Shown: one piece after another, positions 1-64,000 of the stretch
How positions within the stretch are numbered: the first letter of the stretch is position 1
How the letters are laid out: the number at the start of each line of letters is the position of its first letter
IMG/VR virus record: IMGVR_UViG_3300028797_000139
Coordinates: 27,055 to 91,054 of that record
Reading direction: 5' to 3' (one strand)
Source of the DNA: a virus
Taxonomy: Duplodnaviria; Caudoviricetes
Length of the DNA stretch: 64,000 bases
Program-made: the position numbers and the translations under genes
Notes under the pieces: generated by a model
What the model was told of the DNA's origin: nothing
Databases searched by the model: none
Seen by the model: the letters and a program-made list of their open reading frames with translations, nothing else

Positions 1-128
1 CGAAGGATGGAAAATTAATAATAATAATAATAATATTTATTTTGATTTCCATCCTAAAAGCAGGGAAGAATTTGAAATTGTGCAAAACAAAGAAATTCAA
101 AAACTGATTGAATGGGGGAATAATTATT

Positions 129-431
129 ATGAAGAAAATTAATTTTTATTCATGGACTAATAAAGGAGCCGTCAAACATGATGGCTGGCAGGATGATAAC
201 TTTCAGTATTATAAGGGAGATTCTGGGACATGGTGGGCCATTGACCCTATGTGTGGACAAGCTGTTTGTAATGGCAGTACAAAAAAGAATTGCATAAACA
301 AAGTGTATTCAGATGATATTCAGAATAGATATCATGATTTTATTCGTAGTGAAAAATATACAAAAATGTGTTCAGATTGGTATAAAATTTTGGTAGAAGC
401 TGGCATTTATATGGAAAATATGATAAAATAA
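129..431 (+). CDS. hypothetical phage protein
   Basis: ORF (track 108..431); GGGGG SD upstream of ATG at 129; followed by terminator. Confidence 0.7.
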   Translation: MKKINFYSWTNKGAVKHDGWQDDNFQYYKGDSGTWWAIDPMCGQAVCNGSTKKNCINKVYSDDIQNRYHDFIRSEKYTKMCSDWYKILVEAGIYMENMIK

Positions 432-456
432 GGGGAATTTTCCCCTTATTTTTTGT
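425..456 (+). terminator. intrinsic terminator, likely bidirectional
   Basis: AAAATAAGGGGAA-TT-TTCCCCTTATTTT hairpin followed by a T-run. Confidence 0.8.
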
Positions 457-471
457 TTATTTTTTTATGGA

Positions 472-579
472 TAGTTTTATAAAATTAAAAAAGAATATTT
501 ATGCGATTTAGTTTTATAAAAACAAGCTGATAGTTTTGCAAAATTATGAATAATTTGTATAGTTTTTAGTTTTGCAGAA
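472..579. repeat. direct repeats TAGTTTT(ATAAAA/GCARA) at the start of a ~0.8 kb non-coding AT-rich region
   Basis: TAGTTTT at 472, 509, 531, 560, 567. Confidence 0.55.
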
Positions 580-1244
580 CTTGAAAAAATTTTTTTAGCC
601 CAAATTTACCTACATTATGATTAATTAATTTTCCCTATAAAATTTAATTTACATTATTAGGTGAATTGAAATTGCCAGTAATAATTAATTTACTATAATT
701 AATTTTAATTCACAAATCATTATACTATCACCAATATATAATATGTATATAATAATGTGTTGATACTATGACCATTGTTATGGATTGTACGATGTTGTAT
801 ATAATTATATGTATATATAATATGTAGCAATAAAATTAAGACTAATATCATATGTAATTGCTGATATTGGCATTTCATTTATACATACATATATATATAA
901 TATGATGATAATGATTATGGATTAAGTTTTAATTAGAATTACACGCATATATAAATCCAAGAATCATATAATATTATGAATATAAAAAAGATTTTAATTC
1001 AATTTCTTCAGTTGAAAATTAATTATTATGGCTTGTATTGTCGAAGTTTTCGCACATTGGGTTAAAAACGTAATATATTTTGCAGGTTTTAACAGTTAAA
1101 ATCCATTTTTATTGTCAAGTAATATAATTATACTGCTAAAAGAAAAATCGATTTTAGTATCATTTTTTCTATAAATACATTAAGAAATTTATTATACATT
1201 ATATTATATGTAAGTGCTTAAAAATAGAAAGTTAAATTTGCCTA

Positions 1245-1273
1245 TTGACAAATTAATTATTATATGGTATAAT
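1245..1273 (+). promoter_or_regulatory. sigmaA/sigma70 consensus promoter
   Basis: TTGACA-17 nt-TATAAT with extended TG. Confidence 0.8.
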
Positions 1274-1276
1274 GCC

Positions 1277-1391
1277 AATTGAATTGAAATTGAAAAATAA
1301 GATAGGAAAATCGAATTGGAAAATTGAAATTGAAATTTGAAATCGAAAATTGCATTTTGAATTTTGACAGAAAATCTAAATCGAAAATTGC
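1277..1391. repeat. degenerate tandem AAATTG/AAATCG repeats between two promoters
   Basis: aattgaattgaaattgaaaa...gaaaatcgaattggaaaattgaaattgaaatttgaaatcgaaaattgc. Confidence 0.6.
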
Positions 1392-1393
1392 TA

Positions 1394-1422
1394 TTGACAA
1401 ATTGAAAGATGTGTGGTATAAT
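1394..1422 (+). promoter_or_regulatory. sigmaA promoter for tRNA-Lys
   Basis: TTGACA-17-TATAAT with extended TG. Confidence 0.85.
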
Positions 1423-1442
1423 GACCATACTAAAGGTGATAA

Positions 1443-1518
1443 GCGTATGTAGTTTAACTGGTAAAACAGCAGACTTTTAATTTGCAAGATGAATGTTCAA
1501 ATCATTTCATACGCCCCA
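1443..1518 (+). tRNA. trnK: tRNA-Lys(UUU)
   Basis: acceptor GCGTATG/CATACGC, anticodon arm GCAGA-CTTTTAA-TTTGC, TTCAAAT T-loop, encoded CCA. Confidence 0.85.
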
Positions 1519-1528
1519 CAAAAAACAC

Positions 1529-1557
1529 TTGACAAAATATCTAATATGTGGTATAAT
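1529..1557 (+). promoter_or_regulatory. sigmaA promoter with no protein gene downstream
   Basis: TTGACA-17-TATAAT with extended TG. Confidence 0.8.
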
Positions 1558-1727
1558 GTCAATGTTGAAAAAGTGGAAGCCGAAACCACTATAATAAATC
1601 ACACAATGGGGATATAATTGGTAGCACTCGGAATGCCCTGAACTACAAGAACAGAATTTATCAGAGGCAAGGAAGATTGCTATTCGTTGGAACTTGCCTC
1701 AGCTAAAAAAATAAATTGAAAAAAGAC

Positions 1728-1756
1728 TTGACAAATAAAACAAAATGTGATATAAT
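1728..1756 (+). promoter_or_regulatory. sigmaA promoter for tRNA-Leu/HNH/tRNA cluster
   Basis: TTGACA-17-TATAAT with extended TG. Confidence 0.85.
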
Positions 1757-1774
1757 GCCAATGTAAGTTGATAA

Positions 1775-2080
1775 GCGGGTGTGGTGGAATTAGTAGACAC
1801 AAGGGAAAGCTGTAAAGTGAGTCCCCTTTATACAGAAATGTATATCGAAAATCGGTTGAATTCGGCTGATGCTTGAGGGAAGCGGAGGGCGAGCCAAGCC
1901 AAAGATAAATCTTTGGAAGGTGTAGAGACTACCTGAGAAGTAAATCTTCTTAATAACAGGCAAGAGCGACCGATACCTAAATGCAATAGCACAAGGTAAT
2001 GAGATAGTCCAAAAATTTAAGTTTTGCTTAAAATCCCTCGACTTGATGTCGTGCAGGAGCAGAGCCTGTCACCCGCACCA
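1775..2080 (+). tRNA. trnL: tRNA-Leu(UAA) split by a group I intron (exons 1775-1806 and 2027-2080)
   Basis: joined exons give GCGGGTG/CACCCGC acceptor, AGGGA-CTTAAAA-TCCCT anticodon arm, long variable arm, ACCA end; atypical T-loop AGCAGAG. Confidence 0.85.
1807..2026 (+). ncRNA. compact (220 nt) ORF-less group I intron in tRNA-Leu
   Basis: P3 ATCGGTT/GACCGAT, R GTAGAGACTA, S GAGATAGTCC (P7), P9 CAAAA/TTTTG, terminal G; IGS GAGTCCC pairs with ligated GGGA|CTT. Confidence 0.85.
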
Positions 2081-2085
2081 AATAT

Positions 2086-2171
2086 GGGGTTATAGTGGGT
2101 AGCTAACCACTATATTTGGGGGTAAGTGCCTTTTCCATTTACCCCACCCTTAAAAAATAATCTTGAAAAGG
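2086..2171 (+). promoter_or_regulatory. three-way-junction RNA leader with SD pseudoknot (copy 1)
   Basis: P1 GGGGT/ACCCT; P2 TATAGTGG/CCACTATA, loop GTAGCTAA; P3 GGGGTAAGTG/CATTTACCCC, loop CCTTTTC complementary to GAAAAGG (2165-2171). Confidence 0.7.
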
Positions 2172-2181
2172 AAGAAGAAAA

Positions 2182-2727
2182 ATGACTTATGAAAAACGTC
2201 CAGTAAACATTAAGGGCTGGGAAATGTATCAAGTAGATACAGAAGGTAATGTATATGGTAAGAAGGGCAATATACTTAAATATTCAATTAATCATAGCGG
2301 ATATTGTATAGTTAATTTTTATCATAATCATATTAGAAAAGGTTTTGGAATTCATACGTTAGTTGCAGAAACTTTTGTGCAAGGAAAGACAAAAGAACGA
2401 AATCAGGTAAATCATAAAGATGGCAATACCCAAAATAATAAAGCAGAAAATTTAGAATGGGTTACGATTCAAGAGAATATTAATCATGCTATACATATAT
2501 TGGGACATAATAAAATTGGGGCTAATAATCCACAAGCAAAAGCTGTTTTTGGATATGATAAAAATAACGGTAAGATGAAATATGAATTTGGTTCTTTAGC
2601 TGATGCCGCAAGATATTTTACTAAACCAAATAAAGATTATAAAATAATTCAAAATATTATTTGGTGTGTCATACACAATAAAGCTAATAAGAAATCTTAT
2701 CATGGTTGTATTTGGAAATATAAATAA
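2182..2727 (+). CDS. free-standing HNH homing endonuclease (NUMOD4-HNH-NUMOD1 type)
   Basis: YQVDTEGNV, IHTLVAETF, VNHKDGNTQNNKAENLEW, C-terminal FGSLADAAR...YHGCIWKY. Confidence 0.9.
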   Translation: MTYEKRPVNIKGWEMYQVDTEGNVYGKKGNILKYSINHSGYCIVNFYHNHIRKGFGIHTLVAETFVQGKTKERNQVNHKDGNTQNNKAENLEWVTIQENINHAIHILGHNKIGANNPQAKAVFGYDKNNGKMKYEFGSLADAARYFTKPNKDYKIIQNIIWCVIHNKANKKSYHGCIWKYK

Positions 2728-2778
2728 AGTTTTTACACAGTTTAACGAAACCGTTCTGTATAAAAACGGCATGAATAA

Positions 2779-2851
2779 CGCGGAGCGAAGAAGTCTTCAA
2801 TTTGGTCTCATAAGCCAAACCCAGTGGGGGCAGTACCCACCTCCGCACCCA
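2779..2851 (+). tRNA. atypical initiator-like tRNA-Met(CAU)
   Basis: C1xA72 mismatch, GCGGAG/CTCCGC stem, TTTGGT-CTCATAA-GCCAAA arm, shrunken D-loop, T-loop GGCAGTA, CCA. Confidence 0.65.
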
Positions 2852-2853
2852 AT

Positions 2854-2929
2854 GGCCCTTTCGACTAATGGTTAGGTCACAGCCCTTTCAAGGCTGTAAT
2901 GCTCAGTTCAAATCTGGCAAGGGTCGCCA
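2854..2929 (+). tRNA. trnE: tRNA-Glu(UUC)
   Basis: GGCCCTT/AAGGGTC acceptor, CAGCC-CTTTCAA-GGCTG arm, CCA. Confidence 0.9.
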
Positions 2930-2930
2930 T

Positions 2931-3004
2931 GCTTCCATAGTTTAATGGTAAAACATGGGATTTGTAAACCTAAAATCCAAGTTCGATTCTTGGTGGAAGC
3001 TCCA
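2931..3004 (+). tRNA. trnT: tRNA-Thr(UGU)
   Basis: GCTTCCA/TGGAAGC acceptor, loop TTTGTAA, TTCGATT T-loop, CCA; imperfect anticodon stem. Confidence 0.8.
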
Positions 3005-3005
3005 C

Positions 3006-3034
3006 TTGACAAAATCAAAAATATATGTTATAAT
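3006..3034 (+). promoter_or_regulatory. sigmaA promoter
   Basis: TTGACA-17-TATAAT with extended TG. Confidence 0.8.
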
Positions 3035-3062
3035 ACACATACAAAAAAGAAAGGAGAACAAA

Positions 3063-3392
3063 ATGGCAAGGTACAAGTATTATACGGATGGTAATGGTCG
3101 GACGATTTGTGTTTCGACTTTTGCCAAAAAGATTGTTAAGGGGATTGCAAAGTGTAGTCCTGCTGATACCTATGATGACGATGTGGGCAAGAACCTTGCT
3201 CGACTTAGGTGCGACATGAAAGTTGCTAAGAAGCGACTTAACAAGGCAAAGGAAAGATGGACACAGGATTCTGATTTTTACATTCTCGCTCGTAAATGGG
3301 TGGATGAAAGTCAGAAGTATCTTGCAGATGCTTCAAGAATTTATTCTGAAGCCTGTAAGAATCTTGATGATTATGAAAATTCTCTAAAGTAA
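3063..3392 (+). CDS. conserved phage protein of unknown function
   Basis: AAGGAG SD then ATG at 3063; the longer track ORF overlaps tRNA-Thr and the promoter. Confidence 0.75.
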   Translation: MARYKYYTDGNGRTICVSTFAKKIVKGIAKCSPADTYDDDVGKNLARLRCDMKVAKKRLNKAKERWTQDSDFYILARKWVDESQKYLADASRIYSEACKNLDDYENSLK

Positions 3393-3399
3393 TTCTACG

Positions 3400-3570
3400 T
3401 GGACAGTATAGTTTATACTATAGCAGGCGTATGGGTGGATAAGTCCTATAAAGAAGCCCCTTGAACCGCGTCATGTAATTGCGTCAGTAATAACAGTAAT
3501 GGCAAAAGGTGGAGAATATTCTGTTTGACAAATCGGAAAAGACGGTTGGCAGTCTGGACAGACAGACACA
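3400..3570 (+). ncRNA. putative structured ncRNA preceding tRNA-Gln
   Basis: GC-richer non-coding stretch with tandem hairpins AATCG-GAAAAGA-CGGTT and GTCTG-GACAGA-CAGAC. Confidence 0.4.
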
Positions 3571-3578
3571 ATATATAT

Positions 3579-3653
3579 GGCGGGTTAGTGTAATTGGTAG
3601 CACAAAGGTCTTTGAAGCCTTATGAGGGAATTCAAATTTCTCACCCGCTGCCA
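3579..3653 (+). tRNA. trnQ: tRNA-Gln(UUG)
   Basis: GGCGGGT/ACCCGCT acceptor, AAGGT-CTTTGAA-GCCTT arm, TTCAAAT, CCA. Confidence 0.85.
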
Positions 3654-3658
3654 TTAAG

Positions 3659-3746
3659 TTAAGCAAGGGAGCAATAGAGTAATTAACTATTGAGATAACA
3701 AAGCCTTTCCTTTGAGCTTGCTTAATTAATTCGATTTTCTGAAAGG
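3659..3746 (+). promoter_or_regulatory. three-way-junction RNA leader with SD pseudoknot (copy 2)
   Basis: P1 TTAAGCAAG/CTTGCTTAA; P2 CAATAG/CTATTG, loop AGTAATTAA; P3 CAAAG/CTTTG, loop CCTTTC complementary to GAAAGG (3741-3746). Confidence 0.65.
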
Positions 3747-3761
3747 GGAAAACATAAGAAT

Positions 3762-4694
3762 ATGGCATTAATTAATCAGTATTCAAAAGAAGAATTAGAA
3801 AACATTGTAAAGAATAGTTATAGTTATCGTGAAGTGTTAATTAAACTTGGTTATTCTTGTGTGAATGGTGCGAACAATAATACATTAAAGAAATATTTGA
3901 ATAAATATAATATATCTGTTGAACATTTTACTTATTATCGAAGGAAAAATCAATATCAATTATCATTTGATGAAATTTTTTGTAAAAATTCGTTAGCCTC
4001 CCAAAAAAGATTAAGGGAAGCAGTTATTAAATATAATATTTTAATTTATAAATGTGAATTATGTGGTAATGAAGGAGTCTGGATGGATAAACCATTGTCA
4101 CTAAATCTTGACCATATTAATGGACATAATCATGATAATAGGATACAAAATTTAAGATGGTTATGTCCAAATTGTGATAGACAACAACCTACTTTTGGTG
4201 CTAAAAATTTACAAAAGTTAGAAAAGAATACGATGTTAATTCCTTTTGTAGGAGATTCAGTAGAACCAATTTTTTCAAGAATGGAAATTGTTGTGCCAGA
4301 TAGAGAAATTATCAAGAAAAAATTATATGATTATAAAAACTATACGCAATGTGCCAATTATTTTGGAGTAAGTGCTAATCAGCTAAGACGTTGGTGTAGA
4401 AAATATAATCTTCCCACAACTATTTCTATTGTTAAACACACTTCTATTGACGGGTGGGAAACAGAAAATTGGAACGATGCTTATACTCCTCCAATGCCAC
4501 ATTCAAAGCAAAATAAACCATGTGCAATGTTAGATAAAAACACCGAAGAAATTTTGCATATATTTTCTTCTCGAAGCGAGGCCGCACGTTTTTTGAATCT
4601 TAATCAAAACTGTATTTCTCATATTAGGGCTGTTTGTAATGGTTTGCGAAAAACGGCTTATGGATATAAATGGAAAAATATCGAAGATGATTGA
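3762..4694 (+). CDS. free-standing HNH endonuclease with HTH and NUMOD1 domains
   Basis: CELC...LNLDHINGHNHDNRIQNLRWLCPNC; C-terminal FSSRSEAAR...TAYGYKWK. Confidence 0.9.
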   Translation: MALINQYSKEELENIVKNSYSYREVLIKLGYSCVNGANNNTLKKYLNKYNISVEHFTYYRRKNQYQLSFDEIFCKNSLASQKRLREAVIKYNILIYKCELCGNEGVWMDKPLSLNLDHINGHNHDNRIQNLRWLCPNCDRQQPTFGAKNLQKLEKNTMLIPFVGDSVEPIFSRMEIVVPDREIIKKKLYDYKNYTQCANYFGVSANQLRRWCRKYNLPTTISIVKHTSIDGWETENWNDAYTPPMPHSKQNKPCAMLDKNTEEILHIFSSRSEAARFLNLNQNCISHIRAVCNGLRKTAYGYKWKNIEDD

Positions 4695-4723
4695 TGATTA
4701 TAAATCACAGTAGGTGAAAACTG

Positions 4724-5572
4724 ATGGAGCAACTACAAATTTCATGCGCGAATATTTATAAAATAAGCAAACATGAAATCGCAAAAATTGATTTTGCTTT
4801 ATGCAAACAACCGACAGAAACTTTAGAATCGTTTTATAATCGACAAAGTATTAAGCCAGACTTGCTTATTAATGGTGGATTTTTTAATATGCAAAATGGC
4901 AATACATTGTTTACTTATGTCGATGAAAATAAAACAATTTCTTATACAAGTGAATTGTTATATGGGTTTGGCATTAATAATAATCAATTAAAAGCAGATT
5001 TCTATAATCAAAACTATAAAGATTTTATTAGTGCATATCCTATATTGATTAAAGATGGTAAAGCATTTTCGTCCTCTATAGGAAATGAAATTAACTATAA
5101 AGCACGAAGAACTGTTTTGGCTTATGATGATAATTATATTTATGTAATTGTTGTTGAAAGTCCGGGGATGAATTTTTCTGAGTTAAAACAAATGCTTTTG
5201 CAATTGTGTGTTACCCAAGCCATTAATTTAGATGGGGGCGGCAGTACACGATTGTTAGTGGAGGGGAAGGTCAAAACAAAGCAAACATATTCACGCCCTG
5301 TGGATAATGTAGTGGCATTTTATCTTCAGAAAAATTTAATTATATATCGTGTCCAAACAGGGGCTTTTAGCAACAAAGGTAATGCACAGCAGTATCAACA
5401 AAAAATTCAAAAGTTAAATGACACTATTGGTGCTGGTTACAAAAATGCTTATGTCAGATTTATTGATGGCTTGTATAAGGTGCAAGTTGGTGCGTTTAGC
5501 AACAAGGCAAACGCAGAAAAAGTGGTAAATGATTTGAAACAAAAAGGTTATAATAGCTTTATTACCACTTAA
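4724..5572 (+). CDS. phosphodiester glycosidase (NAGPA-like) with C-terminal SPOR domain
   Basis: INGGFF, ARRTVLA, AINLDGGGST motifs; YRVQTGAF/YKVQVGAF SPOR repeats. Confidence 0.85.
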   Translation: MEQLQISCANIYKISKHEIAKIDFALCKQPTETLESFYNRQSIKPDLLINGGFFNMQNGNTLFTYVDENKTISYTSELLYGFGINNNQLKADFYNQNYKDFISAYPILIKDGKAFSSSIGNEINYKARRTVLAYDDNYIYVIVVESPGMNFSELKQMLLQLCVTQAINLDGGGSTRLLVEGKVKTKQTYSRPVDNVVAFYLQKNLIIYRVQTGAFSNKGNAQQYQQKIQKLNDTIGAGYKNAYVRFIDGLYKVQVGAFSNKANAEKVVNDLKQKGYNSFITT

Positions 5573-5661
5573 TTTCTTCCCAATGGCTGAAGGGAATTAA
5601 AGGCAATGGTCAAGCCATTGTAAACCAAGAAGCCACTTTAATATATAGGAGGTAGGAATCC

Positions 5662-5931
5662 ATGTATATTTATAGCGAGAAGACAAAGAGACGCTATGAA
5701 ACTGTGGAAGAATGTATCAAGGCCGAAGAAGAGTACGATAAGGCACTTGCAGAAGAAAAGGAAAAGAAGGAAAAGCTTGCAAGTGAGCGCAAAGAACGGG
5801 CAAAGGAAGTAGAAAACGCCTTTAAGGAAGCTAATGATTTACTGAAGGCTTTCATTAAGGACTATGGAAGTTTTCATACCACTTATAATTCTACTTTCAG
5901 TCCCATTCGTTGGTTTGACCTTTGGTGGTAA
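5662..5931 (+). CDS. hypothetical coiled-coil protein
   Basis: ORF with AGGAGG SD. Confidence 0.75.
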   Translation: MYIYSEKTKRRYETVEECIKAEEEYDKALAEEKEKKEKLASERKERAKEVENAFKEANDLLKAFIKDYGSFHTTYNSTFSPIRWFDLWW

Positions 5932-5943
5932 AAGGCGTTTTAT

Positions 5944-5982
5944 AAAAATAACAGGGGTTAAAATTTCCCCTGTTATTTTTTT
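5944..5982 (+). terminator. intrinsic terminator
   Basis: AAAAATAACAGGGG/CCCCTGTTATTTTT hairpin plus T-run. Confidence 0.8.
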
Positions 5983-5990
5983 ATTTATGC

Positions 5991-6019
5991 TTGACAAAGA
6001 ATGTTTTTTATGGTATAAT
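5991..6019 (+). promoter_or_regulatory. sigmaA promoter
   Basis: TTGACA-17-TATAAT with extended TG. Confidence 0.8.
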
Positions 6020-6050
6020 ACACATACAAAAACAAAAGGAGGTCAAAAGA

Positions 6051-6875
6051 ATGGTGAATAAATATTATATTGATTATCTGCGCGGTGCTGGTAAAAGCGA
6101 AAATACAATTAAGACCTATGTAAACAATATTAATATGATGTTGAAGAGTATTAATAAGCCTGAAACAGAAATTACTTTTTTTGACCTTGTGAATTGGCAA
6201 GCAGGGCTTTGTGGAAAATCTACTTCCACTATTCATACTAAAGTTGTGGCTGTAAAAGACTATTTTGATTTTCTTGTAAATGGTCATGCGATTAACGAGA
6301 ATCCTGCCAATGGTCTTGCTACTGCCAAAGTGGTTAATAAGAAAAAGCCTGACCCTGAAGTTGGTATGGTTAGACAGCTAATTAATTGCGCGAGAGGCAA
6401 GAGGGACAAGGCTATGATTACTGTTATGGCTACTACTGGTATGCGCTTTGCAGAAGCCACCAGTATAACTAAAGAACAGTATTATAGGCGTAGATTTGAT
6501 ATTGTTGGTAAAGGAAATAAACTGCGTGAAGTTTATATCAATGACGAAGCTAAAAAGGCTTGTGATGCTTATTTGGCTGAAAGAAAAGATGATAATGAAC
6601 TTCTGTTTATTTCCCATCGTGGCAATAAAATTAATAACGCCAATTGGTGCAAGGGTTTGAAGTCTAATGCTAAAAGGGCTGGTTTTGAATGTTGGAATGA
6701 AATAAGTCCTCATTGGCTTAGACACGCTTTTGCCACTACTGCTTCTCAGATGGGCGTTCCTGTGGCAGATATAGGAAATGCGCTTGGACATAGTGATTAT
6801 GCCAAAGTGACTACTACTTATATTCATACGCCACAGAATAAAGTGGTCAATCTGATGAATGATATTAAGTTTTAA
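6051..6875 (+). CDS. tyrosine recombinase (XerC/D-like)
   Basis: TGMRFAE, GKGNK, HWLRH, LGH, TTTY catalytic residues; AGGAGG SD before ATG 6051. Confidence 0.9.
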   Translation: MVNKYYIDYLRGAGKSENTIKTYVNNINMMLKSINKPETEITFFDLVNWQAGLCGKSTSTIHTKVVAVKDYFDFLVNGHAINENPANGLATAKVVNKKKPDPEVGMVRQLINCARGKRDKAMITVMATTGMRFAEATSITKEQYYRRRFDIVGKGNKLREVYINDEAKKACDAYLAERKDDNELLFISHRGNKINNANWCKGLKSNAKRAGFECWNEISPHWLRHAFATTASQMGVPVADIGNALGHSDYAKVTTTYIHTPQNKVVNLMNDIKF

Positions 6876-6937
6876 GGAGGGGTATATGTACATAACTTAG
6901 CTAAAAAATAAGATAATTTATGGAGGAAAAAAATTAA

Positions 6938-7222
6938 ATGATTAATGAAATTATTGAAGCGATTGAAACTAAATTTGAAAACAATGAAGAAATAAAAGTA
7001 GACTGTATGAAATGGTTATATTGGCAGTTATGTAATATACCTGAAAAGAACAGCAGTTTAGACAGGGCTTTAATTATTCTTTATCAATGGTTTGAAAAAC
7101 ATAGGAAATGTATTTATTGTGGAAAAAGTTTAATTTCCACTTATGTTAAAACTGATAAGGGTAATGAAATTATAGATTTTTGCCCTTTCTGCGACACAGC
7201 ATTTGGTGAAGCGCATGGATGA
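6938..7222 (+). CDS. hypothetical Zn-ribbon protein
   Basis: CIYC...CPFC; SD present. Confidence 0.65.
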   Translation: MINEIIEAIETKFENNEEIKVDCMKWLYWQLCNIPEKNSSLDRALIILYQWFEKHRKCIYCGKSLISTYVKTDKGNEIIDFCPFCDTAFGEAHG

Positions 7223-7448
7223 AAATAAACAATTAGAAATTACCAATATTGTCACAGAGGCAATTGAAGACAGATTAAAGCGTGAATTTAATATCGGTAT
7301 TGTAGCAGGATGGGAAGCCTGTATTTCTACAATTTATAAAAATACAAGAAACATGACTTCTGCAAAACAAATTAAAGATTATATTAAACAAAAGTATAAA
7401 GAAAATATTAAACCAATTTTAAGTTTTATACAAGGAGAAAAAATATGA
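7215..7448 (+). CDS. hypothetical protein
   Basis: ORF overlapping both neighbours. Confidence 0.6.
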   Translation: MDENKQLEITNIVTEAIEDRLKREFNIGIVAGWEACISTIYKNTRNMTSAKQIKDYIKQKYKENIKPILSFIQGEKI

Positions 7449-8503
7449 GCGGAATTTTGAATCAGAGTAGGCAGAATTTTAGATGTGTTGGCAAGGTTAG
7501 TGAGTTTGACCTGTATCACGAAGATTGTGAAGTTACCAACCGGGAAACAAATGAAAAGGTGCAGAGTGAGCGTATCCGTGGCAAGATTACTGTAAACATT
7601 GGAAATGGCGTAAAGCAGTTTGATGTTTTTTGTAATAGAATGACTTCTAAGGGAGAGGAATCTAAGCAATGGAATAACGCCCTGAGTTGGCTTGAACTCA
7701 CGCCTGAAATTAATAGCAGTATTACTACTAAGTTTGGTACCACTGAAGAAAAGAATAGTGTTATGGGTGACAGGGAAAATGCAAGCCTTGTTCTTGTAAA
7801 TGGGCGAGTAAGCGAAAATGCTTATTATAATTCCAACACAAAGGATGTTTCTGTTGGTCTTAGATGGAACGCCAATAGAATTAGCACAAGCAGGGTTGGT
7901 GAGGATGAAGAATATGGCTGTACATTAAATGGCAATTTCTTTATTAAGTCTGTTGTTCCTGAAGAGGTTAATGATGAAGAAACTGGAAGACTGAAGGTTG
8001 TTCTTGTGGCGGTTGATTATGCGGCAAGTCCCATTCTTATTAATGCTTTTGTTGAGGAAGATTTGGCTGAAGCCTTTGAAGACTGTTACGAAGTTGGAAG
8101 TACAGCTAATTTTGATGTCGATGTGGTTAGCGAACACATTGGCGGCAAGATAAGTGGTAAGAAGATGTTTGGTAGTAGTGGTAAAATTAAGGCCAATGGA
8201 TTTGACAGGGAAATTCTTGTAGTCGTTGGTGGGGAAGAAGCTATTGAAGAGCCTGAAGAAGAAGATGACGATGGTAATATTATTGATAATGGATGGATTG
8301 ACCCAAAGGCTATGAAGATGGCTTTGAAAGAAAGAGACACTAAGCTGTCTGAGATTAAGAAGAATGGCGAAAAGGGAAATTCTACTACCCCTACTACAAA
8401 GCGTATGTCCACTATGAAGAAGAAGAAGTCCAAGGTTGTTGAGCCTGAATTTGATTTTGACGATGATGATGATAATCCTTTTGACGATGACGAAGATTTC
8501 TAA
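7445..8503 (+). CDS. putative single-stranded DNA-binding protein
   Basis: beta-rich body, very acidic C-terminal tail ending DDDEDF, replication context. Confidence 0.6.
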   Translation: MSGILNQSRQNFRCVGKVSEFDLYHEDCEVTNRETNEKVQSERIRGKITVNIGNGVKQFDVFCNRMTSKGEESKQWNNALSWLELTPEINSSITTKFGTTEEKNSVMGDRENASLVLVNGRVSENAYYNSNTKDVSVGLRWNANRISTSRVGEDEEYGCTLNGNFFIKSVVPEEVNDEETGRLKVVLVAVDYAASPILINAFVEEDLAEAFEDCYEVGSTANFDVDVVSEHIGGKISGKKMFGSSGKIKANGFDREILVVVGGEEAIEEPEEEDDDGNIIDNGWIDPKAMKMALKERDTKLSEIKKNGEKGNSTTPTTKRMSTMKKKKSKVVEPEFDFDDDDDNPFDDDEDF

Positions 8504-8524
8504 GGAGTTTAAGGAGTAGTATAT

Positions 8525-9538
8525 ATGGCAGAATTTGATATTTTTAATCCATCTTTAAGCGTTGTATCAAAAGGAATTGAGGGTAAATTAATTCTTATTC
8601 ATTCTAACGAGCGAAAATTGGGAAAAACAATGCAAGCCACAAGATTTCCTAAACCGTTTTATTTGAGATTTGAACAAGGTATTAATGCAATTTCTGGACT
8701 GCCTTATGCCCCTTTGAACAAATGGAGTGATTTTAAAAAGGTTCGTAAACAACTTACCAATCCTAAAACCATAGAACAAGCACAAGCCATGTACTCAACA
8801 ATTATTGTAGACTCTTTGGATGTAGCTATTAAATGGTGCGATAAGTATGTGTGTGGTATGCAAGGCGTTGATAGATTAAATGATGGCAATAGTGGTTATG
8901 GTTTATGGAAAGAATATGAAAATGAATGGTTTAATGAATGGTCGCCTTTAATTAATGCTGGCTATGCAGTTGTATTTATTTCACATTCTGAAATTAGAAA
9001 AATGAAAGACCCTAAAACAGGGGTAGAATATGAACAATTTTATCCCAAAGGGGACAAAAGAACTATTGATTTAATCGTAGATGCAGTAGATTTTATTGGA
9101 TATGTTAAAAGCAACGGATTTGACGCAGAAGGAAATCCTCAAATGTCAAGCATTTATTTTAAGGCTTGCCCAGAATTTCTTGCTGGTTCTCGCTTTAAAT
9201 ATATGCCTGTAGAAATTACACCTTTTACAGCAGAAAATGTACAAGAAGCAATTCAAAAAGCAGTAGAACAAGAAGAAATAGAAAGTGGTAATGCCACAGT
9301 TTCTTATGAACAAAAACAAGCACAAGAATATATGTTAAATAACGAATTTTCATTTGATGAAGCTATTAACATAGTTAAGCCTTTATATAAAAAAATGTTT
9401 AATAAGGACAAAGAATTAACTATAGACATCGTAGAAAAATATTTGGGCGCTGGAAATAAAATTAGCAATGCTTCTGACAAACAAATTGAACAAATTTTAA
9501 TGATTATTCATGAATTTGAAGAACAATTAAATAATTAA
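8525..9538 (+). CDS. AAA-family ATPase (Sak4/AAA_24-like)
   Basis: Walker A-like KLGKT, Walker B IIVDSLD, FISH motif. Confidence 0.75.
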   Translation: MAEFDIFNPSLSVVSKGIEGKLILIHSNERKLGKTMQATRFPKPFYLRFEQGINAISGLPYAPLNKWSDFKKVRKQLTNPKTIEQAQAMYSTIIVDSLDVAIKWCDKYVCGMQGVDRLNDGNSGYGLWKEYENEWFNEWSPLINAGYAVVFISHSEIRKMKDPKTGVEYEQFYPKGDKRTIDLIVDAVDFIGYVKSNGFDAEGNPQMSSIYFKACPEFLAGSRFKYMPVEITPFTAENVQEAIQKAVEQEEIESGNATVSYEQKQAQEYMLNNEFSFDEAINIVKPLYKKMFNKDKELTIDIVEKYLGAGNKISNASDKQIEQILMIIHEFEEQLNN

Positions 9539-9548
9539 AAAATTAATA

Positions 9549-9630
9549 GGGGTCATAAATGGTTGCAAACATTTATGTTAAAGGGCAATATCCTTACTCT
9601 ATTGCCCTACCCTTATATCTTTTAGTAAGG
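9549..9630 (+). promoter_or_regulatory. three-way-junction RNA leader with SD pseudoknot (copy 3)
   Basis: P1 GGGGT/ACCCT; P2 CATAAATG/CATTTATG, loop GTTGCAAA; P3 AGGGCAATA/TATTGCCCT, loop CCTTACT complementary to AGTAAGG (9624-9630). Confidence 0.7.
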
Positions 9631-9642
9631 GGGAGATAATAA

Positions 9643-10335
9643 ATAGCTCATGAAGATTTAACTGGTAAAACCTTTGGAAGATTGACAGTATTGAAAGAAG
9701 TTGGTCATCCAAAAGGAGGGATATATTTATGGGAATGTGAGTGTAGTTGCGAAAATCATACCCATATTATTGTTGATGGGAATCATTTGAGAAGTGGCAA
9801 TACAAAATCTTGTGGTTGTCTTCATAAAGAACAATTAAGAGAACGAAATATAAAAAACAGAATATATGCAAAAGAAGACGCTCGATTGGTAAGAATTTGG
9901 AGGGCTATGCGTCACAGGTGCTATTCTGTAATGGACACACATTATGATACTTATGGTGGAAAAGGAATAGAAGTGTGTGAAGAATGGCAAGAATTTGAAA
10001 ATTTTAAAGAGTGGGCATTAACTCATGGATATTCAGAAGAATTAACAATACATAGAATAGATAACGCAAATAATTATTGTCCAGAAAATTGTGTGTGGGC
10101 AGATTGGGAAACCCAAGCTAATCATACATCTTCTAATAAAATGATAACTTATCAAGGTAAAACACAATCTTTATCTATGTGGGCTAAAGAATTAAATTTA
10201 AATTATTATAGAATTAAAGCAAGATTAAATGCTTGTCATTGGTCTGTGGAAGAAGCATTCAATAGTCCTAAATATACTCAAATTAATTTGTATAAAAATA
10301 ATCAAAATAAAATTTTACAAAACGATAAAGAATAA
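9643..10335 (+). CDS. HNH-like homing endonuclease (DLTGxxFGRL family), probable ATA start
   Basis: in-frame ATA after SD AAGGGGGAG adds the family N-terminus EDLTGKTFGRLTV; WECEC, SCGC, YGGKGI, IHRIDNANNYCPENC. Confidence 0.8.
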   Translation: MAHEDLTGKTFGRLTVLKEVGHPKGGIYLWECECSCENHTHIIVDGNHLRSGNTKSCGCLHKEQLRERNIKNRIYAKEDARLVRIWRAMRHRCYSVMDTHYDTYGGKGIEVCEEWQEFENFKEWALTHGYSEELTIHRIDNANNYCPENCVWADWETQANHTSSNKMITYQGKTQSLSMWAKELNLNYYRIKARLNACHWSVEEAFNSPKYTQINLYKNNQNKILQNDKE

Positions 10336-10340
10336 AACAC

Positions 10341-10384
10341 TTGACTTCCTCCTTTGTTTGTGGTATAATATGAGCAAAGGAGGA
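10341..10384 (+). promoter_or_regulatory. promoter with anti-SD spacer (module copy 1)
   Basis: TTGACT-17-TATAAT; spacer TCCTCCTTTGTT pairs with downstream AGCAAAGGAGGA. Confidence 0.75.
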
Positions 10385-10390
10385 TTTATT

Positions 10391-10846
10391 ATGGAAATTA
10401 ATATTCAAGACTATTTGAAAGAAGACCAGATTAGAGAAATTGCAATACAAGAATTAAGATGTTCTTTTAAAAATCAATTGCGTAACGAAGCTGATATTGA
10501 AAGAATTTTAACCAATCTTAGTTATGAATATGTGTTTAAGATAGTGGAAGAAGAACTTAATGTTCATAAAGAAGAATTTAAGACAAAACTAAAAGAAACA
10601 GTAATGAAAGTATTAGACGATTCTTCCACACTTAGATATGAAATTTTTAGACGAACAGATACTTGGGGCAGAACAGAAAGCCCTGCTGTCAAATATCTTG
10701 AAGAAGCGTTAATTGATAGTAAAAATAAAATAGTAGAAGAAGTAAATAAAAGAATAGAGGAATATCCTTTTTATGAATTAAAGGAAAACATACTTGATAC
10801 TATTTATTATTGTATTGCAGATATGTTGACTAAAAAGAGGGAGTGA
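10391..10846 (+). CDS. hypothetical protein
   Basis: AAGGAGG SD then ATG at 10391. Confidence 0.75.
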   Translation: MEINIQDYLKEDQIREIAIQELRCSFKNQLRNEADIERILTNLSYEYVFKIVEEELNVHKEEFKTKLKETVMKVLDDSSTLRYEIFRRTDTWGRTESPAVKYLEEALIDSKNKIVEEVNKRIEEYPFYELKENILDTIYYCIADMLTKKRE

Positions 10847-10853
10847 TAAGAAT

Positions 10854-11162
10854 ATGAGTATTTATATTAAGAGTATGGAAATGCCCACTGGTGATAATAC
10901 TAAAATTATTGCGATTCTTTCAAGCGGAGAAGTGTTTAGCGTCTATTTTGATAACGAGAGCGGAAATCTTGGACTGTGCCAAATGAGCAAAACACCTGTA
11001 ATTGCAGTCCCCATCCCGCCGCATGGTAGAGTAATTGATGCAGACGAGTTTCTGAACAGAGCGATTGGTACGCGATGCTTCAGTGAAGATTATGCGCTGA
11101 TGCTTGATGAACTTGTAGGAGAATCCTACACTATCATCCCAGCAGAGGAGGGCGAGGAATGA
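10854..11162 (+). CDS. hypothetical phage protein (MSIYIKxMEMP type)
   Basis: ORF with PHGRVIDAD motif seen in small phage proteins. Confidence 0.7.
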   Translation: MSIYIKSMEMPTGDNTKIIAILSSGEVFSVYFDNESGNLGLCQMSKTPVIAVPIPPHGRVIDADEFLNRAIGTRCFSEDYALMLDELVGESYTIIPAEEGEE

Positions 11163-11354
11163 ATGATGAAAAATATTAATTATATAACTTTAATTGATTT
11201 TGAATGTATGATTATGGATTTAGCTGAAAATTTAGAAGTTAAAAACAAAGATGACCTTGAATACTTGTCTGCAACTTTACACGAACATCTTGAAATGGCT
11301 ATAGAAGATTATGCCAATGATGAAGAAATAGAAGATTATGAACCACAATATTGA
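11163..11354 (+). CDS. hypothetical acidic protein
   Basis: ORF in operon. Confidence 0.6.
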   Translation: MMKNINYITLIDFECMIMDLAENLEVKNKDDLEYLSATLHEHLEMAIEDYANDEEIEDYEPQY

Positions 11355-11384
11355 TTATTTATTTTATTAATAAAAGGAAACAAA

Positions 11385-11867
11385 ATGACCTGTGATGTAT
11401 GTTCTAAAGAAATCCTTCGTGGACAGCGATACCAAGGTAATAAATATAAATCTCTACATTTTTGTTCAGAAGATTGTTTTAAGCGATATTGTAAAATTAA
11501 ATCTGCGCCTAAACCATTAGTTAATTTTAAGCCTGAACCTAATACAGACCGCAGGAAATTTACAGATTACATTCAAGAGTGGACTAATGATACGGCAAAT
11601 TGGCCCTATCTTATGAAACAGGCAAAAGATATTCAAGAAGAATATGATTTGGATTGGCAAGAAATGTATCTTGTATGTAAATATGCTCATATATACGAAG
11701 GTGTCGAATGGGATTTTAATTATGGTTTAGGACAAATTTTTCCACGATATATTAAACCTTGTATGGAATTCAAAGAGGCCATAGAAAACGCAAAATTGGC
11801 TGAAATTCCTACAGAACAAACAGTAAAAATAAAGAAGAAAAGATACAAGGGAAGGATTGAATGGTAA
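11385..11867 (+). CDS. Zn-finger protein abutting the helicase gene
   Basis: CDVC...FCSEDC. Confidence 0.65.
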   Translation: MTCDVCSKEILRGQRYQGNKYKSLHFCSEDCFKRYCKIKSAPKPLVNFKPEPNTDRRKFTDYIQEWTNDTANWPYLMKQAKDIQEEYDLDWQEMYLVCKYAHIYEGVEWDFNYGLGQIFPRYIKPCMEFKEAIENAKLAEIPTEQTVKIKKKRYKGRIEW

Positions 11868-13394
11868 TTGTTGTACAATAATAACATAGCTTCAATGTTA
11901 ATAGGATGTTTATTAAACAATCCTTCTTTAACTTTAAGGCCAGACGCGCCATTAACCAAGGCAGATTTTGCACCACAAGAATTTCATAAAATATTATTTA
12001 TTTCTATAAAACATTTGGCGAAATATGGGGTTAGTGACATTACAGAATTAGAGATAGATAATTTTATTGATAAATATGAAGCCCAAAAAGAAGTGTTAGT
12101 TGATAATAATTATTTTGAATATGTATCTACTGTTAAAGAATTAGCAAATGTAGACAATTTTAATTATTATTATGACACTATTCGTAAATTTGCTTTACTT
12201 AGGGAATTAAAAAGTAAGGGTTATAGTATTTCAAAATATTATAACGAAATAGAATCAGAAGAAAAAGCGCAAAAACAATTAGAACAATGGACTATTAAAG
12301 ATATACTAAATGATATAGACCATGAAGCTAATGAATTAAGAAGTAAATATGACTTAAATTTTGTGCGAAATGAAATGTTGGCTGGTGAAGATACAGAAAG
12401 TTTAATAGAAGAATTTGAGCAAGAACCTGCTTTTGGTAGTTTTCTTACAAGCCCTTATTTAACACAATTATTTATGGGGCTGTGTAGGGGACATTTAATT
12501 ATGAATAGCGCACCTGCCGGGAATGGCAAATCGCGTATGATGATAGCAGACCTTTGTGGTATATCTTCTCAGTATTTGTGGGATGAAAAAGCAAATGATT
12601 TTATAAAAAATGTAAATTATGATGGGCCGGGTCTATTTATTCATACTGAATTGGCTTCAAGAACTGAAATTAATCCTATGTTTTTGGCTTGTGTTTCTGG
12701 CGTAAATGAAAAACATATTAAAATGGGGTTATTGTCACAAGAAGAAAAAAATCGTGTATTAAAAGCAGGACAAATACTACAAGATAGTAATATGATGTTG
12801 GTAGATATGCCTGACTTCACAAGTGCAAATATTAAACGTAAGATAGAAGATTGTGTTAAGAATTATGGCACAACTACAATAGGGTTTGATTATTTGCAAT
12901 TGCAATCGGCTATATCTGCTGAATATAAATCTAATACTTCAATTCCAGCCAGAGAAGATTTGGTATTGCGTTCTTTAGCGACTGACCTTAAAGCCTATGC
13001 TGAAGAATATAATGTGGCAGTAATGACAGCGAGTCAGTTAAATGGTGCTGAAAAACAAATGGAATTTCCTGACGAAAGTTGTTTAAGCAGTAGTAAAGCA
13101 ATCAAACAAAAATTAGATTCGGCTTGTATTTCATTAAGTGTTAAGGATAGATTAAAGGAATATAAGATGATTGAGCCATACTTAAAGCGCAGAGGATTTG
13201 ATAGGAATAAAGACCCAATGCCAAATTTAATTTCTTATGTTTATAAAAGTAGATTTGGTGAATATGCAGACCAAAAGTTAAAAGTGTTTCGTTATTTTGA
13301 TAGAGGCACTTTAAGAAATAAGGATTTTATAGTGGTAGACCAATATAATCAATTGGTTAATATACCCAAACCTGTTTTAGAAGGGGAATTTTAA
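11868..13394 (+). CDS. dnaB: replicative DNA helicase
   Basis: Walker A APAGNGKS, FDYLQ, ASQLN, KSRFG. Confidence 0.85.
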   Translation: MLYNNNIASMLIGCLLNNPSLTLRPDAPLTKADFAPQEFHKILFISIKHLAKYGVSDITELEIDNFIDKYEAQKEVLVDNNYFEYVSTVKELANVDNFNYYYDTIRKFALLRELKSKGYSISKYYNEIESEEKAQKQLEQWTIKDILNDIDHEANELRSKYDLNFVRNEMLAGEDTESLIEEFEQEPAFGSFLTSPYLTQLFMGLCRGHLIMNSAPAGNGKSRMMIADLCGISSQYLWDEKANDFIKNVNYDGPGLFIHTELASRTEINPMFLACVSGVNEKHIKMGLLSQEEKNRVLKAGQILQDSNMMLVDMPDFTSANIKRKIEDCVKNYGTTTIGFDYLQLQSAISAEYKSNTSIPAREDLVLRSLATDLKAYAEEYNVAVMTASQLNGAEKQMEFPDESCLSSSKAIKQKLDSACISLSVKDRLKEYKMIEPYLKRRGFDRNKDPMPNLISYVYKSRFGEYADQKLKVFRYFDRGTLRNKDFIVVDQYNQLVNIPKPVLEGEF

Positions 13395-13396
13395 TT

Positions 13397-13657
13397 TTGC
13401 ATGAATTAATTATTGCGGCAATTACAATTATTTTTTATACTATTTTCATGCCCATGTTAGATGCTTTTGCGGCATTTATTCAAAACTTTTTTAATCGACA
13501 AATACGCTTGTGGCAACTGGAATTAGATGATTTAGAATGTGCTATACATGACTGTGATAATAGAGAAGCAACAAATACACAAGCAATTGGCTTTGAAATT
13601 CCTGAAGAGATTATTGAAGAAGAAGTAGAAGAAAACAATAATAAAAGGAGAAAATAA
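13397..13657 (+). CDS. hypothetical membrane-anchored protein
   Basis: hydrophobic N-terminus, QAIGF motif. Confidence 0.6.
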   Translation: MHELIIAAITIIFYTIFMPMLDAFAAFIQNFFNRQIRLWQLELDDLECAIHDCDNREATNTQAIGFEIPEEIIEEEVEENNNKRRK

Positions 13658-13782
13658 TGGAAAATATTAATAATGTTCTAATTGATATTCTTGTCATGGT
13701 TTTTGTAACAGGAGGAATTGCCATAGGGGTCACTACCATAATTTGTTTGATTAAAGGTTTAATTGATTATTTTAGATATTAA
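13657..13782 (+). CDS. 41-aa membrane peptide (not in ORF track)
   Basis: AAGGAG SD; MENINNVLIDILVMVFVTGGIAIGVTTIICLIKGLIDYFRY. Confidence 0.55.
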   Translation: MENINNVLIDILVMVFVTGGIAIGVTTIICLIKGLIDYFRY

Positions 13783-13797
13783 ACGAAAGGGACGATT

Positions 13798-14838
13798 ATA
13801 ACGATATATTTAGACAATGCCGCTACCACAAAACCTAAATTTTATAGATATAATTTTGATAGTAAATGGTTTAATTCTAATACGGTCTATGCTAAAAAGG
13901 AACAACAAATTTTAGATGAAGCAAGGGAAAGCATTAAACATGAGCTTGGTGTTAATAGTGGTTATGTTTTATTTTTTAGAAGTGCTACTGAAGCTATAGA
14001 ATGGTTGGCTAATAAATTTGCCACAGATGAAATATGGTGTTCACCTTATGAACATGATAGCGTGTTTAATGTTTCTAATTCTATTTTAACCAAAGATAAT
14101 TTAGAAATTTTTAATAGATACGAAGTTTCTTTATTTTGTCAACAATTAGTAAATCCTATCACTGGCGATGTATTTGATATTCAAAAAATTTTTAATGAAT
14201 ATATTGGTTATCAAGAAAATAAATTTTATGGCGTAGACGCGACAGCCGCAATAGGGCATATTCATTTACCCAAAGCTATGGATTCTTATTGTGATGCCAT
14301 TTGGTTTAGTGGGCATAAATTCTATACAGAAAAAAATATTGCCTGTATGTGGATTTCCAATAGACTTGCAAGATATTTAATGTTAAATAAAGAAAAAAAT
14401 AACCAATATGGTTTGGTGCATGGAACTCTTGATATTAGTGGTATTAAAATGTTAAGTGAAGCATTAAGTTGGGCCAATAATAATATATTGGATTCTATTT
14501 ATATACAATACACCACTAAATGTTTAACGAAATTGACAAACCTTCAATTTCTTAGCTTTAGACCTTACACGATAGATAGAACAAGAGCTATCAATGCTTT
14601 ATATCTGCCCAATATTAATGCAGACGCATTACAGACATATCTTGCTTCCAAGGATATTTATGTGGGAGTAGGTCATAGTGCTTGTTCTGGAAATGCCGAT
14701 TTTAGTGTATTAAAAGCTATGGGGTTCGATGAAACAATTGCAAGACAAACTATTAGAGTTTCTTTTGGCGTAGATAATGTAATTAATGATGTTGATATTT
14801 TAGTTAAAGAAATTAAAAATTTTATGGAGATGTTTTAA
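13798..14838 (+). CDS. iscS: cysteine desulfurase (IscS/NifS family), non-AUG start
   Basis: upstream in-frame IYLDNAATTKP, SATEA, GVDAT, PLP-lysine SGHKF, catalytic GHSACS, IRVSFG; SD GAAAGGGA before ATT/ATA. Confidence 0.85.
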   Translation: MTIYLDNAATTKPKFYRYNFDSKWFNSNTVYAKKEQQILDEARESIKHELGVNSGYVLFFRSATEAIEWLANKFATDEIWCSPYEHDSVFNVSNSILTKDNLEIFNRYEVSLFCQQLVNPITGDVFDIQKIFNEYIGYQENKFYGVDATAAIGHIHLPKAMDSYCDAIWFSGHKFYTEKNIACMWISNRLARYLMLNKEKNNQYGLVHGTLDISGIKMLSEALSWANNNILDSIYIQYTTKCLTKLTNLQFLSFRPYTIDRTRAINALYLPNINADALQTYLASKDIYVGVGHSACSGNADFSVLKAMGFDETIARQTIRVSFGVDNVINDVDILVKEIKNFMEMF

Positions 14839-15257
14839 TGAGAATACTTGAAGAAGAACAAGAAGTTGTATTCAATTGTCCTGAATGTAATTGTAGATTT
14901 GCTTATGATGATAACGATATTTATAGCACAATTTATGGCGACGCTGTGATGTGTCCAAAGTGTGGAGAAGATGTTATTATCCATAAGCATGACAGATTAG
15001 GACAATTTCCTGATGCTTGGTTTCATTTTGGACAAAGCAAAAATAGTAAAATTGTAAGTCCAGAAGAGATTGAAAAAGCTGTTAAATGTGGACTTCGCTA
15101 TATGATTGAACATAATGAAGATAGATGGTCATCCGCTTGTGGCAATATGCGTTTAGATATTGATGATTATGGCGAAGATGGCTTCGATATTAATTGTAGT
15201 GTGGGATATTATAATCTAAATATTAGTCGAGAAGAAGTTTATGAACTGCTAAAGTAA
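14838..15257 (+). CDS. hypothetical Zn-ribbon protein
   Basis: CPEC...CPKC. Confidence 0.7.
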   Translation: MRILEEEQEVVFNCPECNCRFAYDDNDIYSTIYGDAVMCPKCGEDVIIHKHDRLGQFPDAWFHFGQSKNSKIVSPEEIEKAVKCGLRYMIEHNEDRWSSACGNMRLDIDDYGEDGFDINCSVGYYNLNISREEVYELLK

Positions 15258-15279
15258 AAAAGGAGGGTAAGAATAGTTA

Positions 15280-16368
15280 GTGAATATTAATATTAAAAAA
15301 TTAAAGACTATTCTTACTCTTTCAGATTATGAAACAATAGAACGTAGTTTGGGTTTAAGAATAGCAAGTCAAAATTCTACCCAAACTATTTTTTATAATG
15401 CAGATAAATATAAAGATATTGCAAAACAAACGCCAAAACTATATCGTTACAATGATACCAAAATATATATAAGTTATACTAAATCTTGTAGTTATGATAT
15501 AATTGGATTGGTGCAAGCTGTAAAAACCACAGGGGGTGAAGTCTGTTCTTTTATTGATGCAATTAATTATATATTATCAATTACAGGGTTGCAAATTGAT
15601 ACTTGTAAAAGAATTAATACCAAAAATATTTATGATTGGGAAGAAGATTTAGGAAAATATTTAAGAATCAAGCATGGAGAAAACCAGCTTAAAATTTATA
15701 ACAATCATATTCTAAAACAATTATACCCTATTATACCCTATAATTGGATTCAAGAGGGTATAACGAAAGATACTATGGAAAAATATGGTATAGGTTATTA
15801 TCCAAGATTACAAGCGACTACAATTCCTTGTTTTGATATAAAAGGTAATTTAATAGGGATTAGATGTAGACATTGGCTTCCTGAAGAAATAGATAAAGGA
15901 AAATATAGACCTTTGCAGTTATTGGACGGAACTACATACAAATTTCCTACTAATAGTGTATTTTATGGCGAAAATTATAATCGTCCAGAAATAGAAAGAA
16001 CAGGACACGCAATTCTTGTAGAAGGAGAAAAATCTGTTCTTAAAGCTGATAGTTGGTGGCGTGAAAAGTCTAATGTTTTAGCCCTTTATGGCAGTAATAT
16101 AGGTTTGTCTCGCGTTAGAAATTTAATCAAAATGGGTGTAAATCATATTACATTGGCTTTAGATAGCGATTTTCGTAATGCTAACAGTAAGGAATATAAA
16201 AAGTTTGAAAAGAAAATGATTCATCTTGGGGAAATGTTTAAGGGTTTTTGCGAAGTAGATATAGTGTATAATAATATAGGGCTAAAAAATTGGTATAAAT
16301 GTAGTCCTTTTGATGGGGATGAAAAAACATGGAATCAATTATATGAAAGAAGGGAAATAATATGTTAG
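15280..16368 (+). CDS. DNA primase (TOPRIM)
   Basis: IGIRCR, LVEGEKS, LALDSD. Confidence 0.85.
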   Translation: MNINIKKLKTILTLSDYETIERSLGLRIASQNSTQTIFYNADKYKDIAKQTPKLYRYNDTKIYISYTKSCSYDIIGLVQAVKTTGGEVCSFIDAINYILSITGLQIDTCKRINTKNIYDWEEDLGKYLRIKHGENQLKIYNNHILKQLYPIIPYNWIQEGITKDTMEKYGIGYYPRLQATTIPCFDIKGNLIGIRCRHWLPEEIDKGKYRPLQLLDGTTYKFPTNSVFYGENYNRPEIERTGHAILVEGEKSVLKADSWWREKSNVLALYGSNIGLSRVRNLIKMGVNHITLALDSDFRNANSKEYKKFEKKMIHLGEMFKGFCEVDIVYNNIGLKNWYKCSPFDGDEKTWNQLYERREIIC

Positions 16369-16682
16369 AATGGTATATTTATGTTGAAGATTGGAATACA
16401 AACGAAATTAATTCGTACAATATATTTGAACACTCCAATTTTTGGAAAGATTGTATTAAAAATGCTAAGAAAAATAAAAACAATAAAGAACATTTTATCG
16501 AAGATTTGAAGAATGATTTAATGTATTATTTTTGGTCTAAAAGCGAATATGAAATTGTTCTTAGTCCTTGGCTTGGAGCTAATCGTGTTAAGGAAAAGAA
16601 AATTGATGTATATGACCAAATTAAATTAAATTGGGATAGATTCGTCGATTATGTTTGGGAACATAAAAGGGAAATTAAGTAA
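16362..16682 (+). CDS. conserved phage protein
   Basis: ORF with YYFWSKSEYE and KIDVYDQ. Confidence 0.7.
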   Translation: MLEWYIYVEDWNTNEINSYNIFEHSNFWKDCIKNAKKNKNNKEHFIEDLKNDLMYYFWSKSEYEIVLSPWLGANRVKEKKIDVYDQIKLNWDRFVDYVWEHKREIK

Positions 16683-16708
16683 TTTTATAAAAATATAAAA
16701 AATAAGTG

Positions 16709-16737
16709 TTGACAAAATCATATTTCTGTGGTATAAT
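16709..16737 (+). promoter_or_regulatory. sigmaA promoter
   Basis: TTGACA-17-TATAAT with extended TG. Confidence 0.8.
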
Positions 16738-16790
16738 ACGATTGTAGTTAAGAAAGAACAAAAAAATATTTTTGAAAGGAAGTATGTATT

Positions 16791-17717
16791 ATGTCGGCTA
16801 ATGTTGAAACTATGATGAGTGTGCGCGAAGTTCCTTGGCATGGACTCGGAGAAATTGTTCAAGAAGCACCCACAAGTAAGGATGCGCTTGAACTGGCTGG
16901 GCTTAACTGGAATGTAAACAGTAATCCCATTTATGATGTTAATGGTAACGAAATTAAGGGGTTCAAGGCTAACACAAGAGATAGCGATGGTAGTGTTCTT
17001 GGCGTTGTTACCAATCGTTATAAAATTGTACAGAACTTTGAAGCCTTTGATTTTACAGATGCCCTTCTTGGCGAGGGCGTAACTTATGAGACAGCAGGAA
17101 GTCTGAAAAATGGAAAGGTAATTTGGCTTCTTGCCAAGATGCCTGAAAGAAAGATTCTTGGCGATAAATTTGACCCCTATATTTGTTTCACAAATAGTCA
17201 TGATGGCACGGGTGCTATTCGTGTTATTTCTACACCTATTCGTGTAGTGTGTAATAACACGCTTAACCTTGCGCTCAATACTGCCAATCGTAGCTGGTCT
17301 ACGAAGCACATGGGCGACATGAATAGTAAACTTCAGGAGGCAAAGCACACACTTCAGCTTGCTAATGATTATCTTGACTGTCTTTCTGAAAGTGCTGAAA
17401 AGCTTGCTGAAGCTAAGTTTATGCCTGAAGATGTGAACATGGTTCTTGACGAAATGTTTCCTAAGAACGATGAAATGTCAGAACGCAAGAAGAATAATAT
17501 TGATACAGTAAAAAGTGGCATTATTGCTTGTATGCTTGCACCTGACCTTGTTCAGTTTATGAATACTAAGTGGGGTTTTCTGAACGCAGTTAGCGACTAT
17601 ATTACCCATGCCAATCCTGCAAGACTAACAGATAGTTACGCAGAAAATAATTGGGGTAGAATCATGAATGGTCATCCTATTATGGATAGAGCTATGGCGT
17701 TGGTTAGTGCGAAGTAA
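16791..17717 (+). CDS. DUF932-family phage/plasmid protein
   Basis: MSANVETM..VREVPWHGLG, ETAGSL, NSHDG, TPIRVVCNNTL. Confidence 0.9.
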   Translation: MSANVETMMSVREVPWHGLGEIVQEAPTSKDALELAGLNWNVNSNPIYDVNGNEIKGFKANTRDSDGSVLGVVTNRYKIVQNFEAFDFTDALLGEGVTYETAGSLKNGKVIWLLAKMPERKILGDKFDPYICFTNSHDGTGAIRVISTPIRVVCNNTLNLALNTANRSWSTKHMGDMNSKLQEAKHTLQLANDYLDCLSESAEKLAEAKFMPEDVNMVLDEMFPKNDEMSERKKNNIDTVKSGIIACMLAPDLVQFMNTKWGFLNAVSDYITHANPARLTDSYAENNWGRIMNGHPIMDRAMALVSAK

Positions 17718-17726
17718 ATAAAATAC

Positions 17727-17775
17727 TTGACAAAACCACCTTTCTGTGTTATAATAAGCACGAAAGGTGGTTTTG
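17727..17775 (+). promoter_or_regulatory. promoter with anti-SD spacer (module copy 2)
   Basis: TTGACA-17-TATAAT; CAAAACCACCTTTC pairs with GAAAGGTGGTTTTG. Confidence 0.8.
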
Positions 17776-17825
17776 CTATATGGCAAAGATTATTCAATAC
17801 GAAGCAGAAAAAGGGGTGTTAATTA

Positions 17826-18191
17826 ATGAGTGAAATAAATTATAATTTGAAAACCAATATTCCACAATATATACCTAAAGATAATCCACCAGAATTAAAG
17901 GAATGTTTTAATATTGCTAAATATAAAGAATTAAAAGAAAAAATTATTAATTCCAATGTTACAGATGTAGAGAAAAAATTCTTATTGTGGGCGGCTCATC
18001 GTCACGTTGTCTTTAATTATTCTAAAATAGCTGATTATTATGCTTCTGCGTCTAAAGAAATGCAAGAACTTATGGAAGATTCAGCCTTGGTAATTATTGA
18101 TTTTGATGACGCTATTGCCAAAGGATATGTAAAATTAAACAAAAGAATTAATAGCATCTTAGAGAAGAGATTAGAGGAAAATGAGAACTGA
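17826..18191 (+). CDS. small protein associated with the glycosyltransferase genes
   Basis: RHVVFNYSKIADYYA...SALVIIDFDDAI; overlaps the start of the GT gene. Confidence 0.65.
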   Translation: MSEINYNLKTNIPQYIPKDNPPELKECFNIAKYKELKEKIINSNVTDVEKKFLLWAAHRHVVFNYSKIADYYASASKEMQELMEDSALVIIDFDDAIAKGYVKLNKRINSILEKRLEENEN

Positions 18192-19026
18192 TTTTGCTAT
18201 TTTTATTATGTCTTATAATAGACCTAATAATATTGCTACATTACGCACTTTAACTAAGGCCAATTATACTGGTCTTTATTATATTATTGTTAGTGATGAT
18301 GACCCTCAAATAGACGCATATAAATCATTATATAAAGATAAATTATATATTTTTAATAAAGAAGAAATAGAAAAATCTTTAGATACTTATGATAATAATG
18401 GCAGTAGGGCGTGTATTTTATATGCAAGAAATTATTGTTTTACATTGGCTCAAAAATTAAAGCTAAAATATTTTTTAGAATTTGATGATGACTATATTGA
18501 ATTAGCCTACAGATACCCACAGGATAACAAATTAAAAATCTGCAATATAAAAGAATTTGATACAATCGTTGATATTTTTATAGATTTCTTAAATGATACC
18601 AACGCTACATCTGTTGCCTTTGCCCAACATGGAGATTTTATTGGGGGTGTACAAAATGATTTTATTCAAACAAGAATTAAAAGGAAAGCTATGAATAGCT
18701 TTTTTTGCAAAACATCAAATAATTTTCAGTTTTATGGAAGAATGAACGATGATGTAAATACTTATATTGGATTGGGCAAAATTGGTAAATTATTTCTAAC
18801 TGTGTGTGATGTTTCCCTAAAACAAAAACATACCCAACAAACAAAAGGTGGCATGAGTGAATTTTATAATGAAAGTGGCACTTATTCCAAATCTTTCTAT
18901 ACAATTTTGGCTAATCCCGATTGTGTTTCTATTGGAACTATAAATAATCAACATATAAGAATACATCATAGAATAAATTGGAATAACGCTGTTCCAAAAA
19001 TTATTAGTGGGAATTATAAGAAATGA
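18181..19026 (+). CDS. TET-associated/GREB1-like GT-A glycosyltransferase (putative DNA base modifier)
   Basis: IMSYNR, YARN, FDDD metal motif, GDFIGG, GRMNDDV, GGM, IHHRINW..AVPKI. Confidence 0.75.
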   Translation: MRTDFAIFIMSYNRPNNIATLRTLTKANYTGLYYIIVSDDDPQIDAYKSLYKDKLYIFNKEEIEKSLDTYDNNGSRACILYARNYCFTLAQKLKLKYFLEFDDDYIELAYRYPQDNKLKICNIKEFDTIVDIFIDFLNDTNATSVAFAQHGDFIGGVQNDFIQTRIKRKAMNSFFCKTSNNFQFYGRMNDDVNTYIGLGKIGKLFLTVCDVSLKQKHTQQTKGGMSEFYNESGTYSKSFYTILANPDCVSIGTINNQHIRIHHRINWNNAVPKIISGNYKK

Positions 19027-19889
19027 GTAATTTTGCAATTTTTATTATTACACATGAACGAGCAAATAATTTATTAACTTTAGATACGTTAAAAAAATGT
19101 AATTATCATGGAAAAATTTATTTAATCATAGACAACGAAGATAAAGATATGGAAATATATAAATTATATACAAATAAACAAATATCCTTATCAATATTTA
19201 ATAAAAAAGAAATTGCGTTAAGAGCAGATACTTCTCTTGAAACCAAGGATAATTTATCTATTTCTTGTTGTTTATTTCCAAGAATATATTGTGAATTATT
19301 TGCAAAGAAATTAAACCTTAAAAATTTTTTAGTATTGGATGATGATATTAAAAATTTTTATCATCGAGTAAATATTGATAACAAATTAAAAGAAATTAAA
19401 ATCAATGATTTTGATTTAGTTTGTCAAGAATTTTGTAATTATTTAAATGAAGCCAACATTGCGATATTGGGCTTTGGCAATACTGGTTCTTATTTAGGTG
19501 GTATACATAGTTTTGATACTGACTGTAGAAGAAAATGCGCTAATGCGTTTTTTCGTAATACTAATATTAATTTCGATTGGAAGTGTTGTGTGTTAGAAGA
19601 TGTTGTGTCTTGTATTCATAATGGAAGTTTGGGGTCTATTGTTTTAGAATTAAAATGTATTAAACTTGAGGCTTTTGCATATCATAATAGTAAAAACAAT
19701 AATAATTTTGGTGGTATGAATAATTTATATAACAAATTATCAGATTATCATGCTTTATATTCTATTATATATAATCCAATAGCCTTTACAATAATACAAA
19801 ATAAACATAATAAATTTATTCTTAGAACAGAATATAATAAAATTTTACCTAAAATTATAAGTAGTAAATATAAAAGGATTGAGATATGA
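19023..19889 (+). CDS. second, divergent TAGT-like glycosyltransferase
   Basis: FAIFIITHER, LDDD, LEDV, GGM, LPKIISS; clear paralogue of the preceding gene. Confidence 0.7.
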   Translation: MSNFAIFIITHERANNLLTLDTLKKCNYHGKIYLIIDNEDKDMEIYKLYTNKQISLSIFNKKEIALRADTSLETKDNLSISCCLFPRIYCELFAKKLNLKNFLVLDDDIKNFYHRVNIDNKLKEIKINDFDLVCQEFCNYLNEANIAILGFGNTGSYLGGIHSFDTDCRRKCANAFFRNTNINFDWKCCVLEDVVSCIHNGSLGSIVLELKCIKLEAFAYHNSKNNNNFGGMNNLYNKLSDYHALYSIIYNPIAFTIIQNKHNKFILRTEYNKILPKIISSKYKRIEI

Positions 19890-20836
19890 GTACAAATATT
19901 TCTGAAGGAAAAATATTTAATTATTTAGATAGAGTTTTTGGCGAACAAAATCCTATTGTGGCAGATATTTTTTTAACCAATTATTGTAATAATCACTGTC
20001 ATTATTGTACCTATAAAAGATGGGACTTAAATTCTAATAGTCATTATATGAATTTTGATAATTTGGTTAAATATGTAAAACGCTTACAAGAATTAAAAAT
20101 TGTAGGATTTATTTTAACTGGTGGAGGAGAGCCTACTGTAAATCCAGATTTTGATAAAATAGCTAATTATTTAACTCAAAATAATTTGCATTGGGGTATT
20201 AATACTAATTTTAATGTATTAAAATTAATTTCTCCTGACTATTTGAAAATTTCGCTTGATGGATACAATGAGCAAACATACCAAAATAATCGTGGAGTAA
20301 ATCAATATAACAAAGTAATTAATAATATTAATAGTTATATAGAATGGAAAAATAACAATCATATTAAAACTGCCATAGGGATTCAAATGATTGCTATGAA
20401 TCCTAAAGATGTATTAGAATTTTATAATGCTCATAAACATTTAAAAGTAGATTATATGTCTATTAGACCCGTAGAATCTACCAATGGAGAATATTATAAA
20501 AATCAAAATTTTAATAATATTTTAGATACAATTAATACTTTGAACAATAAAGATAAAAGAATCTTTGCCAATTTCAAATGGAATTTAATTGGCGCTCAAG
20601 AAAATTCTTGCGTTGCGAACTGGTCGCAAATAGCTATTAATGAATATGGCGAGGTAATGTATTGTTGCCACAAACCTTATGAAATAATAGGAAATGTTAT
20701 GGACAATAATATATTAGAGAAAAAGAAACAACACATTACCAATATGCAAATGTGCGACATCCCTTGCAGATTAACCGCCCCCAATAGAGAAGTTAAAAAT
20801 TTATTAGAGCCAAAAAAGAATATATATTTTATATAA
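19886..20836 (+). CDS. radical SAM protein with SPASM/twitch domain
   Basis: CNNHCHYC, LTGGGEP, NTN, C-terminal C...GEVMYCC. Confidence 0.9.
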   Translation: MSTNISEGKIFNYLDRVFGEQNPIVADIFLTNYCNNHCHYCTYKRWDLNSNSHYMNFDNLVKYVKRLQELKIVGFILTGGGEPTVNPDFDKIANYLTQNNLHWGINTNFNVLKLISPDYLKISLDGYNEQTYQNNRGVNQYNKVINNINSYIEWKNNNHIKTAIGIQMIAMNPKDVLEFYNAHKHLKVDYMSIRPVESTNGEYYKNQNFNNILDTINTLNNKDKRIFANFKWNLIGAQENSCVANWSQIAINEYGEVMYCCHKPYEIIGNVMDNNILEKKKQHITNMQMCDIPCRLTAPNREVKNLLEPKKNIYFI

Positions 20837-20845
20837 TTAATATAC

Positions 20846-20890
20846 TTGACAATTCCTCCTTTATATGGTATAATCACTATATAAAGGAGG
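20846..20890 (+). promoter_or_regulatory. promoter with anti-SD spacer (module copy 3)
   Basis: TTGACA-17-TATAAT; CCTCCTTTATAT pairs with ATATAAAGGAGG. Confidence 0.8.
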
Positions 20891-20897
20891 TTTTATT

Positions 20898-21338
20898 TTG
20901 GATAAAAAATGGATGATGGAAACATTTCCCAATTACACAGAAGCTATGTATTGTGGTGATGAGCCAAGTTACTACAAAGCTGGAATTGGTGGCAAAATAG
21001 CCCATTATCAATCATATTATGGCAGTGGCGATTTTGATTGGAATGGTGAAATTGTCAATGCAGAAGTGAGTTTGTTAGATAATAATAACACTATTTATAT
21101 CGTTGGTAATAATATTGAATTAATGCACATTCCCTATGATGGTGTACCCCATTATTGGAAATGGACAACCAAACAAAGTTTTCTGGAACACGGCAAAAAA
21201 TGTTTGCCTAATTATCCTAAAGATTATATACAAAGATTATTCAAGAAGAAGCGCGATATGGATGGTAGTTTTTTATTTGAAAAAGTAAAAGAAAAATTTT
21301 TGAAAGTATTTGTTGAAATTGAGGGTGAATTTTATTAA
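20898..21338 (+). CDS. hypothetical protein
   Basis: ORF with its own promoter and SD. Confidence 0.7.
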   Translation: MDKKWMMETFPNYTEAMYCGDEPSYYKAGIGGKIAHYQSYYGSGDFDWNGEIVNAEVSLLDNNNTIYIVGNNIELMHIPYDGVPHYWKWTTKQSFLEHGKKCLPNYPKDYIQRLFKKKRDMDGSFLFEKVKEKFLKVFVEIEGEFY

Positions 21339-21348
21339 ATAAAATAAC

Positions 21349-21398
21349 TTGACAAATCTCCTTTTGTATGGTATAATAAAGTATCATATGAAAGGAGA
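21349..21398 (+). promoter_or_regulatory. promoter with anti-SD spacer (module copy 4)
   Basis: TTGACA-17-TATAAT; TCTCCTTTTGTATG pairs with CATATGAAAGGAGA. Confidence 0.8.
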
Positions 21399-21405
21399 AT
21401 TTATT

Positions 21406-22197
21406 ATGATAAAAATATTTAATGAAAAATGCGAAGAAACCATAAGGAAAATGGTAAAATTCAATAAAAAAGTAGATGTTATTTTAACCTCTCCTCCTTA
21501 TAATACTGGCAGACCTTTTAATTCAGAAAGAAGCAGAAATAATAATGAAAGTAGATATGATATTCATATTGATAATCTTTCCGCTAAAGAATATAGAAAT
21601 TGGTGGGTAGATTTGTTTAATTCTTTTGACAACATACTTTCTTCAAACGGTGTAATTCTTTGGCAAGTATCTTATGGTAATGACGCTTCTATGAATACAG
21701 AGAGTATTGGTTTAACTTGGGGGGGGCTGAGTGATATAATTGATTATACATCATTTACGATTGCTGATAGAATTGTATGGAAAAAGAAAAACGCCCTACC
21801 AAATAATGTAAGTTCTAATAAACTAACACGAATTACAGAAGATATTTATGTTTTTTGTCGTAAATCAGAAATTAAAACATTTAATGCAAATAAACCCATT
21901 AGCAAAGTAGGTAGAAATGGTCAAACTTTTTATAAAAATATTTTTAATTATATTGAAGCCCCAAATAATGATGGAAAATGCAATTTAAACAAAGCTACTT
22001 ATAGTAGCAGTTTGTGTGAACAATTACTCAATATATACGCTAAAGAAAAAGCCACTATTTATGACCCTTTTATGGGGACTGGTACAACGGCTGTTGCTTG
22101 CAAAAGAATGGGATTAAATTGTTTTGGTAGCGAAATTAGCGAAGCACAATGTAATTATGCCAAAGAACGACTAAATAAAACTGTGTTTAACAATTAA
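21406..22197 (+). CDS. beta-class N4-C/N6-A DNA methyltransferase
   Basis: TSPPY precedes DPFMGTGTT. Confidence 0.9.
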   Translation: MIKIFNEKCEETIRKMVKFNKKVDVILTSPPYNTGRPFNSERSRNNNESRYDIHIDNLSAKEYRNWWVDLFNSFDNILSSNGVILWQVSYGNDASMNTESIGLTWGGLSDIIDYTSFTIADRIVWKKKNALPNNVSSNKLTRITEDIYVFCRKSEIKTFNANKPISKVGRNGQTFYKNIFNYIEAPNNDGKCNLNKATYSSSLCEQLLNIYAKEKATIYDPFMGTGTTAVACKRMGLNCFGSEISEAQCNYAKERLNKTVFNN

Positions 22198-22200
22198 TAG

Positions 22201-22253
22201 TTGACAAATCTCCTTTCCTATGGCATAATAAAGTATCATTAGAAAGGAGATTT
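22201..22253 (+). promoter_or_regulatory. promoter with anti-SD spacer (module copy 5)
   Basis: TTGACA-17-CATAAT; AAATCTCCTTTC pairs with GAAAGGAGATTT. Confidence 0.75.
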
Positions 22254-22257
22254 TGTT

Positions 22258-22428
22258 ATGGACAGATGTAGGACTTGTCTTAATAGTCGTGGTATTATAT
22301 CAGAAAATGGTTGGCATTGTGTTTGTTGTTTATCAGATAAAAAAGCTATTGATTGCATTACAAATAAAAAAGATTATTATATTACAATTAAAAGTGGAGG
22401 AATAAATGAATATAACAACAAAACTTGA
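22258..22428 (+). CDS. 56-aa Cys-rich protein (not in ORF track)
   Basis: SD plus ATG; MDRCRTC...HCVCC...DC. Confidence 0.6.
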   Translation: MDRCRTCLNSRGIISENGWHCVCCLSDKKAIDCITNKKDYYITIKSGGINEYNNKT

Positions 22429-24037
22429 CCACTTATCTTCTAATTTTATTACTCAATATCTTACAGCTTTAGGGGTAAAAGATGTAAACCAATATTTATA
22501 TCCAAACGAACAATGCTTTGAAAATATTTGGAATTATACTAATATAGGTTTGGCTTGTGAAACATTAAAAAATCATGTTAATAATCAATCTAAAATAGGT
22601 ATTATTTGTGATTCAGACCAAGATGGTTGCTGTTCTGCATCATTAATATATAATTTTTTAATTCGCCTTAAAGTAAACAAGGACAATATTACAGTGTTCT
22701 TTCATTCTGGAAAGCAACATGGAATAAGTGATTTAATAGAAGACATCATTAACAGTGACATTAATCTTCTTCTTGTCCCTGACGCTGGCACTAATGACGT
22801 TAAAGAATGTAAATTATTGCAAAATAATAGTATAGATATTATTATTACAGACCATCATGCTATATTAGAATATAATCCTTATGCTATAGTGGTCAATAAT
22901 CAGCATGAAGGTATAAATAACAAATATCTTTCCGGCACAGGCGTAGCAGACAAATTTGTTAGGGCCTATTGCGAAATATTTAATATTCCCTATCCTCACT
23001 ATGAAGATTTAGTGGCAGTTAGTCTTGTGTCAGATGTTTGTGATTTATCTAATATCGAAAATCGTGCTTATATTTATTTTGGATTAAATCATATTACCAA
23101 CCCCTTTGTAGATTTTCTTTTCAAAAAATTATGTAAAAAGAGGGGATATACGCCAGAAGCTATAGGATGGGATATTGGGCCTTTGGGAAACGCCCTTGCA
23201 AGAAGCAATGAACAAGAAAGCAAGTCTGTATTTTTTGATGGATTAATTGGTCAAATTAAACCTGATAAAGCCCTTAAAGAATTACGCCGAATAAAGCGTT
23301 TACAAGATGAAAAAGTCAAAGATATTGTGGGAGAAATTGAGCCTATTTTGGATTTTTCTACAAAGGTAATACTTGGATATACCCAAGCAGAAAACGCCAA
23401 TTTTACGGGCTTAATTGCCAATAAAATCTTAGGAAAATATGGCAAACCTGTAATACTGTTAAGGGACACTGGCTATGGGTCATTGTCTGGAAGTTTACGA
23501 AGTCCTGTACCTTTACTTACAGAAATTAATGATAGTGGTTTGGCAAAAGCGCAAGGCCATGAAGAAGCTTGCGGTGTATTTGTAAAACAAGATAATATCA
23601 TACAATTTCAAGAATGGCTTGAAACACTTAATTTATCTAATACACCAAATGTAGAAGTAACTTGTGCCATTAATCCTGAAGATATTACTTTGGAACTTTG
23701 TGCAGAAATAGAAAAACAAAAGGAACTTTGGGGGCATGGATGTCCTGAACCCACTTTTTATATTAAAACCGTATTGACGCAAGACGATATTTTTGTTTTT
23801 GAAAAAAGTTTTAAGACCTTAAAATTAGAAATTAACGGTATAGATTGCATTAAATTTTTTGCTACTAATGAAGACATAAATAGTTTTAGAAAATACGATA
23901 AATTTGAACTTGAATTAGTTGTAAAAAATTTAACTATAAATGAATGGGAAGGAATTCAAACACCACAATGTATTATTGATAAATATGAAATTCATTTAAT
24001 AAATGAAACTAATGAAAGTTGGGAAGACTGTTTTTAA
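22406..24037 (+). CDS. recJ: ssDNA exonuclease, DHH family
   Basis: DSDQDG, HG, PDAG, TDHH, SGTGV, GSLRS, GHEEACG. Confidence 0.9.
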   Translation: MNITTKLDHLSSNFITQYLTALGVKDVNQYLYPNEQCFENIWNYTNIGLACETLKNHVNNQSKIGIICDSDQDGCCSASLIYNFLIRLKVNKDNITVFFHSGKQHGISDLIEDIINSDINLLLVPDAGTNDVKECKLLQNNSIDIIITDHHAILEYNPYAIVVNNQHEGINNKYLSGTGVADKFVRAYCEIFNIPYPHYEDLVAVSLVSDVCDLSNIENRAYIYFGLNHITNPFVDFLFKKLCKKRGYTPEAIGWDIGPLGNALARSNEQESKSVFFDGLIGQIKPDKALKELRRIKRLQDEKVKDIVGEIEPILDFSTKVILGYTQAENANFTGLIANKILGKYGKPVILLRDTGYGSLSGSLRSPVPLLTEINDSGLAKAQGHEEACGVFVKQDNIIQFQEWLETLNLSNTPNVEVTCAINPEDITLELCAEIEKQKELWGHGCPEPTFYIKTVLTQDDIFVFEKSFKTLKLEINGIDCIKFFATNEDINSFRKYDKFELELVVKNLTINEWEGIQTPQCIIDKYEIHLINETNESWEDCF

Positions 24038-24044
24038 TTAATAC

Positions 24045-24098
24045 TTGACAAATCTCTTTTCTTATGGTATAATAAACATACTTTAAGAAAGGAGATTT
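24045..24098 (+). promoter_or_regulatory. promoter with anti-SD spacer (module copy 6)
   Basis: TTGACA-17-TATAAT; AAATCTCTTTTCTTA pairs with TAAGAAAGGAGATTT. Confidence 0.8.
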
Positions 24099-24104
24099 TG
24101 TTTT

Positions 24105-24302
24105 ATGAATCAGTTTAGCAAGTGTAGATATTGCACACGTTATAATATGGAAGATGGCTGTTATTATAGAAATTTTTACGCCTATGGCTGTAATAACCAT
24201 GAAGACTATAAGCCTGACCCATATCGTGTTTTGGACAAGGCAAAAGAATTGAATATTAGTGTCGTTGATTTGTTGGCACTCATTGAAATGGAGGATTATT
24301 AA
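24105..24302 (+). CDS. small Cys-containing protein
   Basis: ORF with SD. Confidence 0.65.
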   Translation: MNQFSKCRYCTRYNMEDGCYYRNFYAYGCNNHEDYKPDPYRVLDKAKELNISVVDLLALIEMEDY

Positions 24303-25270
24303 TGGGTGTTTATATCAAAGGTTTAGAAATGCCTAAAAAAAGAGAAGAATATGAATTTGTAGATAAAATGGGTAAAAGGGTTTATAGAAAAAGTTTTGTA
24401 AAAAATAATGGTAATTATAATAAATATAATGGTTATTGTTATTATCGTTATCGTGGCTTTGATGGAACAGGTATAAAAATATTGGTTCATAGATTGGTTG
24501 CTTTATATTTCATAGAAAATCCCAACCCCAAAATTTATACCCAAATAAATCATATAGATGGAAATAAAACAAATAATAAAGCCAATAATTTAGAATGGTG
24601 TAATGAAAAGTTAAATATGGAACACGCAAGCAAACACGGCTTAATAAATTGTGATTCTGAAAAACGAAAAATGCAATCAAAAGAAAATATTAAAAAAGCA
24701 CAAGAAAAGATAACAAAGTTTTATGCAAAATATGATAAGAATGGAAATTTAATTGAAATTGTAAAAGGTGTAAAACATTCTGATGATTGCATATCTATAA
24801 GAAGATTAACCTATAAAGAATATACTTATAGAAGTTGTGAAATATTAATCGAAAAATATGGAGAAGTACCTAATAAAATTGACGCTTATAAAAGTTTTGA
24901 AGTAGCTTGTAAATCAAGAAAAAAATATATTGAATATACAGCAGATGGTAAAATTAAGGAATATTTTAAAATAAAAGACCTGCCCATAAGTAGAGATAGC
25001 CTATGGTTTGCTTTTAATCATGATATTCCTGATATAATAAATGGTTCAAAATGGGATATAATAAAAATAGATTTTCCTATACCCTCAACAAGAAAATATA
25101 AAACTCAATCTATTTCTGCTTTAGATGATGAAGGAAATGTTAAATTCGTTTTTTCCTCAGTAAAAGAAGCGTTACAATTTTTAAATGTCAAAGGGGCAAA
25201 TAGTTTTTACAATAGTATTAAATTACATAAAAAATACAAAGGATATTATTGGGTAAAAAATGATACATAA
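24302..25270 (+). CDS. free-standing HNH endonuclease with NUMOD1-like tail
   Basis: VHRLVALYF, INHIDGNKTNNKANNLEWC, KYKGYYW. Confidence 0.85.
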   Translation: MGVYIKGLEMPKKREEYEFVDKMGKRVYRKSFVKNNGNYNKYNGYCYYRYRGFDGTGIKILVHRLVALYFIENPNPKIYTQINHIDGNKTNNKANNLEWCNEKLNMEHASKHGLINCDSEKRKMQSKENIKKAQEKITKFYAKYDKNGNLIEIVKGVKHSDDCISIRRLTYKEYTYRSCEILIEKYGEVPNKIDAYKSFEVACKSRKKYIEYTADGKIKEYFKIKDLPISRDSLWFAFNHDIPDIINGSKWDIIKIDFPIPSTRKYKTQSISALDDEGNVKFVFSSVKEALQFLNVKGANSFYNSIKLHKKYKGYYWVKNDT

Positions 25271-25301
25271 ACACAATCATGGAAAGAATATGGTATAAAA
25301 G

Positions 25302-28300
25302 ATGAATGATACTCAACTTCATTGTCACACGCACGGCTCTAATTTGCGTATGTTAGACTGTATAATTAAAACAAAAGATTTAATAGACAGGGCTGTTGAA
25401 CTTGGTATGAAAGCCGTGGCAATTACAGACCACGCCAGTATCAGCGAAGCTATAACTGCTATTAAATATTCTAAAGAATTACAAGCCAAAGGCGAAAATA
25501 TTAAAGTCCTTATAGGTGATGAAATTTATGTAGTGGATGATGTTAATGAAGTTAAAGCAAATTATATCCCCAAAGAAACAAAGTTTTATCACTTTATTCT
25601 AATTGCCAAAGATAAGATAGGTTTTGACCAATTGAGAAAAATAAACGCTGTTGGGTGGCAATCAAGTTTCTTTACGGGGAAAATGCGTAGAGTTCCTAAT
25701 GATAGGAAGCAAATAGAAAATATAATTAAAAATAACAAAGGACATCTACTTGCGAGTACAGCTTGTATTGGAGGAGAATTTGCTTCACAATTTCTTAAAG
25801 GTGAAACAAATAAGTCTATTGAATTTTTTAATTGGTGTGTAACAACTTTTGGTAAAGATAATTTCGCAATAGAAATCCAACCTTCAGTCAACCCAGACCA
25901 AATTAAATTTAATAAATGGGCTTATACTTTTGCCAAAGAACATGGTGTTAAATGTATATCTACTTGCGATGTTCATTATCTTAAAAAAGAACACCACGAT
26001 ATACATAAGGCTTTTCTTACAAGTCGCGAAGCCGACAGAGGCGAAGAAGAAGATTTTTATACCACAACTTATATGATGACTACAGAAGAAAAGCGTGAAT
26101 ATTTCAATTATTTTACAGATAAAGAATATGCAGAAATTGTAAATAATGGTTGGAATTTTGTAAAAGATGTAAAATTTTTTGATATGGAACACACCACCAT
26201 TATTCCAGAAAGAAATTTAGATGGCATAAATTTTTCTGTGAAACATACTTTTAAAAGTTGGTATGAAAAATATCCTTATATTCAAAACTTTGCTTATAGC
26301 GAATATGAACAAGATAGATATTTTTTATATATGGTAGAAATAGGATTTATCAACAAACACCAAGAATTTAATGAAACAAATATAAGTCGTATCGCGTGGG
26401 AACTTGAACAGCTTTGGTTAATTAGTGATAAACTTGGAGCAAGAATGTCAGCATATTATAATCTTGTAGATTATATTGTAGATATTTGCTGGGAAATTGG
26501 ATTTGTTGGTGTTAGTCGTGGTAGTGTGACAGGATATTATACTGCTTATCTTATTGATATGCAACAAATGAATCCCATCCAATGGAATCTTCCTGCCTAT
26601 CGTCACCTTAATGCAGAAAGAGTAAGTTGGCCCGATGTAGATTTAGATACTTCAGCCAGAAATCGCCCTAAAATTATAGCAAAACTAAGGGAAGTTTTTG
26701 GCGAAGATAATATTCTTAATATTTGCACTTTCAAAACAGAAACAACTAAATCTGCTTTTAAAACTGCCTGTCGAGGGCTTGGTATTTCTAACGAAGAAGC
26801 TGATTTCTTATCTTCCCTTGTTCCCGTTGAAAGAGGAAAACAATGGAGTGTCCAAGATTGCTTATGGGGCAATTCAGAAAAAGAAAGAAAACCTGTAATA
26901 GAATTGGTTAATAGAATTAAAGAATTAAAACAAGATATTGGCGTTGATTTAAGTGAATATGTGAAAATGATTGAAGGGCTTATATCTGGCATTTCACTTC
27001 ATGCCTCGGGGATATACATTTTTAAAAATGGTTATTTGGCACAAAATAGTTTAATGAAAACCCCCCGTGGCGATGATGTGACTTGTTGGGATATGCCTGA
27101 TAGTGATTATTGTGGTGGATTAAAATATGATAGTCTTACCACAGAATGTCAAGATAAATTAGAAGTATGTATAGAACTTTTAATTAAATATGGAAAAATT
27201 CAACCAAAAGCTACTTTAAGAGAAACTTACAATACTTATCTTCACCCCGATATTTTGGATTATACCACAACAGAAATGTGGGATAAATGTTCCAATGGAG
27301 AAATCACCGATTTATTCCAATTTATTACTCCTGTTGGTGGAAAATGTATTCAAAAAATTAAACCACACTCCCTTGAAGAAATGGCAAATGCTAATTCTCT
27401 TATGAGAATAAATGTAGAAAATGGCATCCAACCTGTAGATAAATTTCTTGCTTATAAGCATAATAGAAACCTATGGTATGAAGAATTAAAAGATTATGGT
27501 ATAACGAATAAGGAAGAAATAAAAGCACTTGAAAAAGTGTTGTCTTATTGTTATGGTTGCCCTTCTATGCAAGAAGATGTTATGGAACTTTGTATGGAAG
27601 AAAAGATTGCTGGATTTGGACTTGCTGATGCAGATAAAGCACGAAAAATAATTGCGAAAAAGAAAAATGAAGAAGTTGATTTATTAAAAGAAAAATTTTA
27701 TAACGCAGTAAAAGATAAGGGTAATTCTATAAATATTGCCAATTATGTTTGGGAAGAATGTATAAAACCTCAACTTAATTATTCCTTTTCTAAGTGCCAT
27801 GTAATGCCGTACAGCGTAGAAGCATTGCAAGAAATGAATTTATATTATCATTATCCTTCTGTATATTGGAATTGTGCCGCACTAATTGTTAATGCTGGGT
27901 TAAGCGATAATTCAAATGGAGATGAAGAAGAATATGATAATAAAATAAACAAAACAACAAACTATGGTAAAATAGCACAAGCTATTTATCGAAGCAAAAA
28001 TTTTGGCATAAATGTATTGCCTCCTTCTATTAATAATTCTGAAACTTCTTTTACCCCCATAGAAAAAAATAATTCTATTGTTTTTGGTTTGGGTTCGATA
28101 GCTGGCATCAATACACAAATTGCTCAACAAATTATTAATAACCGTCCTTATACATCTTTTGATGATTTTTATAGAAAAAACACCTATACCAATTCTCTTG
28201 TAACCCCTTCAAAAATTATACAGTTAATTAAAGCAGGATGTTTTGATGAATTTAATCTTGATAGAATGAAAATCATGAAACGATATTTTGTTTTGTCAAA

Positions 28301-29207
28301 TAAAAAACCTACGCAACTGACAATGGCAAATATGGCAAATATAAAGTCCACTTTACATCTGCCTAAAGATATTTTTAAAAACTATAATTTTTATAAATAT
28401 GTTACGTCAAAACAATTTCTTTATGGTAATCATCCAAAATTTAAGTCTAAAAAACTTTATTGGCTTGATAATAAAGCTATGAAATATTTTGATGAACATT
28501 GTATTGATTTAGGACAAAATGGTGTAGATTTTTGGGAAGAAAATGACAAAACAGTAGTAGTAGACAAATGGTTAGAAAAAATATTTAAGCCTGATTTTGA
28601 ATCTATAAAACAATATATTAACACACCTAACTTTATTACGCAATATTATAAAGCCAGCTTGCGTAAAAAATTTAATGAAATCTTGCCCAACCAAAACCCC
28701 AATCATTGGTCTATGGAAAGCGTTTCTTACTATTCTAACAATCATGAATTAAACAATATTAATTATTTACAATATAATTTAACTGCTTTTCAAAATATTC
28801 CTATTGACCCTATTTTTGTAGAACGAACAGCAAAAGGAAGAACATGGAAGCAATTTGAATTATATCGTATTTGTGGGACAGTAATTGATAGGACAGACTC
28901 ACACCATTTAATTACAATTCTAACCCCAGAAAATGATGTGGTTTCAGTTAAATTTAATGGAGAATTTTATGCCTATCTCAAGAAACAAGAAAGCGAAATT
29001 ATAGATGGCAAAAAAATTGTTTTAGAAAAATCTTGGCTTAATCGTGGTACTTTATTAATGCTAACTGGCTACAGAAGGGGCGAATCAGAATTTGTAATTA
29101 AAAGCTATAAATCTTCTGTTTTGAATCACAAAGTCAGTAAAATTAATAAAATTTATGAAGATGGAACAGTAGAATTACAAACAGAAAAAATGACTATAAA
29201 TACTTGA
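25302..29207 (+). CDS. dnaE: DNA polymerase III alpha subunit
   Basis: PHP LHCHT/AITDH, SRGS, PDVDLD, HASG, YSFSKCH. Confidence 0.95.
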   Translation: MNDTQLHCHTHGSNLRMLDCIIKTKDLIDRAVELGMKAVAITDHASISEAITAIKYSKELQAKGENIKVLIGDEIYVVDDVNEVKANYIPKETKFYHFILIAKDKIGFDQLRKINAVGWQSSFFTGKMRRVPNDRKQIENIIKNNKGHLLASTACIGGEFASQFLKGETNKSIEFFNWCVTTFGKDNFAIEIQPSVNPDQIKFNKWAYTFAKEHGVKCISTCDVHYLKKEHHDIHKAFLTSREADRGEEEDFYTTTYMMTTEEKREYFNYFTDKEYAEIVNNGWNFVKDVKFFDMEHTTIIPERNLDGINFSVKHTFKSWYEKYPYIQNFAYSEYEQDRYFLYMVEIGFINKHQEFNETNISRIAWELEQLWLISDKLGARMSAYYNLVDYIVDICWEIGFVGVSRGSVTGYYTAYLIDMQQMNPIQWNLPAYRHLNAERVSWPDVDLDTSARNRPKIIAKLREVFGEDNILNICTFKTETTKSAFKTACRGLGISNEEADFLSSLVPVERGKQWSVQDCLWGNSEKERKPVIELVNRIKELKQDIGVDLSEYVKMIEGLISGISLHASGIYIFKNGYLAQNSLMKTPRGDDVTCWDMPDSDYCGGLKYDSLTTECQDKLEVCIELLIKYGKIQPKATLRETYNTYLHPDILDYTTTEMWDKCSNGEITDLFQFITPVGGKCIQKIKPHSLEEMANANSLMRINVENGIQPVDKFLAYKHNRNLWYEELKDYGITNKEEIKALEKVLSYCYGCPSMQEDVMELCMEEKIAGFGLADADKARKIIAKKKNEEVDLLKEKFYNAVKDKGNSINIANYVWEECIKPQLNYSFSKCHVMPYSVEALQEMNLYYHYPSVYWNCAALIVNAGLSDNSNGDEEEYDNKINKTTNYGKIAQAIYRSKNFGINVLPPSINNSETSFTPIEKNNSIVFGLGSIAGINTQIAQQIINNRPYTSFDDFYRKNTYTNSLVTPSKIIQLIKAGCFDEFNLDRMKIMKRYFVLSNKKPTQLTMANMANIKSTLHLPKDIFKNYNFYKYVTSKQFLYGNHPKFKSKKLYWLDNKAMKYFDEHCIDLGQNGVDFWEENDKTVVVDKWLEKIFKPDFESIKQYINTPNFITQYYKASLRKKFNEILPNQNPNHWSMESVSYYSNNHELNNINYLQYNLTAFQNIPIDPIFVERTAKGRTWKQFELYRICGTVIDRTDSHHLITILTPENDVVSVKFNGEFYAYLKKQESEIIDGKKIVLEKSWLNRGTLLMLTGYRRGESEFVIKSYKSSVLNHKVSKINKIYEDGTVELQTEKMTINT

Positions 29208-29255
29208 CTTTTCTCCTTTTCTATGGTATAATAACACTATCATAGAAAAGGAGAA
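29204..29255 (+). promoter_or_regulatory. promoter with anti-SD spacer (module copy 7)
   Basis: TTGACT-17-TATAAT; perfect 15-bp TTCTCCTTTTCTATG/CATAGAAAAGGAGAA. Confidence 0.8.
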
Positions 29256-29260
29256 TTTTT

Positions 29261-31468
29261 ATGGAAGTAACACTTACACCCATTAAACAAATTTTTTTCA
29301 ATCCAGAAAACGATTTTAGAATTCTGTCTTGTATTCCTAATAATTGGAATAACGATGTAGAGCTTAGTAAATATGGTAATTTTACATTGTCTGGAACTAA
29401 TATTAATAGTCTAATCATAGGCCAAAGCGTGTGTTTGGATATTAGCCCCGATATAAATTCCAAATATGATGCAAGTTATATTGTTAATGGTTATGCAGGA
29501 ATTTCTTATGTTGGTCAAATTAAGGTTGACCCCAAACATGAACTGCTTTTGCTTGAGCAGATTATGTCAGCAGACCAAGCTAAGAATGTAAATAATGCTT
29601 ATCCCAATTTCGTGGAAATGGTTTTGAATAATCAAGAGGCTGAAATTGACATAGATAAGATTTACAACGTGGGGGACTTCAGATTCACCGATTATTGTAA
29701 TAAAATTAGGGAGAATTTTGGCGTATTTTTGTTTTTTGCCAAGACCAAACCCTATAACATTACTGATTTTGAAATCGTTTCTAAGTTGTTTTTAGCCTAT
29801 AATATTCCAGAAATTTGGGAAGAAGAATATCGCAAGCACCCTTACGAAGTGTTGAATAAACACAGCAAATGGTCATTTAATAAAATAGACAACACTATTA
29901 TTTCTGCCCTGCCTGAATTTTTGCATAGCGAAGAAAGGGCTAAATATTGTATTTATCATTATCTTGAAGAAAACGAAACAGATGGCGACACAAAAATAGA
30001 TGCAAGAATTATCAAAGAAATCATAGATGAAGATTATCCTGAACTTAGTAACTATGTTGCCCTTATCATAAAGAATGATGAAAACATTTATTATGATAAT
30101 GTCACCAAGTTTTGTGGGCTAAAAAGCACTTATGAAGCAGAACTGAACATAGCAGATAATATTAAATATAGAATTAACCATCCTATGAAAGATGATATGG
30201 ATTGGCAAAGTTTCAAGGATATTACTGGATTTACAATGACAGAAGAACAGAATAAAATTTGCCAAATAGCTAATGATAATTCTATAGGCATGATGATTGG
30301 TGCGGCAGGTGTGGGAAAAACTACAGCCACCAAAGCATTGATTAAAATGCTTGAACACTATGCTAAATCTTATATTCTCCTTGCCCCTACTGGCATTGCC
30401 GCTAAAAGGCTTCGTGAATCTACTGGAAGAAGCGCAAGTACAATACACATGGCTTTGGCAAGAGGGGATTTTCAAGGTAGTGTTTATGACTATGTTATCA
30501 TAGATGAAATGTCTTGCGTTGGTGTAAAGCTGTTGTCTTCTGTGTTTGAATTAATTCCCAAAGAAACGAAAGTTATTTTTATTTGTGATAACGCACAATT
30601 GGCTTCTATTTCTTGTGGAAATATTGTAGAAGATATTATTAATTCCAACAAAATGCCTATAGCAGAACTAACAAAAGTGTTTAGATACGGTAGTTCTGGA
30701 ATTGCTACAATTGCAACGAATACAAGAAAAGGCAATATGGATGGGCGTGGTGATATTGTTTTTGAAGGAAATGACTATGATTATCATGACATAGACACAG
30801 ACCCTTTGAATCAAATTGTAGAAGAATATAGCAATCTTTTGCTTCAAGGGTATAATAAAAATGATATTCTTATTCTTTGCCCCTATAACAAATCTACTTT
30901 GGGGACTTATACTATTAACGAAGCTATTCAAAATGCTTTTAATAATAGTGAAAAAGAGGTAGTAATAAATCTTCGTAATCGTCCAGTAAAGCAAATTCAT
31001 TATAAAATAGGTGATAGAGTCATTAATACCCAAAACAATTATAAAGCAGTAGTTGCAGATATAGACGCGAATGGCGATTATTATGCTACTGACAGAACCA
31101 ATCCCATCATGAATGGCGATATTGGCGTTATTCGTGACATACGATATGGTATTAATAATACCTTTGAAATTTTTATCCAGTTTGACGAAAGTGTAATTGT
31201 TTTTACTCATAAAGAAATTAAAAATCTGTTGCTTGGTTATTGTATTACCTGTCACAAAAGCCAAGGATGCGAAAGCAAAGCTGTCATTTCTGTTATAGGC
31301 AAAAACCATAAAAGACTTGTTACACGCAATCTTTTGTATGTTGCTGTTAGTCGCGCAAAGGAAAAATTGATAGAAATTGTGTACAAGGATTGTGTCGAAA
31401 GCGGAATAAACGTCGTAGAAACAATGGATAGAAACACTTGGTTAAGTAACCTAATGTCAGAAAATTAA
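29261..31468 (+). CDS. RecD2-like SF1B helicase
   Basis: GAAGVGKT, APTGIAA, IDEMS, QLASI, HKSQG, YVAVSRAK. Confidence 0.9.
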   Translation: MEVTLTPIKQIFFNPENDFRILSCIPNNWNNDVELSKYGNFTLSGTNINSLIIGQSVCLDISPDINSKYDASYIVNGYAGISYVGQIKVDPKHELLLLEQIMSADQAKNVNNAYPNFVEMVLNNQEAEIDIDKIYNVGDFRFTDYCNKIRENFGVFLFFAKTKPYNITDFEIVSKLFLAYNIPEIWEEEYRKHPYEVLNKHSKWSFNKIDNTIISALPEFLHSEERAKYCIYHYLEENETDGDTKIDARIIKEIIDEDYPELSNYVALIIKNDENIYYDNVTKFCGLKSTYEAELNIADNIKYRINHPMKDDMDWQSFKDITGFTMTEEQNKICQIANDNSIGMMIGAAGVGKTTATKALIKMLEHYAKSYILLAPTGIAAKRLRESTGRSASTIHMALARGDFQGSVYDYVIIDEMSCVGVKLLSSVFELIPKETKVIFICDNAQLASISCGNIVEDIINSNKMPIAELTKVFRYGSSGIATIATNTRKGNMDGRGDIVFEGNDYDYHDIDTDPLNQIVEEYSNLLLQGYNKNDILILCPYNKSTLGTYTINEAIQNAFNNSEKEVVINLRNRPVKQIHYKIGDRVINTQNNYKAVVADIDANGDYYATDRTNPIMNGDIGVIRDIRYGINNTFEIFIQFDESVIVFTHKEIKNLLLGYCITCHKSQGCESKAVISVIGKNHKRLVTRNLLYVAVSRAKEKLIEIVYKDCVESGINVVETMDRNTWLSNLMSEN

Positions 31469-31480
31469 GGAGGGGAGGAT

Positions 31481-31708
31481 ATGGAATATTTAATTGCCGA
31501 AACTACGGTGCGATATCACAGATTTAATGTAGATGAAGAAGTAGACATGGAAAAAATTTTAGACATTGCACCAACACATAGAGAAGATTCAGGATATGAT
31601 GCAATTTGTAAAGCGTTAGAAATATGTGATATTGCTTATGTTTCTGAAGCAGATTTTTGTGGGTCTGAAGTCGAAAGACTTGAAATTGCAGATTATGATT
31701 ATATGTAG
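31481..31708 (+). CDS. hypothetical protein
   Basis: ORF with SD. Confidence 0.65.
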   Translation: MEYLIAETTVRYHRFNVDEEVDMEKILDIAPTHREDSGYDAICKALEICDIAYVSEADFCGSEVERLEIADYDYM

Positions 31709-31719
31709 GGGGAATTTTA

Positions 31720-31932
31720 TTGGAAATTATTTTATATTCAACGCATTGTCCTAAATGTAATATTCTTGAAAAGAAATTAAATGAAAAAAACATTTCTTTT
31801 AGATTAGAAACAGAAATTGAAAAAATGCCAAAGCAAGTAATAAATTCTAATACAGTACCTTGGCTCAAAGTTAATGATTGCTTAATGAATTTTGGCGAAG
31901 CTGTGAAGTGGGTGAATTCTTATGGAAATTAA
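31720..31932 (+). CDS. glutaredoxin/NrdH-like redoxin
   Basis: CPKC and TVP motifs; upstream of nrdD. Confidence 0.8.
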   Translation: MEIILYSTHCPKCNILEKKLNEKNISFRLETEIEKMPKQVINSNTVPWLKVNDCLMNFGEAVKWVNSYGN

Positions 31933-34664
31933 CTTAAATCTTTCCAAAGATTTTGAAAGATGTTTAGATGATTTGAAAAAGAAATATGGGGAAGACTTTG
32001 AATATATTAATGGCGTTCATCCAAGTCAATTAGACTTTTCTGAATTTATTAATAATTTTGTTCAAAAAGATACTTTAGCAGATGTCAGTATTGACCCTAA
32101 TTCTAATGCTAACAATCGTGATATTCGGTCTTTTATGACAGAAAAAGGAAAAAGTAGTGATAAATTGTTTGCCTTAAATAAAATTTTTATCACTATTAAA
32201 AAGCAATGGGGATTAAGAACAGCCAAGCAGTGGTTAGAGCAGGAATTTAATAAAGGTTTATATTTGAACGATTCAGCCACAGCCAGTTATTTCCCGTATT
32301 GTTGGGCTAACGATTTAACAAGATTAGCTACAGAAGGTTTATTTTTCTTAAAAAATTATAATAATCAACCTCCCAAGCATTTAACTACTTATTTCGATGA
32401 TGTCATTGAATTTGTTTCTTTCTTATCTAATCGTCAATCGGGAGCTGTCGGTTTACCTAATGTTTTAATTTGGGCCTATTATTTTTGGAAGAAAGATGTA
32501 GTAGAAGGGTATTACATGAAAGACCCTGATTATTATCTAAAGCAACAATTTCAAAAATTTATATTTAGATTAAATCAACCTTTTCTTAGAATTGACCAAA
32601 GCAGTTTTACTAATGTATCAATTTTTGATAGATGCTATTTAACCGAATTATTTGGCGATATAGAATTTCCTGATGGTAGTTTTGCTATTGACCAAATTGA
32701 AGAATTAATTAATGTGCAAAAAGTTTTTATGGAAGTGGTTAGTGAAATAAGAGAAGAAAATATGTTTACATATCCCGTTGAAATAATAGCGGCCTAACGG
32801 GGCGACCCGTTTTGCAAACCCTGTGAACTCAGGGAAACTCTGAATAATACACCTTCTTTAAGCGGGGGTGATAAAATGGCAAGAAAAATAGGCATACCAG
32901 CCGAAAAGATACTTGAATTGCACAATCAGGGATTATACGACCAAGAAATAGCAAATATTCTCGGATGCGAAAGAAGCAATATCACTATTAGACTAAAGAA
33001 GCTCGGAATTACAAATCGCAGAAGCAAAATCGAAGATATTAAACTTAGAAATCGCATTAGTGAGTCGCTAATTGGAAGATATTGCGGTGAAAATAATCCA
33101 AATTATAAAGGATATAACGACGAAAAACAAATAGCGCGTGGAATTTTTAAGACATTCTCCAAACGACTAATAAGAAATGCGGATTACACTTGTGAATTTT
33201 GTAAACGTCGCGGTGGAAATATGGAATGTCACCATATTAAACCGTTCAACATTATCTTCACCGAGTTTATCAACAATAGGTACGATGGCAACATCAATAC
33301 TATCTATTCCCAACTGATGCAATACGACGATTTTATCAATGAAACTAATATGGTGGTGCTGTGTGAACAGTGTCATTATGATGTGCATTATTCAGACAAT
33401 CCTGAACTAAGCCCATATAGATGGGAAAGCGCAACGACTATCTCGAAAGAGAGTACATCGTAAGCTATTGACGATGGAAGCGCAGGGGGGCTAATTCTTA
33501 GTCCATGATATAGTCTGCTCTCTACGGCGACGTAGAGCTGTTCGAAAGAACGGCAACGGCGTAGCGAACCGTTGTGAACACAAAGGATTAACATATTCGC
33601 TTCTTTATAAGGATGGCAAGTTCGTCGATGAACCCTTTGCAAAATGGTGTTCAAGCCATAACATCAAGTGGAGCGATAGCAACTTCTTTGTAAGTGATAA
33701 TGTTGGGGTTTTGTCTAATTGTTGCAGACTCTTATCAAACACCCAAGAACTTGACCCCTTTATTAATTCCATTGGTGGAACCGCCTTATCTGTAGGTTCT
33801 TGTAGAGTTAGCACAATTAATCTTGCCAGAATTGCTTACGAATCTAAATTTAATAAAAAGAAGTATTTAGAAATACTTAAAAATCGTGTTGAACTAAATT
33901 GCAAGGCATTGTATTCTATGCGTTATATTTTACAACGTAATATAGAAAAAGGTTTATTGCCTAACTATCAAGCAGGTGCCGTAGAATTAAATAAACAATT
34001 TTGCACCATTGGCGGGATAGGAAATTTTGAAGTTATGGATATGTTTGGATTAATTAAAACAGACGAACTTGGTAATAAATTTTATTCTAATGAAGCTATA
34101 GATTTTACATTAGAAATTCTAAATATCATTAATGAAACAAAAGATAATTTTGTGAATATTCATAATTGTGATTTTAAGTTTAATCTTGAAATGATTCCTG
34201 CTGAAAATTGTGCAGGGGTTATGGCAACTGCTAACAATTTAATTTATGAAGATAATAAATATTTTATTTTATCTAATCAATGGATTCCTTTAATGGAAAA
34301 ATGTACCATTCAAGAAAAATGTCATTTAGGTTCTTTATTTGATAAACGCTGTGGTGGTGGATGTATAGCCCATATTAATACAGAAGGACGCTTCCCAACA
34401 GAAGAAAGTGCGTGGCAAATGTTGAACTATGTAGCTTCGCAAGGTGTAATTTATTTTGCATTTACTACCAAAATTTCTGTATGTAAAGATAAACACGCTT
34501 TTATAGGCACTTCCACTTGTCCTAAATGTGGGCAACCTATAGCTGATACTTATTCAAGAGTAGTTGGATTTTATGTACCTGTATCTTCTTATCAAAAAAT
34601 TCGTAAACAAGAATTTGATAAGCGCCAATGGTATAATGCAATGTCAATGGATAAAATGATATAA
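31922..34664 (+). CDS. nrdD: class III anaerobic ribonucleotide reductase, exons 31922-32778 and 33587-34664 (644 aa predicted)
   Basis: spliced FTYPVLTYSLL junction; PPKH, QSGA, NCCRL, PAEN, glycyl-radical SRVVGF. Confidence 0.92.
32779..33586 (+). mobile_element. group I intron in nrdD carrying an HNH gene
   Basis: P1 CCGU/GCGG with U.G; R GCAACGACTA, S GATATAGTCT; ends in G; removal restores frame. Confidence 0.9.
32876..33463 (+). CDS. intron-encoded HNH endonuclease (HTH + HNH)
   Basis: CEFC, ECHHIKP, LCEQCH; 3' end runs through the intron core. Confidence 0.85.
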   Translation: MARKIGIPAEKILELHNQGLYDQEIANILGCERSNITIRLKKLGITNRRSKIEDIKLRNRISESLIGRYCGENNPNYKGYNDEKQIARGIFKTFSKRLIRNADYTCEFCKRRGGNMECHHIKPFNIIFTEFINNRYDGNINTIYSQLMQYDDFINETNMVVLCEQCHYDVHYSDNPELSPYRWESATTISKESTS

Positions 34665-34666
34665 TT

Positions 34667-35149
34667 ATGAAAATTAAAGACATAATCACTGAAGATTTTA
34701 TAAATTATAAAATTCCTTCTATGTATATAATTTCTTCTATTTGTAATTGGAAATGTTGTAAAGAACAAAACATAGATATTTCTATTTGTCAAAATCAATC
34801 TATTATTCATCAAAAAACTATTGATATTTCCCCTCAAACCATCTATAATATGTATATTAATAATCCTATAACAAAAGCAATAGTTATTGGTGGATTAGAA
34901 CCATTTGACCAATTTAATGAAGTAGTGGAAATTATTGATTTCTTTAGAAAAAACAACGAATTTTCCACGTTTGTTATCTATACAGGGTATTACCCTTCTG
35001 AAATATTAATTGCCCTAAATAGACTCAAAAAGTATAAGAATATTATAGTAAAATTTGGAAGATTTATTCCAAATGATACACATCATATAGATAAAATTTT
35101 AGGCGTAGAATTGGCATCACAAAATCAATACGCAGAGGTGATTTGTTGA
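34667..35149 (+). CDS. nrdG: anaerobic RNR activase
   Basis: CNWKC...CQN, GGLEPF, YTGY, LASQNQ. Confidence 0.85.
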   Translation: MKIKDIITEDFINYKIPSMYIISSICNWKCCKEQNIDISICQNQSIIHQKTIDISPQTIYNMYINNPITKAIVIGGLEPFDQFNEVVEIIDFFRKNNEFSTFVIYTGYYPSEILIALNRLKKYKNIIVKFGRFIPNDTHHIDKILGVELASQNQYAEVIC

Positions 35150-35334
35150 AAACAATTATTTCTATGGTTGAAGGGGCAGAAGAAATATTAGCCGCTGTTA
35201 ATGCTAATGATAAATATTGCCCTTGTAAAATTATTAAAACACCAGACACAAAATGTATGTGTAAAGAGTTTAGGGAACAAAAAGAAGGAATTTGTCATTG
35301 TGGGTTATTTATTAAAGAAATAAAGGAGGATTAA
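35143..35334 (+). CDS. ferredoxin-thioredoxin reductase catalytic-like protein
   Basis: YCPC...CMC...CHCGLF. Confidence 0.8.
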   Translation: MLKTIISMVEGAEEILAAVNANDKYCPCKIIKTPDTKCMCKEFREQKEGICHCGLFIKEIKED

Positions 35335-35336
35335 AA

Positions 35337-35597
35337 ATGGATATTCAATATAGAATGTATGAAGGTAAGTTAGGATATGAAAATTGGATTTGTGACTTAA
35401 CAAGCGAAAATACACAGGGACTTATTCCCTATTACTTACCTTCTAAGGGTGATTTGATTGCTTTATATGACTGTTCTGACAATTGCACAGTTTACAAGGT
35501 GCTTCAGGTGATGTTTGATTGTGGTTTTAACGATGAAAAAGAAACATCGCCCCCTTCTGTTAATTATTTTGTAGAAGAATATGATTGGGAGAATTAA
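35337..35597 (+). CDS. hypothetical protein
   Basis: ORF with SD. Confidence 0.65.
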   Translation: MDIQYRMYEGKLGYENWICDLTSENTQGLIPYYLPSKGDLIALYDCSDNCTVYKVLQVMFDCGFNDEKETSPPSVNYFVEEYDWEN

Positions 35598-35603
35598 TAA
35601 TTT

Positions 35604-36317
35604 ATGGAACACAACCCTATTGTTACAATCTTAAACCCTGAAGAAGTAAAAAATTTATTTGAAGATTGGGGGAAATTTACTTCTGTATGTTATGATACCC
35701 AATCTAATAATCCCCAAGCAATTGCCAAAAGTTGTTTAGAAAGTGGGCATTTTTCTGGTGGCAGATGGAAGTATATTGTTTTTCAAATTCAAAATTGCCC
35801 TCGTTTTGTAATTGACCAACTTGTAAGACATGAACAAGGCGTGGTTAAAAATGTACAATCTTTTAGACGAGTGAACAAAGAAAACTTTTCTTGTGCTATT
35901 CCTGATTTAATCAAAGATGATAATGAACTATTGGCAGACTATTGGAAACATATGCGAAGCACGATGAAGCTATATGAAAAAATTCAGAATCATGTTTATT
36001 ATTCTACCCATGATTTAGGAACAGCCACAGAACAAGCCCGGTATGTTTTGCCTATGGCTACTGAAAGTGCTGTTAATATAGCGTTTACTTTAGAAGGTTT
36101 CATCCACTTTTGCCATTTAAGGTTATGTGTTAAAACAGAAAGCAGACATAGAACTTTAGCCGCAGAAATGCGAAAAGCAGTTTTAGAAATTTTACCTGAA
36201 TTAGAAGATGTTTTAGTTGCCCAATGTAATTATTTAATGTGGTGTCCTGAAAAGAATGGCTGTGGATTATATCTCAATAAAAATCAAGTACAGGAGAAAT
36301 TAAATGAAGACAATTAA
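35604..36317 (+). CDS. thyX: flavin-dependent thymidylate synthase
   Basis: SGH, QLVRH...QSFR, EQARYVLP, LRLC. Confidence 0.85.
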   Translation: MEHNPIVTILNPEEVKNLFEDWGKFTSVCYDTQSNNPQAIAKSCLESGHFSGGRWKYIVFQIQNCPRFVIDQLVRHEQGVVKNVQSFRRVNKENFSCAIPDLIKDDNELLADYWKHMRSTMKLYEKIQNHVYYSTHDLGTATEQARYVLPMATESAVNIAFTLEGFIHFCHLRLCVKTESRHRTLAAEMRKAVLEILPELEDVLVAQCNYLMWCPEKNGCGLYLNKNQVQEKLNEDN

Positions 36318-36741
36318 AATTAAACAACTGAAGCAAACAGCGATTATTCCTTCTAAAGCCCATCCCAATGATGCTGGATTTGATTTGTATGCCGCAAATG
36401 ATATTGACATTTGGATTGCCCCCAATAGCACCGTGCTTATTCCTACTGGATGGGCCATGGAAATTCCCCAAGGATATTTTGGAGGCATCTATGCAAGGTC
36501 TGGCTTGGCTACTAAACAAGGACTTAGACCTTGTAATTGCGTGGGTGTCATTGATAGTGATTATCGTGGAGAAATTATGGTAGCAATTCATAATGATTCT
36601 TTGGAAACACAAGTAATTTCCATTGGGGCTAAAATTGCTCAACTAATTCTGCATAAAATTGATGAATTTGTTATGATTCCTTCTAATGAATTAAATAATA
36701 CAGAACGTGGGACAGGTGGTTTTGGTAGTTCTGGAAATTAA
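36304..36741 (+). CDS. dut: trimeric dUTPase
   Basis: AGFDL, RSG, GVIDSDYRGE, RGTGGFGSSG. Confidence 0.95.
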   Translation: MKTIKIKQLKQTAIIPSKAHPNDAGFDLYAANDIDIWIAPNSTVLIPTGWAMEIPQGYFGGIYARSGLATKQGLRPCNCVGVIDSDYRGEIMVAIHNDSLETQVISIGAKIAQLILHKIDEFVMIPSNELNNTERGTGGFGSSGN

Positions 36742-36751
36742 TTCAAAAATG

Positions 36752-36789
36752 AAAAAAAGAGAGATAGTTAATTCTATCTCTCTTTTTTT
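36752..36789. terminator. bidirectional terminator between the convergent arms
   Basis: AAAAAAAGAGAGATAG-TTAATT-CTATCTCTCTTTTTTT. Confidence 0.85.
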
Positions 36790-36795
36790 ATTTTG

Positions 36796-37179
36796 TTATA
36801 GATAACAGTTTTGCAAAACTATTATTTCATCCCAACCTTCATCATATGTTGGAGGCTGAAAAACCTTATAATGTGCGTCTACAAAAATTTTGGGTCTGCA
36901 ATTTTTTGCTCTTTCAACGCAAATTTCGTAAGGGGTATTAATCCAAACACATATTTTTTTAATATTAACATCAATGTTTTGTAAAAGTTCTATGCGTTGT
37001 TTTCGCAAACTATATACACCTTCCAAAATAATATTATTATTATTTTTTGTAATATCTATAGCTTGATTAAATTTTTGTATACTATGACCTTGTAGATTAT
37101 CGAAATGTACCACATTATTATAAATATTAGAATAAGTAGTTTTACCGGAATTCGGCAATCCAATAATTAAAATAAACAT
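36796..37179 (-). CDS. small P-loop kinase (AAA_33/polynucleotide-kinase-like)
   Basis: GLPNSGKTT, ICVER, PPTYDEGWD. Confidence 0.75.
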   Translation of the reverse strand: MFILIIGLPNSGKTTYSNIYNNVVHFDNLQGHSIQKFNQAIDITKNNNNIILEGVYSLRKQRIELLQNIDVNIKKICVWINTPYEICVERAKNCRPKIFVDAHYKVFQPPTYDEGWDEIIVLQNCYL

Positions 37180-37189
37180 TATTTATTAA

Positions 37190-37855
37190 TTATTCTATAT
37201 TATAAAGATTTACAGTAAAACTATCATCAACTTCCCATATAATCTCAAAAGTAAATGTCCTCTGACTGACACTATTACAGTCACCACTCATTTGCCAAAG
37301 GGCTCCATTATAATCTAATACATAATAATTCAAATTTGAATTATACATTCCTATATCTGTCGTGCCAACTTCACCATGAAGAAAACAATAAACAGCCACA
37401 CTAACAGGGAGGCCATCCAAAGCCTTCGCCCCATCAACTTCTCGATTACCTTTTAACAAAGTGGCAGGAGCAGTATATATAGATACAGCAGGGTCTATAT
37501 CTAATCTAATAATAACATCATAACCGGGATAAGGGTCTGGAGAATTATTCGTCCATTTTTCTTCTACTGCATCATAGGTTAAAATTTGATTGGCTTCTGG
37601 ATTAGAAATATCAACATCAGTTAATTCTGCTAAAGCAGAAGCACCACCACTTCCCCCTCCTTGCGATTTCACAACCCAATCTCCATCTGTTTCTAAAACA
37701 TATGTGTTTCCATTTTCACTGCAATATGCTTTACAACCAGCAGGAAGGGCGGGAATAATGGGCAATGTAGCAATATCGTTTTCAGTATCTACAATAAATT
37801 CTCTATAAGTGGGAATTTTACCGGGGCCACCTTTTTTAATAATAGACCACGCCAT
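37190..37855 (-). CDS. putative virion adhesin, paralogue A
   Basis: shares N-terminal ~100 aa with the next gene. Confidence 0.6.
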   Translation of the reverse strand: MAWSIIKKGGPGKIPTYREFIVDTENDIATLPIIPALPAGCKAYCSENGNTYVLETDGDWVVKSQGGGSGGASALAELTDVDISNPEANQILTYDAVEEKWTNNSPDPYPGYDVIIRLDIDPAVSIYTAPATLLKGNREVDGAKALDGLPVSVAVYCFLHGEVGTTDIGMYNSNLNYYVLDYNGALWQMSGDCNSVSQRTFTFEIIWEVDDSFTVNLYNIE

Positions 37856-37892
37856 TTAATCACTTCTTTTCTTTAATATTACGGTTTCATAA

Positions 37893-38540
37893 TTATTCTA
37901 AATTAAAAGTTATGCCCTGTGCGTTCCAAACTATTGATGAGCCCGCAGGAGCAAGTAAGTCCATATAAAACGAAGGGGTTTCATCTCCATCTTCTAACCA
38001 AAATTCTATACTCCCACCATAAATGGCATTGGCTTCAGCGCCATTTTTAGTGGCGGCAAGTCCTTGAATATTAACAATTTTAATAAAATTTTCCGTTTCT
38101 ATATCTACGGCTTCACACAAAGCATTATAACTTCCTTTTATTACATCCACAGAAAAAGTCGGAGCATCCGGGTCTGTAAAATCTCCTTCTATCATTAAGT
38201 ATATGTCTACTACATCATCGTTGTCTGTCGAAGGAGGTTTATTAACCCACTTTTCTGTAGTAGAATCATAAATAATAGCATCCCCATCAGACGGCTCACT
38301 AATATCGACATCATCTAAATTTTCTAACCCAATATCAGAAGTAGAACCATCCTTTAACGCCCAATCACCATCTATTTCTAAAATATAAATAGAACTGTTT
38401 TCACTACAATAGGCTATACTTCCAGCAGGAACTTCAGGAATAGAAGGTAAAGTAGCCAAATCTGCGATTAAATCAACAATGAATTTGCGATAAGTGGGGA
38501 TTTTTCCCGGCCCACCTTTTTCAATAATAGACCAACCCAT
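37893..38540 (-). CDS. putative virion adhesin, paralogue B
   Basis: WSIIxKGGPGKIPTYR shared N-terminus; different C-terminus. Confidence 0.6.
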   Translation of the reverse strand: MGWSIIEKGGPGKIPTYRKFIVDLIADLATLPSIPEVPAGSIAYCSENSSIYILEIDGDWALKDGSTSDIGLENLDDVDISEPSDGDAIIYDSTTEKWVNKPPSTDNDDVVDIYLMIEGDFTDPDAPTFSVDVIKGSYNALCEAVDIETENFIKIVNIQGLAATKNGAEANAIYGGSIEFWLEDGDETPSFYMDLLAPAGSSIVWNAQGITFNLE

Positions 38541-38557
38541 TAACACATCTCCTTATT

Positions 38558-38941
38558 TTATTCATATAAATGCCAGCCAAACACACCCGGTTCCCAAGTG
38601 TTGGCTTTATAATCAGAAATCCATTTATATCCATTCCATGTAACCTTGGCACCAAAAGGCCAACCTTCACCATATCGCATATACCATTCAGGCCATTCTT
38701 CTAATTTAATTTCTGTCCATAAAGATACTGCTATCTCTGGATTCCAATCGACCTGTGATTTGTGCGCTTGTTTACAAATATATAATTTATCACCATATCG
38801 TCTTTTATCATCAACCTTACAATTTTGCCCAACTTTCCAAGGTTCAAACAACCATACTGCTTTTAACGCTTCTTCTTCCGTTAATTTACCTATAATATTA
38901 TCTAATAGTTTTCTAAAACGAATAGCTTCTAATCTCGTCAT
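38558..38941 (-). CDS. carbohydrate-binding (CBM5/12-like) tail-associated protein
   Basis: W..G..Y.C.QAH.SQ..W.P and WEPGVFGW motifs. Confidence 0.7.
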   Translation of the reverse strand: MTRLEAIRFRKLLDNIIGKLTEEEALKAVWLFEPWKVGQNCKVDDKRRYGDKLYICKQAHKSQVDWNPEIAVSLWTEIKLEEWPEWYMRYGEGWPFGAKVTWNGYKWISDYKANTWEPGVFGWHLYE

Positions 38942-39150
38942 GTCAATTCACCCAAAATAATATTAAGTGCTTCGCTATCATCTATATTTTCGTCACCAAT
39001 AGGAATATCAGTTTCCTCATATGTAAAAGCGCACGGCACCACATCTACCGCATCTTCATATAATCTATTTGTTTCAATCTGCCTAATTTTCATTCCCTCA
39101 TCAGAATAATGCCTAATATGGTCATCTATCATTTCTGTTTGTATAGACAT
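38938..39150 (-). CDS. small tail-associated protein
   Basis: HYSDEGMKIRQ...YEETD. Confidence 0.65.
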   Translation of the reverse strand: MSIQTEMIDDHIRHYSDEGMKIRQIETNRLYEDAVDVVPCAFTYEETDIPIGDENIDDSEALNIILGELT

Positions 39151-39152
39151 AA

Positions 39153-40856
39153 TTATTCCTCCATTAATACATAGCTTTTATAAGCTACAATTTCATCAGA
39201 GGATGTTTCTACATCTCCCACTTCTCCGGTAGCTGATACAATCATCCCCCGTGCAAGGGTTTCATTATATACACCGGAGCCGCTGGACTCCCACTCGTCC
39301 GTGTTGTAATTGCTGTTGCACCATTGCCCCCATGTCATACCAACTTCAAATCCATATTCATAATTATCAATTTTAAATGTAGGAACTTCTTCGACATAAG
39401 TATATGTAGAAGAAGATGGATAATTTGTTGCACCAGTATAAGTGGCAAGAACAGTTTGATTTAATGATTTGGGAACATAAATTATGCAATCTTGTACTAA
39501 ATTTGTAAATGTATTACTATTGCTAACTGTTGGGGGTGTTGTACATTGAAAATGTAAAGCAAGCAAATCCATACATCCACTGAACGCTTGACTACCAATA
39601 CTAACAACCTTACTTGGAATTGTCATTGTTTGTAAACTATTGCATCCAAGAAAAGCCGAATTATCTATATTAGTAACATCAGTTGGTATTACAAATGCGT
39701 TCAAACGAATACAATTAGAAAACATACTATTACTAATGTTTGTAATTTTATCTGGGTTTGTCACACTACGAAGCTGATAACAATAAGCAAAAGCATATTG
39801 ACTAATAGTTGTTACTGAACTTGGAATTATTACATACTCACAAGCATAACAATATGAACAAGCATATGTTCCAATACTTGTTACATCACTTGGAATTGTT
39901 AGACATTTAAGCTGATAACAATACTCAAACGAATATGAACCAATGGTTGTAACGGTAATTGGAATTGATATAAAAACAAGCCCCATACAATAATAAAAGG
40001 CATTATTAGCTATACTGGTAAAACCACTTGGAATGGTTATCGAATAAAGACAGGAAGCATTAAAAAACGCATTATTACCTGTGCTTGTCACAGAATTTGG
40101 TATTGTCACATATTTAAGATTTCGACAATAAGAAAATGCGTACTGCCCAATAGTCATTGATTTGCCAATTCGCACCGCTGTCACGGCATTGGCGTAAGAG
40201 CGATTATCTACATTGGTTGTCAAATTTGCGTTTATAAGCGTATATGTTGTTGTCCCATACAATGAAGCCTGCCCACTCTGTACTTTGATTTTGATTGTAT
40301 ACTCGCCCTCTGTGGCATAAGTATGCAATGTCCTTTGTTGTATTGTCAGAGATGTTCCTGTAACAGTATCATGAGAAGACCCATCTCCCCAATCTACTTC
40401 CGCTGTGCCATTTACGGCAAAACCAAGATATATTGCAAGTCGTGCAGAAACCAATTTAATATCAATTTCTGTTTCATTGGAAGATGTAACATACATCTGA
40501 CCAATCCAAAGTTTACCATAAGTTTCTACATAACTCTGTGCATCGCTCAAGCTCCAATTCCAGCCCTGCGCCGTGAGACCCGTATGTGATGGATTGGCTG
40601 GCATAGCAGACAGAGAAGCAAATTCAGTGGCACTATATGAATGAAGAATTGTACCATCATAATCAATAAAATTAACATCGTTCTCTCCAATCCCCCCACC
40701 ACCAGAAGCAGTACCAGTACCCTCGGTGCCATTTGCCAAAATAAATTTCTTACCAGAAGCCACATCACTAACAGTAGCAGTTGTGCCAGTAACATCCATC
40801 CACACTTCAGGAGTAGCAGAAGCAGACGCTTGATAAATTATTTTACTAATTGCCAT
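39153..40856 (-). CDS. BspA-type leucine-rich-repeat (LRR_5) putative receptor-binding protein
   Basis: repeats of IPxxVTxIGxxAFxxCxxL; PKD-like VDWGDG. Confidence 0.85.
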   Translation of the reverse strand: MAISKIIYQASASATPEVWMDVTGTTATVSDVASGKKFILANGTEGTGTASGGGGIGENDVNFIDYDGTILHSYSATEFASLSAMPANPSHTGLTAQGWNWSLSDAQSYVETYGKLWIGQMYVTSSNETEIDIKLVSARLAIYLGFAVNGTAEVDWGDGSSHDTVTGTSLTIQQRTLHTYATEGEYTIKIKVQSGQASLYGTTTYTLINANLTTNVDNRSYANAVTAVRIGKSMTIGQYAFSYCRNLKYVTIPNSVTSTGNNAFFNASCLYSITIPSGFTSIANNAFYYCMGLVFISIPITVTTIGSYSFEYCYQLKCLTIPSDVTSIGTYACSYCYACEYVIIPSSVTTISQYAFAYCYQLRSVTNPDKITNISNSMFSNCIRLNAFVIPTDVTNIDNSAFLGCNSLQTMTIPSKVVSIGSQAFSGCMDLLALHFQCTTPPTVSNSNTFTNLVQDCIIYVPKSLNQTVLATYTGATNYPSSSTYTYVEEVPTFKIDNYEYGFEVGMTWGQWCNSNYNTDEWESSGSGVYNETLARGMIVSATGEVGDVETSSDEIVAYKSYVLMEE

Positions 40857-40867
40857 TCATCCACCCC

Positions 40868-42205
40868 CTATCCTTTCTGATAATTAGTGTTGCTGTCAAA
40901 GACTGTAGTTAAATCATTTTGTAAAACCCAAGCACCAGACAGTTTCTTGTACGCTTTAATAGCGGCAATCCAACTACCATTATTATTAAAATAAATTGCT
41001 TGCGATACACCAGCAGAAACCACAATAGTATGATTGGCAGTAACATTTGTAATAGTATAAGTATAAACTTCGCCAGAAATAGTATAAGTGACTATAAAAG
41101 AAACGCCATAAACATACATAATTCTTTGCGTACTTGAAGCACCATTATACATAGTTAAATAAAATCTTGCGTTTTCTAACTCACTTACTGTCCAGTTTCC
41201 CGGCGTTAAATTAAAAGTGGTTTTAGCCACATCAGTAGCACTTGAAACTATAGTTGTTGCAGTACCTTTTGCAGTAGTTCCACTATATAATTGACAAGAA
41301 GAAGTTACACTTGAACTTGAACCATTCCTACTAAATTGCAAAGTAGCTTGACAACTTACACTTACAATAGTTGCGCTACTTGGAAGATTTATACTTGTTA
41401 AATCTAAATATAAATTCCCAGTAGTTCTTCCAGCCAAATTTAATGTAGCAGAAGTATTGCTTGTAGCATCAGCATAAGCGTTGGCAATATTTGATACAGT
41501 AAAACCACTATTAGTATAATCATAAGGTATTGACGTGGTTGTGCCGCCAGTAACCTGTACTAATTGTGTAGTCACATCAACATTGTTATCAGTAACAGTA
41601 GGACTTGAAGCTTCTATGATTAAAGTAAAATCATTTCCTTCTAATACTTGTGTTGTGCCAGAAGGAGAAATAGTGCCTGTATCAGTTGAGGCTGTGATAT
41701 CATAATATACGGGCATAGAATAAGTGACATTAATTTCTGCACCATAAATATATAAATATGACGCAGTATTTCGCGCATTTCTTCTTGCGTCTAATCTTAT
41801 GGCGCAATTCGCGCCCATAGTGATAATGTCTGACCAAGATAAATTACCTGTGGGAACAGTAATGGTATTGGTTGATGTACTAAAATTGCTGGAAGCCGCA
41901 CTTACGCCAGAAATAGTCGAAGTATTATTTACAAGTATAGGTGCATAAGTAGCACTGACATTGGCCCCAGTTTCATATCCCCTAACTTTAATTGTAAAGC
42001 TACTGACAATTGCTCCATCCGGGATAGTATTAAAATTAAATCCTTTCAAATAAACATAGCGTGACGAAGTTGATGCACTTGTAGTCTGAAAAGTAGCATA
42101 GTCCGTAGAATCCACATTGGCATAACAATTAGAAGCATTAGATACATTAAAATAGCCTGTATTTGAGAGTGAATAGGTACTTGGTATTAATCTTGCAGTA
42201 GCCAT
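40868..42205 (-). CDS. S/T-rich virion protein with internally duplicated domain
   Basis: two repeats NVSNASNCYA...IYGAEINVTY and TVSNIANAYA...VYGVSFIVTY. Confidence 0.65.
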   Translation of the reverse strand: MATARLIPSTYSLSNTGYFNVSNASNCYANVDSTDYATFQTTSASTSSRYVYLKGFNFNTIPDGAIVSSFTIKVRGYETGANVSATYAPILVNNTSTISGVSAASSNFSTSTNTITVPTGNLSWSDIITMGANCAIRLDARRNARNTASYLYIYGAEINVTYSMPVYYDITASTDTGTISPSGTTQVLEGNDFTLIIEASSPTVTDNNVDVTTQLVQVTGGTTTSIPYDYTNSGFTVSNIANAYADATSNTSATLNLAGRTTGNLYLDLTSINLPSSATIVSVSCQATLQFSRNGSSSSVTSSCQLYSGTTAKGTATTIVSSATDVAKTTFNLTPGNWTVSELENARFYLTMYNGASSTQRIMYVYGVSFIVTYTISGEVYTYTITNVTANHTIVVSAGVSQAIYFNNNGSWIAAIKAYKKLSGAWVLQNDLTTVFDSNTNYQKG

Positions 42206-42214
42206 CTATCCACC

Positions 42215-42979
42215 TCAACTTGTCTGTAAATAAATGTCGCCGTTAGAACCCAAAGACGAAGAAGGAGTCCCACTGCCCGTATAATAAGTCACAAAAGGCA
42301 CGGCAACACTAACTGTGGCATATCCAACTACATCTATATTATTTCCATTACTTGTTATTGATTTATTACCACTATCTAATTCGCTTGCCGTTACATTAAC
42401 AGCGGTGCCAGTTTTGGTACTTCCAGTAATATACCCCGTAGAATTAGTTACAGAAGGAGTGACTGAAATAGAATGATTAGAGACAGCTCCTTTTGTAGCT
42501 GTGGGAGTTCCTGCTGTACCAGTATTTACCCATACTTGCGCTGATTCGGGAAAATAACCTTCAGGAATCACAAAATTATTACCTTGGTTGATAATGTCTG
42601 TATCATCCAATACTGCAATACTGCTCCCGACATAAGTCGATGAAATCGCCTCGACAGTAATATCCACTTCCTCCAGACCATCGTAATTATTATCATAAGC
42701 GATGGTTTCTGTTTGTTCTGTCTCTGTAGGTGTATAAGATTTTGTTTTGGTTTGTAAAATTGGTGTAGTTCCTGAAACAGATACATTGGCAATGGCATAG
42801 GCCGCAACGTCTATATTATTTCCATTGTTTGTGATATTAATCGAACCACTTGGGACAACAATATTTTCTACTGCGTCAGTCATTTCAGCGATGGTCATAG
42901 GTGTTTCTTCAGAAGTTTTTAGACTAATAGCATCAGCAAGACCATCGAGTAAAGAAGTAGTAATTAATACTTGTGCCAT
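42215..42979 (-). CDS. tail fibre-like protein
   Basis: ITNNGNNIDV repeat; GSNGDIYLQ end. Confidence 0.6.
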   Translation of the reverse strand: MAQVLITTSLLDGLADAISLKTSEETPMTIAEMTDAVENIVVPSGSINITNNGNNIDVAAYAIANVSVSGTTPILQTKTKSYTPTETEQTETIAYDNNYDGLEEVDITVEAISSTYVGSSIAVLDDTDIINQGNNFVIPEGYFPESAQVWVNTGTAGTPTATKGAVSNHSISVTPSVTNSTGYITGSTKTGTAVNVTASELDSGNKSITSNGNNIDVVGYATVSVAVPFVTYYTGSGTPSSSLGSNGDIYLQTS

Positions 42980-42992
42980 TCAACCACTCCTT

Positions 42993-43160
42993 TCATATTT
43001 CTTCTTCTGAGCCATAAGATAAATTATCTCCATTAGAAATTAATTCAGCGGCAATAATTTCCCTTATTGTACCACCATTGGGGTCAGTTGTATCTATTAT
43101 AACTACACTTCCTCCCCCACCATTACTGCCAATTATCAAAGGATTACCAATAACACTCAT
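42993..43160 (-). CDS. 55-aa hypothetical protein (not in ORF track)
   Basis: MSVIGNPLIIGSNGGGG...; fills the gap, start overlaps upstream stop. Confidence 0.5.
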   Translation of the reverse strand: MSVIGNPLIIGSNGGGGSVVIIDTTDPNGGTIREIIAAELISNGDNLSYGSEEEI

Positions 43161-43504
43161 GCTGTTGTCACCTCTGTAATTGATACTTGTAAAGTTAAGG
43201 CCATAGTGGGGGCAGAACCTATTGCATATAAAGTTAATACACTATTATTATTTTCTATATATAAACAATTTACGCCATCTGCGATTAATTGATTAATAGA
43301 ATTGGCATTTGGTTGTATATCAATTTTACTATTATTGGTTACAGTATAACCACTTAATGTAACTACTTGCGTATAAGGGCCAGAACCACTCCAAGTTGTG
43401 GTAGTAGTAATACTATCAATATATACTTTTAATTCAAAATTATTGTCTACATATTCTTTTGTAATTAAATCTTTAGGACTTGAAATAGAACCCAAATATT
43501 TCAT
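43157..43504 (-). CDS. tail-associated protein
   Basis: WSGSGPYTQ; tail operon. Confidence 0.6.
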   Translation of the reverse strand: MKYLGSISSPKDLITKEYVDNNFELKVYIDSITTTTTWSGSGPYTQVVTLSGYTVTNNSKIDIQPNANSINQLIADGVNCLYIENNNSVLTLYAIGSAPTMALTLQVSITEVTTA

Positions 43505-43565
43505 TGAGAAGCACCCCTTTCAGAGCAGAGTCATTAGCTCCACTTCTCATTTAGAAATTATTTTA

Positions 43566-44912
43566 TTAAATATAAATAACTGTACAAGTCACAGCAGAAG
43601 AGGGACTTTGAGCGCAAGTAAATACTACATTGGCACTATTAATAGTAATATCTAAACCAATAATAGCACTTGACATAGTAGCATAAGCACTAAGAACAGT
43701 AGCCCCACTTGCAGTATTAACAGTTGTGGTGGTAGCGGAAGTTCCTATGGTTCCAGTGGCTGTTTTAATTAAACCAGTAACAGCAGTATTAACAGCGGCT
43801 GTAGTGGGAATTGTTGTGCTATCATTAGTAATACTGGAAGCCACACCATAACCATCTTGAATAACTTTACCACTTGTGCCATTAAATGTAGGAATATGCC
43901 CACTTGTAGAACTTGCTGGGCCTGTAACAGCACCATCAATATTAGTTTGCACAACTGTCCAATCATCATTAGAAGCGGCTGTGCCATCTTTAACACAAAC
44001 AATCAAATCGCCTATTTCAGCAGTTTGACCAGCATAAGTACCAGCAGTAATAACCTTGTAAGTCCAGCCAGCATTGTGTGTATTGGGAAGAGAACTAATT
44101 GTACCACCCGTACCAATAGTACCTTTGAATATCATAGCATCTGCATAGGCAAGTGTATTATGGACAAAAGCAGTGGTAGCAATCTGTGTATTATTAGTAC
44201 CATTGTCTGCCGTGGGTGCTGTGGGTGTTCCAGTAAAAGCGGGAGAAGCCAAAGGAGCGCGACTTGTATCAGTAGGATGGATATGGTCGCCATGCGCCCA
44301 AGATGTCTCCGTGCCAACTGTAGCTGTTCCATCCATTTTGGGAGAAGTCGAGCTACCAGTAGGAACACTAATATCAACAGCTTTAGAAACAGGTGTTAAT
44401 GCGCTACCATTTACTTTAACAGTGTCAATAACATTAACCTCGGCACCAGAAGCAATAGCATCTAATTTATCTTTCAGCGTAGATGTAAAGTTATTATCTG
44501 TATGCACATAATTAGCATCAACAACAGGCGTGATAGTTGCACTACCTAAAGTAATTACACCATTGTCTATTTTAGCATCACTAATAGCATAACCAGCAAT
44601 AGTTGTGGGTGTACTTGTAACAGCACTCCAAGGTACTGTATCAATAGTTAAATTACCACTTGAATCAACAGACAAGCCTGTAGAAACAATCACGCCGCCC
44701 AAGGCACTATCTGTAGCAGGGGGGAGTACATAAGTCGTTCCTACGGCAGACCATTGAGAGCCATCCCAAGAATACAATACACCATTTGTAGTATTATAAT
44801 AAATTTGCCCTGTTTTAGGATTGGAGGGGGCGGTAGCCAAAGGTTGAATAACTACATTTTGTAATTCATTTTGATTTAAATTAATATTAGTAAGAAAATT
44901 CGTATGCGTCAC
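43566..44912 (-). CDS. tail fibre protein
   Basis: LPPAT..LGGV, HGDHIHPTD, SPAFTGTPTAPT...QIATTAFV fibre repeats. Confidence 0.8.
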   Translation of the reverse strand: MTHTNFLTNINLNQNELQNVVIQPLATAPSNPKTGQIYYNTTNGVLYSWDGSQWSAVGTTYVLPPATDSALGGVIVSTGLSVDSSGNLTIDTVPWSAVTSTPTTIAGYAISDAKIDNGVITLGSATITPVVDANYVHTDNNFTSTLKDKLDAIASGAEVNVIDTVKVNGSALTPVSKAVDISVPTGSSTSPKMDGTATVGTETSWAHGDHIHPTDTSRAPLASPAFTGTPTAPTADNGTNNTQIATTAFVHNTLAYADAMIFKGTIGTGGTISSLPNTHNAGWTYKVITAGTYAGQTAEIGDLIVCVKDGTAASNDDWTVVQTNIDGAVTGPASSTSGHIPTFNGTSGKVIQDGYGVASSITNDSTTIPTTAAVNTAVTGLIKTATGTIGTSATTTTVNTASGATVLSAYATMSSAIIGLDITINSANVVFTCAQSPSSAVTCTVIYI

Positions 44913-44919
44913 ATCCTTT

Positions 44920-45312
44920 TTAATTCAGATAAGCATAGCCACTAAAGGGTGCTGTGAATAATAAAATTAAAGAATTAATATTTTCATAACTAATTTCACC
45001 TATAACAGCACTACCAGCACTGTCTACAACGCTTACAGAAGGAAATTTATTTAAATTGTGCTGTATATTCCATGTAGCACTTGCAGATAATTGTTCGTAT
45101 ATAAATGTTTTATCTTGTCCTTCAGTAACGCCAATATTTGTTCTTGCCTGTGCCTTTTGTTCCTCTGTTAAATTTTGTGGCACATATAAAACAGCGTTAG
45201 GATTTCCTATGGTTTGTGTTTCACCAAAACTGGTATCAAACGAATCATCAATTTCATTAAAGTTAACAATAAAATTTTCTACTGTTTCATGAAAATCAAT
45301 AATTAAATTCAT
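44920..45312 (-). CDS. tail-associated protein
   Basis: QNLTEEQKAQARTNIG; WNIQHNLNKFPSV. Confidence 0.7.
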   Translation of the reverse strand: MNLIIDFHETVENFIVNFNEIDDSFDTSFGETQTIGNPNAVLYVPQNLTEEQKAQARTNIGVTEGQDKTFIYEQLSASATWNIQHNLNKFPSVSVVDSAGSAVIGEISYENINSLILLFTAPFSGYAYLN

Positions 45313-45701
45313 GTTAGCACCTCATCGTTTAATACTTTGCGGCAAGGAACAGTAATAATGTCAGATTGCAAAGATGTTTCGCCAATCATAACATGCAATT
45401 GCATTTCAACAGGAATATCTTCTACAAATAAATTGGTTTCTTCTTGTGTTAAGGTTACAGAAATACTATTTTCATTTATTGTAAAATCTGCCAAATGCTT
45501 TTCTAAAACTATTTTGGTTTCTTTTGCGTTTTCTGTGTATCCACGATATTCATAAATATCATAATCAAAAGATTGTTCATATTCTTCTTCTGTGCATCCA
45601 CAAATATCAAAAGATTGAGCATAAGTTAAAACTAAATTTGTGATAGTTTGAGGGTCAATTTTTAATTGAAATGTGTGTGTAGGAGTTGTAGTTCTACGCA
45701 A
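45309..45701 (-). CDS. BppU-like baseplate/fibre adaptor
   Basis: TTPTHTF...LTQEET. Confidence 0.55.
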   Translation of the reverse strand: MRRTTTPTHTFQLKIDPQTITNLVLTYAQSFDICGCTEEEYEQSFDYDIYEYRGYTENAKETKIVLEKHLADFTINENSISVTLTQEETNLFVEDIPVEMQLHVMIGETSLQSDIITVPCRKVLNDEVLT

Positions 45702-45716
45702 TTACCATTCCTCCTT

Positions 45717-45965
45717 TCATATAAAAAACGCACTATTCATATTTCCTTGTGGAACAAATACTTTTACAATATCACCAACACTATGGCTAAAAGAACCATA
45801 TTGAACAATATTATATTCTTGCCCATTTAATTGCACAGTTGAAGCACCTGTTAATAAGCCATTATAAATTAAGGTGCTTCCTTTGGCGTTTTCATTCATC
45901 ATATATTGAAAAGATTTTAATAAAGAATCGCTTGCTTCTTTGTAAAGATTAAGTTCATTTCCCAT
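45717..45965 (-). CDS. hypothetical protein
   Basis: VGDIVKVFVPQG. Confidence 0.55.
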   Translation of the reverse strand: MGNELNLYKEASDSLLKSFQYMMNENAKGSTLIYNGLLTGASTVQLNGQEYNIVQYGSFSHSVGDIVKVFVPQGNMNSAFFI

Positions 45966-45983
45966 TTTATTTCTTCCTGTCAA

Positions 45984-46442
45984 TTAAAGAAAATCATTTT
46001 TATCCAGTCTTTCGGCATAGACCTCTAAAACTTTTTGTTTAGAATACATAGTTTTATTATTCTTAAAATCAGGATTATTAGCACAAAATTTCTCATAATA
46101 ATCTATGTCTTCCAAAATTTGGTCATAAGCCTCCCGAGAATGAAGTTGCCCTAAACGGATTTCGTCAGCAAAAGTTAAAATACGAATCCTCGCCATTACA
46201 GCGCGATTTTCTTTACCTTCATTCTTAATTTCAACTAAACCTTTTTCCAAATTATCTACACGTTTATCTATTTCATCTATTTTTTGAAATAGCCCATCAT
46301 TGGTTTTGCTTCCTATCCATTTTAAAATACGCGAAATAGGGTTTATTTTAACAGGAATAATTTCAACAAATGTAGATAGAAACACAGCAATTGCCGCTAA
46401 ACCACCAATGATTTGTCCTAATGTAATTGATTCCCAACTCAT
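45984..46442 (-). CDS. membrane-anchored lysis-cassette protein
   Basis: N-terminal TM, IPVKINP, RIRILTFADE; follows the endolysin. Confidence 0.65.
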   Translation of the reverse strand: MSWESITLGQIIGGLAAIAVFLSTFVEIIPVKINPISRILKWIGSKTNDGLFQKIDEIDKRVDNLEKGLVEIKNEGKENRAVMARIRILTFADEIRLGQLHSREAYDQILEDIDYYEKFCANNPDFKNNKTMYSKQKVLEVYAERLDKNDFL

Positions 46443-47188
46443 TTAAGCAATCCCATCCGTTCTTGTAGCACTAAAAACGCTTCTCTGGTTAAGGGCTTTT
46501 GCCAATTATAAGCACCTTTACCATCACCTTTAATAATGCCTTTTTTAATAGCTTTATCACAAGCGTCTTTTGCCCAAGAACTTGGATTACTACTGTCTGC
46601 TTCGTTTAAGTATTGATTCATAAATTGCTTAAACTGTTCGTATGTCATGTCTTCATCCTCCATTTTTACAGGATAAATACTACCATTTTTTAATCTTTTG
46701 TTCACTTCTTCCGCAATAGCGGGAAACCTTTCTTCTAAATAAGGCCCCGGACAAGCAGTAGCAGTAAACATTTTGTGCATGGTTAAATTTCCATAGCTAT
46801 CTCCTGTATAATTCAAAGATGCTATTCCATTCCTCTGACAAATATCTACGCATAATTGAATTAATTTTTCATAAGCTACATCATTAACAGGCCAAGGATT
46901 GCCAACTTTGCTATTAGCAACTTCAATAGTCACTGCCCGGTTATCATTATAACTATTACTGCTTGCCCAAGAACGATTGCTTTCACTTACATATAAACCA
47001 ACTCTGCCATCACCATCTATACCATAATTAGAACTGGCTTGTTGTTTAGTATTGGCAAAAATATTTCCACATTGTTCAACTGTTAAAATTCCTGCCATAT
47101 GATGAATAGTAATTTTATCAATCTTAGCTGTTCTTGTAGAATAATTTGGCGAAAATTTAGTATAATCAACTAAAGAGCTATTGCTCAT
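46439..47188 (-). CDS. endolysin, N-acetylmuramoyl-L-alanine amidase (Amidase_2) with SLH-like C-terminus
   Basis: ITIHHMA, SSNY, TIEVAN, HK..ATACPG; SWA...GIIKG...TRE. Confidence 0.9.
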   Translation of the reverse strand: MSNSSLVDYTKFSPNYSTRTAKIDKITIHHMAGILTVEQCGNIFANTKQQASSNYGIDGDGRVGLYVSESNRSWASSNSYNDNRAVTIEVANSKVGNPWPVNDVAYEKLIQLCVDICQRNGIASLNYTGDSYGNLTMHKMFTATACPGPYLEERFPAIAEEVNKRLKNGSIYPVKMEDEDMTYEQFKQFMNQYLNEADSSNPSSWAKDACDKAIKKGIIKGDGKGAYNWQKPLTREAFLVLQERMGLLK

Positions 47189-47199
47189 AATACTACCTC

Positions 47200-47382
47200 T
47201 TAAAAATTGTCTTTGTCAGTAGGATTGTTGATAATTCCAAAACCAATTAACACGGGCAGTAACACATTAAGAAAACCATTAACAGTTTCTTCAATATCAA
47301 CGCCAAAGAATTCCTTTACACAAAAGACAATTAAAGCCGCAATAGAAAGCCACAAGGCCCAACTTCTTAATCTATTTTGCAT
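47200..47382 (-). CDS. holin
   Basis: QNRLRS, two TM segments, GIINNPT. Confidence 0.85.
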   Translation of the reverse strand: MQNRLRSWALWLSIAALIVFCVKEFFGVDIEETVNGFLNVLLPVLIGFGIINNPTDKDNF

Positions 47383-47395
47383 AATTTTTCCTCCT

Positions 47396-47851
47396 TTAAT
47401 TTACAACTTCCCAGCCTTGCGGGTAGGAAGAAGGACTATACACATTGTTTGGAATTTTACTTCTATAAACAATATCATTTTCTATACAACATTCGTCAAC
47501 ATCATAGGGGCTTGTAGCTAAAGCAATAAAAGGTAAGGCATCTTCAGGATTAGTAGACCACTTAAATCCCCACTGCGCTGATAATTCCTCCGGCTCTTGC
47601 GAATAAATATCACTGTCATACAATTGAATTAATTTAACAACTCGCCCTGCCGTACTTTTACACACAAAACCAATAGAACGATTTAGCATATTTTTTAATG
47701 TCTTAGCAGTTTGAAAATCAGGAATAAATTCTTTCTTTTCATATAACTGTGTTCCAGTCATTGATTCAGATTGCTGTTGTACATTTTGTGCCATGTTTTT
47801 GCCATAGGCTTTCATGGTTTTCAGTACAAATTGTTTATTAGTCAACTTCAT
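47396..47851 (-). CDS. tail-associated protein with CBM-like C-terminus
   Basis: TSPY...NVYSPSSYPQGW. Confidence 0.65.
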   Translation of the reverse strand: MKLTNKQFVLKTMKAYGKNMAQNVQQQSESMTGTQLYEKKEFIPDFQTAKTLKNMLNRSIGFVCKSTAGRVVKLIQLYDSDIYSQEPEELSAQWGFKWSTNPEDALPFIALATSPYDVDECCIENDIVYRSKIPNNVYSPSSYPQGWEVVN

Positions 47852-48128
47852 TCACCCCTTCTGTAATAGCTTGGGCAATGGCATCCCAAACTTCATCCGT
47901 ACTATCGCCAGAAGGTGTAGGCACATCAGGTTCGGGTTCAGGTTCAGGAACTTCGCGCCCTGTCATAGAAATCACGATATTTCCTTCAACTTCAATATCT
48001 ACAAAAGGAAAACTATCAGGAATCTCTAAATCTTCAGGGACAATAGCCCAACCTTGTGGCACAACATGACCACCCGTCATATTCCTATGCCCACCATTTT
48101 CTAATTGTTGTATTTCAATAATTAACAT
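47838..48128 (-). CDS. hypothetical tail-associated protein
   Basis: start at MLIIEI; PEPEPEP linker. Confidence 0.6.
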   Translation of the reverse strand: MLIIEIQQLENGGHRNMTGGHVVPQGWAIVPEDLEIPDSFPFVDIEVEGNIVISMTGREVPEPEPEPDVPTPSGDSTDEVWDAIAQAITEGVNEVD

Positions 48129-48144
48129 AAACGCACCTCTTTTT

Positions 48145-49035
48145 CTATCCAAGAGCAATATATTTATAATGTGTACCAGCAGTTTTCATCGTACTTAATG
48201 TAACAGTATTGCCACTAAAAGATACGTTTGTATAAGTTGCACCCCAAATAAAATAAGAAGAAGCAGAAGAATTAGTTGGCGTGATAAATATAATTGAAGG
48301 TAGAAAATCAAAAGTTAAAACAACATCATTATCTACTCCAATATATTCCCCCGATTGTGTTTTAGGTGCCAAATGAGTAAAAGTTAAATAATCAGGCATA
48401 TATCTATATTCATAACCATTAGCAATACCTTCTGTGTGTGCGGATTCGTTATCGCTCCATTCATAGCTCCAATCGCCATAAGAAACTTGTCCATACACCC
48501 TTTGGGAACTAATGTTAACAACATAATAGGTACTGCTTCCTACAGTTTCTGTGGTATAAGTTACATCGGGTGCATTGGAAGGTGTATAATACACAGTATT
48601 GCTTGAAGAAGATGTAGCCCAATATTTTCCTTTCAAAGTCGTATTCAAAGTTGCGGCCCCATGATTGATATAAGTAAAACTAACAGAAGAAATAGTGCCA
48701 GATAAACTTACTAAGCCGGTATCTTGATTAATGCTAATAGAAGAAGAATAATATCGTGTAGTATTAACACTATTACTTGTATTACGATAAATAGCCACTA
48801 AAGAAGCATCTGCTTTATATTCTCCAAAACTTACTGTACGTTTCCACCAAATTTTTTTATTCAAAGGCACAATGGCATTAAAGGCATCATTAGCTGTTTT
48901 ATTCGCACCACTTAAAACCAGAAAATTAACTAAATCACTATCATTTAACAAAACTTGTTGACTGGTATTTTTAGGATAAAGTGTATTATAATCACTACCC
49001 GTATATTGCTTCATGGTAAAATTAATATTCGCCAT
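48145..49035 (-). CDS. tail fibre/receptor-binding candidate
   Basis: YNTLYPK N-terminus, YKYIALG end. Confidence 0.55.
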   Translation of the reverse strand: MANINFTMKQYTGSDYNTLYPKNTSQQVLLNDSDLVNFLVLSGANKTANDAFNAIVPLNKKIWWKRTVSFGEYKADASLVAIYRNTSNSVNTTRYYSSSISINQDTGLVSLSGTISSVSFTYINHGAATLNTTLKGKYWATSSSSNTVYYTPSNAPDVTYTTETVGSSTYYVVNISSQRVYGQVSYGDWSYEWSDNESAHTEGIANGYEYRYMPDYLTFTHLAPKTQSGEYIGVDNDVVLTFDFLPSIIFITPTNSSASSYFIWGATYTNVSFSGNTVTLSTMKTAGTHYKYIALG

Positions 49036-49049
49036 AATTTCACCTCAAT

Positions 49050-49331
49050 TCAATCAATTTGAAAATAAATTTGTCCCCTTGATAATGTAGGGGGCGTTTC
49101 TGCAACTTGAATTTTATCTGCCTTAAAAGAAGTATCAACAGGATTGGTTTCTAATTCATAAATTAAATCTGTCAAATTATTAAACCAAGACGCATTAGCA
49201 AACTTACTAATTAATTGTGAACTATTGTTTAACAAACTCAAAACAGCGGCATAATTTCCATTCGTCCAATATGTTTGAAGCGTAGTCCACAGACTTCTTT
49301 CATTAGCACCAATATCTTGTAATAAAGCCAT
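49050..49331 (-). CDS. baseplate-region protein
   Basis: ORF, position. Confidence 0.55.
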   Translation of the reverse strand: MALLQDIGANERSLWTTLQTYWTNGNYAAVLSLLNNSSQLISKFANASWFNNLTDLIYELETNPVDTSFKADKIQVAETPPTLSRGQIYFQID

Positions 49332-49342
49332 AATTTATCTCC

Positions 49343-49657
49343 TTATGCGGTGCCTGTAACTTGAAACCAAAAATCGCCCACTTCTTGTGCAGAAGGTTCT
49401 GGGACAGAAACTACATAAGCAGGATTATATTTTTCAGCATAAAACCTTTGTACTTGTTGACAAGTTGTAGCAATTTTATTTAAGTATTGTGCAGTAATAA
49501 TTTTTTGTTCGTAATTAGGAATGGTTAATAAAACGCTACTTGCTTCTTGGGCATCTTGTCTTTGCCTTGCATCTTGGTATTGTTTAATTAATTCGCCATC
49601 ACTAACTGTCATATCTAACATAGTAGGAAAAGTGACAATTTCTTCAGGAAAGCCCAT
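49343..49657 (-). CDS. baseplate-region protein
   Basis: ORF, EPSAQEVGDFWF. Confidence 0.55.
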   Translation of the reverse strand: MGFPEEIVTFPTMLDMTVSDGELIKQYQDARQRQDAQEASSVLLTIPNYEQKIITAQYLNKIATTCQQVQRFYAEKYNPAYVVSVPEPSAQEVGDFWFQVTGTA

Positions 49658-49661
49658 CTTA

Positions 49662-50573
49662 TCACTCCTTTTCTAACACAGGGATTAACCCAACATCTTG
49701 CATTGCCGCTATATCTTCAGCATCACATAATTCACCATAATCAAAATTAGTGTCCATCATTCCCATGCCCCATTGATTATCGTAAGACACAGAAGGTTCG
49801 CCAATAATAAATACACACCAAGCGTTTCCATTATAATCTTTTATAAACTTAGCCTTTTTGTTAGTCAACCATTTCATAAATTCATTCTTTTGTAAAACCA
49901 TTTCTTTACGATTAAACACGCCAGTATTTTCATAATTGCCTAACAGCTTGCCAGTAAAAGAACCTGTTTGATAATTATTTTCTCCATTAGAAACATAAAC
50001 AGGATATTTTCTTCCTAAAGGATTATAAACTGCTACTTGTTGTATATATTGGCTATGTCCATAACTAACACCAGCCATAAACTTATAAATTGTATTGGCA
50101 TCACAAATATAAACGCCTTGGAATTTACTTTCTATGGATTCTATAATATAATTCCCCTCTATTCCTGCCAAAACAGGAACCCACGCATATTCATATTCTT
50201 CTGCATAAATAGCAAAATTGTCTTGACCACTAAAGTTAAAATCAGTTTCATCATTAATTGCTTGTTCATAAATAGTAAGCCATTCAAATTCGCCTTTTTT
50301 ACGCCGCTTAATTCTAATACTATCCACTTGACTAACTAAATTGTCAATCGAACCAGCAGAAATATCACCATTAAAATTAGCTAACATAATAGTATAGAAA
50401 TCCCAATCGGTGGGAACATTAGTTGAATAAGCTTCAGTAACATTTCTTGTTACAAAGAAATCATTAAATTCAGCGTTTTGTAAAGTAATAGAATCAATAG
50501 TTTGCACAGCCACAGGAAAAGGATTTAATGAGTCGCCATCACTTAAAAAATTATATCCTAATAATTGTATCAT
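49662..50573 (-). CDS. putative distal tail protein
   Basis: position after TMP; WLTNKKAKFIKD motif. Confidence 0.55.
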   Translation of the reverse strand: MIQLLGYNFLSDGDSLNPFPVAVQTIDSITLQNAEFNDFFVTRNVTEAYSTNVPTDWDFYTIMLANFNGDISAGSIDNLVSQVDSIRIKRRKKGEFEWLTIYEQAINDETDFNFSGQDNFAIYAEEYEYAWVPVLAGIEGNYIIESIESKFQGVYICDANTIYKFMAGVSYGHSQYIQQVAVYNPLGRKYPVYVSNGENNYQTGSFTGKLLGNYENTGVFNRKEMVLQKNEFMKWLTNKKAKFIKDYNGNAWCVFIIGEPSVSYDNQWGMGMMDTNFDYGELCDAEDIAAMQDVGLIPVLEKE

Positions 50574-51640
50574 TAAATCACCCCCAACTGTACACTATAA
50601 GTACCATACATATATCTTACTTGAATACATATAACATCTGAAGAAGAAGGAATCGCAATAGAATTACTATAACATATATAGCCCATATCTGCCACTAACC
50701 AAATCATAACTTTTGTAGAATCTTCAGGGTCAAAAATATAATTAATTAATACCTTGTTCCCATTTTCATCTTGGGCATTAATTAAAGTTGTCCCTACAAT
50801 GGGATTTTGCACCCATGCTTTCATTGTATAATTGCCGCTAATTGCAAAATTATTATTCCAATTAACATACGAACCTTCTGCCGTTAAATCCACGCCATCA
50901 GTAGTATAAATAGGGGGAGAAGGACTACTATTTCCTTCAATAGCTATAGCCAAAGATTCATATAAAATATACCCTTCATCACAATTATTGGTTAAATTTA
51001 AGATACTATAGTTACTTGGCTGTAAATAACTGGCTGTAAAATTAATAAAACCAGTGTCTATAAATGTACCTTCTATAGTATGTCCTATCGCTCTAATGTA
51101 ATAAGCAGTATCATTTTCTAATCCATTGAAGCTATAACTTACACTAAAGTTATATAAAGGCGAAGCAACATATTGTGTATTACTTGTGGCAATTTGCACT
51201 CTTGAAGCATTATATAAAATAAACGTATAGTCATTTAATGTTTCGTTTTCTATTTGTACATAGGAGGCTGAAGGAGCAATAGAAGAATTACTAACTATAT
51301 CTCCCTCTTCGATATTTGTAATTTCCCAAGTAGGCGTGGTATAACAATAAAATTGTATAATATTAGAATTTACTGAAATATCACCGTTGCCATTTTCTGT
51401 TACAATATAAGCATTATAGTAAGTACCATTACTCAATCCCACGGCATTAGCAGGAACAATTGCTTTGTATTGATAACTTGTAGTGGCTAAAGTGTACACA
51501 ATTTCATTAGTGCTATTGTCTAATATGTATAGAGTATTTCCTACAACAGCATCCCCACCAATTACATTAAATGTAAAAGTACAACCATCTGCTACATCCC
51601 AAGCCACTACATTATCCAAAATGGGTTTAGTTAACGCCAA
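50573..51640 (-). CDS. FN3-like tail/baseplate protein
   Basis: LSNGTYY and GLENDTAYYIR repeats. Confidence 0.6.
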   Translation of the reverse strand: MALTKPILDNVVAWDVADGCTFTFNVIGGDAVVGNTLYILDNSTNEIVYTLATTSYQYKAIVPANAVGLSNGTYYNAYIVTENGNGDISVNSNIIQFYCYTTPTWEITNIEEGDIVSNSSIAPSASYVQIENETLNDYTFILYNASRVQIATSNTQYVASPLYNFSVSYSFNGLENDTAYYIRAIGHTIEGTFIDTGFINFTASYLQPSNYSILNLTNNCDEGYILYESLAIAIEGNSSPSPPIYTTDGVDLTAEGSYVNWNNNFAISGNYTMKAWVQNPIVGTTLINAQDENGNKVLINYIFDPEDSTKVMIWLVADMGYICYSNSIAIPSSSDVICIQVRYMYGTYSVQLGVI

Positions 51641-51654
51641 TTATTTTCACCCCT

Positions 51655-53091
51655 TTATAATCCCGGATAATCAGGATAATATTTCATCAACGTAACGCTC
51701 ATGGTATCATCTATGTCAAAACCGAAACTAAATGATTTAATTAAATATAAATTAGTTTCGTGATTTCTATGAGTTGTATATTGCACTAAAGTATTAACAT
51801 CTAACCAAGCCACAGGCAAACAAGTTAAAGTTACAGTATTTTGCATATTTGTGTGAATATATAATTCATACTTAGCCCTTTGAAGAGCCAAATCATCTGT
51901 CATGCAATTATCATAATCGCCACCATATAAAGGCAACCGAATTTCACCAACTGTACCACCCACATAAAATGGACTATCAGGATTTTCGTCTTTGACTTCA
52001 GCATAAGATTGTAAATGCCCTATCCATCTAAAATAAGGAGTAGTACCACCCACATATTGCACACAATAATAAACTTCTCCACTTTCGGCTTCTATATTAG
52101 CACTTCTTCCCGGTTCTATTAAAACATTATAAGAAGATAAACTATTTATTCGCAAAGTAGGGGCAGTAATACCAGTATTATTAGTTAAAGTAAAACCATA
52201 TATAACACCATCAGTATAACTATCTACTTCGTCTATAGTCAAAGTTAATCTGTTCCACAAAGAACTATAAGTAGTTGTTGTAGAAAAATACGCAGGGTCA
52301 TGTGTTCTCCCCCACACTTCTATATAATTTTTAATATTTTGAAAATCTACTTCAACTTTTTCTGTAATAACAATATCTTTCCATAAACTATCATCTATTT
52401 GAACAGGTTCATTTTCGCCTGTGGGAATAGGTTCATAATGAAAAACGCCATCTACATCAAAATAAATTTCATAACTTGGGTAAACATCCCTTAGACCAGA
52501 CAACACAGTATAAATCGTTGACCCCTGTGAAAAATTTAATTCTATAGGAAGCAACCCAGAATCAGGGGCTTCTTCACAAATATATTTTGTAAAACCACTT
52601 AATAAAAATGTGTCTATGATAGCTTGCCTTATATTTTCCCCCGCTTGAATAGTAACAGGGACACCGGGTAAATAACCATTTCTAACGCCAGACAATTTAC
52701 TCATAAGGTCTAATAGGCTTAATTCTAATGTATTGTTTAACGCATCATATTCAAAAGTTGGGGCATCAACTACAAACGTACCAATTTTCGTGTATATTAC
52801 TTCATTTTTTGCCACCATTTTCGTTCCTAAATACAAAGTAATATACTTATCTAACCAAACTTTACTTCCAGAATTGACTTCAAAACTACTATCAGTTATA
52901 AGGATTTTTAACGTAGCCGAACGCCGCATATCTGAATCAGCATTAACATTAATAGAACCATTTTCAGTAATTCCTTCTAAACTATCTACCACTTGAAAGT
53001 TAGAATTTAACAATTCTATGCGCGTATATTTATTTTGAATAGATTGCTTAACACTACGAAGTTCATCGTTTGTAATATTCAGTTGTGCCAA
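51655..53091 (-). CDS. baseplate hub/tail protein
   Basis: first gene after TMP; DMRRSA, LDLMSKL, YFDVDG, PVAWLDVN. Confidence 0.65.
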   Translation of the reverse strand: MAQLNITNDELRSVKQSIQNKYTRIELLNSNFQVVDSLEGITENGSINVNADSDMRRSATLKILITDSSFEVNSGSKVWLDKYITLYLGTKMVAKNEVIYTKIGTFVVDAPTFEYDALNNTLELSLLDLMSKLSGVRNGYLPGVPVTIQAGENIRQAIIDTFLLSGFTKYICEEAPDSGLLPIELNFSQGSTIYTVLSGLRDVYPSYEIYFDVDGVFHYEPIPTGENEPVQIDDSLWKDIVITEKVEVDFQNIKNYIEVWGRTHDPAYFSTTTTYSSLWNRLTLTIDEVDSYTDGVIYGFTLTNNTGITAPTLRINSLSSYNVLIEPGRSANIEAESGEVYYCVQYVGGTTPYFRWIGHLQSYAEVKDENPDSPFYVGGTVGEIRLPLYGGDYDNCMTDDLALQRAKYELYIHTNMQNTVTLTCLPVAWLDVNTLVQYTTHRNHETNLYLIKSFSFGFDIDDTMSVTLMKYYPDYPGL

Positions 53092-53158
53092 TCTTAGACC
53101 TCCTTTCTATATAATTATAGGCCAAACATAAAGTTTGGCCTATAACTAATATATATAA

Positions 53159-56100
53159 TTAATGAACAAAACTTAACACTTGTCCAAATAAATTATTTCT
53201 AATGTATTCCACAAAACCTTGTCCATCAGTAACATTGGGCAAGTTCAACGCTTGAATAGTAACATTCATATTCTTGCTTTGAGAATTAGCTACTTGCTGT
53301 GAATATTGATTGGGCGTTAATTGCCCCCAAGCCATCAAATTGCGTGTTAAATCATGAGGAATAATACCATCGCCTTGACCTAACACTCTTAATTCCGCAC
53401 CTTTTTCGCCCACTAAAGACAAACCACCAATAGAACTTAATGTCCCATTGGCATATCCATGTGCAGATTTCCATTTATTTAAGAAACTTTCTGTAGAATC
53501 ATATTGGTCAATACCTTCGCCAAGCATTTTAGCATCTCGCAAAGCCGCCATTTGAACAGCTTCTTCATAAGTCTTGGAATTTAATATCTTTTCAGAATAA
53601 TCGACATTGGCATCATAATCCAGACCACCTGTTAAAGCACCAATTAAATCAGTAGCTTTCTTAACAGATTCCATGATTCCAATATATTTATTCGCCCAAA
53701 TACCAGCAGTACCAACTAATTCTTCCCAACCCTTTAAGGTAGTATCAATACCTAATTGCTGAGATAATAAAACTTGATTTTGAATCTTTTGATAATCAGA
53801 ATTAAAATCAGACCATTCGTCTTTTAATTTACCAAGGGCATCTTTCTGTGCTTCTAAGCCATCTATAGTTTCATTAAAGGATTCTTCTTTTAAGTATTCA
53901 TCTAATTCAGAAGCAGCGGCAGATACAGCGTCTATGTCTTCGGCATATTGCCAATGTCCATCCTTATAAACCATAGTTTTAGTTTGTCTTGCCCTTGCCA
54001 ACTTGTCTAACTTTTCTTCTAAATCAACTTGTTTCTTTAATTCTTTATTATTCGCTTGCAAAGCTTCAATTTGTGCATCAATATCATCAATTTGATTTTG
54101 ATAATAATCTTGCATAAAGCCTTGTAAAACTTCAATGGCTTGTTTTTGTTCATCTAATTCATCTTGATAAGCATCTAACATATCAAGATAGTTTTGTAAA
54201 ACTTCATCAGAAATATCGTTTAATTTATTTTGCCAACTCCACCATTCTTTACTTAGACCATTAATTTCAGTTAAAATTTCTTTAACTTCTTCTTCAGATA
54301 AACCTAAGTCTTTGGCGTTCTTGACATTTTCTCTTAATAATTCAGCTTCTTCGTGTAAATTATCTTGAACTTCACGAATTTTCTGAACCCTTATTCTCCA
54401 TTCTGCGCTTTGCGCTTCTAATAATTCGTATTCACTTTTTAATAAACTGCCTTGTACTTCTAAAATATCTTTGTCCAAAGCATGAATTTTATCCTGCCAA
54501 TCCCACCATTCAGAGCTTAAACCATTAATTTCTGTTTGAATATCTTCAACTTCTTGTTCAGAAAGCCCAAGTTCCTCGGCTTGATTGACCATATTTCTTA
54601 ATTCTTCAGCTTGTTCATGTAAGCTATCTTGAATAGCTTTCATCTTTTCTTGACGGGAATCAACAGAAGCACCCTGCGCTTCCATCAATGTTAATTCACT
54701 TTCAAGTAAATCCCTATGACTTACAATTCTGCTAATAGAATCCTCAATATCTTGGATTCTTGTATCCATAGATTCATATAAGTCATTAATATCAGATTGT
54801 AAAGAAAACCATTCTACGCCAAGTTCATTTATATGCTTTAGAATTTCTTCTACTTCTGCTTCATTTAAGCCCAAAACATCTGCATTGGCAACTAATTCCC
54901 TTAATGTTTCTGCCTCAATATGAAGTTCGTTTTGAATTTGTTTAATAATTTCAATACGCTTTTCTTCAGAAACGCCTTGGGCTTCCATTAATTTAAGTTG
55001 ACTTTCCAGATAATCTCTGTGGTCTTTTCTGGATTCAGCAGAATTTATTAAATTTTCAGTAATTTGCTGTTGCCAATCTAAGGTTTCTTTAGTATAATCA
55101 ACAACATCTTTTTGTGCTTCTAAATCGCCATTGACATATTCAGAAGTGGTTTTCATATATTCTATTAATTCAGAATATACGTCACATACTTCTTGGCTTT
55201 TATTATTTAATTCTTTCGTAGAAGCATTTTGTTTTTCTAATAAATCATATTCGCTTTTTAATAAATCAATACGATTTTTATAACTATTTATAATATCTTC
55301 ATTAGATTCAACAATAGCTTGTGTTGCTACAGAAGCAGAAGCAGAACTTATGCCACCACTTGAACCTCCTGAAGAAGAGCCAGAATTACTACCGCCAGTA
55401 GAACCAGTAGCACCACTAACAGTAACACCACTGCGAGGAATAAAACCAGAAGATTGTCCTACGCCACCGCCGCCAACAAAAGCATCAATAACGCCACTTA
55501 ATCTACGACCGCTTAAAATATCTTGCGTTTCTTCAGCAGTATAAACAGTTGCACCTTTTTCAAGATTGGTAACAGTTGGTAAACCTCCACCAGCAATTCT
55601 GGCTGTGTTACCTTCTTGAATAAGTTCTGGGCCTTCTTCGTTAACTAAAGCAGTACCACCGGGAGCATTGCTTGTACCAGAAGCATAACCCTTATTAAGA
55701 TTTTTAAGATTTTGCGAAATAGTGACAGGAATAGTTACTTTCTGTGTTGCCAAATGGTCTAATTTTTGTTGTACTTTAATAACTTCCCTGTCAAAACTCG
55801 TCGTGTTCAAAGTTACAGTTGGGTCTGCATTAGAATCATCCACATCATCTAAAGCGTCTTCTGTATTACTTGCTTCTGTTTGTGCTTCCATAGCCTTGGT
55901 AATCATATCGTCTAATCCAGAAATAGGATTACCAAAAGTTAATCCTTCAATTTCTCCCAAAGAACTAACGACATCACGAATATCTTGCTCTGTAGCACCT
56001 GCCGCCACCATATTGTCTACTAATGTCTGTAAGTCTACACTTGCCACACCATCAGCAGTATATTTAATAGCATCTAAGCTTTCGGCTAACCCCAGTGCTT

Positions 56101-59100
56101 GGGTAGAACTCATAGAGGTTTGTATGCCAAAAATTTCTAAAGCGTCAGCTAAAGCCCCAAGCAATCCTTCATCTACTTCAAATTCTTCACCAATTTTATC
56201 CCAATCGGCACTAAGAATTTGAATTCCATCAGAAGTTTCCACAAAAGAAGCAATTACATCATCATTACTATCAACTAAATCGCGTTGTGTACCAATAATG
56301 CCATTTACTTCATCAACATAAGGGCCAATTTCTTTTGCCGCACCAGATAAAGCAGATATAACATTAGCACCATAATCTTCTCCATTACCAGAAAATACAG
56401 CACTCCAAAATTCATTACCAAGCAACTCGCCTAATGCCTGATAATCATTTTGTAACTCATCCTGTTTATCAGACGGGAAGAATAGTTCGATACCTGCTTG
56501 AAATGCTTCAGAACCAATAAGACCTTGCTCATAAGCGTCTAAGAAAGTCTGAAAAGCAGTAGCATATTGCTTAAAAGTATCGCCTTTTTCAGAAGAAGTG
56601 GCATCTTGAAATTCCTGTAATTTTTGTGTAGCCGCAATTAATTCATCTTCTAAAGTAGAAAATGCCGCGATTTGTTCATGAATAGATTGTGTAAATCCAC
56701 TTGATGCACTATCAGCAGAAGTTAAAGATGCTTTCCATTCACTAATTTTGGTTTGCATTTCACTAACAGAAATACCATATTTATCTGCGGCTTCCTTCAA
56801 ATCCATAGTTCCTTGTAAATATTGAGAAACTAATTGTGAAAAGATTGCACCTTCTATTTCGTCTGTAAATGCTTCACCAAGTTGTTCTTTTGCTTCAATG
56901 ACAGTTTTATTACCTTTAAGAACAGCATCAACAACATTTTGTTCATATTTATTTAAGCTATCTGCATAAGTTTGATACTCATTGTTAGCAGTCCTAATGG
57001 CATCTGTAACAGAATTAAAACTATTTTCTGCGCTATAACGCCATTCTTCTAAGTAAACAACATTTTCAAGTATTTGCGAATTAGCTTCGGTTAAATTTTC
57101 GCTTAAAATATCTCCACCAGTAAAAGCCGCATATTCAACTTGCAAATCATGCCATGCTTGCATCGCTTCTTCTTGAGCTTCAAGTTTTGGATGCTCACCA
57201 TATGCATCTACATAATCACGAAAATGTTGTTCAATTTCAGCTATTCTTTCACTAATTTGTGTTTCTGTATCTAAGCGATACTCATTGGCTTTAATTTCTG
57301 CATCAGTAAGAACAGCCATTCTTTGTTTGTATTCTTCTTCTTGACGCAGTAAATTAACATATTCGTCACCGCCAGCGACTACTTCGTCCCACACTAAACT
57401 TTGTTGATATTCTTGTTGTAACCGAAGTAATTCTTGATATTTGGCTATGTCAGCATCCAATGTCGCACTACCAACAGAAATAAATCCATCAGAAGTTTCA
57501 GCTAATTGTTGTTGAATATTTAATAATTCTTCGCTTTCTTCTGCCGTTAATGCTACTTTACTTTTTAATTCATCATATCTATCAATTAAATCTAAAGTGG
57601 CAGTATTAGAATCAATTTTGCCTTGAATATCTTCTATATTAGATAAAGATTCGTTAATTCTATCTAAATCAGTAGGTAAATTTTTAATATAATTTACTAA
57701 TTTAACAATAAGTGTAATAACAGTAGTGATAATCATAATTGGCCCTAAAGAAGTGCCAAAAATACCACCCATTAATCCTTCTTTACCACCTATTGAAGTC
57801 AAAGCCTCTGTTAATGTCATAGTCTTAGAACTAACTAAAGACATTACAGTACCTAAATTAGTAAATTGTCCAATAAGATTCGGCAACACTTTGCTTGCTT
57901 TAAGTAAGCCTGTTGCACCCCAACCAATACCAGTTAATAATGTAATTTGTGTAATTATTTGTCCTAAACCAGTATCGGCTAATTTTAGAAAACCATCAGC
58001 TAAAGATAATAAAGAAGAAATTAATTCTTTATTTATAACATCTGTAGCCAAAGATTGAAAATCTGCTTTAAGCAGGTTTGTTTGAGCTTCGCTTTATATT
58101 TGTTAAGAAGTGCTAATTCTTAACTTGTAAATATTACAACTCTCCCTTTCAGGACGAGAATTGACCATATCTTAGCCATAAGGCTCCACCTTTTTTGGGG
58201 ACAAGCACTTTCCCCTACTCCTTAAAGGATGGTCGATGAACCTTGAACTATATATTTTAGTCCCTTGGATGCGGATTATCCAATCTATCTTATTGTTACT
58301 ATACCTTCTGCATTACCAGTTGCCATTATATTGTCACCAATATAATTTAGTAAAGATAGCTCTAAGGAAGTTCCCGCAGTTAAAGTGGTTTTAAGTAGCC
58401 CCATTTTATTAAGGCTCTCCATATAAGCCTCGTTCTCCTGCATTGCGGAACCAGAAGAATTAAGCGCAGTATTTGTAGCTTCGATGGCAGTATCAAAGTT
58501 CTGCATTAAAGCGCCAAGTTGTACGCTTTGATTTGCCCCGGCTTGAATATTTAAAAAGTATTTTTGTTCATTTTCAGATAGGGTGTCCCAAATCTGTGAA
58601 ACATCATATAATGTATCATATAATGACCTTAATTGTCCATCTTGGTCATAAAGTTGAATATTATTTTGGTTATAGAAATCAATAAGTTTTTGGCCTGTAG
58701 AAGATGTTTCGTCCAAAATTTGATTATAACGGCTCTGGACTGAGACAAGTCAATATTATTACCCAAGTTCGCTACTCTTGGACGGAAAGAATTTCCCCAG
58801 AATCGTTTTATATTCTTCTGAATGTTCTATTTGCCAAAACGGTAGTCTTATCAAAGTTATTCCATTTTGTAAACAGAATTGATTCTTCACACTATCGTTA
58901 GATTTTAATATATTAAAATTTTCTTCTGCTTCTTCTTTAGTAGCACCAAACCATGTGACAGGCTTAAAATGTTGCAAACCATCAACTTCAATGCAAATAT
59001 TTTTGTCCGATACATAAAAATCAAATTGCAACAATTTTCCTTTTTTGCCACGGCAACCATCAAATATCTTTTCTTTTGTATAGATTATTTTATTTAATTT

Positions 59101-62100
59101 TAACCAATCTTCCACCGCTTGGGCAATTTTAGATTGTTTTATTCTGCAAGCATTACATTTATCTTTATGTTCATAAATTAAATGACTTGCGTCTACTGTA
59201 AAATCTGCACCACAAGCACATCTTGCTTTAAGATAATATCCGGTTCCCTTAAATTCTTGGTCGTATATATAACATCCATTATTACGCTTTTCCATAAGCA
59301 AGCGAATATTATATAGCGAATAAGGATTTCTCACAGAAAATTTTTCAAAGGTACTGCCCTGTAAAAATCTGGATGCAGTAATAATACCCTTATATCCTTC
59401 TTTGTCTTGCACTTCTACTTTTTCTTTAGTTGACCGAATATTATTACTCAACAATGTTAAACCCATTTCTTTCGCTTTATCATAATAAACGGACATGGGC
59501 GTTCTTCTGTTTTCAGTATAATTTGCTTCATATCGAATTTTGCGATAACAAGTCGCGCAAACTTTATTGTCAGCATGAACAAAATTGGCCCAAGTAGTTT
59601 TATATGTTTTTCCACAAAAACCACACAAAAATACTAATTTAGAATTACCGCTTAAATAATCTTGCTTTTTTGACAACAGAACGGTATTAGTAGTCACATA
59701 ATTGTCCATATAATATATTATATTTTCCCAAAAATATGTATTTTTAATACTAAATGGTTTGCTATATGCTTGTGTCTTATCTAAGGCATCTTCCACCGTC
59801 CGCAGACTTCGATTAAATAAATACCCGTCTACATTTTTACATTTCATAGGGGTATCGACGCTTTTATAAACGGTTGATAATAATTCTAATTTAGCCAAAG
59901 AAAAAATATATTTGGCTTCCTCCAATGTTCTTCTTTTCATAAATTCCTTCCCCTTATGCTTTCACATAAGATTAGATTATTTCTTCACCCCTGATTAAAG
60001 GGGGTCTGCCATTTCGATTTAAGGGAATTTCACCCGCCAGCTTTGGCCCTACTCCTATTGCGATTCAGTCGCCAAGGGATAATCGTTTGACACACTCCTG
60101 TTCGGAGCTTCGCGCCCAAAGACCCATTATTACAACACTTAGGCTTTTAACCTTATGTCATCCTTGCTGTTTTTAACACTTTCGCACATTCACGCTCGTC
60201 AATCTTTCAAGACCACGTTGTAGTCGCAAGGCTTTAGGGATTACTGGGTTTAGACAAATACTTATAATGCACATTACTGTACACTTAGGGACTACTCTCC
60301 CCGTGCGGTTTTAGCACCGTTTCTATTGATTTCTGTTATTGCCGTCATGAGACCTAAGGTTTGTTCGTATGTAACACCACCAATAGACAAGGCGGCACTG
60401 GCTTTTCCGATGTTCGTTGCTACGTTTTTGTTTTGCAAGTACGCTACGCTTGCAGAATATTGGATAAATATTCCTTATACTTTCATATAAGACCAGCATA
60501 TTTCTTCATCCTTTATTAATTAAAGGAGTCCCCCATTTTCAATAGCCTTATAGCGATTAACTATTTACTTTATGCGTTTGACACACCCCTATTCAGGGCT
60601 TCGCGCCCAATGACCCATTGCACAAACACTTAGATTTTTCAATCATATGCCATCCATACATTTTTTAATACTTTCGCGCTTTCACACTTACGCTTATTTC
60701 ATCGTTATGTTGTAGCAGTATGGCTTTAGGGATTACTGGGTTTAGAGGGAAGCTAAGTGCATATTACTATACACATGACCTATTTTATTAAGTCAGCACT
60801 ACTCACCGAAAAGTTATTTGAGACTTCATTATTTTATATTGATTATAGTTGCCAACTATAATTGATTAAATAATTTAATCACTTATAAATTTCTTTATAA
60901 GAATCGACCATATCTTTCACATTTAATCTGTGATAGGGCGTTTCGGAAATAGGCACTTTTTCCTACTCTACTCGTTTCGTGCTTATGCCTTATTCTATTC
61001 ATAATATTATATCATAAATAGTTACATTTGTCAAGTTAATACTTGATTACTTTCGATGGTCTGTGAACCTTACTGCATATTTCTATGTAGTCTTGGATGC
61101 GGATTGTCCAATTTTTATCTTTGTTACTATACCCTGAATCATTACTTCAAGCCCTTAAAACATTACTGCTTTAAGTTAGTAGATAAAACTCTAAGGATGT
61201 CCCCGTCAATTAACCCTATAGCCGCCAATTTTTAGTCAACGGCATCAATGATATGCTCGGCATTTTCTGCTTCAATATTAAACGCTTTCATTTGGCTAAT
61301 AATAAAGTTAGCAGATTCGCCAGCACTTAATGCTTCATCGGCTACATTTTGATATTCCGTAGATATTAAAGCTAATGTTTTACTATCTTCTTCATTGAAA
61401 CCAGACTTTTTGAAATTAGTAGCCGCATCTACCATTTCGCTTGCAGTTCTGGCAGTAATTTGTCCTAATTGTCCTAACTCTTCAACATATTGTTCTAATC
61501 CTGAGCCACGGAGGTCTGACACCTTTTTAACGTATTGTTCAGTTAAAATTTAACTTTCATTAAATACCGATTCGTAACATCGTACCCGTTATATACATAA
61601 CAGCTTTATATTTCTATAAAGACCAGACTATATCTTACTCTTTTATTAAAGAGCCACACCACTACCCAACGATTTTAGGGATTATAGTCGTTGAACCTTC
61701 CTCTTTTCGAGGCTTGGATGCTGATTATCCATTTTATAATACTTAGGATTTAACCATATATCATTTTATGATTTTTTTCTGCTTTCGCCACTATCACGCT
61801 TATGTTATTTCACCATTACGTTGTAGTATCATAAACTTTAGGAAGTCCCAGCAATTCAATGTGTTTATATTTTATCTCACGATAAAATAGAGCCTAAATT
61901 AACTCAGTTATTGCCGCATCTAATTCATACGTTTGTTCTGCCATACTTTCTGCCACATCAATAAACTCACGCATAATAGCGTTAGCAACAGAAATAGACA
62001 TTTCAAAACCCGAAGTATCGGCATGAACCCCAACAGTTACAGGATTAGTATTTAGTTGACTTTGTATATCGGCTGTGTCCAGTTTTACTTTTGCCAAAAT

Positions 62101-62118
62101 ACTAAACTGGTCTGCCAT
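53159..62118 (-). CDS. tail tape measure protein, six exons: 62118-61902, 61530-61239, 60831-60791, 60422-60299, 58750-58412, 58091-53159 (1981 aa predicted)
   Basis: exon lengths 217+292+41+124+339+4933=5946 nt, one open frame; junction peptides AITEFKKVSDL, IIDAVNEVSNNF, SSADLATNIG, KTARGLVSVQ, YMESLEAQTN are typical TMP sequence. Confidence 0.88.
58092..58411 (-). ncRNA. TMP group I intron 5 (320 nt, no ORF)
   Basis: P1 AGCCU/GGGCU with U.G; R TTCATCGACCA, S AAGATATGGTC; ends in G. Confidence 0.88.
58751..60298 (-). mobile_element. TMP group I intron 4 (1548 nt) with endonuclease ORF; junction ambiguous by 1 nt
   Basis: IGS AGTCCCT pairs with ligated GGGGACT; R TCAAACGATTA, S AAGAAATAATCT; ORF lies after P9. 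Confidence 0.82.
58759..59940 (-). CDS. intron-encoded endonuclease: Zn-ribbon repeats plus Vsr/DUF559-like (EDxHD-type) nuclease domain
   Basis: CGFC/CATC/CACG/CNAC; FDFY...IEVDGLQH...NDSVKNQFC...LIRLP. Confidence 0.85.
   Translation of the reverse strand: MKRRTLEEAKYIFSLAKLELLSTVYKSVDTPMKCKNVDGYLFNRSLRTVEDALDKTQAYSKPFSIKNTYFWENIIYYMDNYVTTNTVLLSKKQDYLSGNSKLVFLCGFCGKTYKTTWANFVHADNKVCATCYRKIRYEANYTENRRTPMSVYYDKAKEMGLTLLSNNIRSTKEKVEVQDKEGYKGIITASRFLQGSTFEKFSVRNPYSLYNIRLLMEKRNNGCYIYDQEFKGTGYYLKARCACGADFTVDASHLIYEHKDKCNACRIKQSKIAQAVEDWLKLNKIIYTKEKIFDGCRGKKGKLLQFDFYVSDKNICIEVDGLQHFKPVTWFGATKEEAEENFNILKSNDSVKNQFCLQNGITLIRLPFWQIEHSEEYKTILGKFFPSKSSELG
60423..60790 (-). ncRNA. TMP group I intron 3 (368 nt, no ORF)
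   Basis: P1 UGACU/GGUCA with U.G; P7 variant GCATA/TATGC; ends in G; core similar to intron 4. Confidence 0.85.
60832..61238 (-). ncRNA. TMP group I intron 2 (407 nt), apparently ending in A rather than G
   Basis: IGS ATTGGCGGC pairs with ligated GCCGTTAAT; R TTCACAGACCA, S AAGATATGGTCG. Confidence 0.82.
61006..61034 (-). promoter_or_regulatory. sigmaA consensus promoter inside TMP intron 2
   Basis: TTGACA-17-TATAAT with extended TG on the minus strand. Confidence 0.65.
61531..61901 (-). ncRNA. TMP group I intron 1 (371 nt, no ORF)
   Basis: P1 GAGU/GCUC with U.G; P AATTGCTGG, Q AATCAGCA, R TTCAACGACTA, S AAGATATAGTCT; ends in G. Confidence 0.9.
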
Positions 62119-62179
62119 TACTTCACGCTCCTTTATAATGAAAAAAGGTGTGGATTCCCACACCTAATTTCAGAGTCGC

Positions 62180-62395
62180 TTACATCTTACCTTTTCTCAG
62201 CCAATCAATATCAGCATAATTTTCATCCATATGCTTATCAATTGGATTGCTTTCATACTTCTTTTTGTAATCATTATTTGACTTAATAGCAGAAATAATT
62301 AAACTCCACACAAAAGCCAAAAATGACACAACACACAAAATTGTTATACCATTGCCAGTTGCAAGTGCGGCAATCAACAGAAACAAACTAATCAT
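62180..62395 (-). CDS. small membrane protein with its own promoter (moron-like)
   Basis: GAGGTG SD, ATG at 62395, hydrophobic N-half. Confidence 0.6.
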   Translation of the reverse strand: MISLFLLIAALATGNGITILCVVSFLAFVWSLIISAIKSNNDYKKKYESNPIDKHMDENYADIDWLRKGKM

Positions 62396-62414
62396 ATTTA
62401 TCACCTCTGTTTGT

Positions 62415-62443
62415 AGTATAACACATATTTCTTCATTTGTCAA
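62415..62443 (-). promoter_or_regulatory. sigmaA promoter in the late region
   Basis: TTGACA-17-TATACT with extended TG. Confidence 0.7.
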
Positions 62444-62960
62444 GCACTTTTCCAAATATCTTTTTATCAATTTGAGATTTTCCCAAAAGAATAGCATCAC
62501 TAATATCATCTTCATTGAATTTGCTTGAGGGAGATTTATAGACCAAAGACAAATTAAATTCTTTATTAGCCATTTCTACAGACTTTCGTTTTAATTCATC
62601 CCTTTTAGTCCCTTGACGCGAACCATCGAATAGCCCCAAAGGACTACGCCATTTAGAAGGAAGAACAAACTCAATATCAATATTTTTGAAAGCACTCAAC
62701 CCATATACCAAGCCTTGTACAGCACCAAGCATAATGGCAACTTTAATGCCGCCCTTGGTGCTTAAAGGCACATCTTCTACAAAAATCTTATCAGGCTTAT
62801 ACTGTCTAAATAATTTATTTAATTGTTTGCCAATTTCATAAATTCTTTCACGCCAATTAGGATTGAAAGATTTAACCATACCATAATCTATTAGTTCTTT
62901 ATTGTCGAAAACAGCATACCCACTTGATTTTGTACTTAAATCTAAAGCTATAATTTTCAT
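62433..62960 (-). CDS. ruvC: RuvC-like Holliday junction resolvase
   Basis: IIALDLS...GYA, FVED, PSKWR, EDISDAILLG. Confidence 0.8.
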   Translation of the reverse strand: MKIIALDLSTKSSGYAVFDNKELIDYGMVKSFNPNWRERIYEIGKQLNKLFRQYKPDKIFVEDVPLSTKGGIKVAIMLGAVQGLVYGLSAFKNIDIEFVLPSKWRSPLGLFDGSRQGTKRDELKRKSVEMANKEFNLSLVYKSPSSKFNEDDISDAILLGKSQIDKKIFGKVLDK

Positions 62961-62966
62961 AATTTA

Positions 62967-63455
62967 TCAATCAAAAGTAATGTGTAATCCTGCTTTTCTC
63001 GCTCCTGCCCTAATCCACGTTCTCATTTTAGGGCCACCAACAATTCTTATTAATTCTTTCCAAGCATCACGTTCAGCAGTCCAAAATCCATGACCAAAAA
63101 TATCGCCAGCAAGACCATTATAAATAATATCTGCCAAACTATCACGCACATCTTTCATAAGACCATAATCGCCTAAAGCAACGCTTGCGTGTGTTCCGGG
63201 CCAAATAGATACAATTTTTTCAGGGTCATACTTAAATTCACCTGTAGTTCCATCGCCACCACTTTCAGTAATTTCCCCTGTCCAAGCGTCCCTAAATTCA
63301 TAAGTTCGTTCATATTCAGCAGGAGAAAAGCTATAAACCACACGATTAATTTCCTTTTTATTCCATTCCTCGATACCTTTCAAAATCTCTTCGACAATGA
63401 TTTGAATTTTAGGTGCTAAAAATGCTCTTACTTCACTTTCGTTGGAACAATCCAA
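62967..63455 (-). CDS. putative head-tail/tail-completion protein
   Basis: VY..SP..YERT motif; position. Confidence 0.5.
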   Translation of the reverse strand: MDCSNESEVRAFLAPKIQIIVEEILKGIEEWNKKEINRVVYSFSPAEYERTYEFRDAWTGEITESGGDGTTGEFKYDPEKIVSIWPGTHASVALGDYGLMKDVRDSLADIIYNGLAGDIFGHGFWTAERDAWKELIRIVGGPKMRTWIRAGARKAGLHITFD

Positions 63456-63458
63456 CCA

Positions 63459-63908
63459 TTATTCCTTCTTAATTATGTCTTGGGATAAAGATTCCAATTT
63501 ATCAGTAAGAATCTTAGACAACTCTGCAACAATTCTATCCCAAGAACGTGTAAAATCAAAAGCAACTTCTAATTGCCAATAATTAACAATATTAGCCTTT
63601 ACAGCATCAATAACACCACTTTGTAACAATGTGTCATGAGAAATTTTTACTAAATCTTCTTGCTTAATATCTGTAGTCAATAATAAAACAAAAATATCAA
63701 TATTTTTTTGATATTCAGACCAACTATCTTGCTTTACAATTGAGCCATCTTCCCTTTTCTTTACAGTACCATCTTTATTTACTTGAGGCTTTGCCATGTT
63801 TTCCAAAACATTATTAACAATAGCCTGAATATTGGCATATGTTAAATATTTATTAACATGAATATCATAATCCTTCAAATAAACAGTAGTCTTTTCAGGA
63901 ATAACCAT
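63459..63908 (-). CDS. hypothetical protein (possible tail assembly chaperone)
   Basis: ORF upstream of the TMP region. Confidence 0.5.
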   Translation of the reverse strand: MVIPEKTTVYLKDYDIHVNKYLTYANIQAIVNNVLENMAKPQVNKDGTVKKREDGSIVKQDSWSEYQKNIDIFVLLLTTDIKQEDLVKISHDTLLQSGVIDAVKANIVNYWQLEVAFDFTRSWDRIVAELSKILTDKLESLSQDIIKKE

Positions 63909-64000
63909 TCAATTTATTCTCCTTTTAATTTCTTAATTTTATACTGACCATTACGCTGTTTAACCACATCAACATAATCAGGCACAAAGTCAAATGGATT

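Follow-up and report, generated by a model that had tools for sequence, protein, structure and literature searches.

Restraint of homing endonucleases from harming the genome that carries them is understood for only a few genes of phage T4. RNA structures that sequester the ribosome-binding site (RBS) limit the translation of T4 I-TevI, I-TevII, I-TevIII and segB and of Aeh1 mobE; in these T-even systems the RBS is located in the stem of a single stable hairpin, and an internal late promoter produces transcripts without the inhibitory arm (PMC2988022). The window analysed here, a 64,000-nucleotide stretch of DNA from a phage of the Caudoviricetes, contains three leaders that share with the T-even hairpins a position before a phage homing-endonuclease gene, an RNA structure predicted to occlude the Shine-Dalgarno sequence (SD) and the presumed purpose of limiting nuclease translation. 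In contrast to the T-even hairpins, the leader is a three-way junction whose anti-SD sits in a hairpin loop, giving a pseudoknot; its promoter, where present, lies wholly upstream, placing the structure on every transcript; and it moves with its cassette between HNH families and insertion sites. A T-even type hairpin with an embedded late promoter was rejected as a description of the leaders, as the SD is not contained in a simple stem and the promoter is not inside the structure. RBS hairpins embedded in promoters elsewhere in this phage genome (e.g. 10347-10384 and 21349) likewise pair an anti-SD with the SD, but there the anti-SD occupies the promoter spacer and, as in T4, the RBS is hidden on read-through transcripts alone, whereas the HNH leaders carry it downstream of the start site, within the three-way junction. 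The leader is probably a portable translational brake of free-standing HNH cassettes in which the SD is hidden in a pseudoknot.

Sequence reading and RNAfold give the same layout, stem P1 with hairpins P2 and P3, at all three sites, all on the plus strand, as the initial annotation had proposed, and in each copy the P3 loop is exactly complementary to a purine tract at the downstream SD. The three-way junction of copy 1 (2086-2150) comprises P1 (2086-2090/2146-2150), P2 (2091-2098/2107-2114) with the loop GTAGCTAA (RNA GUAGCUAA; 2099-2106) and P3 (2119-2128/2136-2145) with the anti-SD loop CCUUUUC (DNA CCTTTTC; 2129-2135). The complementary tract GAAAAGG (2165-2171), at the SD of HNH gene 1 (2182-2727; ATG at 2182; NUMOD4 and HNH_3; phrog_59/959), pairs with the loop at 7/7 Watson-Crick positions and -6.4 kcal/mol, and copy 1 scores 96.3 bits with covariance model R1 and 81.7 bits with covariance model R2. 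It begins 5 nt past a sequence with a CCA end. Copy 2 (3657-3727), which begins 4 nt beyond a tRNA-Gln (3579-3653), is formed by P1 (3657-3667/3717-3727), P2 (3672-3677/3687-3692; loop AGTAATTAA, RNA AGUAAUUAA) and P3 (3699-3703/3710-3714), whose loop CCUUUC (DNA CCTTTC; 3704-3709) is matched by the tract GAAAGG (3741-3746) at the SD of HNH gene 2 (3762-4694; ATG at 3762; HNH and NUMOD1; phrog_10822). Copy 3 (9548-9613) begins 10 nt past the stop codon of an AAA_24 gene (8525-9538) and scores 93.2 bits (R1) and 84.5 bits (R2); its three-way junction consists of P1 (9549-9553/9609-9613), P2 (9554-9561/9570-9577) with the loop GTTGCAAA (RNA GUUGCAAA; 9562-9569) and P3 (9583-9590/9600-9607) with the loop U-CCUUACU-C (DNA T-CCTTACT-C; 9591-9599). 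The exact complement, AGUAAGG (DNA AGTAAGG; 9624-9630), overlaps the SD GGGGGAG (9629-9635) of HNH gene 3 (9643-10335; phrog_374/3377). This gene has no in-frame ATG, and its sole properly spaced in-frame start is ATA 9643, located 7 nt after the SD; orthologues open with ATG GCT AAA CAT GAA at that position. The three downstream genes belong to three different PHROG/Pfam types, in agreement with the initial annotation, which had also described the copies as sharing little stem sequence. That description is wrong for copies 1 and 3, which align without gaps at 81% identity, with mismatches concentrated in compensatory pairs; on this alignment the two are true homologues. No sequence homology of copy 2 to the main family was detected, models R1 and R2 both missing it, and copy 2 is kept with compensatory changes in a small clade of its own (L181, L182).

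A further 22 distinct leaders were found in human-gut phage contigs, bringing the total with the window copies to 25; the searches included some that took no account of the downstream gene, namely pattern scans and scans with the covariance models over six complete phage records and over fetched loci. In all 25 leaders the entire P3 loop pairs with the tract, across P1, which makes the interaction a pseudoknot; the pairing is exclusively Watson-Crick in 23, with one G.U each in L191 and L182. Ten different loop:tract sequence pairs covary across the set: CCUUUUC:GAAAAGG, CCUUACU:AGUAAGG, CUUAUCU:AGAUAAG, CCUCCA:UGGAGG, CUUGUCU:AGACAAG, CCUAUAU:AUAUAGG, CCUACU:AGUAGG, CCUAUCU:AGAUAGG, CUUACCU:AGGUAAG and CCUUUC:GAAAGG. 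They lend strong support to the earlier proposal of a loop:SD pseudoknot. Among the first 21 leaders, the exact complement of another type's loop was present in only 3 of 168 swaps, and shuffled loops found a complement in 2.5% of trials. In every leader, 3-6 nt of the SD sequence AAGGAG or GGAGG fall within the tract, and no simple SD hairpin is conserved among them. Covariation thus argues firmly that the loop:SD pseudoknot is real. A whole-genome descriptor, defined as a hairpin loop with CCT whose exact complement of at least 6 nt lies no more than 50 nt downstream, matched nine times over the 91 kb, both strands included; in just four of these the match coincides with an SD that leads into a start codon, namely the three leaders and one promoter module. 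By contrast, a looser three-way-junction descriptor matches about 17 times per shuffled copy of this AT-rich genome, so that significance attaches not to the architecture by itself but to the SD pairing, the placement before HNH genes and the covariation.

The stems of the leader are similarly constrained. Over 21 distinct leaders the paired fraction of stem cells is 93.4%, a value that none of 500 shuffles reached (65.2% paired on shuffling), and sliding the partners brings it down to about 50%. Changes on both sides occur at 8/8 P2 pairs and 10/10 P3 pairs, a covariation by which the P2 and P3 stems are judged real. P1 is short (4-5 bp), the linker from P1 to the tract is single-stranded and AU-rich, and the junction bases are partly to weakly conserved (AGAG-GU ... 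UUUAA ... UA-CUCU). G.U pairs are present in P1, P2, P3 and the pseudoknot, and both models give the reverse strand a lower score (14.5 vs 27.9 bits and 24.6 vs 49.2 bits), features that mark the leader structure as a strand-specific, sense-strand cis-element. That the fold belongs instead to a cis-antisense RNA from the opposite strand, or to DNA as a palindromic operator or recombination site, would be in keeping with P2 being a near-perfect inverted repeat right after the promoter, yet this is extremely improbable: besides the reverse-strand scores, the G.U pairs of all helices and of the pseudoknot would become A.C mismatches on that strand, antisense promoters do not rise above background at the window copies, the stem arms covary rather than being conserved, contrary to what a protein operator would show, and the leader begins about 75 nt inside the inserted cassette described below, not at its edge. 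Control by a cis-antisense RNA of the IS10 RNA-OUT type was rejected on the higher sense-strand scores, the sense-specific G.U pairs and the lack of an antisense promoter above background. An Rfam 15 scan of the window at the gathering thresholds matched only tRNAs and one group I intron, and the leaders of the window, L033, L084 and L092 had no Rfam match up to an E-value of 5, so that the view that this is not a named family holds even at permissive E-values; no paper describing the leader was found in the literature. Riboswitches display conserved ligand pockets, whereas the leader matches no Rfam riboswitch model and has a junction of partial and weak conservation, a P2 loop in several alternative classes and no link to metabolic genes.

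As a translational brake, the leader of about 65-75 nt would fold into the three-way junction with its short closing stem P1 and hairpins P2 and P3, the P3 apical loop of 6-7 nt acting as an anti-SD mimic. Since P3 is transcribed and folded ahead of the SD, the loop could capture the SD at once, pairing with the purine tract, 25-32 nt downstream, that constitutes or adjoins the SD. The pseudoknot would reduce 30S binding, and the nuclease would be made only at a low level, although cassettes usually come with a strong SD and a promoter of perfect host type (TTGACA-17-TATAAT). Translational repression of the nuclease would be the natural consequence of the loop:SD pairing; the predicted loop:tract helices range from -5.3 to -8.6 kcal/mol, and because none is stronger than this, repression may be partial. 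No means of relief from SD occlusion is visible in the leaders. A hairpin loop that pairs at or near the SD and so governs ribosome access is also found in the repZ/repA pseudoknot of IncI-alpha/IncB plasmids and in the preQ1-II and SAM-II riboswitches. A pseudoknot adjacent to an RBS can instead promote translation, as with IncI/IncB repZ/repA; the IncI-alpha/IncB activation is countered by an antisense RNA, whereas no antisense promoter was seen for the leaders. The anti-SD loop pseudoknot offers a directly testable model of self-regulation by selfish cassettes, and the leader is a candidate small translational attenuator whose strength could be tuned through the loop:tract pair.

The P2 loop is a second selected feature, usually self-complementary. 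P2 loops fall into few conserved classes on freely covarying stems. In the main family four of the five classes are self-complementary (G-UUGCAA-A, G-UAGCUA-A, G-UGUACA-A and (A)GCGC(A)), as is the copy 2 loop AG-UAAUUA-A; a self-complementary hexamer flanked by unpaired purines is present in the three window copies and the GUGUACAA class, and in two classes the palindrome spans only 4 nt (GCGC). The central tetramer of the 8-nt loops varies between UGCA, AGCU and GUAC, paired changes that preserve the palindrome and that cannot reflect pairing within the hairpin, because a loop of only 0-2 nt would remain. We estimate the chance of four palindromic classes among five at about 1e-4 (1/16 per tetramer). 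The palindromy claimed by the initial annotation thus stands as non-random, with paired variants (UGCA, AGCU, GUAC, GCGC), and fails for the UCGCU class (L066, L067, L072, L198), which is not self-complementary though three different stems (those of L066/L067, L072 and L198) conserve it.

In HIV-1 DIS an apical loop carries a 6-nt self-complementary sequence with unpaired purines on both sides, and the P2 loops of the window follow this layout: copies 1 and 3 as 1+6+1, copy 2 as 2+6+1. Unlike HIV-1 DIS, the leader palindromes are AU-rich and weak, some members show no more than GCGC or carry the non-palindromic UCGCU, and a genome-packaging context is absent. The conserved loop classes, the palindrome-keeping paired changes and the lack of a consistently placed second hexamer in cis would suit a switch based on a kissing contact between P2 loops on two transcripts, with dimerisation altering whether the SD pseudoknot forms. 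Cassettes would then sense their own transcript or copy concentration, a natural, protein-free, concentration-dependent translational switch in a phage. This is nevertheless unlikely, given the conserved UCGCU class, the weak predicted palindrome duplexes (from -0.4 kcal/mol for UAAUUA to -5.1 kcal/mol, where the HIV-1 DIS hexamers reach -7.9 and -10.9) and no apparent link of P2 to the pseudoknot. The further claim that the palindromes are orthogonal is contradicted by one phage contig in which two cassettes (L143a, L143b) both bear GUUGCAAA. At least 8 different stems carry that loop, which occurs with 5 P3 loop types and at least 2 HNH families, a spread suggestive of a trans-acting partner common to the cassettes and not specific to one gene. 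A host or phage RNA-binding protein, possibly a symmetric dimer, might read the P2 loop and stabilise or open the pseudoknot, thereby timing expression; discrete loop classes, including the non-palindromic UCGCU, and partial conservation of the junction bases fit such sequence-specific recognition. It is a rather unlikely arrangement all the same, as a candidate protein is lacking, dependence on a phage-specific factor would hinder movement between phages, and recognition of such different classes would take either more than one binder or a tolerant one. Both RNA dimerisation and a dedicated binding factor become testable through the palindrome-preserving variation.

In most relatives the consensus promoter TTGACA-17-TATAAT ends 5-8 nt before P1 (including L060, L065, L066, L072, L074, L083, L084, L100 and L143), so that every transcript carries the whole structure; no consensus promoter was found at the window copies, and copy 3 and L063 are intra-operon without a nearby 5' end. 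The 5' structure could alternatively block 5'-end-dependent RNases or mark a processing site, with loop:SD pairing secondary. The few nucleotides between P1 and the expected transcript 5' end of cassettes with their own promoter, the tRNA-Gln and the CCA-ending sequence just before copies 2 and 1, and the AU-rich single-stranded linker are compatible with such an mRNA stabiliser or processing module, which is still very unlikely: it leaves the ten covarying loop:SD pairs unexplained, P1 is short, and copy 3 and L063 have no nearby 5' end. An HNH gene follows all 25 distinct leaders, those from searches that ignored the downstream gene among them, with at least four HNH families represented, and the leader is an annotation marker for free-standing endonuclease cassettes in viromes. 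It is not obligatory: different phages carry close homologues of HNH gene 1 with no leader in front, and further HNH genes of the phage itself (24302-25270 and 32876-33463) likewise have none. Covariation strongly supports the leader as a compact RNA module, which is mobilised with promoter and nuclease and occurs at several insertion sites in human-gut phages. Its proposed travel with endonuclease cassettes is borne out by the comparison of L072 with L079, whose flanks are 95% identical and which differ by a clean 756-bp insertion consisting of promoter, leader and HNH gene; a neighbouring methyltransferase insertion has no leader. It is borne out too at the AAA_24 locus, where two relatives have promoter, leader and HNH gene and seven have none of the three.

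The leaders preceding HNH genes 1, 2 and 3 of the window (2182..2727, 3762..4694 and 9643..10335, + strand) lie where the initial annotation had placed them and fold as it described, sequence reading and RNAfold giving one layout each time, with a closing stem P1 and the two hairpins P2 and P3. P2 carries in the window copies an 8-9-nt loop containing a 6-nt palindrome, and in all three copies the 6-7-nt pyrimidine loop of P3 is, as claimed, exactly complementary to the purine tract at the Shine-Dalgarno sequence (SD) of the gene. Copy 1 begins 5 nt downstream of a sequence that terminates in CCA, copy 2 begins 4 nt downstream of tRNA-Gln and copy 3 begins 10 nt downstream of the stop codon of the AAA_24 gene (8525-9538). 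The different HNH architecture reported behind each copy was also found, the three types being NUMOD4 + HNH_3 (phrog_59), HNH + NUMOD1 (phrog_10822) and phrog_374, respectively. The copies had been said to share little stem sequence, but copies 1 and 3 display 81% identity in a gap-free alignment and their differences are compensatory: P2 contains four double changes, and P3 and the loop:tract pair contain three each. A strict sequence pattern derived from these two copies gave 0 matches in IMG/VR, where they have no near-identical relatives. The whole genome was scanned on both strands for a CCT-containing hairpin loop with an exact complement of at least 6 nt within 50 nt downstream; of the 9 matches, just four are located at an SD with a start codon after it, namely the three leaders and a promoter module. 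A looser three-way-junction descriptor is matched frequently by chance (~17 times per shuffled genome), and thus the three-way shape alone proves nothing. A terminator reading was ruled out by the lack of a U-run, while a tRNA-like gene (ARAGORN) and a leader peptide (an ATG frame of 3 codons, in copy 1 only) were rejected. The Rfam comparison proposed in the initial annotation placed no family on the leaders, at gathering thresholds or at permissive E-values.

Besides the window copies, 22 more distinct leaders were identified through homologues of the gene 3 protein, AAA_24-anchored loci, three pattern scans with no constraint on P2, P3 or the gene downstream, and searches with covariance models of six whole phage records and the fetched loci. 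The covariance model R1, derived from just copies 1 and 3, was highly specific, its matches being obtained with filters off. In an alignment of 21 leaders, which is biased towards the structure of the model to which it was fitted so that slid and shuffled controls form the relevant comparison, 93.4% of the cells are paired, against 65.2% in shuffles (0/500 as high) and ~50% with the partners slid. In the same fitted alignment changes occur on both sides in 8/8 P2 pairs and 10/10 P3 pairs. P1 is short, and its best-supported register is AGRG/CYCU, with one pair changing from G-C to A-U. G.U pairs are present in every helix and the reverse strand scores lower, placing the structure on the sense RNA. 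Several candidates were discarded as spurious, namely one at 105109 (-) of genome G001, located inside a coding frame, and weak matches of a second model, R2, in Enterocloster phages, antisense within a gene; many pattern matches were unstructured chance hits. An unrelated, highly repeated gut-metagenome sequence, found at loci L105, L112 and ~35 more metagenome loci and forming a long imperfect hairpin (GATAACAATGAAGAAG...CTTTGTTGTTG), fitted the search pattern by chance.

The whole P3 loop pairs with the tract 25-32 nt downstream in 25/25 leaders, including copy 2 and its relatives, through Watson-Crick pairs only in 23 and with a single G.U in two. This pairing, which comprises ten distinct loop:tract sequence pairs, was scored with a custom script because MAFFT had aligned the P3-to-start region out of register. 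As controls for the first 21 leaders, the exact loop complements of other types were found downstream in just 3/168 swaps and those of shuffled loops in 2.5% of trials. In every leader the tract covers 3-6 nt of the SD, which is AAGGAG or GGAGG. At the level of sequence comparison, these results demonstrate that the fold is conserved on the sense strand and that a loop:tract pairing covering the SD has been kept through ten sequence changes. The P3 loop, already folded, would capture the SD upon its emergence and presumably lower initiation, the leader acting as a putative built-in brake on a nuclease gene with otherwise strong expression signals. The predicted loop:tract energies, from -5.3 to -8.6 kcal/mol, suggest attenuation rather than a complete block, and no mechanism relieving the proposed brake is evident.

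Among known systems, the RBS-sequestering hairpins of T-even endonuclease genes come closest, and their function is probably the same. Two features that define those hairpins, an SD held in a simple stem and a late promoter embedded in the structure, are absent from the HNH leaders. In the T4 scheme the late promoter within the hairpin frees the RBS (PMC2988022). Most relatives, in contrast, display a perfect or near-perfect TTGACA-17-TATAAT promoter, often with an extended -10, that ends 5-8 nt before P1, and thus the entire structure, with its anti-SD loop, is carried on every transcript. A consensus promoter of their own is absent at all three window copies. Literature searches found no description of the leader. 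At window 10341-10384 and 21349-21400 consensus promoters were observed with a spacer that can pair, as its complement, with the SD of the next gene (e.g. TCCTCCTTTG...CAAAGGAGGA); as in T4, and in contrast to the HNH leaders, only read-through transcripts would there hide the RBS. HNH gene 3 has lost its ATG (window 9636-9660), reading ATA GCT CAT GAA where orthologues have ATG GCT AAA CAT GAA. The ATA lies at an ideal 7-nt spacing from the SD, and an ATG close by, at 9650, lies in another frame and encodes MKI-stop. In the related locus L083a, too, the start codon is ATT instead of the ATG of its relatives. The loss in gene 3 could reflect either down-tuning, by means of a weak start codon, or an early stage in the decay of the nuclease gene.

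An HNH gene is located behind every leader, and these genes belong to four catalytic/architectural families (phrog_374/3377, phrog_99/4578, phrog_59/959 and phrog_10822). Near-identical leaders precede different HNH families, for example in the metagenome loci L088 and L092, L157 and L143c, and L083b and L143b, where suffixes mark separate cassettes of one locus. At the AAA_24 locus the promoter, leader and HNH gene are all present in two relatives and all absent in seven, where a terminator or a following gene that overlaps is found instead. Loci L072 and L079 share 95% identity in both flanking regions, and L072 has relative to L079 a clean insertion of 756 bp, composed of promoter, leader and HNH gene and beginning directly after the AAA_24 stop codon (L072:3511-4266, TAAAC at both junctions). 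A second clean insertion in L072 (4740-5465, ~726 bp) holds a DNA methyltransferase with a plain SD and no leader. The human-gut phage contig L143 carries at 840-2490 two complete leader-HNH cassettes head to tail (phrog_374-type and NUMOD4 type), each with a consensus promoter, and a third cassette 5 kb further along. The leader is not universal, being absent at the window HNH genes 24302-25270 and 32876-33463, from the homologues of HNH gene 1 (L007-L032) and from most of the distant homologues of HNH gene 3 (L034-L050). The fourth HNH gene, 24302-25270 (phrog_59 type), overlaps a small ORF (24106-24303) at the stop codon of the latter, and this ORF is positioned behind a consensus promoter at 24046; the arrangement is a different way to express a nuclease.

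Copy 2 was detected by neither of the covariance models built from the main family and is considered here either an analogue of that family or a very distant member. It is conserved on its own, since two HNH homologues from metagenomes (62% and 65% identity) have the same leader, also just after tRNA-Gln. Relative to copy 2, P1 of locus L181 contains two compensatory pair changes, and its P3 loop is extended to CCUUUUC with a matching tract, GAAAAGG. Remoter homologues of the copy 2 HNH gene (51% identity), at the same tRNA-Gln site, lack the leader.

The pattern of variation among homologues indicates that the P2 loop is clearly under selection. The GUUGCAAA loop is retained on at least eight unrelated stems, and occurs with five P3 loop types and in no fewer than two HNH families. 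Further classes comprise GUAGCUAA, GUGUACAA, (A)GCGC(A) and UCGCU, and copy 2 has AGUAAUUAA. Comparison of the 8-nt loops shows UGCA, AGCU and GUAC as central tetramers, related to one another by paired changes that preserve self-complementarity. Pairing within the hairpin cannot explain these changes, which favours a symmetric partner, either another RNA copy or a dimeric protein. Dimerisation of transcripts through P2 as a switch, although compatible with this symmetry, appears improbable: the palindromes are weak, a link between P2 and the pseudoknot is not apparent, and the UCGCU class is conserved on three stems despite being non-palindromic, so that the palindromic loop of the initial annotation holds for the window copies but not for all homologues. 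Furthermore, two cassettes of one contig carry the same P2 loop, which also contradicts the proposed orthogonality of the palindromes. Recognition of the P2 loop by a protein, which if dimeric would provide the symmetric partner, is regarded as a doubtful possibility.

The IMG/VR phage record comprises 91,054 bp and is about 95% complete, the window being its final 64 kb. Megablast with the region found no match among GenBank phages, and related contigs derive for the most part from human-gut metagenomes. The closest isolated phages have Enterocloster bolteae as host, with DnaB just about 37% identical, and the leader was not seen in these nearest isolated relatives, Enterocloster phages PMBT24 and CB457P1/P2/CB473P3. 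The region contains tRNA genes, an integrase, a replication module (YorF-like, AAA_24 and DnaB) and several free-standing HNH genes. Upstream of the window, ~250 bp of nearly pure (TA)n-like repeats and nested AT palindromes (G000:C1:12160-12400 of the record) dominated hairpin scans and may represent a replication origin or packaging region. A group I intron is located at window 61604-61911 (-) (Rfam, 62 bits).

Follow-up and report, generated by a model that had tools for sequence, protein, structure and literature searches.

The cassette analysed here, carried by a gut phage, represents a conserved phage module in which a small partner protein and a glycosyltransferase of the TAGT family form an invariant core, joined in some phages by a radical SAM enzyme. 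In our preferred reading, to which we give a probability of roughly 0.4, the partner-TAGT core sugar-modifies phage DNA and the radical SAM enzyme serves as an optional oxygen-free sugar tailor. We found no account of a ParB-TAGT-radical SAM combination in the literature.

Layout of the cassette

The cassette consists of four overlapping ORFs at positions 17826-20836 of the window (the whole 64,000-nucleotide stretch analysed) for the small partner, two glycosyltransferases of the TAGT family and the radical SAM enzyme; successive ORFs overlap by 11, 4 and 4 nt. Genome-wide searches covered the whole viral record of 91 kb (95% complete), beyond the 64-kb window. The features are as follows.

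17727..17755, + strand: cassette promoter, TTGACA-17-TATAAT with a TG extension (extended -10), 12/12 consensus match
17826..18191, + strand: small partner, 121 aa, homologous to the C-terminal half of ParB_N proteins preceding TAGT genes
18181..19026, + strand: TAGT1, 281 aa, GT-A enzyme of the TAGT/JGT family, the conserved core enzyme
19023..19889, + strand: TAGT2, 288 aa, divergent second TAGT, 22.6% GC
19886..20836, + strand: radical SAM enzyme, 316 aa, PF04055, with a twitch-like auxiliary Cys cluster
20846..20890, + strand: next promoter with hairpin; promoter at 20846-20874, 12/12 consensus, extended -10; 15-bp stem
21407..22197, + strand: neighbouring N6/N4 DNA methyltransferase (N6_N4 methylase), PF01555 109 bits, two genes downstream of the cassette

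This layout agrees with the preliminary description, which had reported four overlapping genes, AT-richer than their neighbours, bounded by two promoter modules and followed two genes downstream by an amino-methyltransferase. The GC content of the cassette is 25.5%, whereas the genome averages 32.7% (sd 2.7); no other 3-kb segment of the 91-kb genome is as low. In the hairpin at 20846..20890 the promoter spacer pairs with the downstream ribosome-binding site, and this promoter is the 3' boundary of the operon. Every gene between the two flanking promoters is accounted for, and none encodes a TET/JBP-fold dioxygenase. The methyltransferase gene is a separate transcription unit with its own promoter at 21349 and a ribosome-binding site before ATG 21407, which is probably its true start. 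Methyltransferase genes flank the cassette in the relatives L191 and L192 too; we treat the one here as genomic context, a putative pathway member at most.

The phage was also thought to infect an anaerobe, which fits its NrdD/NrdG genes and the Clostridia that host the prophages of the family. It encodes ThyX and dUTPase; T is therefore made canonically, and any change to T must be post-replicative. Around the cassette lie genes for primase, DUF932, an MTase, RecJ and PolIII-alpha, and several tRNA genes are found about 14 kb away.

The partner and TAGT core

The TAGT family was reportedly defined by Iyer et al. in 2013. The proposed TAGT identity of both transferases was borne out by HMM searches, in which TAGT1 and TAGT2 scored 103.3 and 53.2 bits against Pfam PF20691 (cut-off 27.5); both matches were reproduced in a six-frame genome search, and TAGT1 matched phrog_842 with an E value of 3.6e-63. 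The GT-A motifs R...DDD...(E/D)DV are kept in both proteins, as R14, D102-D104 and NDDV in TAGT1 and with DDD and LEDV retained in TAGT2; R14, D102-D104 and D191 are invariant in alignment A2. Related TAGT loci were found with alignment A3, A2 being too divergent for that purpose, and TAGT1 is 41-50% identical to the TAGTs of all related loci. TAGT2 is a lineage-specific insertion, and the sister phage L192 has a single TAGT. An earlier proposal that the two transferases build a disaccharide is plausible for this phage but, given that single TAGT, describes no conserved property of the module.

The small partner matches positions 131-216 of the 217 in PHROG 620 (E 7.6e-8). Of the 80 loci retrieved with the radical SAM enzyme, 70 have a partner ORF directly upstream of the TAGT gene, as do 76 of the 79 retrieved with TAGT1; these ORFs are 44-60% identical to the small partner. 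Pfam searches for ParB_N (PF02195) gave no match in the 121-aa ORF or anywhere in the genome. Judged by its alignments, the small partner is the C-terminal domain of the ParB_N partner proteins, standing alone. Its AF2 model is helical (pLDDT 82); fold searches returned matches no better than noise (Foldseek best E 1.3; VIA best Z 3.6), and a profile search against PDB sequences gave no match. The partner proteins share a near-invariant Tyr/Pro motif, KY.xK..IPQY.PS, in a low-confidence N-terminal segment (alignment A4, AF2 model). Where the partner has a ParB_N domain, as in the relatives, the closest similarity of that domain is to the N-terminal domain of type II DNA methyltransferases fused to ParB (PADLOC MTase_II, E 9e-23); PADLOC defence models matched neither the partner of this phage nor either TAGT.

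The partner-TAGT core is present in at least 540 viral contigs. Its cultured carriers are the Lactobacillus phages phi jlb1 and JNU_P11, E. coli phage vB_EcoS-683R6, the Haloarcula halovirus HHTV-2, Nocardia phage NTR1 and Porphyromonas phage005. Among relatives the cassette lies between RusA/RecU and terminase genes, or between PolA and sliding clamp genes, with DNA-handling genes throughout; in L192 the module is set among methylases and a Lar-like restriction-alleviation gene.

We infer that the core acts on DNA because the ParB_N domain of the partner resembles that of DNA methyltransferases, because the cassette sits among DNA-handling genes, and because characterised TAGT/GT-A phage enzymes and JGT act on DNA (PMC13390438; bioRxiv 2023.12.21.572611). 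ParB homologues, moreover, have been shown to activate phage DNA thymine dioxygenases (5mYOX + ParB; O'Toole et al., PNAS 2026, PMC13229309). With hosts as diverse as archaea, Gram-negatives and actinobacteria, the acceptor has to be universal. The invariant core, made up of a partner (ParB_N plus helical C-terminal domain, or the latter alone as here) and a TAGT-family GT-A, would most likely move a sugar from a host NDP-sugar to replicated phage DNA. By analogy with the ParB homologues of the thymine dioxygenases, the partner probably docks or activates the transferase, and TAGT2 would probably extend the first sugar with another, in the way the T6 TAGT extends glucosyl-hmC. The likely benefit would be the shielding of phage DNA from restriction and other nucleases.

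The known systems share part of this design. ParB-dependent 5mYOX cassettes likewise place a ParB-family helper without a classical DNA-binding domain beside a post-replicative DNA-modifying enzyme; however, they contain a 5mYOX, which is absent here, and carry kinases and amino-acid:DNA transferases where this phage has TAGTs. Activation of 5mYOX176 needed NBD and CTD (PMC13229309), whereas this phage retains the C-terminal domain only. The T2/T6 beta-glucosyl-HMC alpha-glucosyltransferase and the 5mYOX/ThyS-associated GT-As are phage-encoded members of PF20691 and PHROG 842 with the same GT-A motifs, and their tandem transferases, which have a counterpart in the tandem TAGTs here, can build di- or oligosaccharides on DNA. 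Their acceptor is 5hmC or 5hmU, which a ThyA-type hydroxymethylase or a TET-like dioxygenase supplies, or, in RB69, 5hoC. Neither enzyme is found in this phage and its relatives, and those systems in turn have no radical SAM partner and no partner protein of the type described here.

A target other than DNA, with the TAGTs glycosylating a protein or a cell-envelope glycan and the radical SAM enzyme modifying a peptide or sugar, is in our view unlikely. Precedent exists, as the TAGT-family member GREB1 O-GlcNAcylates a protein (PMC7968844) and the solved fold nearest to those of the GT-A DNA transferases of phages belongs to TarP, a prophage wall-teichoic-acid transferase (bioRxiv 2023.12.21.572611). 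A protein target might be a virion or packaging protein, or the partner itself through its disordered, nearly invariant KY.xK..IPQY.PS motif. Peptide maturases lead the fold matches of the radical SAM enzyme; a distant relative of it lies in a glycan cluster adjoining the major capsid gene, and some family members are located in head-morphogenesis modules between portal and capsid genes, with no TAGT in view on contigs at most 45% complete. Archaeal, Gram-negative, Gram-positive and actinobacterial hosts nevertheless rule out a shared envelope polymer, and the operon has no evident signal peptide or membrane protein. The ParB_N type of the partner is the one found on DNA methyltransferases, and the position of the module among replication and packaging genes, like the methylases and Lar-like gene in L192, also favours DNA.

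The radical SAM enzyme and its occurrence

The radical SAM enzyme scored 57.3 bits against PF04055 (cut-off 29.5) and contains the motifs CNNHCHYC and GGGEP; C34-X3-C38-X2-C41 and GGGEP are invariant in 20 homologues. These results confirm the radical SAM part of the label radical SAM/SPASM given earlier. SPASM (PF13186) reached 17.5 bits, below the cut-off of 21.5, and the four to five conserved C-terminal cysteines (C242, C260, C261, C290 and C294) suggest a single twitch-like cluster rather than a full two-cluster, seven-Cys SPASM domain. The protein is very strongly conserved (69% mean column identity) and translationally coupled to TAGT. Its 733 homologues form an uncurated family, largely on phage and prophage contigs, and no NCBIfam family matched it above cut-off. 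In the viral contig scan, loci were obtained with an alignment query and none with a single-protein query.

The AF2 model (pLDDT 82.6) has SuiB, SkfB, DesII, anSME, viperin, MoaA and BlsE as its nearest folds. The best matches, the peptide maturases SuiB and SkfB, reached a TM score of about 0.6 and indicate the substrate poorly, fold and profile searches giving matches at the superfamily level only. NCBIfam, profile and fold searches linked the protein neither to spore photoproduct lyase nor to any other radical SAM enzyme that acts on DNA. PADLOC showed a weak resemblance to prokaryotic viperin models (E 2e-10); a known defence system was rejected, the similarity being at viperin level for the radical SAM enzyme only. 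These matches, the viperin fold hits and the phage-encoded tRNAs could be taken to indicate a viperin-like enzyme acting on RNA or a free nucleotide (a modified tRNA base, or a signalling or anti-defence NDP-sugar or nucleotide). We consider this highly improbable, as the viperin match reflects features shared by radical SAM enzymes at large, the C-terminal Cys cluster conserved here is missing from viperins, nothing ties the distant tRNA genes to the cassette, and the ParB_N partner together with family precedent favours DNA.

The core occurs mostly without the radical SAM enzyme, which is present in only 10 of the 79 TAGT loci closest to TAGT1. Radical SAM, ThyA and TET genes are all missing from five cultured-phage records that contain the core, four of which are complete genomes, and the phage of Porphyromonas, a strict anaerobe, carries the core without the radical SAM enzyme. 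On the TAGT1 tree, radical SAM presence changes at least five times. The TAGT1 of this phage nests among loci lacking the enzyme, and it is as near to TAGTs without a radical SAM enzyme (up to 49-50% identity) as to those linked to one. Most radical-SAM-linked TAGTs form one large clade; such a clade would also fit a clade-specific acceptor. The relative L191 has its radical SAM gene 4 kb away from the TAGT.

Two candidates were discarded. The unannotated 1.4-kb gap that precedes ParB in Lactobacillus phage phi jlb1 was considered as the site of a hidden radical SAM gene, an idea rejected because the gap has no long ORF and gave no tblastn match; Lactobacillus phage JNU_P11 has a similar unannotated gap of about 1 kb. 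A TAGT-radical SAM fusion (P0149) was dropped as Rosetta-stone evidence, since the first 70 residues of the radical SAM part, with the CX3CX2C motif, are missing from it; it is probably a chimera or miscall.

Genes beside the TAGT in loci without a radical SAM enzyme include those for a His-phosphatase/cytidylyltransferase fusion, an NAD epimerase/dehydratase and a cytidylyltransferase, and one radical-SAM locus carries a PIG-L deacetylase. Glycan-type clusters with adjoining GT2 glycosyltransferase genes are the setting of all four nearest outgroup radical SAM enzymes examined, and of a distant relative in phage MW202801. On these comparisons we read the enzyme as an oxygen-free sugar tailor rather than a TET substitute, because the core mostly lacks it and TAGT1 nests among relatives without it, because sugar-nucleotide genes occur beside TAGTs in loci without it and GT2 genes adjoin the outgroups, and because enzymes that act on sugars or nucleotides (DesII, BlsE, viperin and MoaA) are among its structural neighbours. 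The argument from neighbouring genes is one of guilt by association. Between the two roles offered in the preliminary description, sugar tailoring fits the comparative data better than base activation.

The enzyme is an optional accessory, known to date from phages whose hosts are strict anaerobes of the Clostridia type. It would most likely reshape a sugar by an oxygen-independent reaction such as dehydrogenation, epimerisation, dehydration or deamination. Hydrogen would be abstracted by the 5'-deoxyadenosyl radical, with the auxiliary Fe-S cluster as electron sink, and the substrate could be the NDP-sugar donor or the DNA-linked sugar. DesII, BtrN and BlsE share with it a partial TIM-barrel radical SAM core, a C-terminal Cys-rich twitch-like domain and adjacent glycosyltransferases. 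DesII and BlsE are among its fold matches, but sequence identity in the fold alignments is 11-18%, no curated family includes the protein, and those enzymes work on free NDP-sugars or glycosides in antibiotic biosynthesis, whereas the setting here is a phage DNA-handling module. NeoN and AviX12 are further radical SAM sugar-tailoring enzymes, epimerases with auxiliary clusters. A phage precedent is said to exist in M6, whose radical SAM isomerase reportedly remodels a group already on the DNA base, in a pathway that reportedly makes 5hmdU before replication and uses a kinase and an amino-acid transferase and no glycosyltransferase. This isomerase belongs to the thymidine hypermodification of M6 (Lee et al., NAR 2021, PMC8989533).

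Candidate acceptors and implications

The whole 91-kb record (95% complete) contained no TET_JBP, ThyA-type hydroxymethylase or C5-MTase, the TET search being run without a positive control; this extends the absence of TET noted earlier. Likewise, no TET/JBP above cut-off and no ThyA-like gene turned up in 39 viral records with the cassette, of which 15 are 90% complete or more. The context usual for TAGTs, a nearby TET/JBP or ThyA generator of hydroxylated pyrimidines, was thus found neither here nor in related viral records. To our knowledge, all known phage DNA sugar modifications begin with a hydroxylated pyrimidine from a ThyA homologue or an O2-dependent TET-like enzyme, and we know of no glycosyltransferase that uses an unmodified DNA base as acceptor. 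The core pathway therefore has a chemical gap.

One way to fill it would be to let the radical SAM enzyme do the work of TET/JBP (5mYOX) without oxygen, so that a base-J-like product could form in an anaerobe. Hydrogen would be taken from the thymine C5-methyl, or another base position, in DNA; the auxiliary cluster would oxidise the radical, water would add, and the hydroxyl would be glycosylated by TAGT1 and then TAGT2. The missing acceptor enzymes, strictly anaerobic hosts in which a dioxygenase could not function, the parallel with ParB-dependent 5mYOX cassettes, the strong conservation and TAGT coupling of the enzyme, and canonical T synthesis that makes T modification post-replicative all agree with this scheme. 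We still judge it improbable. Most core-bearing phages have no radical SAM enzyme, TET or ThyA, among them that of the strict anaerobe Porphyromonas, so the acceptor appears independent of radical SAM; TAGT1 nests among TAGTs of loci without the enzyme, the outgroups are glycan-cluster rather than nucleic-acid enzymes, no DNA-acting radical SAM enzyme resembles it, and radical SAM hydroxylation of a DNA base is without precedent. The idea of a DNA hypermodification cassette thus keeps its conserved, TET-less pairing of TAGT and radical SAM genes, in a phage of an anaerobe and in a DNA-handling context, while a TET-like role for the radical SAM enzyme becomes improbable.

With sugar tailoring as the preferred role, a more specific and rather doubtful proposal is that the core glycosylates phage DNA without a hydroxymethyl- or hydroxy-pyrimidine precursor, using a canonical base directly or, where the radical SAM enzyme is present, a radical-made acceptor or sugar. 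If true, this would be a third route beside the ThyA-type and TET-type ones, widespread in phages of gut anaerobes.

The module is common, as the contig and homologue counts indicate, and occurs in prophages of dominant gut Clostridia as well as in cultured phages. If DNA is not the target, the annotation of TAGTs as "beta-glucosyl-HMC-alpha-glucosyltransferase" across many phage genomes would be misleading. If the module does modify DNA, it would imply a new acceptor or a new oxygen-free tailoring chemistry, and would bear on restriction and CRISPR resistance in gut phages, on native-DNA sequencing and on the toolbox of DNA-labelling enzymes.

Organization of the cassette and its genomic setting

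The phage record is 91,054 bp long (completeness 95%; GC content 32.8%), of which the window covers positions 27055-91054, and the four cassette ORFs overlap successively by 11, 4, and 4 nt. Both glycosyltransferases belong to the GT-A family PF20691 (TAGT).

Features of the cassette (window positions)
17727-17755: promoter, extended -10, 12/12 match, bracketing the cassette on the 5' side
17826-18191, + strand: small partner ORF, 121 aa (ORF call)
18181-19026, + strand: TAGT1 ORF (PF20691, 103.3 bits; PHROG 842)
19023-19889, + strand: TAGT2 ORF (PF20691, 53.2 bits; PHROG 842)
19886-20836, + strand: radical SAM ORF (PF04055, 57.3 bits)
20846-20874: promoter, extended -10, 12/12 match, bracketing the cassette on the 3' side

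The preliminary description of four overlapping, AT-rich genes bounded by two promoter modules, with an amino-methyltransferase two genes downstream, was confirmed in all respects as an observation. The cassette has a GC content of 25.5%, lower than any other 3-kb stretch of the genome (mean 32.7%, sd 2.7), with TAGT2 as its extreme at 22.6%; an N6/N4 DNA methylase follows two genes 3'. The mechanical call of the methylase ORF begins at a TTG within the gene's own perfect promoter (21349-21377); the real start is probably ATG 21407, behind that promoter and an RBS at ~21391-21398. Directly 5' of the cassette, a DUF932 gene (16791-17717) has a GC content of 40.8% (GC3 34%) versus the genome mean of 32.8%. 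Two adjoining compositional extremes suggest mosaic acquisition. In the sister phage (radical SAM enzyme 86% identical) the cassette consists of the partner, the radical SAM gene, and a single TAGT, which points to TAGT2 as a recent AT-rich insertion. The sister cassette lies amid several N6/N4 methylase ORFs and a gene for a Lar-like restriction-alleviation protein (L192:10956-11177 and flanks), a region that looks like an anti-restriction island.

The assignment to the TAGT family was borne out by HMM search, both proteins scoring above the PF20691 cut-off of 27.5 bits and retaining the GT-A motifs R...DDD...(E/D)DV; PHROG 842 is annotated as "beta-glucosyl-HMC-alpha-glucosyltransferase". 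The ThyA-type family comprises dCMP and dUMP hydroxymethylases and 5hodCMP synthases. No ThyA-type enzyme, C5-methylase, or ParB_N domain was found in the whole record, and the TET dioxygenase already noted as missing from view was also not found there (no TET/JBP in 91,054 bp, a weaker absence as the search had no positive control). Genes for ThyX, dUTPase, a split NrdD, NrdG, PolIII-alpha, a RecD-like helicase, RecJ, primase, and a DnaB-like helicase indicate an anaerobic phage with canonical dTTP synthesis, in which bases could be altered only after replication. The two NrdD ORFs cover profile positions 16-207 (31922-32797) and 261-562 (33711-34664); between them lies a 195-aa ORF (32876-33463) lacking a Pfam match, and the split is probably an intron or mobile-element insertion.

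Distribution of the partner-TAGT core

The 121-aa partner aligns with PHROG 620 ("ParB-like partition protein") over its C-terminal part alone. In related loci the gene directly 5' of TAGT usually encodes ~250 aa with an N-terminal ParB_N domain (PF02195), and the C-terminal half of these long partners is 44-60% identical to the 121-aa ORF; many phages, this one included, retain the C-terminal domain alone. AF2 models the 121-aa ORF (pLDDT 82) as a small helical domain following a disordered conserved motif, KY.xK..IPQY.PS, and the model had no match among solved folds. The closest match to the ParB_N of the long partners is the N-terminal domain found in type II DNA methyltransferases fused to ParB (E 9e-23). 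ParB homologues lacking a DNA-binding domain were recently demonstrated to activate phage thymine dioxygenases (PMC13229309).

Among 80 viral loci found via the radical SAM enzyme, 70 combine its gene with the partner and with one or two TAGTs. Most have the order partner, TAGT, radical SAM, and a few have partner, radical SAM, TAGT. Prophage copies are found in the strict anaerobes Blautia, Clostridium, Muriventricola, Eubacteriales, and Phascolarctobacterium. The 39 larger cassette-bearing records (15 of them ≥90% complete) contain no ThyA-like gene and no TET/JBP match above cut-off. In a more distant relative (radical SAM identity 63%), the radical SAM gene lies 4 kb from TAGT, beyond the methylase and RecJ.

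Relatives of TAGT1 are encoded on at least 540 viral contigs. At the 79 closest loci the partner is directly 5' in 76 and the radical SAM enzyme is present in only 10; identity to TAGT1 is 44-50% with or without it. Its presence appears to switch at least five times on the TAGT1 tree (FastTree), where TAGT1 of this phage falls among relatives devoid of the enzyme. The pair stands directly 5' of terminase in cultured phages, among them Lactobacillus phi jlb1 and JNU_P11, E. coli vB_EcoS-683R6, halovirus HHTV-2, Nocardia NTR1, and a Porphyromonas gingivalis phage, whose genomes have neither a radical SAM enzyme nor ThyA nor TET. What is conserved is the pair of partner and TAGT rather than the triad, and this core functions without the radical SAM enzyme, also in a phage of an anaerobe. 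Given such cores, and since the TAGT1 present here belongs to the type that occurs without the radical SAM enzyme, the acceptor is most likely independent of that enzyme.

In the L. gasseri phages, the 1.0-1.4 kb directly 5' of ParB-TAGT carry no annotation (phi jlb1, L082:2812-4208, longest ORF ≤76 aa; JNU_P11, L083:3168-4217); this stretch may be a pac region or specify a non-coding RNA. In vB_EcoS-683R6 (L098:1604-4933) a trkG gene precedes the pair, an order reminiscent of trkG-ynaK-ydaY of the Rac prophage in E. coli K-12; ynaK/ydaY may be remnants of the module.

Role of the radical SAM enzyme

The earlier label of radical SAM/SPASM stands in its first half, through the PF04055 match and the motifs CNNHCHYC and GGGEP; the SPASM match falls below cut-off, and "twitch-like" is the better term since conservation in the C-terminal region extends to just four or five cysteines. 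The AF2 model (pLDDT 82.6) has a general twitch/SPASM likeness (TM about 0.6), matching SuiB, SkfB, DesII, anSME, viperin, MoaA, and BlsE. No likeness to spore photoproduct lyase was detected, and no curated NCBIfam family claims the protein. It has 733 homologues, those listed being 49-86% identical, and an alignment of 20 diverse members averages 69% identity per column. Some members 46-52% identical (L063, L072, L075, L077) lie between portal/Mu-F-like and scaffold/capsid genes on fragmentary contigs that show no TAGT. In one database protein, P0149 (441 aa), the last 245 residues of the radical SAM family follow a TAGT domain (aa 3-205); the protein lacks CX3CX2C and is more likely an artefact of gene calling or a deletion chimera than a working fusion.

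When 1.8 billion representatives were searched with a profile, the family came out at E below about 1e-50, followed by a tier at about 1e-36 to 1e-32. All four outgroup members whose context was read adjoin GT2 glycosyltransferases, in clusters also holding flippases, methyltransferases, deacetylases, or epimerases; in phage MW202801 a 24%-identical relative sits in a glycan cluster adjoining the capsid gene. Where TAGT occurs without radical SAM, it may adjoin a fusion of a histidine phosphatase with a cytidylyltransferase, an NAD-dependent epimerase/dehydratase, or a cytidylyltransferase, this last in a phage that has five TAGT paralogues. A divergent radical-SAM cassette is extended by another radical SAM enzyme and by a sugar deacetylase of the PIG-L type. 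These neighbours all make or tailor sugars or sugar donors. On a 115-kb viral contig (L130:2946-8370), the small partner precedes five TAGT paralogues; four form a tandem array and the fifth lies past a cytidylyltransferase-like gene. This arrangement is a candidate oligosaccharide-building version of the module.

The constant company of glycosyltransferases, in and outside the family, and the sugar enzymes beside TAGT elsewhere lead us to favour, tentatively (probability roughly 0.4), oxygen-free sugar tailoring by the radical SAM enzyme. The preliminary description had offered base activation or sugar tailoring, and the comparative evidence fits the latter better. An anaerobic base hydroxylase replacing TET/JBP would be an attractive alternative but is rather unlikely, being less parsimonious than sugar tailoring and at odds with cores that lack the radical SAM enzyme.

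Target and significance

DNA is most likely the target, judging from family precedent, the methyltransferase-type ParB_N of the partner, the replication/packaging context, and a host range that would demand a universal acceptor. A protein or other non-DNA target is less probable, with two points in its favour: GREB1, a TAGT relative, glycosylates a protein (PMC7968844), and no enzyme is known to glycosylate an unmodified DNA base.

A literature search returned no paper on a TAGT-radical SAM cassette or on testing of a TET-less partner-TAGT pair. A large survey of phage GT-A enzymes gave pathway analysis only for contigs with 5mYOX (TET/JBP-type thymine dioxygenase) or a thymidylate-synthase homologue (bioRxiv 2023.12.21.572611), a framing in which a TET-less partner-TAGT class would go unreported. 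The cassette would belong among phage DNA sugar-modification modules, a known kind; there is a real chance that it holds new chemistry, and the point of greatest interest is the acceptor used by the partner-TAGT core.

Follow-up and report, generated by a model that had tools for sequence, protein, structure and literature searches.

A phage tape measure gene interrupted by five group I introns, with a 41-nt exon between two of them

The window analysed here is a 64,000-nt stretch of the IMG/VR virus record IMGVR_UViG_3300028797_000139 (positions 27,055 to 91,054), from a genome whose completeness is rated at ~95%. A tape measure protein (TMP) gene occupies the minus strand from 53159 to 62118 and is made up of six exons and five insertions. 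A RuvC-like resolvase gene lies directly upstream, as it does in Enterocloster phage PMBT24, a tail-protein gene (51655-53091) lies downstream, and the neighbouring genes are intact. From 5' to 3' along the gene, the features are:

61902-62118, minus strand: exon 1, 217 nt, with the ATG at 62118
61531-61901, minus strand: intron 1, 371 nt, with a canonical U.G at the 5' splice site and a terminal G
61239-61530, minus strand: exon 2, 292 nt, in which the PhageMin_Tail domain begins, with tblastn matches to annotated TMPs
60832-61238, minus strand: intron 2, 407 nt, with P1 GCCGUU/GGCGGC
60791-60831, minus strand: exon 3, a micro-exon of 41 nt (40 with a 1-nt shift) encoding NEVSNNFSVSSAD
60423-60790, minus strand: intron 3, 368 nt, with a canonical U.G and a terminal G
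60299-60422, minus strand: exon 4, 124 nt, collinear with PMBT24 and the IMG/VR relative L003
58751-60298, minus strand: intron 4, 1548 nt, with a terminal G at 58751
58759-59940, minus strand: open reading frame (ORF) inside intron 4, 393 aa, homing-endonuclease-like
58412-58750, minus strand: exon 5, 339 nt, collinear, with tblastn matches to many annotated TMPs
58092-58411, minus strand: intron 5, 320 nt, canonical, with P1 AGCCUU/GGGGCU and a terminal G
53159-58091, minus strand: exon 6, 4933 nt including the stop, an open frame for the TMP coiled-coil body and C-terminus

The joined exons add up to exactly 5946 nt (1981 codons and a stop) and are free of internal stops; in the product, the junctions lie at codons 73, 170, 184, 225 and 338. 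A sequence-only reading had proposed six exons and five introns within the first ~340 codons, and this architecture holds; the three junction peptides that it named (AITEFKK, DAVNEVSNNF and TARGLVSVQSR) are all present in the joined product. The ATG of exon 1 is preceded by an AAGGAG ribosome-binding site read at 62133-62128, and the encoded N-terminus agrees with the start of the L003 protein (MATQFSILAKV...). In four of the five introns, an in-frame stop occurs 2-4 codons past the 5' splice site.

The product has an N-terminal PhageMin_Tail domain (TP901 type), great length and a tail-gene setting, all features of a TMP. Exon 2 alone matches positions 6-81 of the 201 in Pfam PF10145 with 28.5 bits (cut-off 33.2), the domain being split across exons 2-5. 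Residues 65-469 of the product align with the annotated TMP of PMBT24 over 416 positions at 39% identity, and the C-terminal 380 aa do so at 33%; the first 531 aa of exon 6 gave no tblastn match in phage records, and a scan of viral contigs with 500 aa of this exon gave none. The PMBT24 TMP is uninterrupted, and its blastp alignment with the joined product (E = 1e-73) is gapped at none of the five junctions, which places the junction architecture far beyond chance. L003, which lacks introns 1, 3, 4 and 5, can be aligned at the DNA level and likewise has no indel at the junctions, so that precise removal of the insertions restores a collinear frame in both protein and DNA. The junctions of introns 1 (AITE-F-KKVS), 3 (SSAD-L-ATN) and 5 (MES-L-EAQ) are collinear with both homologues, and L059 carries an intron 5 homologue at the same site with the same junction. 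The micro-exon is also confirmed, as its residues are contiguous and identical or near-identical in PMBT24 (NEVANNFAVSSGD) and L003.

Membership of the insertions in the group I family was assessed with the Rfam model RF00028 (Intron_gpI), which has a gathering score of 50 bits. Introns 1 to 5 score 62.2, 32.8, 19.4, 25.5 and 46.4 bits respectively, and the four introns below the curated cut-off are a point against the five-intron reading. The E-values are 4e-12 for intron 5, 4.9e-8 for intron 2 and 7.5e-6 for intron 4 in a search of the phage's own genome, and 0.02 for intron 3 in an 871-nt search. The cores of introns 1, 2 and 5 were aligned via the Rfam model. For introns 3 and 4 together with a homologue from the relative L008, RNAalifold gives 74 pairs (25 with compensatory changes) comprising P1-P6, P8 and P9, with three pair types at several positions of P3. 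P7 covaries by eye in the same three introns (GCAUA/UAUGC, GAUUAU/AUAAUC and GACUAU/AUAGUC), which thus have a conserved P3-P9 core with covariation in the P3/P7 pseudoknot. A U paired with the guide G is present at the 5' splice site of introns 1, 2, 3 and 5 but not 4, and a terminal G (omega-G) in introns 1, 3, 4 and 5 but not 2.

The sequence families proposed earlier are borne out by blastn: intron 2 resembles intron 5 (71% over 165 nt), intron 3 resembles intron 4 (74% over 202 nt and 81% over 47 nt), and intron 1 partly resembles intron 3 (79% over 57 nt and 78% over 45 nt). The cores are tied by blastn to introns of Staphylococcus Twort-like and K-like phages. Elsewhere in the same genome, further group I matches lie in nrdD and near a tRNA cluster; ARAGORN called no intron-containing tRNA near 1802-2033.

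The same N-terminal TMP domain carries at least one interruption in 55 of 63 IMG/VR relatives, with 1-4 per interrupted gene and ten or more sites in all, which supports the earlier suggestion that this domain is an intron hotspot. Several of these interruptions exceed the Rfam gathering score, and many are homologous by blastn to the five introns described here; those in L002, L003, L008 and L009, which have no Rfam match at E ≤ 0.01, are tied to the group by blastn. The closest relative (L003/L012) has a homologue of intron 2 only, the other four sites being uninterrupted, in support of several independent invasions, as had also been suggested. Related introns occur in other genes of these phages too. 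A search of the literature on introns in Enterocloster phage returned nothing useful.

Very probably, a single TMP gene has been invaded five times by mobile, self-splicing group I introns that persist as selfish passengers. The introns appear to be IA-like in architecture and to represent three sequence lineages; one intron retains its homing endonuclease gene, and the other four have no ORF. We infer that splicing takes place and that the introns spread by homing. The late transcript would have to shed all five by RNA-catalysed self-splicing, in which guanosine attacks the 5' splice site and the exons are then ligated, to yield the 5946-nt frame and the 1981-aa TMP. Clustering in the PhageMin_Tail domain probably reflects its conserved sequence, which would offer reusable targets for homing endonucleases and guides in co-infecting related phages. 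The cost of the introns to the phage would be held low by splicing, and they are best read as passengers and not as a phage device.

Some of the intron ends required a choice. In intron 3, two small hairpins and an A-rich tail come after P9. An end directly past P9 at 60473 was rejected, since it adds 17 residues that are not in PMBT24; placing the end at G 60423 gives a canonical intron with U.G and terminal G and a gap-free alignment. The last base of intron 2 is A (U with a 1-nt shift), its end reading ...AAAA|U, and a terminal G is absent in the one register that restores the conserved DAV-NEV junction. The nearest G, 60827, was also considered as its end, and either breaks the frame or requires a 5' cut after G with loss of a conserved Asn; DAVNEV in PMBT24, L003 and L053 argues against it. 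Intron 2 also contains a perfect sigma-70-type promoter sequence (61034-61006).

Group I introns follow two near-universal rules, a terminal G and U.G pairing at the 5' splice site, and the departures of introns 2 and 4 from them count against the main reading. The P7 guanosine site of intron 2, read from its sequence, keeps a normal G-C pair, so that, on the precedent of the Tetrahymena intron, ligation of its exons should be poor. It is accordingly conceivable, though unlikely, that a gene with the architecture given above does not work fully in this record, its intron 2 ligating the exons poorly or never, the sequence being that of a defective or low-fitness variant or else containing an error of base calling or assembly at 60831/60832. 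Single-base errors are possible because the record is a metagenome-assembled virus. The introns at the same site in L003/L012 (76% identity over 382 nt to the L003 intron) and L053 both end in G, in favour of a defect, and no further copy of the intron 2/exon 3 junction, by which a polymorphism could be checked, turned up in exact-pattern scans of viral and metagenome contigs. Against a defect, the remaining core is intact (P3, P4, P7, P8 and three P9 hairpins), the exons are without decay, and the near-complete genome has intact neighbouring genes; in addition, a TMP is presumably needed in few copies per virion, for which weak ligation could suffice.

Intron 4 departs from the other rule. 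Its ribozyme core spans ~60298-59950, and the ORF occupies a 3' peripheral loop and ends within a terminal hairpin (58781-58763). The ORF matches PHROG 559 'HNH endonuclease' (E = 2e-44), PHROG 9084 'homing endonuclease' (E = 7e-24) and PHROG 7140 'intron encoded nuclease', with a weak match of its C-terminus to Pfam DUF2726. A PDB sequence search with it gave chance-level matches alone, and a single-sequence AlphaFold model (pLDDT 38) was too poor for use. With an endonuclease ORF in a peripheral loop, intron 4 has the layout of a mobile intron. Its 5' exon ends in ...CGGGG, and the last G forms a G-C pair with the guide UCCCU in place of U.G. The homologues at this site in L073, L066 and L008 have the same G-ending 5' exon, which thus recurs in four related introns at one TMP site. 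One could suppose that introns 2 and 4 are both active despite breaking the terminal-G and U.G rules, the G-ending 5' exon being a tolerated ribozyme variant, and that serial, partly slow splicing limits the yield of a few-copy protein; we consider this quite unlikely as a whole.

It was also suggested that the introns are kept as a phage regulator, five serial splicing events delaying or limiting TMP synthesis and so timing tail assembly. This would fit, indirectly, a low-copy protein and the non-canonical, possibly slow introns 2 and 4, but nothing in the sequence indicates a timing or yield control. Close relatives have 0-4 introns at differing sites for the same protein, the PMBT24 gene has none, and related introns sit in other genes; such patchy presence and absence is what selfish homing elements produce, and a regulatory role is very unlikely. 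A truly fragmented gene, with separate polypeptides and free-standing endonuclease insertions but no RNA splicing, is suggested by the automated annotation of relatives such as Thomasclavelia phage TR-TP1, where the TMP appears in split pieces alongside HNH genes, but is extremely improbable here, because exons 2-5 have no convincing start codon and ribosome site and exon 3 is only 41 nt long, so that the pieces cannot be separate genes, and because the junctions are phase-exact and collinear and all five insertions contain a ribozyme core.

Comparable systems are known. Staphylococcus phage Twort has three group I introns in orf142, a phage gene with multiple self-splicing introns, and the T4 nrdD (sunY) intron carries its ORF 3' of the core, comparable to the endonuclease ORF in the 3' peripheral loop of intron 4. 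Both differ from the present case in having fewer introns per gene and in the host genes concerned.

TMP group I introns are known at three sites in Bacillus cereus-group prophages, TMP-IVS1, IVS2 and IVS3a/b (Tourasse and Kolsto 2008, PMC2504315). In those prophages, as in the present phage, introns of the IA class sit in this gene family, related ones can occupy different positions and unrelated ones a shared position, most have lost the endonuclease gene, and their distribution among related phages is patchy (PMC2504315). At most two introns per prophage TMP are described there, whereas the present gene has five within 340 codons and a 41-nt exon, and its relatives use ten or more sites. 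Lactobacillus delbrueckii phage JCL1032 has one TMP group I intron (PMC2504315, Table 3); by description it is similar in that the intron interrupts a late structural gene of a phage with a Firmicutes host, and differs in being the only one in its gene.

In Jug phages, according to the available part of a further report, group I introns commonly interrupt genes (mean 18.5 introns per genome), crAss-like phages being said to be likewise, and metatranscriptome reads confirmed splicing for 37 of 76 predicted introns (PMC12880540). As in the present gut-type phage, essential genes are broken up by numerous homing endonucleases and group I introns, terL and nrdD being among the genes affected there; the lineages and hosts (Bacteroides/Phocaeicola) differ, and TMP is not reported as a target in that part (PMC12880540). 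The background given in the sequence-only reading, that phage introns sit mostly in DNA-metabolism genes with one to three per gene, therefore understates the prior art (PMC2504315 and, as far as available, PMC12880540). TMP group I introns have been described since 2008 and intron-rich gut phages are known; the present gene is a record-sized, extreme case.

For annotation, gene callers will show this TMP as four fragments and 'hypothetical' pieces, and the same applies to most of the 63 relatives. As written, introns 2 and 4 would, provided that they splice, put the terminal-G and U.G rules of group I catalysis to a natural test. The TMP domain has five introns and an exon of only 41 nt in a span of 340 codons, and ten or more of its sites are used across relatives; it provides a compact natural system in which homing-site choice, the retargeting of introns (where related introns occupy different sites) and intron loss could be studied.

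In the IMG/VR virus record of 91,054 bp (completeness rated at about 95%; the window is its bases 27055-91054), stop-to-stop frames read together with the sequence give pieces of one protein, the tail tape measure protein (TMP), in differing frames with stop-rich stretches between them. P1 pairings and terminal G residues guided the manual placement of splice sites, which were then checked against homologues. The minus-strand TMP region has the following features:

62433-62960, RuvC-like resolvase gene (PHROG 827/159), two genes upstream of the TMP start
62180-62515, small ORF between the resolvase gene and TMP
62165-62146, terminator-like hairpin before the TMP ribosome site
62118, TMP ATG, following an AAGGAG ribosome site (read from the sequence)
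62118-61902, 61530-61239, 60831-60791, 60422-60299, 58750-58412 and 58091-53159, minus strand, TMP exons 1 to 6 (homologue-corrected model)
59940-58759, minus strand, ORF of 393 aa in intron 4
51655-53091, tail-protein gene (PHROG 1887), downstream of the large TMP frame

The joined exons comprise 5946 nt and 1981 codons with no internal stops, reproducing the length proposed in the sequence-only reading, and every junction peptide named there is found in the product. In Enterocloster phage PMBT24, a RuvC endonuclease gene immediately precedes an uninterrupted 1508-aa tape measure gene. The blastp alignment to PMBT24 TMP (E = 1e-73) spans 416 positions, product residues 65-469, with 39% identity; it is gap-free at junction codons 73, 170, 184, 225 and 338, and a second segment covers the C-terminus. 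A closer IMG/VR relative, L003 (identical to L012), has 74% identity over exons 1-2 and is unbroken at the sites of introns 1, 3, 4 and 5, its sole interruption being at the intron-2 site; when the joined mRNA is aligned with its coding sequence at nucleotide level, no junction has an indel. Collinearity with intron-less homologues, the decisive check of the five-intron proposal, thus holds for both PMBT24 protein and L003 DNA. A 3' end of intron 3 directly after P9 was rejected, since it adds 17 residues absent from PMBT24.

All five insertions match Rfam RF00028 (62.2, 32.8, 19.4, 25.5 and 46.4 bits for introns 1 to 5), with only intron 1 exceeding the gathering score of 50 bits. Blastn relates the cores to introns in phages of Staphylococcus, Bacillus, Enterocloster and Clostridium; one such intron carries the annotation 'Group I catalytic intron'. 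The predicted families (intron 2 with 5, 3 with 4, and intron 1 sharing two segments with 3) are borne out by blastn. Because the Rfam model aligns introns 3 and 4 poorly, they were aligned with a homologue from the related locus L008 and folded jointly with RNAalifold, which recovered P1, P2, P3, P4, P5 with extensions, P6, P8 and P9, with compensatory changes in 25 of 74 pairs and three different pair types at several P3 positions. P7, a pseudoknot and therefore missing from the nested fold, covaries when read directly: GCAUA/UAUGC (intron 3), GAUUAU/AUAAUC (intron 4) and GACUAU/AUAGUC (L008). The insertion between P7 and the P3 3' strand would fit the P7.1/P7.2 elements of IA-type introns.

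The intron-4 ORF matches PHROG 559 'HNH endonuclease' (E = 2e-44), PHROG 9084 'homing endonuclease' and PHROG 7140 'intron encoded nuclease', with a weak Pfam hint of DUF2726. It starts directly 3' of P9 and ends within a terminal hairpin (58781-58763), and therefore lies in a 3' peripheral loop. This hairpin shares homology with the last one in intron 3, and its pairing is retained in the L073 homologue with both strands changed.

Two splice sites are non-canonical. In intron 2, the conserved DAV-NEV junction is restored only with A or U as last base (5' cut after the first or second U of GCCGUU, respectively); intron 5 ends in ...AUAUAAAG, versus ...AUAUAAAA in its relative, intron 2. The chief doubt is whether intron 2 can ligate its exons; if it cannot, the record would be a defective variant or contain a base error. 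In these registers the introns that L003 and L053 have at this site both terminate in G, and the intron-2 P7 guanosine site is an ordinary G-C pair. Intron 2 also contains a perfect TTGACA-17-TATAAT promoter with extended TG (12 of 12; 61034-61006, minus strand), likely a relic from a lost intron-encoded endonuclease. The L003 homologue retains its hexamers and spacing; the short ORF after them has a ribosome site of its own and looks like an endonuclease-gene remnant. In intron 4, the 5' exon end ...CGGGG pairs with UCCCU, and if the intron is G-terminated the base preceding the cut is a G in a G-C pair. At the same Ala-Arg-Gly|Leu site, relatives of this intron in L073, L066 and L008 likewise have a G-ending 5' exon, which looks like a property of the intron lineage rather than an error.

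An exon-2 peptide profile search of IMG/VR gave 63 related loci, in which interruptions (insertions >150 nt) were counted from chained tblastn matches to residues 1-430. Of the loci, 55 have at least one insertion and eight have none; two insertions occur in about ten loci, three in two and four in one (L061). All these numbers are minima, since small exons may be concealed within large gaps. Sites cluster near residues 73, 102, 111, 130-136, 171, 173-174, 184, 207-221, 225-230, 288-297 and 338, in agreement with the suggestion that the TMP N-terminal region is an intron hotspot; residue 102, the most frequent site, is empty in the window's phage. Interruptions in L004, L005, L023 and L061 exceed the Rfam gathering score, and many others have blastn homology to the window's five introns. 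The five-intron TMP is the upper end of a continuous distribution.

Intron homologues also occur upstream of the exon-2 match (L052, L060, L061, L053, L014 and others, locus positions below 7000), several above the gathering score (e.g. L060 5634-5960, 93.7 bits), part in earlier TMP sites and part in neighbouring genes. Thomasclavelia phage TR-TP1 (L002; PQ571309.1 23364-29880) has two separate annotated 'tail length tape measure' CDSs, followed by two 'HNH endonuclease' genes (DUF2726-like), and an intron-1-like core (L002:6691-6891); its TMP is probably an intron-split gene unannotated as such. In Clostridium phage c-st (AP008983.1 around 103067-103243), a core like those of introns 1, 3 and 4 adjoins an IS transposase OrfB gene, reminiscent of IStrons. 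Within the window, nrdD (anaerobic ribonucleotide reductase) is split at 31922-34664 (plus strand; PF13597 positions 16-207 in 31922-32797 and 261-562 in 33711-34664) by an insertion with an Rfam group I match (33136-33537, 40.3 bits) and an ORF with HNH-like Cys/His motifs (32876-33463), recalling the T4 nrdD intron. Another match (1802-2033, plus strand, 36.2 bits, E = 4.7e-9) lies within a tRNA cluster, where ARAGORN called Lys, Glu, Thr and Gln tRNAs nearby and no interrupted tRNA. The phage group is intron-rich as a whole.

Repeated invasion of the TMP gene by selfish mobile introns, which would self-splice out of the late transcript, is the best reading. The proposal that the introns regulate TMP, by timing or yield, is unsupported; relatives make TMP from genes whose introns number from none to four and lie elsewhere. 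The architecture seen in the sequence-only reading is confirmed, its interpretation only in part. Truly separate polypeptides are excluded: one exon has just 41 nt, starts are missing and ribozyme cores are present.

In Bacillus cereus-group prophages, three TMP sites carry group I introns, with related introns retargeted to differing sites and differing introns at one site (Tourasse and Kolsto, PMC2504315, which also lists a Lactobacillus phage JCL1032 TMP intron), and in Cluster J mycobacteriophages introns are spliced from the genes for capsid and tail proteins (PMC3706429). PMC12880540 gives Jug phages a mean of 18.5 group I introns per genome, with metatranscriptome splicing support for 37 of 76 predicted introns (three genomes with paired metatranscriptomes), and mentions crAss-like phage genes interrupted by multiple introns. 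A limited literature search turned up no other phage protein gene reported to have five introns. The window's TMP gene belongs to a known class and is unusually dense in introns for it; two of them, introns 2 and 4, have non-canonical splice-site features.

Follow-up and report, generated by a model that had tools for sequence, protein, structure and literature searches.

A phage tape-measure gene intron that is probably cut after a G paired to C, and a tRNA-Leu intron family with A-U at the same position

Group I introns almost universally have a U.G wobble at the 5' splice site. Hur and Waring are said to have described, in 1995, two mitochondrial introns with a C.G splice-site pair. The phage T4 sunY (nrdD) intron, of IA type with an ORF 3' of the core, as in the intron described here, has the canonical U.G pair and omega-G; terminal pairings return its distant 3' splice site to the core, and it is without sequence similarity to our intron. 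In model ribozymes, replacement of U.G is strongly deleterious, which is evidence against a G-C site. The Anabaena intron no longer reacted once its U-G splice-site pair had been turned into G-U (PMC12355055). U(-1)/G(omega) accounts for 98.5% of raw calls in Williams 2020 (bioRxiv 10.1101/2020.01.27.920355), in which a purine class is not listed; according to the same source, a C-G pair was reported to inactivate the Tetrahymena intron, and Leu.3Cg tRNA introns of Proteobacteria carry a Watson-Crick C-G splice-site pair, not U.G. No natural group I intron with a purine at -1 was found in the literature searched, which in itself does not prove their absence.

The window, i.e. the whole 64,000-nucleotide stretch of phage DNA analysed, holds a tape-measure protein (TMP) gene interrupted by several IA-class introns, as described for TMP-IVS1/2/3 of Bacillus cereus-group prophages (Tourasse and Kolsto 2008, PMC2504315). 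In both cases some introns carry homing endonuclease genes, and homologous cores have P1 and internal guide sequences (IGS) adapted to different sites. TMP intron 4 of the window differs from the Bacillus introns in having G at -1, in a G-C pair. It resembles the Leu.3Cg and the mitochondrial C.G introns in being natural and in its Watson-Crick 5' splice-site pair, the activity of such introns being questioned or putative. Those introns combine a pyrimidine at -1 with a guide G, whereas here the arrangement is reversed, with an exon purine and a guide pyrimidine.

Intron 4 is a group I intron of IA type, 1548 nt long, located on the minus strand at 60298-58751 of the window. Its ribozyme core spans 60298-59953, an ORF of 393 aa follows at 59940-58759, and a terminal hairpin with a tail to G58751 makes up the 3' end. 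The initial annotation had given the limits 58750-60303; the intron is indeed located there, while that span takes in a few exon bases and the exact ends are 58751 and 60298. Features are as follows (arrows mark cuts):

60423-60790, minus strand: paralogous intron 3, ORF-less, 368 nt, with canonical U.G pair (GACU↓UA..UAGGUC) and omega-G60423
60299-60422, minus strand: TMP exon that separates introns 3 and 4, with 3' end ..GCA CGG GG, its last base G60299 being the -1 nucleotide (translation, tblastn)
60298-60302, minus strand: P1 5' strand GGGG↓A, four exon G and the first intron base A60298, opposite 60291-60287 in 5/5 orthologues tested
60287-60293, minus strand: IGS A G U C C C U (base identities), C60290 being ruler position 0
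60266-60286, minus strand: P2 hairpin, 8 pairs, 3 with compensatory changes
59953-60298, minus strand: ribozyme core P1-P9, IA-like with P7.1/P7.2 (Rfam RF00028, RNAalifold, pair counts)
60258-60253 with 60010-60005, minus strand: P3 (core coordinates, as for P4-P5, P6, P8 and P9)
60248-60237, minus strand: P4-P5
60108-60094, minus strand: P6
60079-60084, minus strand: P7 5' strand GAUUAU, G60084-C59975 being the presumed guanosine-binding pair
60004-59988, minus strand: P8
59975-59980, minus strand: P7 3' strand AUAAUC, with J8/7 UGAAGAA just before
59970-59953, minus strand: P9
59951-59945, minus strand: GGAAGGA, the ORF's own ribosome-binding site
58759-59940, minus strand: intron 4 ORF, 393 aa, homing-endonuclease-like, between P9 and the terminal hairpin (ORF list, PHROG)
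58763-58781, minus strand: 3'-terminal hairpin, P9.2-like, CCAAG-AGUAGCGAA-CUUGG, its stem covarying among six sequences; intron 3 has a homologous last hairpin
58751-58762, minus strand: 3' tail GUAAUAAUAUUG, last base omega-G58751; orthologues have ..(U/A)UG at the intron end and then A CUU, and tail length is as in intron 3
58412-58750, minus strand: next TMP exon, A↓CUU GUC UCA (..G-LVSVQSRYNQ..), up to U58412, where intron 5 has its canonical 5' splice site

The ORF matches PHROG 559 (E 2e-44), 9084, and 7140, with HNH, homing and intron-encoded nuclease annotations, while no Pfam family was found and a PDB sequence search gave no meaningful match; judged by these matches, the product is homing-endonuclease-like, and its nuclease function is predicted.

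Comparison of the multi-intron region with deposited phages by megablast gave no match, and all sequences are metagenomic assemblies, with neither phage nor host in culture. A 17-mer scan of metagenome contigs yielded 60 loci, about a dozen of which have a related intron according to blastn, five of those at the same site. The remaining 17-mer loci look like chance matches in blastn. Orthologues of intron 4 at the same site (n = 6) comprise the window, L007, L037, L024, L073, and L188; a near-identical fragment (L062, 99%) contributes the 5' side only. Their cores are 68-88% identical to the window core, with or without an ORF. Orthologous ORFs are located in L007 and L037, L024 and L073 have none, and endonuclease ORFs are intact in four of the six. 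Together with the intron-less allele L008 and L037-type alleles for neighbouring sites, this is the pattern of a mobile intron. All six orthologues have an exon that ends in ..GGG(G), C at IGS position 0, and G just before the 3' exon. The most distant, L188, reads GGG↓AAAC..AUGG↓CUU. For the Arg codon upstream of the junction, the five close orthologues use CGG or AGG, so that the third base of the codon keeps P1, and L188 uses AGA.

On the minus strand, the 5' side of intron 4 reads GCA CGG GGA GAG UAG UCC CUA AGU, including G60299 and A60298, and the 3' side reads ..AAUAUUG58751 A58750 CUU GUC UCA. Alignment by tblastn places residues 5-46 of the intron-less homologue P0003 at 60426-60301. 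In homologues P0003-P0006 there is no indel at the site, with residue 46 at 60301 and residue 48 at 58749, and exactly one residue lies between the aligned flanks (..SAR-A-LVSVQSR, compared with ..TAR-G↓LVSVQSR in the window); the allele L008 reads AGA GCG CTG GTT. Because the intron-less homologues are colinear across the site, the mRNA must be CGG GGA CUU. The joined sides read exactly so, in agreement with the restored frame proposed initially (CGG GGA CTT, R-G-L). When every join near the site that is in frame and free of stops was listed for four orthologues, a sole junction with terminal G and unchanged length proved common to the four, in which the exon ends one base before A. No colinear junction gives U at -1, so that the initial annotation was right in stating that the U.G pair is missing. 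Its second statement, that the 5' exon ends in a purine, also holds: position -1 is G60299, paired to C60290 instead of U in a U.G wobble, and even the rival GGA↓ register would place A there.

P1 forms as described initially (GGGGA/UCCCU), with GGGGA at 60302-60298 opposite UCCCU at 60291-60287. Within the guide, C60290 forms the splice-site pair with G60299, U60291 pairs with A60298 in P1 and then with A58750 in P10, and G60292 and A60293 pair in P10 with C58749 and U58748. The loop L1 (60297-60292 region) differs among orthologues in both sequence and length. The cut had been left ambiguous between GG↓A with terminal G and GGA↓ with terminal A; the former is favoured and the latter is not. 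The guanosine-site pair of P7 is a normal, invariant G-C, which argues for a terminal G. In canonical relatives, the guide G paired to U(-1) is positioned 6 nt 5' of P2 (four intron-3 orthologues and L009), and all six orthologues of intron 4 have C there, which points to the same register. P1 and P10 are then contiguous, in the window as GGGG(A)/(U)CCCU followed by ACU/AGU, the extra guide U being matched by the extra exon A, and in L188 as GGG/CCC followed by CUU/AAG. Finally, L188 (GGG↓..G↓CUU) has G at -1 and at omega in both registers.

A cut one base later, with the exon ending in A60298 paired to U60291 as in tRNA-Leu, and the intron ending in A58750 (omega-A), is unlikely. Such a cut would agree with the ambiguity of the sequence itself, since A is duplicated at both borders (GGGGA .. 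UUGA CUU) in five orthologues, with the tRNA-Leu family, which uses GGA↓ opposite U followed by AG:CU, and with intron 2 of the window, apparently A-ended where L007 has G. It is, however, at odds with the invariant G-C pair in P7, leaves the conserved G preceding A unexplained, and places the cut opposite U60291 where the ruler from canonical paralogues points to C60290; moreover, L188 has no A at either border, yet has G at -1 and at omega.

Somewhat less probable still is a reversed wobble, in which G60299 would pair with U60291 in the register GGGG/UCCC with the strands swapped. This register can be drawn in the window, L007, L037, L024, and L073, and an extra A-U could extend it in L007, but it has one pair fewer than the G-C register, its splice-site pair would close the loop, and P10 would no longer be contiguous with P1. 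In L188 the pairing is impossible because G, not U, lies 5' of the C run. The loss of reaction in the Anabaena intron upon the U-G to G-U swap (PMC12355055) also stands against it.

Regarding the fold, a 431-nt stretch of intron 4 scores 25.5 bits (E 1.5e-4) against Rfam RF00028, below the gathering threshold of 50 bits. The model is poor for the P5 extension and P7.1/7.2, which are large IA-type insertions; in the same gene, intron 1 reaches 62 bits. RNAalifold consensus of five orthologues, in which P7 was placed by hand, recovers P1-P9, with a conserved P3-P9 core and the P3/P7 pseudoknot. In the consensus core 99.1% of alignment cells are paired, and double-sided changes were observed at 28 pairs, compared with 0-3 in slid controls. 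The fold of intron 4 is under selection. Helices 13-16, i.e. P7.1/P7.2, sit between P7 and the 3' strand of P3, as in IA introns, with covariation in each. The top pair of P7 is G-C in 5/5 orthologues, and the third pair covaries from U-A to C-G; by position, G60084-C59975 is presumed to bind guanosine. The P7 G-C pair and the terminal omega-G, with G before the 3' exon in 6/6 orthologues, are regular group I features. We found no signature in J4/5 or J5/4 that would split G-C introns from their U.G relatives, J4/5 being UAAU in both and J5/4 uncorrelated.

These observations also bear on decay, in which the insertion would not splice, the tape-measure gene would be broken or made in pieces, and the odd site would be meaningless. 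An apparently defective omega position in intron 2 of the same gene fits decay, as does the fact that all the sequences are assemblies, from which splicing is predicted. Against it, there is conservation across six diverged phages: frame and junction are retained, as are P1/P10 and the 28 pairs that covary. Endonuclease ORFs are intact in four of the six, and the intron has an in-frame stop two codons in, with a downstream part that lacks a start codon. The tape-measure protein is essential for tailed phages, and we consider decay quite improbable. A cryptic canonical pair, with cuts after U60294 (GGGGAGAGU↓) and G58746 giving R-G-E-F-S at the same length, has next to no chance, for although the join (GAGU↓..UUG↓UC, RGEF/RGDF) is in frame and stop-free, with U at -1 and omega-G, only two of four orthologues allow it, the window and L037, and L007 and L024 have A at that position. 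It also removes the L-V of LVSVQSR conserved in all homologues, and U60294 falls in the loop of P1, where the guide offers no G to pair with it; P1 cannot form with this join.

A close comparison is provided by intron 3 and its orthologues (L073, L056, L187). P3-P8 is largely identical to that of intron 4, J4/5 and J8/7 do not differ, nor do P2, P9, and the terminal hairpin, and a 4-bp exon part of P1 and an equal distance from P1 to P2 are shared as well. The two differ at the homologous splice-site pair, which is canonical U.G in intron 3 (GACU↓..GGUC) and G-C in intron 4, with both strands changed. A scan of genome contigs revealed an orthologue of intron 3 only, on one short contig of an Anaeroplasma MAG. 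As a separate observation, the omega position of intron 2 is apparently defective, with A in the window and G in L007.

We return to the cut after G60299, Watson-Crick paired to C60290, at which the U.G rule looks dispensable. The fold, the selection on it, the forced junction, and the conservation of that junction were all computed. We consider it likely that intron 4 is a functional, mobile IA-type intron with this cut, with omega-G58751, and with the ligated product CGG GG↓A CUU; splicing itself and the choice of site we infer from the DNA. In the proposed mechanism, G60299 of the 5' exon ..CGGGG would pair with guide C60290 at the helical position of the U.G wobble in relatives, and exogenous G would attack 3' of G60299. 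The guide would keep the 5' exon while U60291-G60292-A60293 swap from the first intron base to ACU of the 3' exon (P10), omega-G58751 would enter the normal G-C guanosine site in P7, and ligation would give CGG GG↓A CUU. The 5' site would be set by a fixed geometry of P1 with regard to J1/2-P2, acting as a helical ruler, together with the G/C-rich P1, and not by wobble recognition, since a normal U.G serves the near-identical core of intron 3. A 3' extension between P9 and the terminal hairpin carries the homing-endonuclease ORF, which some orthologues do not have.

A second intron with a purine at -1 is located in a tRNA gene of the window:

1807-2026, plus strand: group I intron in tRNA-Leu(UAA) (gene 1775-2080), between nt 31 and 32 (ARAGORN with introns allowed)

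It scores 36.2 bits in Rfam, has A1806 at -1 opposite U1822, ends in omega-G2026, and forms P10 as CUUA/UGAG. An alternative 3' junction at 2040/2041 was rejected because ARAGORN does not accept the splice; the program supports 1807-2026. In the family of phage tRNA-Leu(UAA) introns (n = 6, the window and five orthologues), A is at -1 and the cut follows A31. The splice-site pair is A-U, as fixed by P1 covariation (GGGA/UCCC as opposed to GCGGA/UCCGC). To survey further cases, 113 phage introns were collected by P7 pattern; most have ORFs in the way, and pairs were read for tRNA-Leu relatives and a few canonical introns (L169, L176). A group of purine-site introns, as initially suggested, is thus borne out by G at -1 in six TMP orthologues and A at -1 in six tRNA-Leu introns, and the sequences support the view that these are conserved lineages.

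The two introns share the IGS core AGTCCC (60293-60288, minus strand, and 1820-1825 in the tRNA-Leu intron) and the ligated 7-mer GGGACUU, the tRNA junction being AGGGA1806↓C2027UUAAAA, both as noticed initially. The 7-mer is cut at different bonds, GGG↓ACUU in TMP and GGGA↓CUU in tRNA, the latter 1 nt further 3'. The accompanying idea that the shared target may reflect a sequence requirement replacing the wobble finds no support, as the junctions are offset by 1 nt and relatives retain neither the 7-mer nor the hexamer. Among tRNA relatives there is CGGA↓CUU with AGUCCG, and one with CG-UCCCC; on the TMP side, UGUCUC occurs in L073, and GGG↓CUU with AAG-CCCCC in L188. The sole feature common to 12/12 purine-site introns is G at -2 and -3 beside the purine, and GG before -1 is also present in some canonical relatives (L009, CUGGU↓; L030, GGGU↓). 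Since junctions are offset and relatives vary, the identity of 7-mer and IGS within one phage is best explained as a chance match of two P1 helices that are both rich in G/C, and an exchange of P1 modules between co-resident introns may also have occurred.

On the broader reading we lean, by a modest measure, towards whole phage lineages of group I introns that have a purine-pyrimidine pair of Watson-Crick type at the 5' splice site (G-C in TMP, A-U in tRNA-Leu at 31/32), in which the same core would take U.G or G-C, the wobble would be unnecessary, and geometry would set the cut. [quoted passage not shown] In phage genomes and tRNA genes, intron finders demanding U at -1 will overlook such introns or put them in the wrong place. 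If the G-C site is real, near-identical natural ribozymes with U.G and G-C would make the contribution of the wobble testable by simple swaps, and the second family, with A-U, strengthens the case. The U.G wobble would then be no mechanistic necessity, and such cores would be possible starting points for ribozymes that are not tied to U.

The window is taken from the 3′ end of an uncultured virus's record and covers 64 of its 91 kb. Its tape-measure (TMP) gene is encoded on the minus strand and carries several interruptions. Group I cores were located with Rfam RF00028, as listed below.

Group I cores in the window (Rfam RF00028)
61911-61604, minus strand, core in the TMP gene
61262-60883, minus strand, core in the TMP gene
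60633-60474, minus strand, core in the TMP gene
60150-59953, minus strand, core in the TMP gene
58435-58140, minus strand, core in the TMP gene
1802-2033, core within a tRNA gene
33136-33537, plus strand, core

The core at 33136-33537 lies, together with an HNH-type ORF (32876-33463), in a split gene at 31922-34664 (plus strand), which presumably encodes an anaerobic ribonucleotide reductase and whose C-terminal part reads ..CGGGC... The arrangement recalls the T4 nrdD (sunY) intron. In the TMP gene, intron 2 (61238-60832, minus strand) has a canonical 5′ site (GCCGU↓, U.G with GCGGC; arrows mark splits). A60832 precedes its 3′ exon UAAUGAAG, at a position occupied by G in the orthologue of contig L007 (UUUAAG↓UAAUGAGG), and could mean that the intron has an omega-A, that this copy is dead or that the assembly is in error. 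Downstream of it lies an exon of just 41 nt (60831-60791). A related phage has an intron with a 238-aa ORF (L008:4880-6010) whose insertion point is shifted 6 nt downstream relative to intron 2 of the window, with canonical U.G and omega-G at its borders (AAU CAG GUU↓..AAAAAG↓UCA AAC).

Intron 4 (60298-58751, minus strand) is probably spliced after G60299. On the minus strand, its upstream border reads ..AAA ACC GCA CGG GGA GAG UAG UCC CUA AGU.. and its downstream border ..GGG UAA UAA UAU UGA CUU GUC UCA GUC... When the large exon downstream was used as a protein query, TMP homologues uninterrupted at this site were found. Residues 5-46 of homologue P0003 correspond to 60426-60301 and residues 48-160 to 58749-58411 (tblastn), and P0004-P0006 align alike (..NGSRSAR-A-LVSVQSRLNQ.. 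in the homologues vs ..NGAKTAR-G ↓ LVSVQSRYNQ.. in the window). Because a single residue lies between the aligned blocks, exactly one codon spans the junction and the mRNA would read CGG GGA CUU. Three splits are compatible with this product, G↓GA (intron end U), GG↓A (end G58751) and GGA↓ (end A58750), none of which places U at -1, the last base of the 5′ exon. Colinearity with the homologues thus bears out the initial annotation, in which intron 4 was without a U.G pair and the frame was restored as CGG GGA CTT. A U/G join (GAGU↓..UUG↓UC) was rejected, as it exists, among the four orthologues enumerated below, only in the window and contig L037, would replace the conserved Leu-Val and takes its U from the P1 loop.

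Five further contigs have an intron at this TMP site, and a fragment (L062) shows 99% identity; they were found by scanning for a conserved word of the core and then running blastn and tblastn.

Introns at the intron-4 site in other contigs
L007, 4300-5853, ORF of 393 aa
L037, 3171-4724, ORF present
L024, 2172-2567 (396 nt), no ORF
L073, about 400 nt, no ORF
L188 (full contig of L058), 3289-4654, ORF of 306 aa

Orthologue cores are 68-88% identical to that of the window (blastn), L188 being the most distant orthologue. The five close copies share (C/A)GG GGA, a variable loop and (A/U)GUC(C/U)CU AA before P2, and end in (U/A)UG A, CUU GU. The loop is GAGU, AACAC, GACU, AAUA or AACU, and its variation, with both P1 strands kept, is as expected of L1. 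All five have an Arg codon ending in G, by which P1 is maintained. An intron-less allele in contig L008 reads AGA GCG CUG GUU; the exon bases next to the intron (GG GGA CUU) are thus particular to intron-bearing alleles. All in-frame, stop-free joins within ~ 40-60 nt around both borders were enumerated in four orthologues (L073 left out), and the sole G-ending, length-keeping join that they share places the end of the exon a single base ahead of the A.

The choice among the splits is resolved, on four independent arguments from sequence comparison, in favour of GG↓A with G as omega (the last intron base). In group I introns, the guanosine-binding pair sits at the J6/7 end of P7. At the end adjoining J6/7, P7 of intron 4 (60084-60079 with 59980-59975) shows an invariant G-C, and covariation is seen in the third pair of this helix (U-A to C-G); such a normal guanosine site calls for a terminal G. 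The paralogous intron 3 (60790-60423, minus strand), with core, P2, P9 and terminal hairpin nearly those of intron 4, is fully canonical (GACU↓UA..UAGGUC, omega-G60423). In four intron-3 orthologues and in L009, a related TMP intron (CUGGU↓..GCCAG), P2 begins exactly 6 nt 3′ of the guide G pairing with U(-1). At the same distance from P2, the base is C in 6/6 intron-4 orthologues, in the window C60290, the partner of G60299. A splice-site pair at C60290 would thus give introns 3 and 4 alike a P1 exon part of 4 bp, comprised in intron 4 of G60302.U60287, G60301-C60288, G60300-C60289 and G60299-C60290. U60291 would pair initially with A60298 as a P1 extension and later with A58750, and P10 would further include G60292 with C58749 and A60293 with U58748. 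In the GG↓A register, P1 and P10 are contiguous.

The borders in L188 (..AGA GGG↓AAAC..AAG-CCCCCU-P2 and ..AUUAUGG↓CUU AAU) remove the ambiguity, because both -1 and omega are G whichever G is chosen. The best P1 in this element is GGG/CCC, and P10 is CUU/AAG. Relative to L188, an additional U is present in the guide of the window type and an additional A at the start of its 3′ exon, a matched P10 change expected if U60291:A58750 belongs to P10 and is not the splice-site pair. A reversed G.U wobble at the splice site is excluded by L188, where G, not U, lies 5′ of the C run.

A second intron with a purine at -1 interrupts tRNA-Leu(UAA) (1775-2080; ARAGORN, introns allowed). This 220-nt intron (1807-2026) lies between nt 31 and 32, with the junction AGGGA1806↓C2027UUAAAAUCCCU, A at -1 and G2026 at its end. 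Joining of the exons at 2040-2042 was rejected, since ARAGORN then finds no tRNA. The T loop of the spliced tRNA is AGCAGAG, not UUCRANY, on a GCAGG/CCUGU stem; relatives in L087, L111, L141 and L165 have normal GGUUCGA T loops. A P7-pattern scan of viral contigs combined with blastn disclosed five intron relatives (the same four and L100), all with ..GGA↓...G↓CUUAAAA. Anticodon stem and guide covary in this family (AGGGA with UCCC(C); GCGGA with UCCGC), which fixes the register and pairs A(-1) with U. An A.C wobble register is ruled out by G opposite G in L141 and L165. Judged from these alignments, the present tRNA-Leu introns form another purine-site lineage, independent of the TMP one, in which -1 is paired A-U.

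As noted in the initial annotation, GGGACUU is present in both ligated products and AGUCCC in both guides. The observation stands, its interpretation only in part: a sequence requirement behind the shared target is weakened by the one-base offset of the cuts, GGG↓ACUU (TMP) vs GGGA↓CUU (tRNA), and by relatives in which the words are not kept (CGGA with AGUCCG, CG-UCCCC, UGUCUC, AAG-CCCCC with GGG↓CUU). Common to all twelve purine-site introns are only G at -2 and -3, also a feature of canonical relatives (L009 and L030, for example). Introns residing in one phage may have exchanged a P1 module; we read the identical words as a coincidence between two G/C-rich P1 helices.

The RNAalifold consensus of five orthologues includes P1, P2, P3-P9 and IA-type P7.1/P7.2. 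After P7 was added by hand, standard pairs filled 99.1% of 458 cells, and both-side changes were observed in 28/92 pairs vs 0-3 with partners slid by 1-3 columns; within-column shuffling of partners reached the observed values in 0/500 cases. Intron-4 RNA is under selection. Its 3′-terminal hairpin (58781-58763) covaries and has a homologue in the final hairpin of intron 3, indicating that the intron-4 ORF takes the place of a small P9.1 hairpin found in the ORF-less L024. In the loop of the terminal hairpins of both introns (58781-58763, 60452-60434), a UA(G/A)CG motif is kept in all intron-3 and intron-4 copies on a covarying stem, and may be a tertiary contact that pulls the 3′ splice site, otherwise far away, towards the core.

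The intron-4 ORF (59940-58759) has its own Shine-Dalgarno sequence and matches PHROG 559 (E 2e-44), among families annotated as HNH endonuclease, homing endonuclease and intron-encoded nuclease; no Pfam family and, by sequence match, no solved structure were found for it. Intron-3 orthologues in L187 (an Anaeroplasma sp. MAG contig, 1218 nt) and L056 carry a related endonuclease ORF after P9, and intron 3 of the window is without an ORF. Judging by this distribution, the endonuclease apparently transfers from one sibling intron to another across TMP sites. Going by the Anaeroplasma label of the MAG, the host may be a gut bacterium of the Mollicutes or Firmicutes.

The core of intron 4 (G-C) is almost identical to that of intron 3 (U.G), and in none of J4/5, J5/4 and J8/7 did their comparison reveal a change correlated with the pair. 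In the simplest model, docking of P1 would rely on its backbone and on a fixed link to P2; the cut would fall at a fixed helical position, whatever base pair sits there, and the strong GGG/CCC helix would make up for the lost wobble contact.

Phage TMP genes were already known to hold group I introns, and virtually all group I introns are stated to follow U (Tourasse and Kolsto 2008, PMC2504315). Among 5292 bacterial tRNA introns, U(-1)/G(omega) accounts for 98.5% of raw calls, and the sole real exception is a C(-1) class (Williams 2020, bioRxiv 10.1101/2020.01.27.920355). Watson-Crick C-G exceptions are on record there and, by its title, in Hur and Waring 1995. Our limited literature search found no published natural group I intron with a purine at -1. 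The Tetrahymena intron is reported inactive with a C-G pair (as cited in Williams 2020), and in the Anabaena intron the reaction was lost when U-G was swapped for G-U (PMC12355055). These bench results predict poor function of such pairs, which makes it notable that six diverged phages would keep G-C in an essential gene.
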